Shown here: piece after piece, positions 1 through 64,000 of the stretch
How positions within the stretch are numbered: position 1 is the first letter of the stretch
Layout: each line of letters starts with the position of its first letter
Source of the DNA: the human T2T-CHM13v2.0 reference genome, Homo sapiens
Reading direction: 5' to 3' (one strand)
Length of the DNA stretch: 64,000 nt
Assembly: GCF_009914755.1 (NCBI RefSeq)
Contig: NC_060926.1
Made by a program: the position numbers and the translations under genes
The notes under the pieces: model-generated
Databases searched by the model: none
Seen by the model: only the letters and a program-made list of their open reading frames with translations
Told to the model about the DNA's origin: nothing

Positions 1-89
1 AACAGGTTTAAGAACAAGAACATTCAAAAAGAAGCACATAAAAGTATCAAGAGGTTAACATAGAACTGTCACAAAGGAATGGCATAAGA

Positions 90-262
90 CACAGGCTCTC
101 AACCCTGGTGGCACTTTTGAATCACTCAGTAGCCTGAAACTTACTACTGCCCAGGACGCATCCATATCAATTACATCAGAATCTCAGGGGTAGAGGCTGA
201 ACTGGATACAGTCCTAAAAGCTCCTTAGCTAATGCTAACCAATGGCAAAATTGAGAATCACT
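90..262. mobile_element. MER5-like hAT DNA transposon remnant
   Basis: ctctcaaccctgg...catcagaatctc...ttgagaatcact resembles MER5 termini and core. Confidence 0.5.
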
Positions 263-632
263 AGCATTGGGTTCTTTCTATTTCAAAGTTCAAAGTGTTG
301 GTAAATTCCCCCAAAGAAGTAGATTGCCATCTTAGTAGCCAAAAAAAAAGAAACTCCAATCACAAAAGAGTCTTAAAAATAAGTATTTGAAAGGAGAGGG
401 GGTTAATGCATTTCAGGTGACTAGGCAGGTTCTAGTTACATGAATCCAAACTAATTCTTAAATAAGGTTAACCCAGTTATATTGGCCATTGAGTGCCCGA
501 GGTCAGAACCTGGGGAGGGAAGAAGATCTAGATGCCTTCTCTGATTTAATGACTCAATCAATGATGTTATCTCAGATGGCAGAAGCAAGGCCAAAGCTGG
601 GGACAAAGGAACTTCCCCCTCCTTTCCTTTAC

Positions 633-729
633 CTGCTCTCTCGAGGGATAGGACATATGGTAGAATGCATCTGTTGGATGTGGTCAAGCCCCTTTGGTGT
701 GGAGGTTTTTCCATCAAAACCTCTCTGAC
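633..729 (-). pseudogene. Candidate exon 2 of the minus-strand (putative TPC3 pseudogene) transcript
   Basis: Acceptor tctccctctctggcctgcag| and donor cag|gtaaag on the minus strand. The 97 nt read open in frame with exon 1 (VREVLMEKPPHQRGLTTSNRCILPYVLSLERA). Confidence 0.45.
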
Positions 730-763
730 CTGCAGGCCAGAGAGGGAGACGTATGCACCAGAG

Positions 764-932
<169 letters not shown>

Positions 933-1165
933 TGGCAGAGCTTTTCAACTCCACACACAAGCCTGCCCTGTGGACCCTCTCCAGCAGGCTTCAAGAGCCC
1001 AGTGGGAAGCGGCAGGGGTGATAATGCAGCAGCCCAGAGCTGAAGGGGGCCAGTTCAAGACTAAGAGGGAGACTGAACAAAAACGCTCTCCACCTCCCAC
1101 ACACTTGCACAACGCAAAGGAGATGCAGCATGGACCCTGAGGGGTCTAAAGATTGGCTGTCATGA

Positions 1166-1199
1166 CTGTGCCAGGCACTGTGCCAGGCACTGTGCCAGG
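1166..1199. repeat. 12-bp tandem repeat (ctgtgccaggca) x~3
   Basis: Seen directly in the sequence. Confidence 0.9.
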
Positions 1200-1399
1200 G
1201 CCTGACCGACGTTGTCACCCATGGTCTTCATGACTTCTGACGGCCCATCATATTGTAATTCAGGCCTCAGATTTCCTGAATCAGAGCAGGGGCTCCTGCC
1301 ATTGAAGTCCTGCCTCCCTCTCCACTGTCTTAGTTCTTGTCCAGTGCAAGAAAATAGATCAAGAAGGGTCGCTTGGAAGCTCAAACTCTTTCGAAGAAG

Positions 1400-2620
1400 C
1401 TCAGGCTATCGCAGCGAAACAGACCCTGAGCGGCTGCGCAGCCCTTCTGCTGTGTCCCGCAGGCATCGGAAGACCCGGGGCTGCATCAGCACTCCCGGGG
1501 CCCACATCCTGCAGCCTTCTTTCCGGGCGTTTTCCTGCTGCCTTGGAGTTCTGTGGGGACGCGCATTGGTCACCAAACAAGGGTGCGCGCCTCACTGAGT
1601 GAGAATGGCCCCTAATCTGGAGCCCCAGCACCGATCCCTGCTCAGCCCCGGAGAGTGGGAGGCTTGTCGGGTCGCTTGACTACAACGTGCGGGCTGCGCT
1701 CTAGCTGGCGGTGCGCCTCCCAGCTGAGCAGCCCAATGAGCAGGGAACCGAGAAAGACCGAAAGCAGAGGGGTTCCTAGTCCCGCTGACCCCCAAGGGCC
1801 CTCATTCTCTGCAGCCGGCCGTGGCTTCCAGCGGGTTCGCTTTCTCCCTGGGAGTCCCGGAGGCGCCCGGCACCAGGAGGGCAACGAAGGGGCAGGAGGC
1901 GCTGCCGTCCGGGCGCCCTCCGAGCACAGCCAGGAAGTCCTCCTTACCTCATGGGTCTGCGGCTCCTCGCCGGGCTGCGGGCGCAGGCAGCTCACCACCG
2001 CGGCTAGGCCGGCCCCGGACATCGCGGCGGCGGGCGCGGCGAGCGGGGATGCGCGGGCGTCGGGGCGGCAGCCGCAACGGACTCTGCCCTCCTCGTGCAG
2101 GCCGGAGGCCCCGCCTGGGCGCGCGGCGCTCGGTCCTTCACGTGACCGCTGCGGGTGGGCCTGCGGGCGGAGGACGGGCGACGGCGGGGCGGGCTCCCAG
2201 GCTCCGGCCCCTTCCCTGGCGGCGCGCTGGGCCCAGCGCAGGGAAGCGGATCCGGCAGGGACGGGGAGTGGGACGCGCGAGGGGCAGCAGGGGTAAGAGC
2301 TCGGGCGGGTGGCCGCGTGGGTTAAAGGTCAAAGGTCACCTCCGCAAATGGCACCAACTGTGTAGCCTGGCAGTGGGACTTTGTCCAGCTTTCTGATCAG
2401 TAGAATAGAAGGATGCCTTCCTCCAAGACCTGTTTGGAGAATTAAACCAGCTAATGTAGGAGCCACGGCTGCCGCTGGGGAGGGCCCAGTAATTATTAGT
2501 TCCCTCCCCGTCCTAGGGGACCCCCCAGGAGAGCGTAGTGTGGGCTCCTAGTGGGGCCTCTCGAGGCAAATACCTCCCGAGAGGGGGCGCGCGCCCTCCC
2601 CTCTTCCCATGGGGCGCCCC
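1400..2620. promoter_or_regulatory. CpG island, likely bidirectional promoter
   Basis: Very high GC and CpG density, GC boxes, E-box at 2138-2146, DR1 at 2326-2338, splice donors facing outward on both strands. Confidence 0.85.
1948..2022 (-). pseudogene. Coding part of first exon, putative two-pore channel 3 (TPC3/TPCN3) pseudogene
   Basis: gccgccgcgATG Kozak context, 25 codons (MSGAGLAAVVSCLRPQPGEEPQTHE), phase-0 donor gag|gtaagg. The identity rests on my recall that a TPC3 pseudogene starts ~40 kb upstream of NPHP1 on the opposite strand; no channel motif is visible in this window. Confidence 0.6.
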
Positions 2621-2940
2621 CAGTTCCAGCCTGACCTGGAACTCAGGGTTGCCAGAGCTGCTGAATTTTCAAGAGAAAGCGGAAATCTGAGTTTTAATGA
2701 GACCGCTCCTGATTTTTTAAAACGTTGATCATGAAGTTAAAACAATAATAATGGTAAGTACTTGCCGGCCAACTGTCAGGTAAGCCCTGGCGGGCAAAGC
2801 AGGTGGTCCTGGGCTCCTGTACCAACCAACTTCACTGACTCCTCCCAGAGGAGGGAGAAGCCTGGCGGGACTGTGACAATCCCTGTCACCTGGCATGAGG
2901 TGTGATGTCCCTCTGGGTGGTTCATCAAGACTTGGTGCTA

Positions 2941-3690
2941 GGCCAAGCCAGTGGCTCATGCCTGTAATCCCAGCATTCTGGGAGGCCAAGGCGGGAGTGA
3001 CAAGTGAAGCCAGCTGGACTTCCTGAGTGCAGTGGGGACTTGGGGAACTTTTCTTACAAGAGGATTGTAAAATGCACCAATCAGGAACTTTTCTGTCTTA
3101 CAAGAAAATTGTAAAACGCACCAATCAGTGCTCTGTAAAATGCACCAATCAGCGGTATTCTAAAAGTAGCCAATTGCGGGGAGGATTGAAAAAAGGGCAC
3201 TCTGATAGGACAGAAACGGAACATGGGAGGGGCCAATAAGGGAATAAAAGCTGGCCACCACCGCAGCCGGCAGCGACAACTGCTTGGGTCCCGGTCAGCT
3301 TTGCGGAAGCTTTATTCTTTCTGTTTTCACAATAAACCTTGCTACTGCAGGGTCCCTGCCATCTTTAAGAGCTGTAACACTCACCAGCAAGGTCCATGGC
3401 TTCATTCTTGAAGACCAGGAACCCACCGGAAGGAACCAACTCCAGACACAAGAGGATTGTCCAAGCCCAAGAGTTTGATACCTGCGTAGGCAACATATCC
3501 AGACCAGATCTCTTTAAAAAAAAAAAGAGCTGGGCATGGTGGCAAACCTATAGTTGGCTAGTCTAGGCAGAGATGAAGGATGGCTTGAGCTTAGGAGGTT
3601 GAGGCTGCAGTGAGTGGTGATTGCACCACTGTAATCCAGCCTGGGCAACAGCAATACTGCTCTCTAAACATAAAAAATTAAATAAAGACT
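2941..3690 (+). mobile_element. AluJ interrupted by an LTR12
   Basis: Alu start ggcc...gtggctcatgcctgtaatcccagca at 2941-2997, resuming at 3451 through to the A tail. Confidence 0.85.
2998..3450 (+). mobile_element. Solo LTR12 (ERV9, LTR12F-like)
   Basis: TG...CA ends, gtgaagccagctggacttcctg start, repeated caccaatcag boxes, imperfect 4-bp TSD ggag/agag. Confidence 0.9.
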
Positions 3691-3749
3691 TAGTGCTAGG
3701 TGCTGATTTCTGGCAAGTTCCAGGTGGGAGACTGGCAGGCAGCATTATA

Positions 3750-4170
3750 GTCCTCTAAGAGAATTCAAACCCTAATTTCTGGGACTATGAATCTGTTACT
3801 TTACAAGGCAAAAGAGCCTTGTGGACAGGTTTCTAATCAGTTGACTTTAAAATAGGGAGGTTATCCTGGATTTATCTGGGTTGGCCTGGTGGAATCACCC
3901 TTAAACCCTAAAGAGCAAGACAGGGGAGAGGAGACATTTGAAGCTTATGAAAGACTCAGTGTGCCTGGATGGGACGCTGTTGCCTCGAGGATGAAGGGAA
4001 CTGCAAGGAACTAAAGTTCTGCTGACAATTTGAATGAGCTCGAAAGTGAATTCTTCCCCAGGGCCTTGCAGAAAGGAACACAATTTGCTGACACCTTTAT
4101 TCCCACCTTGTGAGACACCGAGCAGAGAATCCATGTGGCAATGTGTTATGCAGCATAGAAAAGTAATACA
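3750..4170 (+). mobile_element. MLT1 (MaLR) LTR
   Basis: gggaggttatcctggat core and tgttatgcagcatagaaaagtaataca end. Confidence 0.65.
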
Positions 4171-5774
4171 GGACACTGACCTGCATTGCAACACCAGAAT
4201 TGTGTCCTAGCTGGAGGCTGGCCTGCAATGAGAACTGCATGTGGCCACAGTTTCTCGGCAGGCATGCCAGGCATGGCACTTCACCCCTCTCCTCTGACTG
4301 TTACCACTCAGTTCTAACATCCCCTGAGAGCCCTTCCTCAACTTCTCCAGGCCAACAGGTGGCTTCCTTTCTGTGCTCACCACACCCTTCGTGAAAACAG
4401 CTACTTGGTGCTTCCTTTGATCTATGTGCACATGTTGCCTGCTTCCCACCAGGCCACAAGCACCTGTGGGAGGAAGGGAACTGGAAACATTTGTCTTTGA
4501 ATCCCAAGCCCCGGGCAGACAGCAGGCATATGGTGGCTGAAATGGTAAAGTGAAATTTCTACCAGTGTGTAATCAAAGGTCCTTGTCTACAAGGTATCTT
4601 AATTACCTTTTTTAAAAAAGAAATTCAGTAGTTTTGGGGGAACTGGTGGTTTTTGTTACATAGATAAGTTCTTTAGTGGTGATATCTGAGATTTTGGTGC
4701 ACACATCATCCGAGCAGTGTACATTGTGCCCAATACGTAGTTTTTTATCCTTAACCACCCTTCCCCCATTTCTCCGGTGTCCCCAAAGTCCAATTTGTAA
4801 TTCTTATGCCTTTGAATCCTCGTAGCTTAGCTTCCAGTTATAAGTGAGAATATACAATATTTGGTTTTCCATTCCTGAGTTACTACACTTAGAATAATGG
4901 TTTCAAACTCCATGAGGTTGCTGTGAATGCCATTATTTCATTCATTCTTATCACTGAGTAGTATTCCATGGTGTATATGTATATATATGTACACATATAC
5001 ACCACGTTTTCTTTTTCCACTCATTGGTGGATGGGCATTTAGGCTGGTTCCAAATTGTTGCAATTGTGAGTTGTGCTGCTATAAACATGAGTGTGCAATA
5101 TCTATTTCATATAATGACTTCTTTTCCTCTGGATAGATACCCAGTGGTGGGATTACTGGATCAAATGGTAGTTGTACTTTTAGCTCTTTAAAAAATCTCC
5201 ACAGTGTTTTCTATAGTGGTTGTACTAGTTTACATTCCCAACAGCAGTGTAAAAGTGTTCCCTTTCCACCACATCCACATCAACATCTATTGTTTTTTGA
5301 TTTTTAAATTATGGCCATTCTTGCAAGAGTAGGTAGTATCTCATTGTGGTTGTAATTTGCATTTCCCTGATAGTGATGCTGAGCATTTTTTCATGTGTGT
5401 GTTGGCCATTTGTACATCTTCTTTTGAGAATTGTCTATTAATTTCCTTTGCCCACTTTTTGATGGGATTATTTGTTTTTTTCTTGCTGATTTGTTTGAGT
5501 TCCTTGTAGATTCTAAATATTAGTCCTTTGTGAGATGCATAGTTTGAGAATATTTTCTCCCTCTCTGTGGGTTGTCTGTTTACTCTGCTGATTATTTCTT
5601 TTGCTATGCAGAAACTTGTAACTTAATTAGGTCCAATGTATTTATTTTTGTTTTTGTTGCATTTGCTTTTGGGTTCTTGGTAGTTAACGAACTCTTTGCC
5701 TAAACCAATGTCTAGGGTAGTTTTACTGATGTTATCTTCTGGAATGTTTATGATTTTGGGTCTTAGATTTTAAG

Positions 5775-6128
<354 letters not shown>

Positions 6129-9100
6129 TAAGTTGAGAGATGAGGATTCAGTTTTACCCTTCTACATGTGGCTTCCCAGTTATCCCTGCACCATTTGTTG
6201 AATAGGGTGTCCTTTCCCCACTTTATGTTTTTGTTTGCTTTGTCAAAGATCAGTTAACTGTAAGTATTTGGCTTTATTTCTGGGTTCTCTATTCTGTTCC
6301 ATTGGTCTACTTGCCTGTTTTCATACCAGTACCATACTGTTTTGGTAACTACAGCCTTGTAGTATAAAGTCAGGTGATGTGATGCCTCCAGATGTGTTCT
6401 TTTTGCTTAGTCTTGCTTTGGCTATGTAGGGTCTTTTTTGGTTCCATTTGAATTTTAGGATTGCTTTTTAAAGCTCCATGAAAAATGCTGATGGTATTTT
6501 GATGGGAATTGCATCGAATCCATAGACTGCTTTTGGCACCATGATCATTTTCACAGTATCGAGTCTACCCATCCATGAGCATGGAATGTGCTTCCATTTG
6601 TTTGTGTTATCAGTGATTTCTTTCTGTCTTGCAGTTTTTCTTGTAGAGATATTTCGCCTCCTTGGTTCAGTATATTCCAAAGTATTTTATTTTATTTTTT
6701 GCAGCTGTTGTAAAAGGGATTGAGTTCTTGATTTGTTTCTCAGTCTTGTTGTTGGTGTACAGCAGTGCTACTGATTTGTGTACATTGATTTTGTATCCTA
6801 AAACTTTATTGAATTCATTTATCAGATCTATGAGCTTTTTGGGTGAGTCTTTAGGCTTTTCTAGGCATACAATTATATCATCGGTGAACAGCAACAGTTT
6901 GACGTCCTCTTTACTAATTTAGATGCCCTTTATTTCTTTCTGTTGTCTGATTGCTTTGGCTAGAACTTCCAGCACTACGCTGGATAAAAGTTGTGAAAGT
7001 GGGCATCTTTGTCTTGTTCCAGTTCTCAGGAAGAAAGCTTTCAACTTTTCCCCATTCAGTATCATGTTGGCTGTGGGTTTGTCATAGATGGCTTTTATAA
7101 CTTTGAGGTATGTCTCTTGTATACCAGTTTTGCTGGATTTTATCAAATGCTTTTTCTGCATTGATTGAGATGATCATATGATTTTTGTTTTTAATGCTGT
7201 TGATGTGATGTGTCACATTTGTTGACTTGTGAATGTTAAACCATCCTTGCATTTCTGGTATGAAACCCACTTGATCCTATTGTATTACCTTTTTGATATG
7301 CTGTTGGATTCAGTTAGCTAGTATTTTGTTGAGTATTTTTGCATCTGTGTTCATCAGGGATCTTAGTCTGTAGTTTTCTTTTATTGTTATGTCCTTTCCC
7401 AGTTTTGGAATTAGGATGATACTGGCTTCATAGAATGATTTATGGAGGAGTCCCTCTTTTTCTATCTTTTGGAATAGTTTCAGTAAGATTGGTATCAATT
7501 CTTCTTTGAATGTCTAATAGAATTCACCTGTCAGTCCATCTGGTTCTGGACATTTTTTTGTTGGCAATTTTTTTTATTATTGTTTCAATCTTGCTAATTA
7601 TTGGTCTGTTCAGAGTTTCTATTTTTTCGTGATTTAATATGGGAGGAATTTATCCATCTCTTCCAGATTTTCTAATTTGTGTGCATAAAAGTGTTCATAG
7701 TAGCCTTGAATGATCTTTTGTATTTCTGGGGTATTGGTTGTAATATCTCCAGTTTCATTTCTAATTGAGCTTATTTGGATCTTCTATCTTCTTGGTTAAT
7801 CTCAGTAATGGTCTATCAATTGTGTTTTATCTTTTCAAAGAAACTGCTTTTTGTTTCATTTATGTTTTGTGTTTTTAATTTTAATTTCATTTAGTTCTGC
7901 TCTGATCTTTGTTATTTACTTTTTTTCTGCTGAGTTTGGATTTGGTTTGTTTTTGTTTCTCTAGTTCCGTGAAGTATGATGTTAAATTGCCTACTTGTGC
8001 TCTTTCAGACTTTTTGATGTAAGCATTTAATGCTTTAAACTTTCCTCTTAGCACCACTTTTGCTGTATCCCAGAGGTTTTGATAAGTTGTTTCACTGTCA
8101 TTGTTCAACTCAAAGAATTTTTAAATTTCCATCCTGATTTCATTGTTGACCCAAACATCATTCAAGAGCAAATTATTTAATTTCCATGTATTTGTATAGT
8201 TTTAGGGGGTCCTTTTGGAGTCGTTTCCAGTTTTATTCCACTGTGGTCTGAGAGAATACTTTATATAATTTCAATTTCCTTAAGTTAACTGACTTGCTTT
8301 GTGACCTATCATATGGTCTATTTTGGAAAATTTTCTATGTGCTGAAGAAAAGAGTGTATATTTTGCAGTTGTTGGGTAGAATCTTCTGTAAATATTTGTT
8401 AAGTCCATTTGATCCAGAGTTAGTTTAAGTCCATTGTTTCTTTATTGACTTTCTGTCTTGATGACCTGTCTAGCACTGTCAATGGAGTATTGAAGTCCCC
8501 CACTATTACTATGTTGCCTTCTATTTCATTTCTTAGGTCTACTAGTAATTATTTTATAAATTTGGGAGCTTCAGTGTTCGGTGCATATGTATTTATGATT
8601 GTAATATTTTCCCATTTAACTATTTCTTTTATCATTGTATAATGTGCCTATTGTCTTTTTTTTACTGTTGTTGCTTTGAAGTGTGTTTTGTCTGATATAA
8701 GAATAGATACTCCTGCTCACTTTTGGTTTCCATTTGCGTGGAATATCTTTTCCCACCTCTTTACCTTAAATTTATGTGAGTCCTTATACATTTAAGTGAG
8801 TCTCTCAAAGACAGCACACACTTAGTGGTGGATTTTTATTCATTCTGCCATTCTGTGTCTTTTAAGTGGAGCATTTAGGCCATTTACATTCAACATTAGT
8901 ATTGAGATGTGAGGTACTGTTCTATTCATCATGCTAGTTGTTGCCTTAATAATTTTTTTCATCGTGTTATATAGGCCCTGTGAGATTTATGCTTTAAAGA
9001 GGTTCTATTTTGATGTATTTCAAGGTCTTGTTTCAAGGTTTGGAACTCCTTTTAGCATTTCTGGTAGTGCTGGCTTAGTAGTGGCAAATTCTCTCAGCAT

Positions 9101-9753
9101 TTGTTTGGCTGAAAAATACTTTTCTCTTTTTCATTTACGATGTTTAGTTTTGCTGGATACAAAATTCTTGACTGACAATTATTTTGTTTCAGGAGGCTAA
9201 AGGTGGGACCCCAATCTCTTCTGGGTTGTAAGGTTTCTGCTGAGAAGTCTTCTGTTAATCTGATAGGTTTTCCTTTATAGGTTATCTGGTGCTATTGTCT
9301 CACAGCTCTTAAGATTGTTTCCTCTGTCTTGGCTTTAGATAACCTGATGACTATGTGCCTAGGTTATGGTCTTTTTGCAATGAATTTCCCAGGTGTTCTT
9401 TGAGCTTCTTGTATTTGGATGTGTAGATCTCTGTCAATGCTAGGGAAGTTTTCCTCAATTATTCCCTCAAATTAGTTTTCCAAAATTTTAGATTTCTCTT
9501 CTTCCTCAGGAACACCAATCATTCTTAGGTTTGGCCATTTAACATAATCTCAAGTTTCATGGAGGCTTTGTTCATTTTTTAAAATTATTTTTCCTTTGTC
9601 TTTGTCTGATTGGGTTAATTTGAAAGCTTTGTCTTTGAGCCCTGAAGTTCTTTTTTATACTTGTTCAAGTCTATAGTTAAAATGTTCCATTGCATTTTGT
9701 GTTTCTCTAGGTGTCTTTCATTTCCAGAAATTGTGATTGTTTTTTCTTTATGA

Positions 9754-10104
<351 letters not shown>

Positions 10105-12925
10105 CTTCAATTTCTTTACGTTCGTTTTCACCTTTCTCTAGTATCTCTTTGAATAGCTTAATAATTGACCTTCTGAATTATTTATCTGACAATTTAAAGA
10201 TTTCTTCTTGGTTTGGATCCATTGCTGGCGAGCCAGTATGATCTTTTGAGGGTGTTCTAGAACCCTGTTTTGTCATATTACCAGAATTACTTTTCTTCCT
10301 TCTCAATTGGGTAGACTAATACAGTGGGGAGATCTGAAAGTCAAGGCCTGCTGTTCAGATTCTCTTGTCCCACTGGGTAACCCCTTGATGTAGTGCTCTC
10401 CCCTTTCTTCTAGGAATGGGGCTTCCTGAGAGCTGGACTGCAGTGATTGTTATTTGTCTTCTGGGTCTAGCTACCAGTGAGGATACCAGGCTCTGGACTG
10501 GTCCTGGGGGATGTCTGCAAAGATTCCTGTGATGTGATCTGTCTTCAGGTCTCCAAGCCATGGATACCAGCACCTGCTCTGGTAGAGGTGGCAGGGAAGT
10601 GAAGTAGACTCTGTGAGAGTCCTTGGTTATAGATAGGTTTAGTGTGCTGGCTTTCTTGAATGCTGGTTGTCATAACAGTGAAATTGTCACGTGGACATCT
10701 TCAGGACCTCTGTTTAGCCAGGATGTTGCAGGCAGTAGAATTAGGTGTTGTCTTCTCCTTCCTAAGATCAGCATTATTCTGTCATGAGTTGCTGTAATGG
10801 CTTGAGTTGGTTGGCCTCCAGCGACGAGGTGGCACTTTCAAGAGAGCACCAGCTGCCATAGTAGTAGGGGGCTCTAAGCTTGTCCTAAGGTGGCCAGGGT
10901 AAGCATTTTGGTTTCTCAGGTGATGGGCATGGCCATAAAGCTCCCAAGAGGTTCTGTGTTTTGTGCTGGGCTACCAGGGTGGCTAGGGAAATACCATCAA
11001 GTGGGGGCAGGGTTAGGTGGGTCTGGGGTCAGACTCTCCTTGGACAGGGCTTGCAGTAGCCACTGTGGGGGAATGAAGGAGTGGTTCTTAGGCTAATGGA
11101 GTACTGTTCTAGAGTGGATCTTGGCCCTCTGCTGTGTTATATAGTTTTCCAGGAAAGCATTGGATAGCCCTTAATACGAGCTCTCGCCCAGTTCCCAAGC
11201 AGTTGGCGAGGTCGGTCTCACTCCCACAGTGCTCCTGCTCAGGCCGTGAGCTACCCTGCTGAGAAAGCAAGCGTGGCTTAAGGACCTCACCCCTCCCTGT
11301 CTGCCCACTCTGCCAGCAGCAGCTCCTGCACTCCTGCACTCGCTTGCTTGTATCCACAGCAGTTCCCGCTCATCCTCCAGACTCTGCTCGAGAAAGTTTG
11401 TGCCCGGTCAAAACCACTACCAATTTCAGTTGAGAGCTTCCTTTGCCCTGCAACTCCTCTCCAGTTCCACTGGCTGCCTTCCCTGAGTGGCTGTGTGAGA
11501 TACAGTCAGGGATGGCTTCCTAGGGCTCAAGCTGGAGACTGGGAGTCCATTCAAGGCACTTCCCACTACTACTCTCATACTTTTATTTTTCTTACATCTC
11601 CCTAAACTCATTTCATCTCTGGTTAAGATTAAATCCTTCTCCTATGATCTGGATTTTTAGATTCCCCAGTGGGGATGTGTGTTCAAAGGTAGGTTTCCCC
11701 CTTCTTACACTTTGGGAACTCACAGTTTTTCTCCTGTTCCACAGAATTTACAGTGGTGTGCGTCTTCTTTCAAAGGATCCGTGAATTCTTTTGGTTTTCC
11801 CAGTATGTTCCTATGATAGTTCTTGGAGCACAACAGGGTCACAGTGTGAGTCTCCACATGGTGTTTTGTCCATCCATGTGGGAGCTACACATTAGCACTG
11901 CCTCCTATCTGCCATCTTCCCCTGATCTCAACAATTACCTTTTATAACTGTTTATTGCGTGGATTACCAGAAAACTCTCTGGTGCTCTTGAGAAAGGACA
12001 AATATTCTAGGTCTATCCTAAGTGGTGACTTAAGGAATGATTGTTTTATGGCAAGATCTTTTAAAATGGCTTTATTTTTTAAAAAAGATAAATATGTTCA
12101 TTGTAAAGAGTTGAAACTACTAATCAAAGTTAATCACTTGCACACACTTAAACACACTTGTATGCAGCTCTGTGGAGATGGGATTACATCCTACACCACA
12201 GACACTGCTGACCTCTGACCTACTATCCACACGCTTCCCACCCAAGATCCCAGACTTGGGTCAGGCATTCATCTCATCTCTCTCTTTAGAGGAGGATCCT
12301 GCTTAGTCCAGGCCAATCCACACAGGGCATTTTCCTGGCAACAGTTACCTATCTAAGGGAAGTACATGACTTTAGTTGGCTCAGCCTGACTAAAAAGAGC
12401 CATGAGCTTAGGGGGAGAGGTTTTCTTCTTCTCTTCCCTCCCCTTTTCCTATGAATGTAATTTTTAAAAAACCACATATTCCTAACAGCTTCTCCAGCCA
12501 CCTTGGGTGAAGATGACACTGTGGATGGCAGAGGAGGAAGATACAAACAGCCAGGTCTCTGATGGCCTCTTCAAGAGACTACTTTTTGGTACCTGCATTC
12601 TTGGAACCATTTGGACCAACCTTCAGACTTAGAATTATGTGAGCTATATTGTATGACCCAGGAGACAGAATGAGGTGATCTGTACAGCCAATAGGAAAAG
12701 ATCTACAAAATATCAAATGAGGATGGGAAGATAGTACCCTGCAGAGTTTGATTTATGCAGAATTTTAAAGGATGCATATACTTACATTTTCTGATAAATG
12801 CATAAAATATTTTCCTGGAAAGATCCATAAGTAAACTGTAATCAGTGCTTACCTTTGAGAATACAGCAGGAAGTAGAGGCATGAAGGGAAAGGGACTTTT
12901 TCTTCTCATTTTGTACTTGTCTATA

Positions 12926-13085
<160 letters not shown>

Positions 13086-13379
13086 TAAGGTTTCATTTTT
13101 AACTGTATGCCTACATTACTTTTATGTGTTTGCAGAAAGTAAAATCAACAGAGATGTGGTGATAGAATCTAATAGCAATTTTGTCATTTTCATGAACAAA
13201 TATTTTATGCAATGGAAAATATTAAAACTCTGGGAATAAAGCGTGTTAATGCCTGTTCCTGGTTGCATATCTGCCAGTGGGGAGAATGCATCCTTGCAGG
13301 GTGAGGAGTCAGCCTTAGAAAGCAAGGCCTTTAGGAACCAGTTACCACTAAGCATACCCTATAACAACTCTTTGAGGTG

Positions 13380-13752
13380 CTGGTTTAGTCTGCTCAGGCT
13401 GCCATAACCAAGTACTCCCAGCCAAGTGGCTTAAACAGTAGAAATGTGTTTCCTTACAGTTCTGGAAGCCAAAATTCTGAGATCAGGATGCGGCAGGGTT
13501 GGTTTACAGTAAGGGCTCTCTGCTTGGCTGGTAGCTGGCCATCTCCTCTCTGTGTCTTCACACGGTGCTCCCTCTGTGTGTATCTGTGTCCAAGTTTCCT
13601 CTTCTAATAAGGACAGTCCTATTGGATCAGGGCCTGCTCTAAGGACCTCATTTTACTTGGATTACCTCTTTAAAGACCCTACCATATTCTGTGATACTGG
13701 GGGTTAGGACTTCAACACATGAATTTTGAGGAGATACAATTCAGCCCATAAG
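13380..13752 (-). mobile_element. MLT1A/B LTR
   Basis: ggctgccataac...cacatgaatttt...attcagcccata matches a reversed MLT1. Confidence 0.75.
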
Positions 13753-13759
13753 AAGTACT

Positions 13760-13910
13760 GATTACAACATCCACATTAGAGCTTAGGAAATGCAGGTTCA
13801 GAGAGGAGCATCAGACTGCCTCAGGTCACACAGCTTGAAAATGGCAGCACTGGGATTGCAAACCCAGACCTACTAGCACAGAGGCATCTCTACTCTACTC
13901 TGCAGCTACT
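13760..13910 (-). mobile_element. MIR
   Basis: aggttcagagagg...aggtcacacagc core. Confidence 0.6.
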
Positions 13911-14119
13911 AGGTAGTTTCAGCTGGGAAAATGAACAAAGTCCATATTCAGCCTGAGAATTCCACCCAATTCTATTTGCCAGTTATCCCCTAGATTCCAC
14001 AGGATTTTGTGGAATTCTTTTTAAAACACTGCAATGTGACAATCAAGAGGTAGGGGCAAAGTCAACAGTGGTGGTTGAAAATAGAGGCCAAACCTTCTCC
14101 AATGCCTTCACAAGGCAGG

Positions 14120-14592
14120 GCACGCAGGAGCCCTGCTGTCTTTGGCTCCATCTCCTTCCCCTTCCCCTCACTCACTCCACTCCACTCCAGCCTCAATGGC
14201 TTCCTTTATGCTCCTCAAACATTCCCCAGGGCCTTTGCTCTAGCTATTCCCTTAGCCTGGATGATGCATTCCCCAGACACCCAAGTGTTTGCTCAGATCG
14301 TACCTTCTTAGGGAGGCAGACCCTGATCCCCACCCTACTGAACTCTTCAGCCCACCGCTGCCCTCCTGCTCCCCTCCCCCTTGATCTTTTACTTCCTTGC
14401 ATTGCCCTTATCACCTTCTGCCACACGATATGATTCTTTATATCTTCCATTTATTCTTAACTATCTGTGTACTCCTGATAGAACACAATCTCCACAAGGG
14501 TGGAGATCTTTAATTTGTGCACAGGTATTTCCCAAGCACCTAAAATAGTGTCCAGAAAACAGAAGGTTTTCAAAAACTGTTTGTTGAATGAG
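14120..14592 (+). mobile_element. L2 3' end
   Basis: ccccagggcctttgc motif and tgtttgttgaatga terminus. Confidence 0.7.
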
Positions 14593-14659
14593 ACTTTCTG
14601 TAAGTGGTGTGGAATGGTTTCCATTAAGAGGGGACTGGTGGGAAAAAGTGGAACCTTCA

Positions 14660-16430
<1,771 letters not shown>

Positions 16431-16849
16431 ATGTACAACTCTTTCCAATTTGACTCCTTAAATTTAGCAGCATTAATATTGAGAGTTACTTTAAGATATC
16501 CCCTAAAATTCCTGGGATTTTCATGGTCACACATCAGGTACCCAATAGCTACATGTTCCTGTCTCTAAAATATGGTGAAAAACATCTGACCTGTTTGGAG
16601 GAATCACCCAGTTGTTTGGAGGCAAACTTGTGCACAGTAGTGATCTCCTCGGTTCACTCTGAGTCATCAATTCTGGAGCTCTCAGTTTGTGGAGAAATTT
16701 TCTAGAAACTGGAGAGAGAGGGGTAAAATAATAGGAGACATACAATAAAGCCAATGACACCATAATGGGGCTGTCAGGAGGCAGAAAAGGAGACGAGCAA
16801 AAAGAAACAAACAACATAAACATATGGATACATAATAAGTAAGAGTTAC

Positions 16850-17030
16850 ATCAGCGTTTCCCAAACCTGGCTGCCAGGTAGAATCATTTGCAGCACTTGT
16901 TTAAAATTTAGATGCCCAAATCCTGTCTCTGAAAATGCTGACTTAGGTCTGGTGTTGGGTCCCCTGCACTGTATTTTGAAACAAGTCCACAGGTGGTTTC
17001 CATTCCTGGTAGAGTAGGGGAGCCACTGAT
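16850..17030. mobile_element. MER5A
   Basis: cagcgtttcccaaacctggctg...agaatca...gagccactg. Confidence 0.6.
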
Positions 17031-18037
17031 CTGCACTGCTAATTACAAACAATTCACCAGGGTTTTTGGGGGGCTTACAGTGGCTGTAGTCTTCAAACCT
17101 GGTATTTTCAAAATCCATTACCTCAGCATGGGAAAAAAGACTAGAAAAATAAAGCCCTGGTGAGCAGGGAATTAGATTTTTAGAAGTGTATTGAAACTCA
17201 AAAGTTGAAGTACATTTGATTCTCATTATTCTGGTTATAAAGTGACCACAAACAGTGAATTAGCAAATACTGAACCATTGCTCCTAGAGGACATACAGGT
17301 TTGGGTTCCTGCAAGTCTCTGGTCACAGTATTTTCATCAATCAGTCAATATACAACGTTGTTTTATGTGCCAAATTAACCGACGCAGAGCTCTAAATTAT
17401 GCAGCTCAACTTCATATGAAATGCAGGACAACAATCAGGTCTTTGGGGGTGGAGGTGGGAGGATGTATTGCTCTGCATTCAAGCAGTAAAAACATGTGAC
17501 ACTCAAATTAGGAGGATATGAGGAGAGTTTAATCAAAGGACTACTTACAAAGGTGGGGGTGGGGGGTGAAATGTAGCAGGTCCAGAACAATCTCTAGGGC
17601 TGGGGAGGCAGAGCTAGCACCACCCTCTCAGCCCTGTCCTCAGGCCCAAGGGAGAAGGGGGAGGAGCAACTCCTGCCTGGAGGAGAAGGGAGTATGGAGA
17701 GACACTGCCCTCAGAGGGGCAAGTGCAAAGTGAAAATGTGAGCCCTTCTGTCCAAAAAGCAGGCAAAACGTGACATTAAAGCATAAATTATTTTGTTGTT
17801 CCTCAGGTAAGTCTCCCCACTTCTCCTCTCTCCTTTTTCTCTTTTATCCTTTTCTCTTCCTCTCTCCTTGTCACATTGCTATTTATTTGCTATTTAATGT
17901 TACAGTCCCTCTTCCCTCTGGCATGGGGATAGTGCATATCTTAGGGGACAGTGCAGACCCTCAAAGATGTCTATGGGCCCCACCCTGCATCTCAATCCAT
18001 ACTGCTTAGCCTTATTCTTTCCCAACCATTCATTTTA

Positions 18038-18520
<483 letters not shown>

Positions 18521-18616
18521 TAAACGAGCCATTAAGATATAAATGATATATGCATGCTGTGATTTAGTCTATGGATTTATTCTAAAATTGCTAAAATGTC
18601 ACCATGTAGTGACCAT

Positions 18617-21612
<2,996 letters not shown>

Positions 21613-21659
21613 TTTTTTAAAAATTGCTAAAATACACCATGTCATCATGCAGTGTCAGA

Positions 21660-21830
21660 ATATATACACACACACACACAATCACACTATATATATTATA
21701 CTACATATATACACACACAGTATATATACTATACTATATGTAGTTTGTGTACACATAGATAAATATACATAAATATATATGTTGAGTGTGTGTAGATATA
21801 TATACACACACAGCACAAATATACATGATT
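21660..21830. repeat. (TA)n/(CA)n low-complexity tract
   Basis: Seen directly in the sequence. Confidence 0.85.
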
Positions 21831-23169
21831 GTAATATGTAATAAGAATGAGGTAGTATTACATGATTCCTAATAACAGAGATAATGCTTTTAAGTGTCAG
21901 TAAAGAGTAATATTGCTCTCTTCAGTTAATGGCCCTTTTATTTTGAGGACCAGGCTTTTCTTTTCCCTGATGTTTCTATTTAATATTCTTTTTTTCTCTC
22001 AAGAAATATTCTTTCTTCCTTTACTGTCCCTAACAGACCAAATACTATCTCCCTGCCATAGACATGTACTGTCAATGCATGCTATAATTTGACATCCTGA
22101 ATTACAGACACATGGTATTTAAAGTGTATGTATACTTTATAAAGAGAGTAGATGTTACTCAAAACTTTCTACATTACTTATTTCAAAAAACTGTACTTTA
22201 GTCCAAATTTAGAACTATTTAGTAATTAAAATTTTCAATCCAGTTAATAGGAATAATTCTGTGGTTTTATCTTTCTGTAATTAACTGAAAGACTAAATAG
22301 GTCATATTCTAGTATTTTCTGAAATATTTAAGACTGATCTCAAAACTAATTTCTAAGATGATTCTCCTTGTTACTAAATAAGTAAAAGTTTACATTTACT
22401 TATTTTGTATGTATTTTTGAAGCCAACTACTGTAGAAAATCAGCAATCTATTAGAAAATTTCATTATTTTATTTGCTAATGAACTTATTTGAAAATTTCA
22501 CTTTTTGAATAAATAATATTTAATTTTTAATTTCTTTATTTTTTATTTTTTAAATACTAGAATTGACATTCTGAACGTATTTTTAATTCTTTTCTTTATT
22601 TTCTAAAATATTAGCATAAATGACTTAAAAATTAGTATTTTGTGCAACCATAAAAATTACAATCATTTGCTTCTAAATAGTCAAATTTTTCAGATTAGTA
22701 AAAATTATTTGAAAACAAATTTGTGGATAATAAAGATTAGCTAGAACTGTGACTGTATGGTGTAGTTACCACACAGTTTATTATGCAGCAAAAATGTATG
22801 CTTGAGATTTCTGAACTTTGCTAATTTTTCTGCTGTTTTCCAACTGACCAAAATGATGTTAGGAATGCAACTTTGTAAATGGGTGCTAATTGATAATGGG
22901 AATAATTTTGTAATGGACTATAAAGGATGTTAATAATGAAGCCATATGTTTATGTCTGGATTGAAAACTTTTAAACTATTATTTGCTAAGTCATTTTGCT
23001 TTACCTTGAAGAACATAAACTGTTGTTTCAGTTATTCAAACTAACAAGATCTTATTTACGGCAAGAAATAGTTCATTAAGATGTTGTGCTGTAATACGGG
23101 AAAATGTAAATCCTTTTCACAGTTTATTTCAATGTGAAATAAAATTTAATTCTGATAAAAAAGGGAAAA

Positions 23170-23970
23170 AGTGTAATGCTTTCCCCCTAAGATTGAGAAC
23201 AAGGCAAGGATTTCCACTCACTCCACATTGTACTGGAGGCTTAGCAAGTGCGATAAGGTGAGAGAGGAAAACATTTTACAGATTAGAAAGGAAGAAACAA
23301 AACTGTCTTTATTCATAGACAACATGATTGTCTACATAGAATGCTCCAAAGAATCTAGAGAAACAATACCAGAAGATTAGCAATATCAGAGTATATAAAA
23401 GCAATATACAAAAATTAAATGTATTTCTATATGCTAGCAATAAAAATTATAAATTACAAATTACAATGTAAAAAACACTACCATTTATGGTGGCATCAAA
23501 AATCATTACATATTTAGAGAAAATCTAAGTGAAAATTTTTTATGAAGAAAACTACAGAACATTAATGAAGAAAAATAAGTAAATAAATATAGAAAGATAC
23601 TTTGTTTATGGATCAGAACACTCAGTATCATTACGATATCAATTCTCCCCCAATTTATCTGTAAATTCAATACAATTATAATCAAAATCTCAGCAGGCTT
23701 TTTGAAATAGAAATTGATGATTTAATAAATAATTCTAAAGCTTATACATAAAAGCAAAGGATCTAGAGTAGCTAAAACAATTATGGAAAAGAAGACTGAG
23801 GTTGAGGAATCATGGTATCTAATTTCAACTTACTACAAAGCTGCTCCAATCAGGGCAGTATGCTATTGGTGTAAAGACAGACATAATGGTCAACTTACTT
23901 TTGACAAGGCTGCCAAAACCCATCCAATGGTGAAAGGATAGTCTTTTCAACAAATGGTGCTGGGACAACT
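23170..23970 (+). mobile_element. Ancient L1M ORF2 fragment
   Basis: gaacaaggcaaggat, gacaacatgattgtcta, caacaaatggtgctgggacaact. Confidence 0.85.
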
Positions 23971-24567
23971 AAGAGAAAAGGCAACCTGTCCACCTTAGGT
24001 AGACTTAGGAAGTTGTTGACTCAACAAATCTGAGACTTGTCTTCAAGCCTGAGAAAACACATTGGGTGATTGGTTTCTAAGTGCCCACTAGTCCCATCTT
24101 ATTATTAGTTATTTTTGTCTCTCTCATAGCTCAGTGTCTGTTATCTAGTGTTACAAATGTTTATTGATCAAAGACAAAACAAGATGAATATGTTGATTGA
24201 TACGTAACAGAAAATCAAACCACTGAAAATAAAAACCATCTTTAAGAAGAATCAGGAAGAGTGGTAAAGCTCTGGAGAATTCCTAGATTATTTTCTGCAA
24301 CTCTGACTGATGGAGGATTATAAAGGGGGATTGAGAAAAAAAAATTCTATCCTCCTAGAAAGGAATTATTATTATCTGACCATGGCAACAAATAACGACC
24401 AAAGCCAGTTTTAAACCCATCCTAATCAATCATGACAACTTCACATCAGTAAATACACTTCCTGAAATCAGCCAATTAGCAACAGTTTTTCACTCTATTC
24501 AGTGAACAAGCTTCTGAAAGTTAGCCAGCCATCAATGGTGTTACTTGCTTTCACAGTTAAGCATTAA

Positions 24568-24916
<349 letters not shown>

Positions 24917-25399
24917 AACATTCCTGTTTTTGAAAATCCTCCAATCCCTGAAGTCTGTATTACAAGACCAATTCTGCATTGCTGAGAGAGACTGTGCTTT
25001 ACAGGTACAGCTCTAACTTTGCTTACAAAGTAATCAATTCAGCTTTTTTATTTCTGATATTAAGAAGTGGCCTCTTCCTTCAACATAATTACAATTTTAT
25101 ATCATTTGTCTGGACATTGTATTATTGATGGTATTTGTTAAATTTTTAAAAAATATGATTTTTGTGATTCCTCATTCTAAATAAGCATTTTTGGTCTAAA
25201 AATAATTGTTTTATTGTGCAAGTACTTATTGAGCACATACTATAAGGAAACATGTTAAACAGAAACAAAAATGGTCCCTGCTCTCATGAAATTTACAGTC
25301 TAGTGGAGAAGGGCAGACATTAATCAAATAGGCATACCAAAATATATAAAATGTATAACTGTGTCCACCCATGAAAGATTATAAGCTATAGGAACTGCC

Positions 25400-26060
25400 T
25401 GCCCACCATAAATAACTATTTAAGAATGCACAAACTTCATTGAACAACTAATTTCAGACATGGTGCAACAGGTAGCACAGAACTATGATCCCCAAAGGAA
25501 AGAAAACAAATGAATTTAGTCCTGTGATTGCTCCGGTTTACTGCCTGGAGAGAGTTTCCAGGCCACCGTGCAGGGACAGCAAAAGCAAACAGAGCCCCCA
25601 CTGAGTGGAGGAGATGGAGATTGGCACCCTGGGAGGCACAGGTGGCTAGAATTTACAGGCAAAGTATAGGAAATAAAGTTGCCGAACAGAGAGAGAATAA
25701 TGCCTCAGTGACCTGTGGGATATCAGTCTAAGATGCACGTAATTGAAGTCAGAGAAAAAAGGGAGACATAAAATATTTGAAGGAATGATGGCCAAAAGTT
25801 TTCTAAATTTGGTAAAAACTATAAGCCCATGGATATAGGAGACTCAACAAATCTGAAACAGAATAAACTTCGTAAAACCATACTAAAATATATCATGACC
25901 AATTGCTCACACATCCTTATAAAGTCTTAAAAACAGCTATTGGGAAAAAGATACATTATATACAGATAAGAATTTCAACAGACTTCTTTTCCAAAACTAC
26001 ATAAGCCAGAACAATGGAACATCTTTAAAGTGCTAAAAGAAAAAAACTGTCAACCATAAA
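25400..26060 (+). mobile_element. Ancient L1M 5'/ORF1 fragment
   Basis: aaatatttgaaggaatgatggccaaaagttttctaaattt and aaaaactgtcaacc ORF1-like motifs. Confidence 0.55.
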
Positions 26061-26422
26061 TGTTCCGTGGTGAGCGAGTCTATGCAAACTTAACCCCAAA
26101 GCCCAGGAAGCTGAGAGGTGAAAGAAGAAGGCTGACATATCCGGCTTATCAGAAAGAAATATTTAAGGGGGACTTACAAACAGAAGTGATATCCTTTGGC
26201 AGCCATGAGAAGGGATAGTGGATCCCTGAGCCCTTATCCCCCAGGTCCAGGGATTACATACCACAGGGAAGGAATGTGTAACAATTGAAATCAACCCCTC
26301 AGAGAGAGGCAAGAATGAACAGTAGAAAAAGTAGAAATCTCAGAGGCATTCCCAGAACAAGGGTTAATCAGAAGTCAGTATGGTAGAGTAGCGTCCAAGA
26401 TGGAGTTGCTTTATCATCTACA
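26061..26422. mobile_element. ERV LTR fragment (family unresolved)
   Basis: TG start, LTR-like composition, ccaagatggagt motif. Confidence 0.45.
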
Positions 26423-26424
26423 CC

Positions 26425-26866
26425 TGTGGAGGAAAAGTTAAATATTAAATTTGAACTCAATTGAACATGGACACAAACAATGGTCACCAAGTCCTAGAAC
26501 AGGTTGTGTGAGCCCCTTGAGGCATTCATCCAGTGCTGTTTCAGAGAAATATCTATTTCAATCTGTTCCTAGTTATTGAAAAACAATAGACAATCGTAAA
26601 ACCAAGTTGACCTTTTTGTGTTCCTTGAGCCCAGTCATGAAGGGCCCTCATGACTTGTTATAAAAAGAGCTAGGGTCTCAGACCGTGCCTTAGCTTCATG
26701 AGACCTCTCCTCATCTGTGCATGGATGAGTGGCCGACTTTGGAGCCCAGGCTGTTACTTCCTGGTCTGGTGGTGAATCCTCCATAGTCTGGTGAGTGCAG
26801 TGTCCAACTCTGGGGCCCAGGCTGTTGCTTCTCAGTCTGGCAATGAATCCTCCATAGTCTGGTGAG

Positions 26867-26899
<33 letters not shown>

Positions 26900-27070
26900 C
26901 ATTTCCCTTCTCCCCTTCCCATTGCAATTTGCTTATTATATCAATTTGCTTATTATATCATTTGCTTATTATATCTGCATTGCCATTTATATGGGATAAA
27001 GGTTATTTACCATTAAAGGTATTGTGCATGTGTCTTTTCTTCTCCCCTCACGTGTTTCCCACACAGAACA
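26425..27070 (+). mobile_element. Solo LTR (LTR18B/LTR14C-like, family and strand tentative)
   Basis: TG...CA ends, exact 5-bp TSD acacc at 26420-26424 and 27071-27075, internal direct repeats. Confidence 0.85.
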
Positions 27071-27079
27071 ACACCAAAT

Positions 27080-28040
27080 CTACCCAACATCACCTACCAC
27101 AGGCTATACTACTATTGTCTCTTATGTGAACTACTGGAATGGTGTCCCAACTGGCCTCCCTGCTTCCATCCTTGGTGACTTCCAATCCATTCTCCAGCTG
27201 AAATCAAATTAATGTTTTTACTATGTAGACAGGATTATGCAATTCTCCTGCTTAAGAAAAAAAAAGGCTGCTGATTTCACTGTGAATAAAATCCAAAGCC
27301 ATTGACATGGCCTGCAAGCCTCTGTCTACTTGTTCTACCTTTCTTCCACTCCTATTCTTCTAACTCTTGCTGATTCCGCATTTTTTAAACATATAATTTT
27401 GTTTGAGACAGGGTTTTACTGTCACCCAGGCTGGAATGCACTGATGAGATCATGGCTCACTGCAGCCTCGACCTCCCAATCTCAAGCAATCCTCCCACCT
27501 CAGCCTCTCACATAGCTAGGAATACAGACATGCACCACCACACTTGGCTAATTTTTTTATTTTTTGTGGAGACAGGGTCTCACTATGTTGTCCAGCCTTG
27601 TTTCAAACTCCTGGAGGCAAGTGGTTTTCCTGCCTGGGCCACTCAAAGTGCTGAGATTACCAGTGTAAGCCACTGCACCCAGCCTGATTCAGCTTTTTGC
27701 AGCCACAGAATATTCACAAATGCATTCTCTCAGCCCACAAAAATCCCTTCCCTCTCATTTCTATTTCTGTTTCTCACTTAAGGTCTTAGCTATAGGAGGC
27801 CTCCCCTGACCATTTCCACCCTCCCAGTCTCAGTTAGGTTCCTCTGTGCACCCTCATGGTACACAGACATGGCACACAGTACTTTTTATCAGAACACTCT
27901 TCAGTGTTTGTACCACTGTGTTTATTTGTGTGAGTATTTGATTGTTGTCATTCTCTCTCCTAGAGAGTAAGATCCTTGATACTGGCTCAGCATGGAACAT
28001 CTGGCACACAGTATGCACTGAGGAAATACTTGTTGGAATA
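27080..28040 (+). mobile_element. L2 with AluJ (27400-27685, minus) inserted
   Basis: ctggcctccctgcttcca and tggcacacagta...aaatacttgttgg L2 motifs, Alu dimer. Confidence 0.7.
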
Positions 28041-28090
28041 ATCAGTGAATCATAGATGAAAACTTAACCTTGGAATTAATTATGAGACTG
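27964..28090 (+). ncRNA. MTLN: Candidate upstream noncoding exon of long LINC00116/MTLN isoform
   Basis: ttctctctccctag| acceptor and actg|gtgggt donor. Confidence 0.4.
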
Positions 28091-28362
28091 GTGGGTGTGT
28101 TACTTAGAAGGATTTTCCTGTTCTTCCTGAAAGGGTTATAGAAGGCTATTGTACACTGTGTCTTCAGAATTACAGAATGGAGAGGCAGACTTGAAGTGCT
28201 TGTTCCTGTGAAAAAGAAGGATCAAAGCTCGAGGCTCAGCCTTCCCTTATGGAACCCTTTGTGTTCTTGCCCTGCACTGGGAGAAAATTATCCACATTTG
28301 GAAATCACACACCTAGCCCATCTACTTAGTATTCCTGCCTACTTCCTCTAAGTCTCAGCCTT

Positions 28363-28550
28363 GTGGGGTGTGGGTTTGCTGGTACTTGTGGGGGCAGGTG
28401 AAGAACTTGAGCATATCACCCAACCCTTCAGGGATTTCCCTTCCCATTCCCAACAGCTCAGAGGAAGAGAACGGGAGACAAAGGACCTGGTGATTAGACC
28501 CCCAAGACACTGGGCTGTCTGCTTGTGTCTCAGGTGGAACAGGCCCAGCG
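28363..28550 (+). repeat. Direct duplication copy 1 (~188 bp)
   Basis: Near-identical to 29858-30046. Confidence 0.97.
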
Positions 28551-29408
28551 GGAAAGGGGTTGGGGCACAGAAATAAGGGGTTTGGGTGCAGAGATAAGAG
28601 GTCATGGGGTGGAAATAAGGGATAGGGGCACAGAGATAAGAGGTCAGGGGGTGGAAATAAGGGATCGGGGCACAGAGATAAGAGGTCGGGGCGTGGAAAT
28701 AAGGGATCAGGGCACAGAGATAAGAGGTTGGGGTTCCTGCCCCTCCCCCAGAAAAGCAGGACTTGCCACTAAGGGTGAAGGAGAAGGGGTTGAGGGGTTC
28801 TTGTCCTTCTTCTAGAAAAGCGGGACTTGCCGCTAAGGGTGAAGGAGAAGGGGTTGAGGGGTTCTTGCCCCTCTCCTAGAAAAGCAGAGAAGGGGTAGAG
28901 ACAAGGAGAGAAGGGGTTTGGGGTACTTGGCCCTCCCCCAGAAAAGCAGGACTTGCCGCTAAGGGTGAAGGACTAAGGCAGGCGTCCCTGCGTGGTCTGA
29001 CACCTCTGAAACGTGGGTGAATAATCAGAGAGGCGTCCTTGCGATGATTAAACACCAAGGGAAGGCTGCCTTCCTAGTCCGTGACGGGCGCCGGAGTTTT
29101 GGGTCCACGGATAAAACGTGTCTCCTTTGTCTCTACTAGAAAATGAAAGGAACTGAAATTAAGAGAAGGGAGAGATTGAAGTGTGGCGCTAAGATTGAAA
29201 GGAGAAAGAGGTTGAGGGATAGTGAGAGAGGTTGGAGAAGAGACTGAGAAGAGGCCGCTTACCTGATTTAAAATTGGTGAGATGTTCCTTGGGCTGGTGG
29301 GTCTGAGGACTTGAGGTCGTAGGTGGATCTTTTTCACGGAGCAGAGAGCAGGAGGACAGGGGATTGATCTTCTAAGGGAGATCCTTCGATCCAGGTCACG
29401 GCACCAAA
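28551..29408 (-). mobile_element. HERV-H internal leader/pre-gag region, 3'-truncated
   Basis: tRNA-His-like PBS (TGGTGCCGTGACCTGGAT, 29389-29406), major splice donor cag|gtaagc at 29263/29262, ~39-bp tandem repeats at 28556-28735. Confidence 0.93.
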
Positions 29409-29857
29409 TTTTATGTGCGTCCGTGTGAAGAGACCAGTAAACAGGCTTTGTGTGAGCAATAAAGCTTTTAATCACCTAGGTGCAGGTGGGCTGAGTCTGA
29501 AAAAAGAGTCAGCAAAAAGAGATAAAGGTAAGGCAGTTTTATAAGATTTAAGTAAGTAAAGGAAAATTACAATCAAAGAGGTTGTTCTCTGACGGGCAGG
29601 AGTAAAAGTCACAAGGTGCTCAGTAGAGGAGCTTTTGAAGCCAGGATAAGCCAGGAAAAAGACTTTCACAAAGTCATGTCATCACTTAAGACAAGGACTA
29701 GCCATTTTCACTTCTTTTGTAGTAGAATGTCATCAGTTAAGGCAAGGCAAAGTATTTTCACTTCTTTTGTGATTCTTCAGTTACTTCAGGCCATCTAGGC
29801 ATATACGTGCAAGTCACAAAAAATGTGATGGCTTGGCTTAGGCTCAGAGGCCTGACA
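29409..29857 (-). mobile_element. LTR7 (5' LTR of HERV-H), hypermutated
   Basis: Starts TGTCAGGCCTCTGAGCC on the minus strand, has a TATAAAA box and abuts the PBS. Confidence 0.95.
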
Positions 29858-30046
29858 GTGGGTGTGTGTGTTTGCTGGTACTTGTGGGGGCAGGTGAAGA
29901 ACTTGAGCATATCACCCAACCCTACAGGGATTTCCCTTCCCATTCCCAACAGCTCAGAGGAAGAGAATGGGAGACAAAGGACCTGGTGATTAGACCCCCA
30001 AGACACTGGGCTGTCTGCTTGTGTCTCGGGTGGAACAGGCCCAGCG
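29858..30046 (+). repeat. Direct duplication copy 2 (~189 bp)
   Basis: Near-identical to 28363-28550. Confidence 0.97.
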
Positions 30047-30082
30047 AGAGTCTTTAGGGCCAGAACTCAAGAATTTATTGAG
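29953..30082 (+). ncRNA. MTLN: Candidate upstream noncoding exon of long LINC00116/MTLN isoform
   Basis: Strong acceptor tttcccttcccattcccaacag| and donor gag|gtgagt. Confidence 0.55.
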
Positions 30083-30929
30083 GTGAGTGCTCCATTTTAG
30101 TCATGGCAAAGCTATACCTTTTATGGGGGCTAAATTTAAAATATAAAGTGATCATTTTGTTGTTTATGGTCTGGGAGTTGCAGAGGAAACTGATTTCTTT
30201 TATACACTTTAAATGAACTTATTTACAATCGATAAAGATCTAACACTATAAATGATAAAATCTTTCCCCTTGGCAAGCCCTTCAAACAGCAAACTCAACA
30301 GTAGCAGCTAATGTATCTTTCAAAAGGCATTCTTGCAATCAATTAACTTACTATGCTTGACTATTCAGCCTGTTAATCCAAATTTAAGCATTACCTCAAA
30401 GCTGGTTTACCATTGTGAAGTCCACTAAAATGCTCCATTGAAACAATTCACTCAGGGGAAAAACACAAAGTGGCAAGCTGGGGACACAGTGGCTCTTTAA
30501 GAGGGATTTTAACATTTATGTCCCTGCCTTCTCCCCAGTAGCTGTATTCTCCCCAGTGGCCAGAGTTTCCTTCTGCTTCAACAAAGTCATGTCTGTAGTC
30601 TCTTCCAGTTCTGTGTGTCTAATGTTTTCCCATACTCAAGACTCTGGTATACATGATCTAGCTTATTTTTAGTCTAAAGACATCTTAGGGATGAGGCCAG
30701 AATTCCAAGTGAGGTTCAAATTTGCAGTAACACCAGTGGCCCAAGTATGCAACTTGAGGCTGCCAAAAGTGGCTCTTTAAAATGTCTTAGAGCTGTTGAG
30801 TAACACTAAACTCCTTATTTTACAAATGAGTCAAGTGAGACACAGAGAAATTTAGTCTCTTCTCAATTTGTGACTTATCTTTCAAGATACATTTCAGCCA
30901 TCCACTCAGAAGCCTTCCCTGACCACTCT

Positions 30930-32160
30930 CCACTGTCATCAACACCAAATATTTACTGAGTGTCTGTTATATGCCAGCCCTTGTTCTAGGCACTTGGGAT
31001 TCACCAGTATACAATGGAGACAAAAATCCCTGCCCTGGAGCAGCTTACATTCTAGCATGGCAAACAGGCAGTAAACAGTGAGTATAATAAATGTTGAAGG
31101 CAGTAAGTTCTGGAGGAGAACAGAACCGGGTCATGGGGATCAGGAGTGCCTGAGTGGGAGATGGTTGAGTTTGTGATTTTTAAATAGTTTAGTAGGCTTC
31201 GTTGAGAAGGTGACATTTGGCACAAACTTAAAGGAGGTGAGGAAGTTATCCATGCAAGGATCTGGGGAAGAGTATGCCAAGCAGGAGGACCACACATGCA
31301 AATGCTATTACACAGAACCATGCCTGGGGAGTTCAAGACACAGTGAGCAAACGACAGCTTCAGGGGTGGACGGGAAACAGGCTTGCAGAACACTTGGGAT
31401 GACCATAGGGGCTTTGACCACTGCAGAGTTCTAGCAGAAGAGTGTGTCAAAGTCAAAACATGGAGACAAATCTCTGAAATTTGGAAATCTTATTTGGAAA
31501 GAAAGAATTGCAACTTGGGACATACATGCAGACTGGGTGGTCTTCGGTATGTCTGCAGAACAAAGAGAAGCTTAGAGGTTTCATTGTAAAAAGAGAAATG
31601 TTATGTTTTGCTCTCAGGAAGTTCATTGGCACTAGTAAGGTTTTGAGGAGCTGACAAGTTTTGATTGGTAAGTGACAGCAATGGGTTAAACTATTCTTAG
31701 AGTTTTGGGAGATTGTTTCAGTAGCTATAGATAGGACTGGTTTCAGGTTATAGCAGGTAGTTTCAGCAGCCAGGCTTGCAGAGAATTTTTACATTCTTGG
31801 AGCAATGTTTCGTGTCCTAAGTGCCTTACCCTCTGCCCTCTCAAATCTATTTTAATTGGGTATGACAAGAATGACCCAAATGGTACGATCAACTTTCACA
31901 AGTGACATGATTCAACTTTTTCTGATTTCAAAGGCCCATTCTGGCTGCTGTATTGAGAAGAGAATGTGGTGGACAGATATAGAAGCATGGAAACCTGATA
32001 GGGCTATTGCAATCACTCAGAAAAGAGGCGATGGCAGCTTGGACCTGTTGGAAGCAGTAGAGTGGTAAGAAGCGATTTCATTCTGGCTATGTTTTAAAAA
32101 TAGAACCAACAGGATTGGCTGAGAGATTGGATGGATTTTAAGAGAAAGAATGTCTGAGGG
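30930..32160 (-). mobile_element. L2 interrupted by an LTR-like insert (~31445-31900)
   Basis: aaatatttactgagtgtctgttatatgccag and tccctgccctggagcagcttacattctag L2 motifs. Confidence 0.65.
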
Positions 32161-32564
32161 TTTTGTTTTGTTTTGCTTTCACAAACTAAAATGATGAGGA
32201 TTTTTTCTTCTTTTTTTAAGTCTAAGCAACATGCTTACACACATATTCCAACTCATCACACTGTGTCATAAATTTCTTTTCTACCTCTTCTACTTTGTGC
32301 TAAGCTAAGGGCAGACCTTGTGTTGTATTCACCTTTACATTCCCAATGCCTACTGCAGCGTTCAATAAATATTTGTTGAGTAAATGAACATTAAGTGTGG
32401 CAGATGTGAATTCACATTGGACCCAACACTGTCCTTATCATCTCCCTCCTAAGATACGTTTTGCCTCAAGTATGAAAGTCCATTTGCTGATCTCTGCAGA
32501 GAGGCTGAGTTCAGGCTCCACTTGCTGACCTTCCTTTCAGGACTTTATTCATTTTCTATTACTG

Positions 32565-32579
32565 TGTGTGATATTGTGA

Positions 32580-32616
<37 letters not shown>

Positions 32617-33460
32617 GTCTTCATTCTTGTTTCCTGGCATACAGCTCCTAAAATCCTTGGAATCTCAAGTGATTGATAAGAATGACTTTTGTATGCTAAT
32701 GAGATGACTGCAGGTCCCTAGGACAGGGACTGGCCACAGGAAATGCCAGGGCATGATTTGACTTTCAGCCCTACTCTCCAGCTTCCAGGGAGGAGAAAGG
32801 ACCTGAAGGTTAATTTGATCACCAATGGCCAATGATGTAATCAGTTATGCCTATGTAATGAAGCTTCCGTAAAAACCAAAAGGATTGGGTTTGATTGAGC
32901 TTCTGGATAGCTAAACATGTGGAAGTTCCTGGAGGATGGTGGTCCTAAACAGGGTATGGAAGCTCCATGCCCTTTCCTATATGCCTTACACTATCCATCT
33001 ATTCCACCTGGCTGTTTAACTGTATCCTTTGTAATATCCTTTATAATAAGTGGGTAAAAGTAAGTAAAGTGTTTATCTGAGTTCTCTGAGCAGTTCTAGA
33101 AAATTAATCAAACCTAAGGAGGGGGTTGTTGGAATTCCTGATTTATAGCCAGTTCTTCAGAGGTATAGGTGACAACCTGCTATTTGTGACTGGCATTGGA
33201 AGTAGGAAGAAGTCTTATGGGACTGAGCCCTCAACCTATGGAGGCTGATGCTACATCCAGGTAGGTAAGTGTCAAAATTAAATTGAATTAGAGGACACCC
33301 AGTTGTTGTCTGCTGCAGAATTCATTGGTGTATAGGAAAAAGGTCTCCCTCACCCCAACTCTGGTGTCAGAGTATTGAATGTATTGTTTAGTGAACAGAG
33401 GTGGTCTGTATTGAGAGTTAAGGTGGGAAAAACACTCTGTTTTGTCCCATATCTTACACC
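32565..33460. mobile_element. MER21-type LTR with (TG)n
   Basis: tgtgatattgtga...cagctcctaaatccttggaatctc, caccaatggccaatgatgtaatca. Confidence 0.7.
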
Positions 33461-34340
33461 ATGTAACAGATTACCACAAATGTAGTCACTTAAAACAATA
33501 CACATTTATTATCTCACATTTTCCATGGATCGGGAATCCAAGCACAATTAAGCTGGGTCCTCTGTTATAATCTCACAAGACTGCAATCAATGTGTAAGGC
33601 TGTGTTTTCATCTGGAGGCTCAAATGGGGAAGAATCTGCTTCCAAGCTCATTCAGGTTGTGGGCAGAGTTCATTTCCTTGTGGTTTTGGGACTGAGGGTT
33701 CCAGATTTTTGCTGGCTGTTGGCTGGAGGCTTTTCCTAGAGGCCACTGCAGTTCTTTGTTCTGTGAGCTTCTCCAGCACGTCCACTTCATCAAGCCACAG
33801 GAGAGTCTTTAACTTGCTAAAAAATGTTATATACACAGTGACATGTTTTGGCTGTGTGCCCACCCAAATCTTGAATTGTAGCTCCCATAATTCCCACATG
33901 TCATGGGAGGGACCCAGTGGGAGGTAATTGAATCATGAGGGTGGGTCTTTCCCGTGCTGTTCTCGTGGTAGTGAATATGACCCATGAGATCTGATGGTTT
34001 TATAAAGGGAAGTTCCCCTGCACAGGCTCTCTTGCCTGCTGCCATGTAAGATGTGCCTTTGCTCCTCCTTTGTCTTCTGCCATGATTGTGAGGCCTCCCC
34101 AGCCATGTGGAACTGTGAGTCAATTAAACTTCTTTCCTTTATAAATTACTCAGTCTCATGTATGTCTTTATGAGCAGTGTGAGAACAGATTAATATACGT
34201 AGTAATCACAGGAGTGACATCCTCATCCCCTTTGCTTTATTATATTAGTTAGAAGCAAGTCACAGGTCACACCCACACTCAAGGGGAGTGGATTACACAA
34301 AGGCCTGAACACTAGGAGGTGGAAGTCATGGTGGGGGGGT
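33460..34340 (-). mobile_element. MLT1 LTR interrupted by THE1
   Basis: ttaaaacaatacacatttattatctcac and tctgcttccaagctcattcaggttgt. Confidence 0.7.
33839..34197 (+). mobile_element. THE1B/C solo LTR
   Basis: tgacatgttttggctgtgt...gatctgatggttttataa...gagaacagattaatata. Confidence 0.9.
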
Positions 34341-34431
34341 GTCAAAATGACTTTCATCATTAGAAATGTGTTTGTTTGTTTCCTATCCCAACAATTTTGA
34401 CCCCACGTTAGTTCTGGTACAGCATGACCCC

Positions 34432-34900
34432 CAGACCTGGGTTGTCCAATATGGTAGCCACTGGTCCCATATATGGCTAGTGTGACTGAAGAACTGAGTT
34501 TATAATTTTTAAAAAATTTTAATGAATTTAAATTTAAATTGGTACTCCATTCGGTTATTGGAAAAATGTTTGTGTTTTTAGAACAGCTTGGGTATATAAA
34601 TCTACTTTTTCAACTGTACATTTTATGAAATCTAGACACTGATAGGTATCTCCATTGAAAATTCAGTGTTCAAATTGAGATGTGCCTTTCGCTGTAAAAT
34701 ACAGACCAGTTTTCAAAGACTTGGTATGAAAAAAATAAAGCATCTCCTTAATAATTTAAAAACGAGTTACATGTTGAAATGATAACATCCCCTATATGTT
34801 GGGATAAGTAAATATATTATTAAAAACAATTCCATGTTTTTGTTTTTATTTTTTAAAAAACAGGTTACCAGAAAATTTAAAGTTACGCCAGTCACTCCCA
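34432..34900. mobile_element. MER3/MER33-type hAT-Charlie element
   Basis: tgtccaatatggtagccact terminus and caaattgagatgtgc motif. Confidence 0.6.
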
Positions 34901-35213
34901 TTCTATTGCTGAGAGAAAATACAGAGCGGTGAAGAGCTTACAGTCGGGTGAGCAAGATACGCCCCCAATGTTAGCTAATGATGTAAGGCATCAACAAGAA
35001 ATGTGGGGGTTCAGGAAAGTGGAAGGTGGGGTCGTCCAAAGCCTGGGAAAGTCTTCAGTTGAAGGCGAGACAGATGGGACTATTAGTGAGTTTCGAGAGA
35101 TCCAACGCCTCGCCGCCTTCGCTTCATTTTTGTCTCACGCCCCACCCTTGAACGCGCGGCGCCTTTTGACCCCGCCGCCGCGCCGTAGACCGCGCTGCAC
35201 GCCGGCGGCAGCC

Positions 35214-35384
35214 ATGGCGGATGTGTCAGAGAGGACACTGCAGTTGTCCGTGCTAGTAGCCTTCGCTTCTGGAGTACTCCTGGGCTGGCAGGCGAACCGA
35301 CTGCGGAGGCGCTACTTGGACTGGAGGAAAAGGAGGCTGCAGGACAAGCTGGCGGCGACGCAGAAGAAGCTGGACCTGGCCTGA
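35214..35384 (+). CDS. MTLN: Mitoregulin (MTLN/LINC00116/MOXI), 56-aa mitochondrial microprotein
   Basis: MADVSERTLQLSVLVAFASGVLLGWQANRLRRRYLDWRKRRLQDKLAATQKKLDLA recognised. Strong Kozak gcagccATGG, single hydrophobic helix plus basic tail, small CpG island. Confidence 0.98.
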   Translation: MADVSERTLQLSVLVAFASGVLLGWQANRLRRRYLDWRKRRLQDKLAATQKKLDLA

Positions 35385-36215
35385 GACTCTGCGCCTTCCG
35401 CCCCATTCTGTCCCCCTCATGGCCACCTTGCCATGTCCGCGCCGGAGCCCCGGTCCGCCGGCGCCCAGAACCAGGCTTGCCACACAGTCCCCGCCTGCCA
35501 TGGCCGGCTCTTCCTGGAGTGTTGGTGAGCAGTACACATAGTGACATTGCAAAGGGAGACTTTGGGGTCGGGCGGATATCTTAGGATCAACTCTGGCTAG
35601 GTCGCAGAAGACAGGACTTGTTCCCACAGACACCAGAAGGTGGAAGTTTTGTCTTCCCTGATAACTTGCTCTTCGGTATCTTGGTTTGGTTCACTGGGTG
35701 TTTAATGAGAATGTCTTACCAACGTGCTATGTCGTCGTTCATCCTGACAACATTAAACATCAGTATAGAAAATACTGGAAAGAACAAAAGAAAAAAAGAA
35801 CCAGGGAGGTGATCTTGCCACCCCCAATTCTTTTCAGTAACATCCTTGTTAGCACATCTTCGCCTTGGCGATTGTAAACTCCAAACTGAATTCTTAGGTT
35901 GTTGGCAGCCTGGTAAAGTGGAAAGAGCAGTGGCCTGGAAGTCAGGAACCTTGCATCCAGTCTTAGCTCTTCAGAAGAGCTGTGCATGATCAATTTTCAG
36001 GACCTCAGTTTTCTTGTCGTAAACCAGATCTTATGGTTCATGGTTTAATACCACAGTACGGCTTGAAGTTTCAGATTGTGTATTTCTAATTTTTTTCTCT
36101 TTTCTGTTTCTAACAGCTTGTTGAAGATGCATATAGACTACCGGAAAGAAATGACTTCTTCTTGCACTTTATGAATCAATTTTATTTTTAAAATAAAAAA
36201 ATTAAACATCTTTGA
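35385..36215 (+). other. MTLN: MTLN 3' UTR with intron 35525-36116, last exon from 36117 and polyA signals
   Basis: Donor ttg|gtgagc, acceptor ttttctgtttctaacag|, AATAAA at 36192-36197, ATTAAA at 36201-36206. Confidence 0.8.
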
Positions 36216-36494
36216 CCCTTTTATTTTTTCATAAGGGGAAGTATCATGTTTTTCTTGCACCTTACTGCATCAAGAGATCTGCATTTTCAAAACTGACTTA
36301 CTAGTGTTTTTGAGCAGATGTGTTATGTAACTCGTGCCCCTTCTTTGGTACAGGCACAAAGCAGACTTGGCCGTGGGACCATTATGGGTTCTTTTACCGA
36401 ACTTTTTGGAAAGCAGGGGGCTGTGTAAACATAACTGAGGTAAGGGTGCTATATGTAAGACCTTTGAACTTCCAAGAGTAACAGTGTATTCCTT

Positions 36495-37196
<702 letters not shown>

Positions 37197-38709
37197 TGAA
37201 CAGAGCTTAGTGATAAATCCTACCTATATCTAAAAATCAAGAGTGAGTGCCTGGTTCCTTTGATTTGCAAGGAGTGTTTCTAGAACACCACCCTTGCTCA
37301 TTCCTACAAAGATTAATTCCGTGTCTCAACCTCATGTTAACATAGGAAAGTTGTTTCCACATGAAGCACCCGCCACCGTCCCCCCATTTTAGTGGGGCTA
37401 TTATGCCTTATTACCTCCAACTTTGTTTTCATTCTGCGAATGTAGTAGTCAAGGATTGAAATGGTTCCTGGAGCTCAGTCCCATCTGGGCCGCAGTTTGC
37501 TGAAGCTTCCTAGTGTCCACCCCTAATTGAGGCTCCAAGAGTTGAGACTCTTTGAGACAAGGTAGGTTTCTTGAGGGACATATTACCCCCAAACTGTTGG
37601 AATGTGCCTGGTTAAGCATCTGGATTGTGACTGGCCTAGTTCTGCCTGTTTGGACCCATTCTTGTGCCATGTTCCTGGTGGACCTGGTCCTTCCAATGTT
37701 GATTCTTTCTTTCTCATTGCTTATGTACAGCACCCTGACACAGTCATGCCCCTCTCCTGTCTCTCCTCTAGGTATCCCTGCCTCTGGGCATGTGTTACTT
37801 CCGAGTCCTGTCCATATCCTTATGGGATTTTTAGCCACTCTGTGCTGCTCCTAATTTTCTAGTTTTCTGCTTACTACCTTTTTACACTGTGACTGTACTC
37901 CCCAGTTCTGTAGTGGGCAGTTACCTTTGACGTTACCTCTGTCACTTTTTCTACCTTTGCTCTACTTAAATGTGGTAGTTTTTTCCCCCCCAAAATACTG
38001 TGGAGATAGTACTTTTCCTACGTTAGCCAAAACTGGAAATGGAAAGTTGGGAGCCAGGAGTCAGTGCCAGTCATAACTTGGAAATGACACACTGTTGACT
38101 CCTTGAATCTATATTCCCCCACCTCCATTTTTCACTGCCATTTAGTCATGGCATCTACATGTCTTGGCCCACTTTTACTACCCTACCCTGCCTCCTTTTC
38201 TCCCCCAATATGGGCTTCCCAGACCACCTGTTCTATTCCACATTGCTTCAGCCATACTCCGGACCTTATCATCAACAGGCTTGGACTTTTTTATATTGTA
38301 CTTGTCTGTTTAGTCTCGGGGTAACGCCACCTCATTAGGACAGCTTACATCCTCTACATCTCCTATAGAACTGCCCACTCTGGAGACTATTAGTTGTCTC
38401 ACCCTTCCAGTTAACCTCATAAGTCATCCTGGGCTCCCTGGTCAGATTAGACTCCATCCCTTCTTGTACATTTACCTTCACCACTGCTTTTGCTCTTTTG
38501 AGCCACTGAACTTGAAAGAAAGACTTCACCTTTCTCACTTGGCTCACTACAAATTCGTTCTATTGTGACTGCATCTGTCTCATTTCTTAGCACCTGAGTT
38601 CCTGAAACTCCCAGTTTTCTTGATGCCTTTCATTCCTAGTAGATCAACCATATGAGAAGATAAAGGCTGTTAGCTGGGAATTCCTTCATCCTACTCAATA
38701 GTTTTGTCT

Positions 38710-38890
38710 AGAGCAGTAGTTTTCAACAGGGCTACACATTATAATCATCTAGGGAGCTTTAAAAATACTAATTCTTGCATGCCACTGTCCAGACATTTTG
38801 ATTCATGTCATTTGGAATATGGCCTGGGTATTAGAATTTTTAGTTCTTCAGGTGATTGTGATGGTCACCTGAGGTTGAAAACTACTGTTT
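38710..38890. mobile_element. MER5-like element
   Basis: gcagtagttttcaac...ttcttcaggtgattgtgat...ttgaaaactactg. Confidence 0.65.
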
Positions 38891-39074
38891 TTGAAGCTCT
38901 GTCTCATTAGGTTTCCTTTACCAGGAGAGAAGACACACGGGCCCTTTCCAAGGCTGTCTCCTCTTTGGCCTCTGCAGAATTCTGCATCTCCCTCAGGACC
39001 TTTCTTGTTCTCCAGTACATCATCTCTGTTGCGTCTGCAGTCTCTGCCTGCTTTCTATTTACAAATGCATATTT

Positions 39075-39254
39075 TTTCTTTTCTTTTTTTTTTTTTTTTT
39101 TTTTTGAGACGGAGTCTCACTCTGTCCCCCAGGCTGGAGTGCAGTGGTGTGATGTTGGCTCACTGCAACCTGTGCCTCCCGGGTTCAAGCGATTCTTGTG
39201 CCTCAGCCTCCCCGAGTAGCTGGGATAACAGGTGCCTGCCACCATGCCTGGCTA
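39075..39254 (-). mobile_element. Alu right arm
   Basis: Poly-T plus Alu core. Confidence 0.88.
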
Positions 39255-39844
39255 ACAAATGCATGGATTTTGACTTAAAATTTATTTTAGTTGATGTTAT
39301 CATTTGCCAATATTTTCTTTCCAAATATTTTGCCCATTGGTCTGCTGTGATCTGCCCTCTGCACCTTCCAGAAACATTAATATCTATGGCTCTTCTGAAT
39401 CCTCACATTTTACCTTGAGGGTATTTGATGAGGCCACTTTGTCCCTTGAAATTCTCCTTCCCTTGCTTCTCTAATACAAAAGTTTATTGAGTTTCCAAAC
39501 TGCTACTATTGCTGCCTTTCTCAAGTTCCTCAAACTTTTGCCTTGGTTCTCTGCCCTGTCCTCTCCTGTGATTACCCTAGCCATTCTCTTGGCTTAACTA
39601 GCACATCCAAGCAGAGCCCCCTCCCTCTGATCCTTTCCTTCAATTCCAGCTTCACCCTTTCAGCTGTCTAGTGGACATATTCAATGCATGACCTTACTGT
39701 AGAGCTCAGTGTATTTAATCATAAGCTGTTCATTTGGCGGGGAATTCTGTACACCAGGTAGCACTTCTGTGGTAAGTGGTTGGTACAATTTTCATGTTTC
39801 TAGTCTATTACTGTAGCTTGGAAGCTCTTTGAGAGCAGTATTAA

Positions 39845-40267
<423 letters not shown>

Positions 40268-40707
40268 GAATTTTCTTTTAAGGCCCTAAAACTGCACACT
40301 TTCTCTATTCTCTTTGCTATAATCTTTTTATTGATTCCAAGTCGTCTTGTTCCACTGGTTCTGTCTACATTATGAGTCTCTTGGAAGCTGTTAAATTCTT
40401 TTTCAGTATGACCTGTGAGGAAGCAATTCAAAATTGTTACTCATTTTAACACACTGATAGAAATCATGATGAGTTTTATGAAGTAGCTTGCTCTCAGGAG
40501 AAACATTGGCCATGGTTTGCTTTAGTTTCTTTTGGCTACCTCACTGCAGATCTCTCTTGTTTTAGGTTATGTTGTTTTTTATAATGGCATCAAGGTATAA
40601 CTACAGAGGAGCAATGACTAGTATTAATGTGACTGTCCTGAATATTACAGTTATTAGTGAAAAATCATTAGCTGAGTAATCATATCATTTATAGCACACT
40701 GAATACC

Positions 40708-40860
40708 TCAGTGGTACTTCTCAAACTTGAATGTGCACATGAAACACTGGGGTATTGTTAAAATACAGATTCTGATTCTCCTAGGACTGTGGTGGGGCTG
40801 AAAATGTGAAAATGTGCATTTCTAACAAGGTCCCAGGTGGTGATGATGCTGATCTAGGAA
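40708..40860. mobile_element. MER5A
   Basis: cagtggtacttctcaaacttgaatgtgca...cagattctgattc...tgcatttctaacaag. Confidence 0.7.
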
Positions 40861-41339
40861 TCGCAAGTAATGAATACTTGTAACCGAAACAATATGATGC
40901 AAAAATGTATAAAGTCAAACATCTTCACACCTGAGGTGAATGAGTAATACACTTTTTTTGCACCTTTCCTTATTGTTCATATATTCACACATATTTAGGG
41001 GGGGTTATTAGTTTATTTTTACCAACAGAATTAAACTGTATCCATGATGCTATTAACTTTTCCATTTAAAATGTGGAAATCCCTATAAATAAGTAGATGC
41101 AGAATAATTTTTTCTAATTTATTTGTAGACTGAGAATTTCATAAGTAATAGCTGTATTTTAGAGCAATTTTTTTCGTTTTGCTCATCTCATCACCTGTAA
41201 TTATTGATTTAATAATCCACTTAGAAATATTTTATAGCATTTTCTCATTTGTTGTAAAGATTTTTAATGGAAATCCTATGTTTGACTATTTAAGTGAACT
41301 AATTATCATAAGCCATAATAGAGAAATTAATTCAAAATA

Positions 41340-42000
41340 AGACATGAATTACAACAAAACAGACAATACCAAATCTTGCCAAGGACATAAAGAACAAAAA
41401 CTCATACACTGCTGATAGGGTATAAATTAGTACCATTTTGGGAAACCAGGTAGTAGTATCTACTAAAGCTGACGTATAACATGCCTGTGACTCAGCAGTG
41501 TTATGTGTTTGCCAGAAGACTTGCACCAGGACGTTCTTAGCAGCGCTATTTATACTAGCCCTAAGCTGGAAACTGCCCACTTACCCAGCAACAGTAGAAT
41601 CAGTATGTTAGGGTATATCATATGTGAAATATCAGCAATGAGAATGAACAGACTACAGACACACACAGTATAGATGCATCTCACAAATGTGATATTTAAA
41701 GGACAGGAGAAGCCACCACACAGTGCATAATTTCATTGTATAGTACAAAAAAAGGCAACACAAGTTTGTGCTCTTATAAGTTAGGATATTGTTCACCTTT
41801 GGTGTGTGGTAGAGAAGTGAGAGGGTTGAGAGGTTGGGGGTAGGCAAGGACTAGAAAGACAGGAAGAGTGTGAGTGGGCAGATAATGTTCTGTTTCATAA
41901 TCTGGGTGCTGTTATGGGGTGGAGGGTTTTCAGAGCTGCACACAAAGTCTGTAGACTTTTCTCTGTATGTATTATACTTGAAGAAAAAAGTACATAAATA
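41340..42000 (+). mobile_element. L1ME 3' end
   Basis: ctcatacactgctg, ctggaaactgccca and gatgcatctcacaa motifs. Confidence 0.65.
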
Positions 42001-42539
42001 ATGGTTCATCCTGGCCTGTGGCTGTTCTGAAGAACATTCATTTGTATTAATGGGGTCCATCATTTGGAAGGTGAGCCCCAAGCATCATCATTCTTATTCA
42101 AGTTCAATTTTGGTGTAGTGGAGTTTTGGAATTGGATTCATGGGATGCAGTCCCATATGGGGGAAACATGACAACCTTCCTGAGAGTTGATGTAAACTGG
42201 GAATCATAATGAGAACTAATAATTTGCTCATAGATTTGCTGTAGAACAATTACCATCCTTACAGAATTCAGAATTGACAACGTGCAATATTAGAATGAAA
42301 TGAAACTTCAGTAGCCTAAATGGCAAAGAATTAAAAACTGCCTTTTGAAGTGACAGTATGGAACAGAACCATATATTCCATAGGAAAGCTATCCTTGGAG
42401 TTAATGAAAGAGTTTAAGATACTAAAATTGTATCTTAACATTAGCTTACAAAATTGGTATCAGAAAGCAAATGCCATAAAACAGGTATCCCAGCAAGAAG
42501 GTGGTGTTATTATTGATGTATTGTGGGGAATGTAGTTTC

Positions 42540-42773
42540 AGACGCCGGGGGACGTTCCCCTATCCTTAGGAATTGCCGAGGAAAAGTGACTCCCCCGGCT
42601 GTGACCTGCCTGGTGGCGTGGGATGACCACCGCAAGAGAACATTTGACCCTTCCCGGGACCGGCCCGGGCGGGGCGGGGCTGGGAGGCGGGCGCACATCG
42701 ATGGCGTCACCTTCTGGCGCCGCCGGTTGGTTTCCCTGGCAACTGGAGCAATCAGAGCACCGCAGCCAGGGAG
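42540..42773 (+). promoter_or_regulatory. NPHP1: NPHP1 CpG promoter/5' UTR with GC boxes and RFX X-box
   Basis: gggcggggcgggg at ~42667-42679; GTTTCCCTGGCAAC at 42730-42743 fits the X-box consensus. Confidence 0.85.
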
Positions 42774-42842
42774 ATGCTGGCGAGACGACAGCGAGATCCT
42801 CTCCAGGCCCTGCGGCGCCGCAATCAGGAGCTGAAGCAACAG
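42774..42842 (+). CDS. NPHP1: Nephrocystin-1 coding exon 1
   Basis: MLARRQRDPLQALRRRNQELKQQ recognised as the NPHP1 N-terminus; 69 nt, donor cag|gtatgg. Confidence 0.97.
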
Positions 42843-43780
42843 GTATGGTCAGGCTGTGCAGAGGGCCCTGGGGCGGGCGACAGGCGGACGCAGCTGCGCG
42901 CACTGCGCCTTCCCACCGTGACCCCACCTAATCCTGGGAGCTTGCCCCCAACCTACTTACCTTCCCAGGTTGTAACGCCCCCTTACCCCATAACATTCCA
43001 GCACCCAACCCCGATTCAAACCCCTCCTGATCCCAACTCAACCCCCAGCCAAAGGCGAAACCTCCCAAAATTCGTGACCATCAACTAAGCGCCCCCTCCT
43101 CCGACCCTCACTCCCACCTAACGTCTCAACCTCCTACCCTAACAACTCACTAACCCACCTTATCTCCCAATCTAAACTTAGTGGTGTAACCATTTCCAAC
43201 CCAACTCTGAGCCTAGCTCCTCTCCTCCACTTTCCAAGCCCATTTCCTTTCAGCCTTCCTCAAGTGGAGATTATTATTGCCTCCGTGAACTCAAGCGAAA
43301 TAGGTGTCAAGAAATAGTCTTAATATGCAAGAACATTAAGATCTGATAAATGAGCAAAGGAGGTGAACGAGAGAGGAAATACAAGTAACTCATAAACATA
43401 CGAGGAATGTTAACTTCAAAGATACTCAAGTAATTGCAAAGCACATAAGGTATCACAAAAATGTTAAAAATCACAACACTCTGTCTTGAGGAAGGTGTGA
43501 TGAAGCAGGCACATTCACTGCTCCCGTGTATAAGGTGCTTGTACAGCATTTCAGGAAAGCAGCTTGACAAGGTGTAACATATGTGTATGCACCTAGGCTC
43601 AAAAATTACATTTCCAGGGATCTGCTATGTGTAATAATTAGAAAGTAGGACAGAGATTGATGTATAAAAGTATTCATCACATTGTTACTTATATAATATA
43701 CACAGAACAGCATAGAAGGGAACAGGCTAATATGGTATTTCTGTGTGACAGGATGCTGATGATTATTATGATTTTCTTTA

Positions 43781-43960
<180 letters not shown>

Positions 43961-44309
43961 TTATTAAAAATAAGAAAAAAGTAAATAGCAACCAGTGGGT
44001 TTATTTTCTGACATTTTAATTTCACTTTAATTTTTTTCATGTGATCTATTACCAAGTATTTTTCCACTGAGTAAAATTATTTTATAATCTGAGGCCGGTA
44101 AGAGATTCACTGATGCTCATATTTTATCCATTTTTGTTCTCTTGTTTAAAGTAAAAAGGATTTGGAAGGTAAATATTTAGGTGACTGTGTATTGGAATCA
44201 CAGTGGTGCAACAAAAGCTAAATACTCTTCTGGTAGAAATAAAAAATAAAACTTGATGGGGCATTGACTTATGCTGAACTTCGGTGGATCTTAATATGGT
44301 TCTGTGTCT

Positions 44310-45070
44310 TATTTTAAAATTTCAACTTTTATTTTAGATTCAGGGGGTACATGTGCAGGTCTGTCACATGGGAACACTGTGTTATGCTGAGGTTTGGGGT
44401 ACAGATGAGCCTATCACACAAGCAGTGAGCACAGTACCCAATAGGCAGTCTTTCAGTCTTCATTCCTCTTCCCTCCCCCACCCCACTCCAGCAGTCACCA
44501 GTGTCCATTGCTCCCATCTTTATGTCCATGTGTACTCAACGAGTGAGAACATATGGTATTTGGTTTTCTGTTCCTATGCTAATTCACTTAGGACAATGGC
44601 CTCCAGCTCCATCCATGTTGCTGCAAAGGACATGATTTCATTCTTTTTTATGGTTGCATATTTTTTCATGGTGTATATGTACCACATTTTCTTTATCCAG
44701 TCCACCATTGGTGGGCATCTATGTTGATTCCATGTCTTTGCTATTGTGAATAGTGCTGTAGGGAACATACACATGCATGTGACATTTTGGTAGAATCATT
44801 TCTTTTTTGGGGGTATATACACGGAAATGGGATTTCTGGGTCAAATGATAGTTCTGTTTTACGTTGTTTGGGAAATCTCCAAACTGCTTTCCACAGTGGC
44901 TGAACTAATTTTCATGCCCACCAACAGTGTATATGTGTACTCTTTTCTTGTCAGCCTCACCAGAATCTGTCATTTCTTGATTTTTTAATAATAGCCATTT
45001 TGACCAGTGTGAGATGGTACCTCATTGTAGTTTTAATTTGCATTTCTCTGATGATTAGTCATGATGAGTT
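44310..45070 (-). mobile_element. Old L1PA/PB 3' end
   Basis: ORF2 C-terminal WYIYTMKKYATIK-like peptide and 3' UTR. Confidence 0.88.
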
Positions 45071-45579
45071 AATTTTAAATTTAGTGGGACATTAGGAGAA
45101 CCAGGAAAAGTTTTAGAAGGAAACTATAAAAATGATTATTAAAACAAACTATTAGAAAGATTATTCTCCCTGGAGAAATATTGGCTCTGGAGCCTTTTGA
45201 TACCTTGACTATCTGGAAAGTTTGTTTTGATAGTATTAGCTAATTCTTCCCTGTCTTCACAGAGGACACCTGAAGCTGAATATGGAACAGATTTTCTATT
45301 CGGTGTCTGTAGGACAAGTAATCAACAGCCCCTCTGAGTCAGGCCTGTGATGACTGGCTCTATCACTAGGTGTGTGAATTTTGTAAATAACACTCAGATG
45401 GATGCCAAATTGCAAGAGTAGAGAAGAAACTAATGGAATTTTCTCTTTTTTCATCCACTTTATCTTCTCTACGTAATCTATAGAAAACAGACCAAAGAAG
45501 TATGTGCCTTTTTGGAGAGTATATTGACAAAGTTACATATAGTGTTAGTAAACAAACTACTAAGTCAAGAGAAACAAAG

Positions 45580-46185
45580 TCATGATACATTCAATACAAT
45601 GGATACCACTCAGTAATGAGAAGGAATGAACTAATGGTACACACAACAATATGGAAGTATCTCAAAAACATGCTTTGTGGAAAGGTTACACAAGAGTGCT
45701 TACTGTATGAGTCCATTTATATAAAATTTCAAGAACAGGCAAAACTAATTTATGTTGGAAAAATATCAAAACAGGTTTGTCTGTGGAGGAATAAGGAGGG
45801 GATTTACTGGCAAGGGCATGAGGGAACTTACTAGGGTGATGGTAGTTTTCTACATCTTGATAAGAATTTTGGTTACACAGATGTATGCATTTGTCGAAAC
45901 TCAGCAAATGTATGCCTCGTATTTGTGCATTTCACTATATACATATTTTACATCAACTATTGAACTTTAGTTAGTGACATCCATAGTCCATTATTTAGGG
46001 AGAAATGTATTGATAACTGCAACTTACTTTGAAAGGCATAAGGTGGGTTGACGGATAGATCAAATAAGTATAGTATAATGTTAATGTTTTTTCTAGGTAG
46101 CGGGTATATGGGTTTTCACTGTAAAATTTTTAAAACTTTGTTGTATGTTTAAAAGTGTTCATTATAAAATATTGGATAAAAAAAG
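45580..46185 (+). mobile_element. L1MC/ME 3' end
   Basis: acaatggataccactcag and tgcatttgtcgaaactca motifs. Confidence 0.65.
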
Positions 46186-46247
46186 AAGTTTTCTTTCCTA
46201 AGGCGATATGGTATTTAATAATGTGATATTTTAAATGGTCTCCATAG

Positions 46248-46321
46248 GTTGATAGTTTGCTTTCTGAGAGCCAACTGAAAGAAGCTCTAGAACCCAATAA
46301 AAGACAACATATTTATCAAAG
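46248..46321 (+). CDS. NPHP1: Nephrocystin-1 coding exon 2
   Basis: Acceptor ccatag|, VDSLLSESQLKEALEPNKRQHIYQ(R), donor ag|gtaaag; 74 nt in frame with exon 1. Confidence 0.96.
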
Positions 46322-47104
46322 GTAAAGTATGCTAAATTATATAAGCTTTACAGGAACCGCACTTACATTTCAATGCATAGTATTTAAGGCATAGAGATTG
46401 GTCCTTTGGAATCAAATGGAAGAATCACATAGTGTTGTAAGTTGAATGTAGAAGAAACCAACCTAAACCTGATGGTTGCGGACTTGCTGTTGTGACAGCA
46501 ACTATAAAAACTGCTTAATGTAAACATAGGTGACATGGGCAGGATTACCCTAAATCCTTAGCCTATGTAGCCCAGATCCTGTGACCTGGTCAGAAACCTC
46601 TGTCTATAAGCAATTAGTACTTCATTGGGATGTCAACTTTAACTCCCATGAGAAGACAACACTGTTTTCTAGGTGGGTGTTTTTTGTTTTGTATTTGTTT
46701 TTACTTAAAAAAAAATCCTTGGGAGAGTTTAAATAGACGTGATGAACTACATCAAATTTAGACTATTAATTCATAACATTTGTATTAAGTTTAGGACATC
46801 ATTAAGATAATCTTTGTTTTTGAGATATTTAAGGATTTTATTACATTCCAAAGAACATGAGATTCATTCTATTAATTTAAGTGAATTGTAATTGTTTGGA
46901 GAAGTTTTACTTAAGTCAGGCATTCAGAGTGCTTAAAGGCAAAACAAATGAATTTTGAAATGTCAAATGAATTTAATTTATAATAGTAGGATTGATTAAG
47001 GGATTTAGTTCAAGCTGAATTAACAGTAATGAAAGAAAAGCAAAGGTTATTGTTCTTGCTTTACTAGATTTAAAAACAGAGTAAGATTTATAGACTGAAT
47101 TTGA

Positions 47105-47766
<662 letters not shown>

Positions 47767-48104
47767 CCTAATAATTATTTTTAAGCCCAAGTAACCATAG
47801 TCTTCTCTGTGCATGAAAAGAAGATTGTTACTGTCATTTAAAAACTCACTTTGACATTTGCATATCTGAAAATGTCATTTAGGTATCATTTTTATCTGCT
47901 CAGTGCTCTGAGTCTTTTCAGTTTGAAAACTCATGTCTCATGAGCTCTGGGAGATTTTATTTTACAAAAAGATTATTTCGTTAATTCCATTTGTCTGTTT
48001 CTTCCTGAAACACCTTTGAGTCAGGTATTGGATATCCTGGACTGATCCTCTATATCCCATAACTTCCTGTTAATAGTTTCTGTTTCTTTGTTTGTATGGG
48101 AGAT

Positions 48105-48587
48105 GTTTTTTTGGGGGGATGTGGGGGGTCTCACTCTGTCGTTCAGGCTGTAATGAAGTGGCACAATCATGGCTCACTGCACCTTCTGCCTCCCAGGCTC
48201 AAGGGATGCCCCCCTCCCCCGCCACGAGCTACCATGCTAGCAATTCTCTTGACTTTAACACTTTTCTTTATTACCTATTTCAACAGCCATATTGTTTTAT
48301 TTCAGCAGTCATATTGGTTTTTTTTTTTTTAAGATGGAGTCTCACTCTGTCATGATCTTGGCTCACTGCAACCTCTGCCTCCTGGGTTCAAGCGATTCTC
48401 CTGCCTTAGCCTTCTGAGTAGCTGGGATTACAGGCTCACGCCATCACACTCGGCTAATTTTTTGTATTTTTAGTAGAGACGGAGTTTCACCATGTTGGCC
48501 AGGCTGCTCTCAAACTCCCGACTTCAGGTGATCCACCCATCATGGCCTCCCAAAGTGCTGGGATTACGTGAGCCACCGTGCCTGGCC
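48105..48587 (-). mobile_element. AluJ fragment (48105-48245) and internally deleted AluS (48318-48587)
   Basis: Alu cores. Confidence 0.8.
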
Positions 48588-50810
48588 ATCATCAGTCATG
48601 TTGTTAATTTACAAGTGTTTTCTCTTGTTCTCGAATTGTTCTTTTTTCATAGCATCATGTTCCTGTTTTCATATTGATTGCCTTCTTACTACTTCCATGA
48701 CTAGGAGGCTTTTTTTTTCTCCTTAAGTTCTCTTCTGTTCTCTGAATTGTCTTTGCTTTCTCTGGGCTCAGATTCCTTTTAATTAGTTAATTAATTAATT
48801 TATATTTGGTTATTCTTAAATTTTATCTTCACGTTGCCGGTTTTCTTTATTAGGTCTGGCTTATCTATTTTTATTGAACAATGAGGGACTAGGTTGATTA
48901 TTCCAGAGAGCTCTCATGGGCTTTTCTACTGTTAGATAGAGAGGGGTCCTTCCTGCTAGTACCATCCCCTGAATAAGAATGAAATTTTGTATGTTGATAG
49001 GGCTTATCAGAGGCTCGGAAGTAGCTTTTAGTCTGAGGATCCCCCAGTGCCAGAATAGGGCCGGCTCTAACCCTGGTGTATGGGAAACTTCTTTAGCAGT
49101 CATGATTCTCTTCAGGTCGTTTGTTAATTGTTTTTGTTTGTTTTTTTGTTTTTAGGGAAGAATCCCCTGGTAAGGAGGGAGAGCAGAGAGGGGAAAAGGG
49201 AGCTAACTGGCTCAGGTTTTCTGTAAATAGACTTTTAAAAGAAAGAACCCCAACTAAATCTAAACGTAATCAGCATCATTAATCTTCCCTTGACTAATAT
49301 AAAGACCTTAGATTGCTTTAACATTGATTTCCCTCCTCAAAGCTTAGATGTATGCATATGATTTAATTTACACAATATAACACAATAATATTAGATAATT
49401 TATAAAGTAAACCCCAGCCACTGTGCATGTCTTTTCATCAGCAGAATTTCATAATGTGTCCCTCTATGATTTAGTTTAGTTAACCTTTGGTCCTTTATGT
49501 CTGCTGACTCAAGTCCTAGAGTTTTCGGCCTGGCAGATTATCTCCCTCTTATGCTTGTGTTGCGTCTTCCACCCTTTATAGGAGAACATGCTTCCAGCCT
49601 TTTTCCATGGAGCAGAAATTTGTTGAAATCTCTTGCTGGCTAGTTGTCCTTCTTTCCTTCTTTGCAGTGTTCAGAGTTTGTTACCTTTTCAAACGTTTTA
49701 ATCATTTTTTGTGGGGTTTCAGGAGCCAGTGAAGATGAATGTGTGCTTAGTTTTTATCCTGAACCAGGAGTCTTAAAATATCAACTGTTTGAGGATTTTA
49801 ATAATTACATAGTTATAAAGGAGGTAATTGTAATAAGTAATTTATTTTCTTGGTACATTATATTAAAATAGTTTTCCACTCTGGGCTTTAAGCGAAATTT
49901 CTGAGTCTAAGTTTCAGTAGAGATTTTTTTGGTCAAGTAACATGACACCTGCCAAAATAAGCGGCTTTACTGTCAGTCTCATTTGACAAAAGCCTGCAGC
50001 TAGGTTCTCTCAGGGTGGATTCATGGCTTGTGATATCCTCAAAGACCAGCCTTTGATGTCATTCCACTCTGCCATCCTTTGCTTGTTGGTGATGTCTCTC
50101 CTCATGGTTACAAAGTCCATACCCTCAGTATCTAAGAGCAGATGTAGGAGAGATTCTTTTCATGCCTGGTAAGGGAGGATAAAATGGGAGGCAATCCCAA
50201 TATACGTGTTTTATGTTACACTGGCAGCCGTGGGCCCCCTGCTCACCCTGCCTGCAGTGGAGGCTGAGAACATAGGTGCCAGTGGGAAGCTGACTGCCAG
50301 CAAAGAGGAAGGGTGGGAAAGGGGCTTTTGGGGAGGTTGCTAGTAGGGTCAGCCCCAGTTTGATGTTTCCCCTTCTCTTTTGCTACCCTTTTGACAAAGG
50401 ACTTTTGTTCCCTTTAAAACGTTTTTTATTTATTACTGTTTTTTATTTTTTTCTTTAAGTTCAGGGATACATGTATGGCATTGTGCAGGTTTGTTACATA
50501 GGTAAACGTGTGCCATACTGGTTTACTGGACAGATCATCCCATCACCTAGGTATTAAGCCCTGCATCCATTAATTATTCTTCCTGATGCTCTCCCTCCTC
50601 TAATACCTCCTTCCTACAGGCCCCAGTGTATGTTGTTACCCTCCTTGTGTCCATGTGTTCTCATCATTCAGCTCCCACTTATAAGTGAGAACATGCGGAG
50701 TTTGGTTTTCTGTTCCTGCATTAGTTTGCTGAGGATAATGACTTCCAACTGTAACCATGTCCCTCCAAAGGACATGATTTTGTTCCTTTTTATGGCTGCA
50801 CAGTATTCTA

Positions 50811-56712
<5,902 letters not shown>

Positions 56713-56984
56713 AAGTGTTCCTTTTTCTCTGCAATTTTGCCAACATCTGTTTTTTTGACTTTTTAATAATCACCGTTCTGACTGGCATGAGATGGTACTT
56801 CACTGTGCTGAATGTGTGTCTTTTGAGAAGTGTCACTTCATGTCCTTTTGCTCACTTTTTAATGGGGTTTTTTTTTCTTATAAATTTGCTTATTTTTAGA
56901 CTCTGGATATTAGACATTCATCAGATGGATAGATTGTAAACATTTTCCCCCATTCTGTAGGTTGTCTGTTCATTCTGATGATAG

Positions 56985-58546
56985 TGAGAGGTGACAGCAT
57001 GCTGGCAGTCCTCACAGCCCTCGCTCACTCTTGGCGCCTCCTCTGCCTGGGCTCCCACTTTGGCGGCACTTGAGGAGCCCTTCAGCCTGCCGCTGCCCTG
57101 TGGGAGCCCCTTTCTGGGCTGGCCAAGGCCGGAGCCAGCTCCCTCAGCTTGCGAGGAGGTGTGGAGGGAGAGGCGCGGGTGGGAACCGGGCCTGCACACG
57201 GTGCTTGTGGGCCAGCGTGAGTTCCGGGTGGGCGTGGGCTCCGTGGACTCTGCACTTGGAGCGGCCAGCCAGCCAGCCCCACCGGCCCTGGGCAGTGAGG
57301 GGCTTAGCACCTGGGCCAGCAGCTGCTGTGCTCAATTTCTCACCCGGCCTTAGCTGCCTTCCCGCGGGGCAGGGCTCGGGACCTTCAGCCCGCCATGCCT
57401 GAGCCTCCCCGCCCTCTGTGGGCTCCTGTGCGGCCCGAGCCTCCCTGACAAGTGCCGCCCCCTGCTCCACAGTGCCCAGTCCCATCGACCACCCAAGGGC
57501 TGAGGAGTGCGGGCGCACGGTGTGGGACTGGCAGGCAGCTCCACCTGCAGCCCTGGTGCGGGATCTGCTGGGTGAAGCCAGCTGGGCTCCTGAGTCTGGT
57601 GGGGATGTGGAGAACCTTTATGTCTAGCTAAGGGATTGTAAATACACCAATCAGCACTCTGTATCTAGCTCAAGGTTTGTAAACACACCAATCAGCCCCC
57701 TGTGTCTAGCTCAGTGTTTGTGAATGCACCAATTGACACTCTGTATCTAGCTACTCTGGTGGAGCCTTGGAGAACCTTTATGTCTAGCTCAGGGATTGTA
57801 AACACACCAATCGGCACTCTGTATCTAGCTCAAGGTTTGTAAACACACCAATCAGCACCCTGTGTCTAACTCAGGGTTTGTGAATGCACCCATCGACACT
57901 CTATATCTAACTACTCTGGTGGGGACTTGGAGAACCTTTGTGTGGACACTCTTTATCTAGCTAATCTAGTGGGGACCTGGAGAACCTTTGTGTCTAGCTC
58001 AGGGATTGTAAACGCACCAGTCAGCAACCTGTCAGAACAGACTACTCGGCTCTCTGTAAAATGGACCAATCAGCAGGATGTAGGTGGGGCCAGATAAAAG
58101 AATAAAAGCAGGCTGCCGGAGCCAGCAATGGCAACCCGCTTGGGTCCCCTTCCACACTGTGGAAGCTTTGTTCTTTCGCTGTTTGCAATAAATCTTGCTA
58201 CTGCTCACTCTTTGGGTCCACACTGCCTTTATGAGCTGTAACACTCACCGCGAAGGTCTGCAGCTTCACTCCTGAAGTCAGCGAGACCATGAGCCCACTG
58301 GGAGGAATGAACAACTCCAGACGTGCCGCCTTAAGAGCTGTAACACTCACCGTGAAGGTCTGCAGCTTCACTCCTGAGCCAGCGAGACCACGAACCCACC
58401 AGAAGGAAGAAACTCCAAACACATCCGAACGTCAGAAGGAACAAACTCTGGACACGCCGCCTTTAAGAACTATAACACTCACTGCGAGGGTCCACGGCTT
58501 CATTCTTGAAGTCAGTGAGACCAAGAACCCACCAATTCTGGACACA
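56985..58546 (+). mobile_element. Solo LTR12C (ERV9)
   Basis: tgagaggtgacagc start, ggacaca end, exact 4-bp TSD atag, tandem caccaatcagc repeats. Confidence 0.97.
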
Positions 58547-60878
58547 ATAGTTTCTTTTGCTGTGCAAAAGTTCTTTAGTTTGATGAGATCCTATTTGTCA
58601 AGTTTTGCTTTTGTTGCAATTGCTTTTGGCTTTTTGTTGTCATGAAATATTTGCCTGTGCCTATGTCCTGAATGCTATTGCTTGGATTTTCTTCTAGAGT
58701 TTTTATAGTTTTGGGTTTTACATTTAAGTCTTTAATCTATCTTGAATTAATTTTTGTATATGGTGTATGGAAGGGGTTCTAGTTTCAATTTTCTGCGTAT
58801 AGCTAGCCAGCTCTTCCAGCATCATTTATTAAATAGGGGGCCCTTTCCGCATTGCTTGTTTTTGTCAGGTTTGTCAAAGATCAGATGGTTGTAGGTGTGC
58901 AAGTCTTATTTCTGAGTTCTCTATTCTGTTCCATTGGCCTATGTGTCTGTTCTTTTACCAGTACCATGCTGTTTTAGTTACTGTAGCCTTGTAATATAGT
59001 TTGAAGTTAGGTGGTGTGATGCCTCCAGCTTTGTTCTTTTTGCTTATTTGGGCTCTTCTTTTGTTCCATATAAATTTTAAAATAGCTTTTTCTAATTCTG
59101 TGAAGAATGTCAATGGAAGTTTGATGGGAATAGCATTGAATCTATACATTATTTGGGGCAGTATGTCCATTTTCACGATATGATTCTTCCTATCCACAAG
59201 CATGGAATGTTTCTCCATTTTTTTGTGTCACCTCTGATTTCTGGAGCAGTGTTTGTAGTTATCCTTGAGAAGGTCCCTCTCACTTTCTTTGTTAGCTGTA
59301 TTCCTAGGTATTTTATTCTTTTTGTAGCAGTTGTGAATGTGAGTTCAGGATTTAGCTCTCTGCCTGCCTGTTGTTGGTATATAGGAATGCTAGCAATTTT
59401 TGCACATTGATTTTGTATCCTGAGACTTTGCTGAGGTTGCTTATCAGCTTAAGAAGTTTCTGGGCCAAGACAATGGGTTTTCTAGATATAGGATCATGTC
59501 ATCTGCAAACAGGGATAATTTGAGTTCCTCTCTTCCTATTTGAATACTCCTTATTTCTTTCTCTTGCCTGACTTCCCAGGCCAGAACTTCCAACACTGCA
59601 TTGAATAGGAGCAATGAGGGAGGGCATCCTTGTCTTGTGCCTGTTTTCAAAGGGAATGCTTCAAGCATTTGCCCATTCAGTATGATATTGGCTGTCGGTT
59701 TGTCATATATGGCTCTGATTATTTTGAGGTATATTCCTTCAATATCTAGTTTATTGAAATTTCTTAACATGAAAAGATGTTGAATTTTATTGAAAGCCTT
59801 TTCTGCATTTATTGAGATAGTCATTTTTTTTTGTCTTAAGTTCTGTTTATGTGATGAATCACATTTATTAATTTGTATATGTTGAACCAAACTTTCATCC
59901 TGGGGATGAAGCCAACTTGATCATGGTAGATAAGCTTTTTGATGTGCTGCTGGATTCGGTTTGCCAGTATTTTGTTGCGGATTTTTGTATCGATGTTCAT
60001 GAAGGATATTGGCTTTAAGTTTTCTGTTTTTGCTGTATCTCTCCCAGGTTTTGGTATCGGGAGGATGCTGGATACAATCAGTTAGGGAGGAGTCCCTCCT
60101 TTTCAGTTGTTTGGAATAATTTCAGTAGAAATGGTTCCCACTCTTCTTTTTACCTTTGGTAGAATTCAGCTGTGAATTCATCTGGTCCTGGGAGTGTTTT
60201 GGTTGGTAAGCTATTTGGTAAAGCTGCCTCAATTTTAGAACTCATTATTGATCTGTTCAGGGATTCAATTTCTTCCTGGTTCAGTCTTGGGAGGGTGTAT
60301 GTGTCCAAGAACTCATCCATTTCTTCTAGATTTTCTAGTTCATGTGCATAGAGGTGTTTATAGTATTCTCTGCTGATTGTTTGTATTTCTGTGGGGTCAG
60401 TGGTGATATCCCCCTTATAATTTCTGATTGTGTTTATTTGATTCTTCTCTCTTTTCTTTATTAGTCTAGCTAGTGGTGTATCTATTTTATTAATTTTTTT
60501 CAAAAAACCAGCTCCTGAATTTGTTCTTTGTAGGGTTTTTCATGTCTCTATCTCCTTCAGTTCAGCTCTGATCTTGGTTATTTCTTGTCTTCTGCTAGCT
60601 TTAGGGTTTGTTTGCTCTTGGTTCTCTAGTTCTTTTAGTTGAGATGTTAGGTTGTTAACTTGAGATCTTTCTAGCTTTTTGATGTGGGCATTTAGTGATA
60701 TAAATTTTCCTCTGAACACTGCTTTAGCTGCATTTCAGAGATTCTGATACGTTGTCTCTTTGTTCTCATTAGTTTCAAAGAACTTCTTGATTTCTGCTTT
60801 AATTTCATTATTTACCTGAGTCATTCAGGGACAGGTGGTTATTTTCCTTGTAGTTGTGTGATTTTGACTGGATTTCTT

Positions 60879-63742
60879 TCTTTCTTTCTTTCTTTTTTTT
60901 AAATGTGTCTATCAGAATGACTTTATTTCAGTACACTGAGCCCCATCAGGCAGTGTGGTTTGTGCAAGGCTGTGCGAGGGACAGGCTTGGGCTAAGAGAA
61001 GGGAGGTGAGTTGTTAAGTGCACTGCAGTCTGTGGGGTGCTACATCGCTTTCACACACACCTGCTCCTTTGGCCCATACCTGGCAGGGGCCTTTGGTCAT
61101 AGGACAGCATGGGGGAGACTACTGCATGGAGTCTGGGATTGGGGTGGGTCATGGTGTCACAGGTGAGGGTGCCGGTGAAGACAGGCTGGCCCCAGCTTTG
61201 CACCACCTGGGCTAAAGGCCTTTGGACTACTCCTAGGAGTCAGGCCTGGCTCCATTAGCTCCTGGCACTCTGGTCTGGCCCTCTCCCTCCTTAACCAAGC
61301 AGGTCCAAGGTCAAGAGTGGCCCAAGATCAGCCAAGAGGGGGCCATCCCACCTCTACAGCTTAGTTGCCTGGTCAGCTATAGTGGCAAAAGGCAACATGG
61401 TTAATTGCAGCTTTCTCCAGTCCTAAGGACACTGGCTCTCCAACACCCCTTCCTTGTTTAGGGGCCTCTGCCAAAGAAAAATTCTACCTCCTGTTTCAGA
61501 AAATCTAACCAGCAACCAGCCTGTTGATTCTATGGCAGTGAGCAAGAGAAAGAGGGAGAAAGAGGCTGGTGGGAGTGTCTTTGAGTATAGCTACCAATTT
61601 CAAATGGTCCTGCAACCTGTGGACACTGTCCGCTTACCATCAGCAGGGAGAGGCGGGGCCCTGGAGGCTAGGCTAAGCTTAGGTGCTATAAACATTAGTG
61701 TGGCAGGGCAGGAGGCAGTGAGCTCCCTCTCTCCATCCCCTTACTGAACAAACACTTCAATAAATAAAACTGTTTGAAGATGGCATTGCAACAAGAACGG
61801 ATGGAAAGCAAGGACCTGGAATCAGCAGGCACCTTAAACTCTCCCAAGGCCCCTGGAAGGGGAATGGGCTGGGAACATTATCTCTGCAGCCATTCAGGGG
61901 GAGTACTACTCCTGCCCTCCTCCAGTGGCTGGTGTGGTCCTGTTCCCTGGTGAACATGAGGGCTTCCTGCTCCCTCCTGACTTTCCAGTCTCTGTATTAG
62001 CTCTTGGGATGCTTTTCTAGCCTCCCAAACCAAAATGGCAACAAAACCAGACAGAGGTCAACCCCAGCCCCAGTCCTCAGTGCCCAGTCAGGGGGCATTG
62101 ATAGCGGAGTGACCAGCAAGGGGAGGCAGCAGCTGCCTGGGTCCTCAGGGCACCCTGGTGGGTGGGAGTGAGGGTGGGGCCAGTCCAGCCTAGGATGGGC
62201 AGCAGCAAGGTCTCCCAGGGGGTGGTTTATCTCCCTCTGTCTCCCCGTGGTAGTAAACGGAGTTCCCTGCAGCCAGTCAGAGGCCCACCTGAGGAGGGAG
62301 TGCAGCCTCTGCCAGTGTTCTTCCCTGTCAGGAGCCAGTTAATGGTCACCCCCAGGCCTCAGGCCATCACCATCGTGGGTAGTTCCTCATCCTTTCTGGA
62401 CCTGGGGTCCCTGGGCCACATGGCACTTGCATGTGCTCACACACTTGTATACACACATGCACTCACACAGGCAATTCCTCACAAACACTCTGACTCAACA
62501 AAGCGAGTTTTAAAGTGGAGTTAACTTCAGAGAGAGGTGAAGATGATATCCCAACATTAGAAGGTTTTCCTGTGGATAGATCAGGCACCGTCTTCCTCAT
62601 ATTCCTTCTTGGAGACCCACATCTTCTTAAAGGTGTCATGGAGGCAAGGATAGAGCCCTCAATCCACGTGGAATACAGTCTCTCCTGAGGTGCAAATATC
62701 CTGATCTTCACTTCACTCAGTAGCCTGTCACCAAAACCTTTGAACAAGGTAGAGCCTCCCAAGAGGACGATGTTGGAGAAAAGTGTGAACTGCAGGTCCA
62801 TGTCTGACTTCTGGATGGCGAACACCAGGACCTTGTGGATGCCTTCACTCTCCTCCCTGATCAAGTCTGGCCTGAAGAGCAGCTCAGGGGCCCGGAATTG
62901 GGAAGGACCAATCTCAATGGTGCTGCCATCAGGCAGGTAGTACTGAGCCTTCTCTGTCTCTAGTGTCTCTTCCTTCTGGGGGTTTATGGATAGGTAGGAG
63001 GGTCTTTCTTTTATGGCCTTGACAATCTCAAACTCAAAGGATGAGTGGAAATCTCAAACGATGAGTGGAAATCATAGCCCTCCTTATGCAGGTAGAGGTG
63101 CAGGAAGCGAGAGATGTTCCAGCTTGCGATGTCAATTCGCATGATGGAGTGGGGCATGGCAAAGCCCTGATAGATGGGCACAGCATGGGTGATGCCATCC
63201 CCAGAATCCAGCACCACCCCCGTGGTCCTGCCTGTGGCATAAAGGCTGAGCACAGCTTACATGGAGATGAAAATAGCAGGCACATTGAAGCTCTTGAAGA
63301 AAACGTTGGCAGCTCATTCCTGGTGTCTTTGTGGGTTTAAAGGTGCCTCAGTGAGGAGCACGAGATGCTCCTCTGAGAAAGTCTGCAGCTGGTCCTTAGA
63401 ATAGACATATTGCCAGATGTGTTCCATGTCGTTCCAGTCCTTGACAATGCCATGCTCCGTGAGATAGCAGATTGAGAGCAGCCCTTGGTGCTCCTTGGCT
63501 TTGAAGCCAATGAAGATGTCACCTTCAAGGGCTCCTGCCATGATACGAATATGCATGGGTAGGCCCACATACTTTGGAAAGCAGTATTTGTGGATCTGAT
63601 CACCAGCAAAACCAGCTTTAATCACACCAGATTCATTGTCGATCATGACAGGCTGGTTGGTGATTGTATCGTAAGACTCCACGGCAGAGGAATCTCTCCT
63701 GGGGAAGGAACTACCAGTTGGGTCTGCCGCTAGTGCCATTCA
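60879..63742 (-). pseudogene. Processed pseudogene of ACTR1A (alpha-centractin/Arp1), full-length mRNA copy; former CDS 63682-62557
   Basis: Intronless [52 protein letters not shown]. Start codon mutated to GTG, frameshifts, long 3' UTR, AATAAA (60922-60927), polyA tail, TSD tggatttctt/tgaatttctt. Confidence 0.95.
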
Positions 63743-64000
63743 TGAATTTCTTAATCTTGAGTTCTAATTTGATTGCATTTTGGTCTGTTTGTTATAATTT
63801 CAGTTCTTTTTCATTTGCTGAGGAATATTTTATTTCCGATTACTTGATCAATTTTAGAGTAAGTGCCTTGTGGTGATGAGTAGAATGCATATTTTGTTGT
63901 TTTTGGGTGGAGAGTTCTGTAGATATCTATTAGGTTCACTTGATCCAGAGCTGAGTTCAGGTCCTGAATATCTTTATCAATTTTCTGTGTGGATGACCTG

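What the first reader, a model, noticed from the sequence alone, without database searches (positions are those of the whole stretch)
28363..30046. One-ended HERV-H insertion flanked by a ~188-bp direct duplication
Seen: the element has only a 5' LTR, PBS and ~860 bp of leader. The LTR end is precise (TG at 29857), the other end is broken, and both sides carry a near-identical ~188-bp host block (28363-28550 and 29858-30046) with only a handful of differences. Established: HERV-H normally makes ~5-bp TSDs and has two LTRs or a solo LTR; experimentally, retroviral DNA with one defective end integrates with large host duplications. Inference: a germline fossil of single-end integration completed by host repair. 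The repeats also allow precise loss of the insert by recombination.
Basis: partly seen in the sequence, partly recalled or inferred. Interest (0 to 1): 0.75.

Follow-up and report, generated by a model that had tools for sequence, protein, structure and literature searches.

The report
APOBEC-scarred, one-ended HERV-H insertion
A 1.3-kb fragment of an ancient human retrovirus (HERV-H) lies between two copies of a 188-base host stretch and carries clustered C-to-T changes on one DNA strand in its first part and on the other strand in the rest; it is likely a half-finished viral DNA, edited by the antiviral enzyme APOBEC3G, that was inserted by one end and patched in by host repair.

Summary
In detail: a minus-strand HERV-H piece (5' LTR, PBS, ~840 nt of leader; 28551-29857) lies between two copies of a 188/189-bp host block found nowhere else in the genome search (4 substitutions, 1 indel). 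The U3 end is exact; the other end joins host DNA through a 3-4-nt microhomology. This architecture and the one-ended-integration reading are already in print for HERV-K(HML-2) loci, so that part is not new. U3 has CC>CT on the proviral plus strand at 29 of 53 sites (CCC 18 of 21); U5 and leader have the classic GG>AG at 12 of 39; 29 other HERV-H copies show 2% for both; the host block shows none. Best reading (about 0.6): reverse transcription stalled around plus-strand transfer, both strands were deaminated, integrase joined the U3 end and host repair joined the unfinished end 188 bp away. The HML-2 locus with the longest duplication (21q21.1, 450 bp) is also GG>AG-edited and 3'-truncated, but lacks U3 editing. 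No second HERV-H case was found; ape orthologues could not be checked.

The parts
28363..28550 (+). Left copy of the duplicated host block (188 nt); the copy likely made by host repair
   Evidence: unique apart from the right copy
28547..28550 (-). Microhomology at the broken end: 4 nt (CGCT on the proviral strand) shared by the host block end and the HERV-H leader; 6 of 7 with one mismatch
   Evidence: of 24 control loci readable here 14 have the last 3 of these bases and 2 all 4 at the matching site, the others differ as CpG decay would give
28551..29388 (-). Truncated HERV-H leader with its 64-nt and 21/42-nt tandem arrays and splice-donor-like site (29258-29263); carries GG>AG edits (minus-strand deamination)
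29389..29406 (-). Primer-binding site of HERV-H type (tRNA-His, family assignment recalled); a two-base variant seen in 0 of 26 readable controls
29409..29507 (-). R and U5 of the 5' LTR (boundaries inferred from TATA at 29539-29543 and ATTAAA at 29467-29472); polarity of editing switches here: last CC>CT at LTR position 380, first GG>AG at 420; one G>A change in the last bases of U5 shared by 0 of 26 readable controls
29508..29857 (-). U3 of the 5' LTR (LTR7 type, subfamily name recalled) with plus-strand CC>CT hypermutation, 29 of 53 sites; exact TG start at 29857
29858..30046 (+). Right copy of the host block (189 nt), joined directly to the processed U3 end; likely the original target DNA

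Best explanation
The element is a HERV-H 5' LTR plus leader with APOBEC3G-type changes on both strands and a 188-bp flanking duplication, and is likely an unfinished reverse transcript that integrase inserted by its U3 end and host repair joined at the other end. Shown: exact U3 junction without the two extra bases that precede 3' LTRs; CC>CT on the plus strand confined to U3/R; GG>AG from U5 through the leader; no such edits in the host block; microhomology at the broken end. Inferred steps: (1) APOBEC3G, packaged or met during reverse transcription, deaminated the minus strand (U5, leader); (2) plus-strand strong-stop DNA lost its template or was displaced and stayed single-stranded around the second strand transfer, so U3, which is copied last, was deaminated too; (3) plus-strand synthesis ended ~860 nt past the LTR, or the uracil-rich remainder was degraded; (4) the minus strand was completed over U3, integrase joined that one end at 29857/29858; (5) the free plus-strand 3' end paired with host DNA 188 bp away and primed host synthesis, duplicating the block. 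The edited promoter is predicted to be weak or silent.
For: U3 CC>CT 29/53 (CCC 18/21) against other C 6/57 (P=6e-7) and against 4/96 in U5+leader (P=2e-12); U5+leader GG>AG 12/39 against other G 4/69 (P=0.001); 29 control HERV-H pooled 32/1528 and 25/1120. Pairwise against each of 37 other copies the U3 shows 22-31 CC>CT and 0-3 in reverse, including its nearest lineage-mates. Host block: 0 differences at 17 CC and 20 GG non-CpG sites, so the editing did not happen to the chromosome. GG context is the APOBEC3G signature (PMC4117599, passages); strand-biased editing implies a pre-integration event (PMC2041998, passages). 3' LTRs of controls are preceded by AA, absent at this junction. Experimental one-ended proviruses have one normal end, a truncated end with short homology and duplications of hundreds of bp (PMC5041404). 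APOBEC3G gives aberrant U5 ends and defects in plus-strand transfer and integration in HIV-1 (PMC3509687, passages citing Mbisa 2007). Parallel: chr21 HML-2 has a 450/450 duplication, exact U3 end, 3' LTR cut after 257 bp and gag GG>AG 9/37 vs CC>CT 1/51.
Against: Single case. Three HML-2 long-duplication loci show no plus-strand U3 editing (0 of 3), and the 6p25.2 locus shows no GG>AG in the U3 part that could be compared. No second heavily edited HERV-H was found. The chr21 broken end has no microhomology. A 3-4-nt microhomology is weak and the exact parent base is uncertain. In the standard circular model U3 plus strand stays paired (PMC4488724 says only the minus strand is single-stranded), so step 2 needs an unusual intermediate. 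Editing and truncation could be independent events. Up to 6 of the 29 U3 sites are shared with 3-7 of 37 other copies and may be lineage variants. Block age has a wide interval (0.6-5.4%).
Confidence: 0.6

Rival explanations
1. A full-length, APOBEC3G-edited HERV-H integrated normally with a 5-bp duplication; later a repair event between the filled and the empty allele replaced most of the provirus and copied 188 bp of host DNA.
For: Hypermutated full-length proviruses do integrate (PMC7007669, PMC2041998, passages); microhomology junctions also arise in ordinary template switching; the editing by itself does not date the truncation.
Against: Needs a second rare event whose host breakpoint falls within 188 bp of the insertion; block divergence 4/188 is close to HERV-H LTR-LTR divergence 13/454 and 21/446, so the duplication is old; the same geometry recurs at human-specific chr21 HML-2 with 0/450 differences.
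Confidence: 0.2
2. One-ended integration of a full-length cDNA whose U5 end was a poor integrase substrate (edited terminus or an APOBEC3G-caused extension); host nucleases then trimmed more than 4 kb before the microhomology join. Same outcome, but the truncation is the host's, not a stalled reverse transcriptase.
For: A G>A change lies in the last bases of U5, which both LTRs would share (0 of 26 readable controls); PMC5041404 says the aberrant end is often truncated by host factors; PMC3509687 reports aberrant U5 ends with APOBEC3G.
Against: Control proviruses have LTRs 4-6 kb apart (rows), so trimming would be very long; it does not explain why U3 was single-stranded long enough for 55% editing.
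Confidence: 0.12
3. Pseudo-target duplication: the 188-bp block was duplicated first, HERV-H inserted next to one copy and a deletion removed the rest (the alternative model of PMC5488345 for 6p25.2).
For: The window lies in the duplication-rich NPHP1 region (hub annotation); proposed in print for a similar HML-2 locus.
Against: Both flanks are single-copy here; the duplicated block begins exactly at the LTR's first base and ends exactly at the broken end, which a prior duplication would not predict.
Confidence: 0.05
4. LINE-1-mediated retrotransposition of a HERV-H transcript with an unusually long target duplication.
For: LINE-1 makes variable-length duplications (general knowledge).
Against: The piece starts at the first base of U3, which no sense transcript contains, and has no poly(A) at either end.
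Confidence: 0.01

Closest known systems
HERV-K(HML-2) 21q21.1 (K60, ERVK-23)
   Same: Exact U3 end, 3'-truncated, 450-bp flanking duplication (PMC5488345 Table 2; PMC4422153; confirmed); APOBEC3G-hypermutated (PMC4379556, PMC7007669 passages; gag GG>AG 9/37).
   Different: Nearly full length, cut inside the 3' LTR; no plus-strand C>T in its 5' U3; no microhomology at the broken end; human-specific. None of the passages or term searches in PMC5488345 and PMC4422153 link its duplication to APOBEC (0 occurrences).
HERV-K(HML-2) 6p25.2 truncated provirus
   Different: Other family; LTR itself is cut after ~364 bp; no editing signature in the comparable U3 part.
Experimental aberrant (one-ended) integrations of ASLV/RSV and HIV-1 (Hughes laboratory)
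   Same: One integrase-made junction, one host-made junction with truncation, short homology and a duplication of hundreds of bp (PMC5041404, Discussion and passages).
   Different: Caused there by mutated ends, integrase inhibitors or weak integrase, in cultured cells; not tied to APOBEC3G editing in the text read; here a germ-line fossil.
APOBEC3-edited endogenous retroviruses (HML-2 3q21.2 and 21q21.1; murine Pmv4, Mpmv5; genome-wide screen PMC4866542)
   Same: GG>AG excess with strand bias, set before integration.
   Different: Those show G>A only; C>T is used as the negative control and filtered out (PMC4866542, PMC2041998, PMC4117599 passages). Rare C>T in 5' U3 and PBS of vif-less HIV-1 was reported by Yu et al. 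2004 (recalled; paper not held); here it reaches 55% of CC sites.

Membership tests
HERV-H (LTR7-type) element | LTR and leader homologous to HERV-H copies, TG start, TATA, poly(A) signal, PBS | tested here: met
   80-89% to 39 genomic copies over LTR+leader; landmarks. The names HERV-H/LTR7/tRNA-His are recalled; no repeat library was available.
Normally integrated HERV-H provirus or solo LTR | Two LTRs or one LTR alone, flanked by a 5-bp target duplication | tested here: not met
   One LTR plus leader, 188-bp duplication; three controls have 5-bp duplications.
One-ended (aberrant) retroviral integration | One exact, processed LTR-host junction | tested here: met
   Junction at 29857/29858 starts with TG and lacks the AA that precedes control 3' LTRs.
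One-ended (aberrant) retroviral integration | Second end truncated, with short homology to the appended host DNA | tested here: met
   3-4 nt homology, 6 of 7 with a mismatch; short enough that chance is not excluded.
One-ended (aberrant) retroviral integration | Duplication made at insertion (empty site has one copy; no longer provirus in orthologues) | not testable with these tools
   No primate genomes held; only indirect support from divergence and single-copy flanks.
APOBEC3G-hypermutated provirus | Excess G>A in GG context on the plus strand | tested here: met
   12/39 vs other G 4/69 and controls 25/1120.
APOBEC3G-hypermutated provirus | Strand bias: G>A without matching C>T | tested here: not met
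   Met in U5+leader (CC>CT 4/96) but reversed in U3 (CC>CT 29/53, GG>AG 0/5); this is the variant feature.
APOBEC3G-hypermutated provirus | Edits confined to viral DNA (pre-integration) | tested here: met
   0 differences between host-block copies at 37 non-CpG CC/GG sites.
LINE-1-retroposed ERV copy | Starts in R, ends in poly(A) | tested here: not met
   Full U3, no poly(A).

The most novel reading that the evidence does not exclude
APOBEC3G does not only destroy retroviral DNA: by stalling it at plus-strand transfer it diverts some copies into one-ended, host-repaired germ-line insertions with long duplications. This locus is a frozen second-strand-transfer intermediate, edited on both strands, and it and HML-2 21q21.1 are members of a class that editing screens miss because they discard C>T clusters as noise.
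Probability: 0.35. Interest if true: 0.8.

Novelty: new variant of a known kind. Interest (0 to 1): 0.6.

Why it matters
It gives a natural record of a reverse-transcription step that is hard to see: heavy plus-strand deamination of 5' U3 next to classic minus-strand editing on one molecule. It ties a restriction factor to aberrant integration, offering a cause for the long 'target duplications' of some endogenous retroviruses that the papers read leave open. It also shows that C>T clusters are not a clean negative control in ERV editing screens and that 5'-LTR-only edits could inflate LTR-LTR ages. The claim is directly testable by a genome-wide scan and by existing provirus-plus-junction sequencing. 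No function for the host is claimed; the nearest gene (MTLN) starts 5 kb away on the other strand.

Tried and rejected
Paralogous empty or full site in the NPHP1 duplications: none found. Lineage variants as the source of the U3 T's: rejected, the excess holds against all 37 comparators, 23 of 29 sites are shared with at most 2 of 37, and the best other U3 among 40 scored of 1871 candidates is 87%. Deamination of the chromosome during repair: rejected, host block clean. Search for a second HERV-H with plus-strand U3 editing: 756 sites match a relaxed U3 motif, 2 carry both hotspot changes, and the other one has only 2/53; a second motif gave only this locus; a third gave 6 others, all fetched, 3-9 of 52-53 sites with many unrelated differences. 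Search for leader-edited HERV-H: 1 hit (self) strict, 33 relaxed; the 2 most changed of the 32 others were fetched and show 4/38 and 3/38; their 3' ends were not read. These exact-motif screens miss copies with other changes. Plus-strand U3 editing at HML-2 long-duplication loci: 0 of 3; 5 further loci of the published table were not fetched. The internal remnant of 6p25.2 matched none of 5 comparators. G-run motifs lie on the template strand at the break but belong to the family's normal arrays; not used as evidence. One TSD print (chr1) picked a wrong site; one search shows the 5-bp match. Prior art for this locus: not found in 10 full-text searches nor in one of two supplements of PMC4866542 (file 2, cut when stored; file 1 not searched; the hg19 place searched for was my estimate). 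Yu 2004, Lee 2008, Mbisa 2007, Oh 2006 and Varadarajan 2013 were not held and may bear on novelty.

Full report
1. Observation. The window holds a direct repeat at 28363-28550 and 29858-30046, differing by 4 substitutions and 1 indel; two substitutions are at CpG, one substitution and the indel lie in the GT-rich start. The block with its right flank matched only these two places in the genome and the left flank only itself. Between the copies, on the minus strand, lies a 1307-nt piece that matches 39 other loci over LTR and leader at 80-89% (40 of 3106 candidates scored). It begins with TG at 29857, as do 26 of 29 fetched relatives, and holds TATA, ATTAAA, PBS and a splice-donor-like site and the leader's tandem arrays. 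The names HERV-H, LTR7 and tRNA-His PBS are recalled. There is no second LTR and no poly(A). Three control loci have 5-bp target duplications.

2. The ends. Control 3' LTRs are preceded by AA; the junction at 29857/29858 has none, as integrase processing would leave it. At the other end the sequence breaks at the last unit of the 21-nt array. The 4 nt at 28547-28550 fit both the host block end and the viral continuation: of 24 controls readable there, 14 share the last three bases and 2 all four, the rest differing as CpG decay would give. The polarity is that of a target duplication stretched from 5 to 188 bp.

3. Against 29 other HERV-H copies the element has two opposite mutation clusters. 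In U3 (LTR positions 1-350) the proviral plus strand has CC>CT at 29 of 53 non-CpG sites, 18 of 21 in CCC, against 6 of 57 at other C (P=6e-7) and GG>AG 0 of 5. From U5 on it has GG>AG at 12 of 39 sites against 4 of 69 at other G (P=0.001) and CC>CT 4 of 96. The last CC>CT in the LTR is at position 380, the first GG>AG at 420. Controls pooled: 32 of 1528 and 25 of 1120; per control 0-6 and 0-3. Pairwise against each of 37 copies the U3 shows 22-31 CC>CT and 0-3 in reverse. 23 of the 29 sites are shared with at most 2 of 37 copies; up to 6 may be lineage variants. The best other U3 is 87% identical (40 of 1871 scored). The host block shows no difference at 17 CC and 20 GG non-CpG sites, so the deamination hit viral DNA before it was in the chromosome. 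The CC/GG context is that of APOBEC3G (PMC4117599, passages).

4. Mechanism. Shown: the junctions, the two editing polarities, their confinement to viral DNA. Inferred: minus-strand DNA was edited in U5 and leader as usual. The plus-strand strong-stop DNA was single-stranded around the second strand transfer; U3 is displaced first and copied last, so it took the edits. Plus-strand synthesis ended about 860 nt past the LTR or the rest was lost. The minus strand was completed over U3, integrase joined that end, and the free plus-strand 3' end primed on host DNA 188 bp away, which duplicates the block, as modelled in PMC5041404 (Discussion read whole). APOBEC3G is reported to give aberrant U5 ends and defects in plus-strand transfer and integration in HIV-1 (PMC3509687 and PMC7760323, passages citing Mbisa 2007, itself not held). 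Rare C>T in 5' U3 and PBS was reported for vif-less HIV-1 by Yu et al. 2004 (recalled; not held), whereas PMC4488724 (passages) states that only the minus strand is single-stranded. Block divergence, 4 of 188 (95% interval 0.6-5.4%), is of the order of two HERV-H LTR pairs (13 of 454, 21 of 446): old, but not proof of insertion-time origin. I put APOBEC3G-type editing during reverse transcription at about 0.9, duplication at insertion at about 0.7, and the whole chain at 0.6.

5. Comparison with what is known. PMC5488345 (parts 1-3 of 4 read) lists eight HML-2 sites with duplications over 10 bp, including a truncated one-LTR element at 6p25.2 (111 bp, with an empty allele at 0.435) and 21q21.1 (450 bp). 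PMC4422153 (passages) already attributes such repeats to inefficient integration as in the RSV experiments. So architecture and first reading are known in kind. Neither text contains 'APOBEC'. Yet 21q21.1 is one of the two HML-2 proviruses reported as APOBEC3G-hypermutated (PMC4379556, PMC7007669, passages). I checked it: 450 of 450 identical duplication, exact U3 end, 3' LTR cut after 257 bp, no microhomology; gag GG>AG 9 of 37, CC>CT 1 of 51. Against generality: 0 of 3 HML-2 long-duplication loci show plus-strand U3 editing. Editing screens treat C>T as the negative control (PMC4866542, PMC2041998, PMC4117599, passages), so this U3 would be filtered out. PMC12228294 (passages) discusses HERVH as a regulator of APOBEC3 genes, not as a target.

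6. Search for a second case. Of 756 sites matching a relaxed U3 motif, 2 carry both hotspot changes; the other, a chr1 5' LTR, has 2 of 53. Two more motifs gave this locus alone or 6 others with 3-9 of 52-53 and many unrelated differences. Leader motifs gave this locus alone or 33 hits; the two most changed others have 4 of 38 and 3 of 38. Exact motifs miss diverged copies, so this shows rarity, not uniqueness.

7. Rivals. Normal integration with later rearrangement (0.2); one-ended integration of a full-length cDNA with a bad U5 end and long host trimming (0.12; a G>A lies in the last bases of U5, 0 of 26 readable controls); prior duplication (0.05); LINE-1 retroposition (0.01). Primate orthologues and human variation could not be read here.

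8. Verdict. Real; a new variant of a known kind. The one-ended insertion with a long duplication has HML-2 precedents; I found no report of this locus or of heavy plus-strand U3 editing in an endogenous retrovirus in ten full-text searches, with five key papers not held and one supplement of PMC4866542 unsearched. Interest 0.6; the wider claim that APOBEC3G channels cDNAs into one-ended germ-line insertions has probability about 0.35 and would deserve 0.8.

Noticed in passing
L036:4308-4309 (G000:C21 near 16,928,309): The 5' LTR of the hypermutated HML-2 at 21q21.1 runs straight into gag-like sequence; PBS and leader are missing, which could itself record a faulty plus-strand transfer.
   Followed up: partly
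L037:2398-2965 (G000:C4 near 164,011,100): The HML-2 at 4q32.1 ends in a perfect 284-bp tandem duplication, each unit holding an inverted 78-nt piece of the U3 start; looks like another aberrant end rather than a plain target duplication.
   Followed up: no
L042:4588-5527 (G000:C6 near 2,923,600): 6p25.2 HML-2: 113-bp duplication around ~364 nt of U3 plus ~350 nt that matched none of five HML-2 pieces held.
   Followed up: partly
window 29389-29406: The PBS differs from the commonest form by two adjacent bases, a variant seen in 0 of 26 readable controls; unexplained (other tRNA variant, editing or decay).
   Followed up: no
L002-L030, U5 ends: 25 of 26 readable control HERV-H 5' LTRs end in AAA rather than the canonical CA, yet make normal 5-bp duplications.
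   Followed up: no
L034 and L044 (G000:C1 near 54,903,600): A complete HERV-H whose 5' LTR alone has C>T at both CCA hotspots near the TATA box; too few changes to call editing.
   Followed up: partly
L051 (G000:C3 near 147,859,450): HERV-H whose 5' LTR lacks the first ~165 nt of U3, with mild GG>AG (4 of 38) in the leader; 3' end not read.
   Followed up: partly
window 26059-27072: LTR-like repeat(s), apparently nested, with a 70-nt internal direct repeat (26728-26868) and a TA microsatellite, 1.3 kb from the finding; family not identified.
   Followed up: no
window 18618-19802 and 52372-53556: Inverted 1.2-kb arms at 88%, with further arms nearby, likely LINE-1 copies on either side of MTLN and the NPHP1 start.
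   Followed up: no

What the first reader, a model, noticed from the sequence alone, without database searches (positions are those of the whole stretch)
28735..29857. APOBEC3G-type hypermutation with opposite polarity in LTR versus internal region
Against the LTR7 consensus as I recall it, U3 shows dense GG>AG/AA changes on the window + strand, i.e. C>T on the proviral sense strand (cacaaaaaatg for cacaggggatg, gtagtagaatg for gtggtggaatg, agtaaaagtc for agtgggggtc, ataagatttaagtaagt for ataggatttgggtaggt). The internal part shows the reverse, canonical sense G>A. This is visible without any consensus by comparing repeat copies: gcccctcccccagaaaagc (~28739) versus gtccttcttctagaaaagc (~28803) and gcccctctcctagaaaagc (~28867). 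Established: A3G deaminates CC in single-stranded DNA, mostly the minus strand, while plus-strand C>T has been described for the 5' U3/PBS of HIV. Inference: one reverse-transcription intermediate was edited on both strands, which may also explain the broken end and aberrant integration.
Basis: partly seen in the sequence, partly recalled or inferred. Interest (0 to 1): 0.8.

Follow-up and report, generated by a model that had tools for sequence, protein, structure and literature searches.

The report
Retroviral fossil edited on both DNA strands
A broken endogenous retrovirus copy carries dense APOBEC3G-style C-to-T damage on the "wrong" (plus) strand of its 5' LTR and the usual G-to-A damage just downstream, which suggests the host enzyme also attacked a late single-stranded step of reverse transcription.

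Summary
Window 28551-29857 (minus strand) is a truncated HERV-H-type 5' LTR, primer-binding site and about 840 nt of leader. It lies between two copies of a ~186-nt host segment.

Compared with 32 natural full-length copies:
- **LTR:** 36 private sense-strand C>T against 1 G>A. 29 of 57 CC targets are hit, 18 of 22 CCC targets, and 0 CpG.
- **Downstream of the PBS:** 1 of 105 CC targets is hit (p=4e-15).
- **U5 onward:** 16 private G>A (12 of 47 GG targets) against 3 C>T. No other copy exceeds 5.
- **Host flank:** editing stops at the LTR edge, with 0 of 17 targets hit in the adjoining host copy.

The polarity switch maps to the R/U5-PBS interval.

A second, normally integrated provirus (chr2:34.8 Mb) has the same plus-strand editing in its 5' LTR only. 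Its two LTRs differ by 33 C>T in the 5' LTR and none in the reverse direction.

Best reading: an APOBEC3G-like deaminase edited the single-stranded plus-strand strong-stop DNA before integration. In the window copy it also edited the minus strand, and that DNA then entered by a one-ended, aberrant integration.

This is a new variant of a known kind. The six phrase-based searches of the held, open-access-only library that bore on plus-strand editing found no such description for endogenous retroviruses.

The parts
28365..28550 (.). Left copy of the duplicated host target segment. It abuts the truncated proviral end.
   Evidence: Direct repeat 28365-28553 / 29861-30049, 97% identical. The copies differ at 3 of 173 ungapped positions. 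The flank is otherwise unique in the genome. 0 of 17 CC targets are changed relative to the right copy.
28551..29388 (-). HERV-H-type leader (el 470-1307), broken off at window ~28551-28547.
   Evidence: Colinear with the leader of 32 other proviruses. Homology to other copies ends at this point. A possible 4-nt overlap (CGCT) with the host sequence is supported by only 4 of 43 aligned copies.
28554..28972 (-). Tandem repeats of the leader (21/42-nt and 64-nt units). They include the G>A cluster at 28804-28813.
   Evidence: Unit number varies among copies, and the second unit carries 4-5 G>A in 10 nt that 27-32 of 32 copies lack.
28804..29438 (-). Domain of sense-strand G>A (minus-strand editing), U5 through leader.
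   Evidence: 16 private G>A, 12 of them in GG context, against 3 C>T. GG targets are edited 12/47 and CC targets 1/105. In el 401-885 the pairwise G>A count is 14.2 (range 11-18) against a background of 5.3 (maximum 9.2).
29389..29406 (-). Primer-binding site (el 452-469), directly after the LTR.
   Evidence: The motif was located and is conserved in the other copies shown there. Its assignment to tRNA-His is recalled, not tested.
29439..29477 (-). Interval of the polarity switch, between the last C>T and the first G>A. It contains the ATTAAA poly(A) signal at 29467-29472.
   Evidence: There is only 1 CC target between el 381 and 468, so the limit of plus-strand editing is resolved only to window 29389-29477.
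29408..29857 (-). Complete 5' LTR (el 1-~450). The intact terminus TGTCAGG sits at 29857, and the TATA box at 29537-29543.
   Evidence: The terminus abuts the right copy of the host duplication.
29478..29840 (-). Domain of sense-strand C>T (plus-strand editing), U3 into R.
   Evidence: 36 private C>T, 29 in CC context and 0 at CpG. 29/57 CC targets are edited, and 18/22 CCC targets.
29861..30046 (.). Right copy of the duplicated host target segment. It abuts the intact U3 end.
   Evidence: 0 of 17 GG targets (sense CC) are changed relative to the left copy, against 5/11 in the first 100 nt of the LTR (p=0.005) and 29/57 in the whole LTR (p=1e-4).

Best explanation
An APOBEC3G-like, CC-specific single-strand DNA deaminase edited this retroviral DNA before it was integrated.

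[quoted passage not shown] It is made from the polypurine tract and then transferred to the other end of the minus strand. Here it was single-stranded long enough for about half of its CC sites to be deaminated. When the minus strand was completed over this template, the uracils were fixed as sense C>T in the 5' LTR only.

**Minus strand.** In the window copy the minus strand of U5 and leader was also edited in the usual way, giving sense G>A. The polarity therefore switches at the primer-binding site region.

**Integration.** The product was a 1.3-kb DNA with one authentic LTR end and one broken end. Integrase joined the good end and host repair joined the broken one, duplicating ~186 nt of target.

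**Shown:** the spectra, the contexts, the limits of each editing domain, the confinement to viral DNA, and the 5'-LTR specificity in a second provirus.

**Inferred:** the identity of the enzyme, the identity of the single-stranded intermediate, the assumption that both polarities arose in one molecule, and the repair route.
For: 1. **Spectrum and context.** The LTR has 36 C>T against 1 G>A. CC targets are hit 29/57 against 7/67 for other non-CpG C (p=9e-7), with 0 at CpG. CCC targets are hit 18/22 against 11/35 for other CC (p=3e-4).
2. **Sharp limit near the PBS.** CC targets are hit 29/57 upstream and 1/105 downstream (p=3.8e-15).
3. **Confined to viral DNA.** 0/17 targets are hit in the host copy next to U3. 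Both host copies keep their G runs.
4. **Minus-strand editing from U5 on.** 12/47 GG targets are hit against 4/71 for other G (p=0.0045). The window is the outlier among 33 copies.
5. **An independent second case (loci L066+L083).** This provirus has a 5-bp target duplication. Its 5' LTR differs from its own 3' LTR by 33 C>T and by 0 of 104 in the reverse direction. CC targets are hit 23/52 against 7/78 for TC plus other (p=4.5e-6). Its 3' LTR keeps the state of 12 relatives. 5'-LTR specificity is what editing of plus-strand strong-stop DNA predicts.
6. **Shared hot spots.** The two LTRs belong to different subfamilies (79% identical) yet share T at 21 of the window's 36 sites. Four subfamily mates of the second LTR share 4-7.
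7. **Integration structure.** A truncated end plus a host duplication of hundreds of bp is the published outcome of one-ended integration (PMC5041404, passages read).
8. **Published counterpart.** Late single-strandedness of LTR DNA has been proposed for 3'-LTR-specific G>A in mouse Mtv proviruses (PMC12548423, passages read).
Against: [quoted passage not shown] The model therefore needs displacement or a stalled second transfer, and neither is shown here.
- The window copy has no 3' LTR, so 5' specificity cannot be tested in the window itself.
- No empty site, paralogue or other primate genome was available. Pre-integration timing therefore rests on the 17-site flank comparison alone.
- The second provirus has three CC-context C>T within 50 nt beyond its PBS, outside strong-stop DNA.
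- The second provirus shows no G>A excess in its leader: 17 G>A against 17 C>T.
- It also shows none in the 2 kb before its 3' LTR: 3 G>A among 42 private changes, with 6 comparators of which one aligned badly. This is unexpected if the enzyme was present throughout reverse transcription.
- In the window, G>A density is, if anything, highest next to the PBS (5/11 against 7/36, p=0.12). The canonical gradient runs the other way.
- The enzyme is inferred from context only.
Confidence: 0.72

Rival explanations
1. The viral DNA was complete and double-stranded. A 3'-to-5' exonuclease, or fraying of the ends, then removed the 3' ends of both strands. This exposed the plus strand at the U3 end and the minus strand at the other end to the deaminase. 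Reverse transcriptase or a host polymerase refilled the ends before integration.
For: This gives the same polarity pattern. In the second provirus it would also explain the three C>T just beyond the PBS and the seven 3'-LTR-specific G>A. It keeps editing confined to viral DNA.
Against: - In both cases the limit of plus-strand editing falls within about 50 nt of the PBS, which random trimming does not predict.
- The 3'-LTR-specific G>A of the second provirus show no GG preference: 1 GG, 1 GA, 2 CpG, 3 other.
- For the window fragment, G>A should be densest at the broken end, but it is densest near the PBS (not significant).
Confidence: 0.1
2. The editing happened after integration, on chromosomal DNA. 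One possibility is a double-strand break near the PBS, resected on both sides, as in break-associated mutation showers. The other is single-stranded DNA at an active LTR promoter in the germ line.
For: 5'-to-3' resection from a break near the PBS would give exactly C>T to the left and G>A to the right on the sense strand. This is inference from the known polarity of resection, which is recalled. 5' LTRs differ from 3' LTRs in promoter use, so 5' specificity does not by itself exclude a promoter effect.
Against: - Editing stops at the LTR edge: 0/17 in the adjoining host copy against 5/11 in the first 100 nt of the LTR (p=0.005).
- The context is CC/CCC, not the TC of the nuclear enzymes implicated in break showers (recalled).
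- Transcription bubbles or divergent transcription would expose the opposite strands to those observed (inference).
- The same hot spots are hit in two unrelated loci.
Confidence: 0.05
3. In the window copy the two polarities come from two different replication cycles. Ordinary minus-strand editing occurred in an earlier cycle, and its G>A changes were inherited through the RNA. Plus-strand editing of the LTR occurred in the last cycle. No single intermediate was edited on both strands.
For: The second provirus shows plus-strand LTR editing without any detectable minus-strand editing, so the two can be uncoupled.
Against: No copy in the genome shares the window's leader G>A set. The best non-self leader matches are 84-91% identical (39 scored non-self full-length hits; 1087 candidates, 40 scored), and each G>A is absent from 27-32 of the 29-32 copies with a base at that column, out of 32. 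One event is the more economical account.
Confidence: 0.2
4. The C>T changes were already in the template. Either the 3' U3 of the genomic RNA was edited C-to-U, or the changes were inherited from an LTR subfamily, or they are ordinary decay.
For: [quoted passage not shown]
Against: - In the second provirus the 3' LTR lacks the changes. RNA editing or ancestry would put them in both LTRs.
- No other copy shares them.
- None of the changes is at a CpG, and the direction is one-way: 41 against 2.2 in pairwise counts.
Confidence: 0.02

Closest known systems
G>A hypermutated endogenous retroviruses (HERV-K(HML2) proviruses edited by APOBEC3G; genome-wide screens of edited LTR elements)
   Same: The enzyme signature is the same: CC on the edited strand, seen as GG>AG on the sense strand. 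The changes are clustered and one-directional, and they are fixed in the germ line. The leader of the window copy fits this kind.
   Different: Those cases are G>A on the sense strand. The large screen in PMC4866542 (passages read) used sense C>T clusters as its negative control: 12,857 C>T sites against 137,954 G>A sites. Here the main signal is sense C>T and it is limited to the 5' LTR. The HERV-K papers were seen only as entries in a reference list.
Plus-strand C>T in the 5' U3 and primer-binding site of vif-deficient HIV-1 made in the presence of APOBEC3G (Yu et al. 2004, Nat Struct Mol Biol; recalled, not held)
   Same: The strand, the region (5' LTR and PBS) and the proposed cause (transient single-strandedness during reverse transcription) are the same.
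   Different: As I recall it, those mutations were rare and came from cell culture. Here 44-51% of CC targets are converted, in germ-line fossils of a different retroviral group. In one case no minus-strand editing is detectable at all.
3'-LTR-specific G>A in mouse Mtv and MLV proviruses (PMC12548423, 2025; abstract and passages read)
   Same: Editing differs between the two LTRs of one provirus. It is ascribed to a late stage of reverse transcription, when LTR DNA is single-stranded again. The consequence for LTR-divergence dating is the same.
   Different: That is the mirror image: the minus strand of the 3' LTR, giving G>A, with 2-16 sites per provirus. Here it is the plus strand of the 5' LTR, giving C>T, with 33-36 sites.
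One-ended (aberrant) retroviral integration (ASLV end mutants; HIV with integrase inhibitors or mutants; PMC5041404, passages read)
   Same: One authentic LTR end, one truncated viral end, and a host duplication of hundreds of bp in place of the short one.
   Different: Those are experimental proviruses. This is a germ-line fossil, and the cause of the bad end is not known. Breakage of uracil-laden DNA is one possibility, and it is inference.
Break-associated mutation showers (kataegis) by nuclear APOBEC3A/B (recalled)
   Same: Strand-coordinated clusters whose polarity switches at a point.
   Different: That context is TC rather than CC. It acts on chromosomal DNA with no respect for element borders. 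Here the editing stops at the LTR edge.

Membership tests
APOBEC3G-type editing footprint on retroviral DNA | One-directional C>T (or complementary G>A) transitions dominate the private changes | tested here: met
   56 of 77 private changes are C>T or G>A. Pairwise counts give C>T 41 against T>C 2.2 in the LTR.
APOBEC3G-type editing footprint on retroviral DNA | Target C is preceded by C, with CCC preferred, and is not at CpG | tested here: met
   CC 29/57 against other C 7/67 (p=9e-7). GG 12/47 against other G 4/71 (p=0.0045). 0 at CpG in the LTR. CCC 18/22 against other CC 11/35. That this preference is specific to APOBEC3G is established knowledge, recalled.
APOBEC3G-type editing footprint on retroviral DNA | Editing is on the minus strand, seen as sense G>A | tested here: not met
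   Met for U5 and leader (16 G>A against 3 C>T). Not met for the LTR (36 C>T against 1 G>A). This is the respect in which the case departs from the known kind.
APOBEC3G-type editing footprint on retroviral DNA | Confined to reverse-transcribed DNA, not host flanks | tested here: met
   0/17 and 0/17 targets are changed in the two host copies. The test is limited to the 173 nt that can be compared.
APOBEC3G-type editing footprint on retroviral DNA | The enzyme is APOBEC3G itself | not testable with these tools
   Only the context is available. Other CC-preferring deaminases of the ancestral host cannot be excluded.
Editing of plus-strand strong-stop DNA | Sense C>T is present in the 5' LTR and absent from the 3' LTR of the same provirus | tested here: met
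   Met in the second provirus: 33 C>T in the 5' LTR and 0 of 104 in the reverse direction. Not testable in the window copy, which has no 3' LTR.
Editing of plus-strand strong-stop DNA | The editing domain ends at the 3' end of the primer-binding site | tested here: inconclusive
   In the window the limit lies between el 380 and 469, with only 1 CC target in between, and 0/17 targets are hit in el 469-600. In the second provirus three CC-context C>T lie within 50 nt beyond the PBS.
HERV-H / LTR7 provirus | LTR-PBS-leader order, colinear with a large family of proviruses that have two LTRs | tested here: met
The family has at least 1607 LTR matches. The second provirus has two LTRs 5.3 kb apart. 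No repeat library was available.
HERV-H / LTR7 provirus | Short (5-bp) target-site duplication from integrase | tested here: not met
   The window has a ~186-nt duplication. The second provirus has a 5-bp duplication. The window copy is therefore a family member by sequence but not a canonical integration.
Break-associated mutation shower (kataegis) | TC context, with clusters running through chromosomal DNA on both sides of a break | tested here: not met
   29 of the 36 LTR C>T are in CC context and 4 in TC. Editing stops at the LTR edge.

The most novel reading that the evidence does not exclude
Plus-strand editing of the nascent 5' LTR may be a recurrent, separate mode of APOBEC3G-type restriction. 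It would act late in reverse transcription, on a long-lived single-stranded plus-strand strong-stop DNA or 5' tail. It can occur with no minus-strand editing at all, as in the second provirus. If so, part of the sense C>T clusters that screens of edited retroelements discard as noise are real. Many 5' LTRs, which are the promoters, would have been inactivated selectively. LTR-divergence ages of such proviruses would be inflated.
Probability: 0.35. Interest if true: 0.8.

Novelty: new variant of a known kind. Interest (0 to 1): 0.66.

Why it matters
The accepted picture is that APOBEC3 enzymes edit only the retroviral minus strand, because only that strand is single-stranded. These fossils show dense editing of the plus strand, limited to the 5' LTR, in the germ line. 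In one case nothing is detectable on the minus strand.

- **Reverse transcription.** They give a natural record of a late intermediate and make its single-strandedness testable.
- **Promoter damage.** The 5' LTR, which is the promoter, can be hit selectively.
- **Dating.** The 5'/3' LTR divergence clock is distorted. In the second provirus 53 of 412 sites differ, and only 20 remain once C>T is set aside.
- **Screening controls.** Sense C>T has been used as the negative control in genome-wide screens for edited retroelements (PMC4866542). That practice is now open to question.

Tried and rejected
- **Subfamily ancestry:** rejected. No copy shares the changes.
- **CpG decay:** rejected. 0 CpG sites are among the 36 LTR C>T.
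- **Paralogue or empty site for the flank:** none exists in this genome. Each flank matches only itself and the local duplicate.
- **LINE-1-mediated insertion of an antisense transcript,** which could give a long duplication and sense C>T: rejected. There is no A-tail at 29858 onward, the element ends exactly at the LTR terminus, and this would not explain the G>A downstream.
- **Non-CpG methylation decay or transcription-coupled asymmetry:** rejected by inference. These would not be one-stranded, CC-specific and bounded by the LTR edge.
- **Search for further edited LTRs:**
  - Local searches with edited stretches gave one real second case (L066).
  - Two candidates proved ordinary: L084 and L085, with 4 and 2 CC-context C>T.
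  - Prevalence stays unknown, because the genome search scores only its best 40 candidates.
- **Canonical G>A gradient in the second provirus:** not seen. The 2-kb comparison had only 6 comparators, one of them badly aligned (51% identity).
- **Literature:**
  - The two key papers are not held and are cited from recall: Yu 2004, and Mbisa 2007 on plus-strand transfer and integration defects.
  - Phrase-based searches of the held, open-access-only library found no description of plus-strand or 5'-LTR-specific editing in endogenous retroviruses.
  - Supplements of PMC4866542, which may list C>T clusters, were not opened.
Full report
**What is there**

Read on the minus strand, window 29857 to 28551 is a retroviral 5' end:
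- a complete LTR of about 450 nt that starts with TGTCAGG at 29857
- a TATA box at 29537-29543
- an ATTAAA poly(A) signal at 29467-29472
- a primer-binding site at 29389-29406
- about 840 nt of leader, including its 21/42-nt and 64-nt tandem repeats

I write positions in proviral sense as 'el': el p = window 29857-p+1.

The element belongs to a very large family. A search of the window's own genome gave 2910 LTR candidates and 1087 leader candidates, of which the tool scored 40 each. A degenerate LTR motif matched 1607 places. No repeat library was on hand.

The leader breaks off at about 28551. The element lies between two copies of a host segment, 28365-28550 and 29861-30046 (97% identical). 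These differ at 3 of 173 ungapped positions. The host sequence is otherwise unique in the genome.

**Checking the observation**

I compared the element with natural copies only.

58 loci were fetched. Two were the same places as others, and 24 did not span el 6 or less to 1200 or more. That left 32 full 5' LTR+leader copies, which I aligned.

A change was called private when at least 80% of the copies with a base at that column, and at least 60% of all copies, agree on another base, and at most 10% share the window's base.

| Segment | Private changes in the window | Same count in the other 32 copies |
|---|---|---|
| LTR, el 1-400 | 41 in all: 36 C>T (29 CC, 4 TC, 3 other, 0 CpG), 1 G>A, 4 transversions | 0-4 CC-context C>T each |
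| el 401-1307 | 36 in all: 16 G>A (12 GG, 3 GA, 1 other), 3 C>T, 8 other transitions, 9 transversions | 0-5 GG-context G>A each |

An earlier run with 29 LTRs gave the same picture. The window had 41 private changes, 34 of them C>T. Of the others, 28 rows had 1-14 and one poorly aligned row had 35, of which 19 were transversions.

Counts that use no majority call agree:
- **LTR, against each of the 32 copies:** reference C to window T averages 41 (range 37-46), and the reverse 2.2. Among the references themselves both directions average 5.2.
- **el 401-885:** G>A averages 14.2 (11-18) against A>G 5.9. The background is 5.3, with a maximum of 9.2.
- **Repeat part, el 886-1307:** pairwise counts show no asymmetry. 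One repeat unit does carry 4-5 G>A within 10 nt (window 28804-28813) that 27-32 of 32 copies lack.

Elsewhere it is partly confounded by repeat variation within the family.

**Context and limits**

Per target site:
- **el 1-380:** CC targets are converted 29/57, other non-CpG C 7/66 (7/67 over the whole of el 1-400), CpG C 0/3.
- **el 381-468:** there is only one CC target, and it is unedited.
- **el 469-1307:** CC targets are converted 1/105.

The drop is significant at p=3.8e-15. CCC targets are converted 18/22 and other CC targets 11/35 (p=3e-4).

GG targets are converted 12/47 from el 420 on, against 4/71 for other G (p=0.0045). In the G-poor U3 they are converted 0/6, which has no statistical power (p=0.32).

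The accurate statement is therefore narrower than a simple two-way switch. Plus-strand editing is limited to the LTR and ends somewhere between el 380 and the end of the PBS. Minus-strand editing is seen from U5 onward and cannot be assessed in U3.

The last C>T is at window 29478 and the first G>A at 29438.

**Editing stops at the viral border**

In the host copy that abuts U3, 0 of 17 equivalent targets differ from the other host copy. This compares with 5/11 in the first 100 nt of the LTR (p=0.005) and 29/57 overall (p=1e-4). On the other side the count is also 0/17.

The deaminase therefore acted on the viral DNA, not on the locus.

**Not inherited**

No other copy shares the changes:
- The best non-self LTR matches are 85-87% identical.
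- The stretch containing the fully converted four-C run has no partner that keeps the run.
- Among the 100 listed of 1607 motif matches, only the window has more than one T there.

**A second, independent case**

A local search with the most densely edited 126 nt of the window's LTR brought in an LTR of another subfamily at chr2:34.81 Mb (L066), 79% identical overall.
- It has T at 21 of the window's 36 C>T sites. Four of its subfamily mates have T at 4-7 of them.
- Against 12 close relatives it has 27 private C>T (23 CC, 4 TC) and 1 G>A. The relatives have 0-4.
- It is the 5' LTR of a provirus of about 5.7 kb with a PBS, a 3' LTR and a 5-bp target duplication. That provirus was integrated normally.

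Its two LTRs must have been identical if reverse transcription ran normally. They differ at 53 of 412 aligned sites:
- 33 of these are C in the 3' LTR and T in the 5' LTR.
- None of the 104 C's of the 5' LTR is T in the 3' LTR.
- By context, the converted fraction is CC 23/52, TC 6/26, other 1/52 and CpG 3/7. CC against TC plus other gives p=4.5e-6.
- The 3' LTR keeps the state of the relatives.

In this provirus I found no G>A excess in the leader, with 17 G>A against 17 C>T. I found none in the 2 kb before the 3' LTR either: 3 G>A among 42 private changes, against 6 comparators of which one aligned badly.

Three CC-context C>T lie within 50 nt beyond its PBS.

Two further candidates were ordinary, and two more local searches gave nothing new.

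**How it most likely works**

The context (CC, CCC preferred, no CpG) is that of APOBEC3G. This is established knowledge, recalled.

[quoted passage not shown] This strand becomes the plus strand of the 5' LTR, and the last stretch of minus strand is copied from it. The 3' LTR is copied from the minus strand instead.

The second provirus shows that specificity directly. The window copy shows the confinement to viral DNA and a limit in the R/U5-PBS interval.

In the window copy the minus strand of U5 and leader was edited too. This is the ordinary route.

Right after the second strand transfer, the two strands are annealed only at the PBS. Each carries a single-stranded arm of opposite polarity. 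One such molecule would give the observed pattern. That both polarities arose in one molecule is inference, and two successive cycles are not excluded.

The structure of the insertion matches published one-ended integrations, in which integrase joins the good end and host enzymes join the other. The features in common are one authentic LTR end, one truncated end, a host duplication of about 186 nt, and perhaps a 4-nt overlap at the broken junction (supported by 4 of 43 copies). In those experiments the aberrant end is often truncated and the host DNA is duplicated over hundreds to thousands of bp (PMC5041404, passages read).

Breakage of uracil-laden DNA could have produced the bad end. The second provirus shows that plus-strand editing does not require an aberrant integration.

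**What speaks against this reading**

- Textbook reverse transcription keeps the strong-stop DNA paired. [quoted passage not shown] Displacement or a stalled transfer has to be assumed.
- The three C>T beyond the PBS in the second provirus, and its lack of minus-strand editing, fit a late exposure of the end of a nearly complete DNA at least as well. Trimming and refilling of the 3' ends is one such route. I keep this as the main rival.
- Post-integration models give the right polarity but fail on three counts: the context, the sharp stop at the LTR edge, and the shared hot spots at two loci. These models are a resected break near the PBS, or promoter-associated single strands.
- RNA editing and ancestry are refuted for the second provirus by its unedited 3' LTR.

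**Comparison with what is known**

- G>A-edited endogenous retroviruses are well known. The largest screen used sense C>T clusters as its negative control, with 12,857 C>T sites against 137,954 G>A sites (PMC4866542, passages read).
- Plus-strand C>T in the 5' U3 and PBS of vif-deficient HIV was reported in 2004, as I recall, as rare events. That paper is not held.
- A 2025 paper reports the mirror image, 3'-LTR-specific G>A in mouse Mtv proviruses. It describes this as the first demonstration that the enzyme can differentially mutate 3' LTRs, and notes that such LTR differences had not been reported for other retroviruses (PMC12548423, abstract and passages read).
- Phrase-based searches of the held, open-access-only library found no description of 5'-LTR-specific plus-strand editing in endogenous retroviruses.
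- Supplements that might list such clusters were not opened.

**Verdict**

This is a new variant of a known kind: the known enzyme footprint, but on the other strand and limited to the 5' LTR. It is now seen in two independent germ-line proviruses. It has consequences for how reverse-transcription intermediates are exposed, for LTR dating, and for the controls used in editing screens.

How common it is remains open.

Noticed in passing
L066 + L083 (G000:C2:34801000-34813421, minus strand): A normally integrated provirus of about 5.7 kb with a 5-bp target duplication. Its 5' LTR carries 33 C>T relative to its own 3' LTR, and none the other way. LTR divergence is 53/412, falling to 20/412 without C>T, so LTR-based dating would be inflated about 2.6-fold.
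   Followed up: yes
L083, 3' LTR of the same provirus: Seven G>A are specific to the 3' LTR, against two C>T. They show no GG preference: 1 GG, 1 GA, 2 CpG, 3 other. It is unclear whether they are the mirror-image late editing described for mouse Mtv or ordinary decay.
   Followed up: partly
window 28363-28380 and 29858-29876: The duplicated host segment begins in a GT-rich run. The run differs between the two copies by two G/T changes and one base of length. This may be slippage or error-prone repair at the junction with the intact LTR end.
   Followed up: no
window 28547-28551: At the broken proviral end, up to 4 nt (CGCT in sense) could belong either to the leader or to the host segment. 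This hints at microhomology-mediated joining. Only 4 of 43 aligned copies continue with that sequence.
   Followed up: partly
window 28554-28972: The leader's 21/42-nt and 64-nt tandem repeats vary in unit number and in unit sequence among copies of the family. Comparisons between units inside one copy are therefore an unreliable substitute for comparison with other copies.
   Followed up: partly
window 27377-27691: A repeat-masked stretch with an internal A/T-rich linker, probably an Alu, lies about 700 nt from the left host copy. It is not connected with the finding.
   Followed up: no
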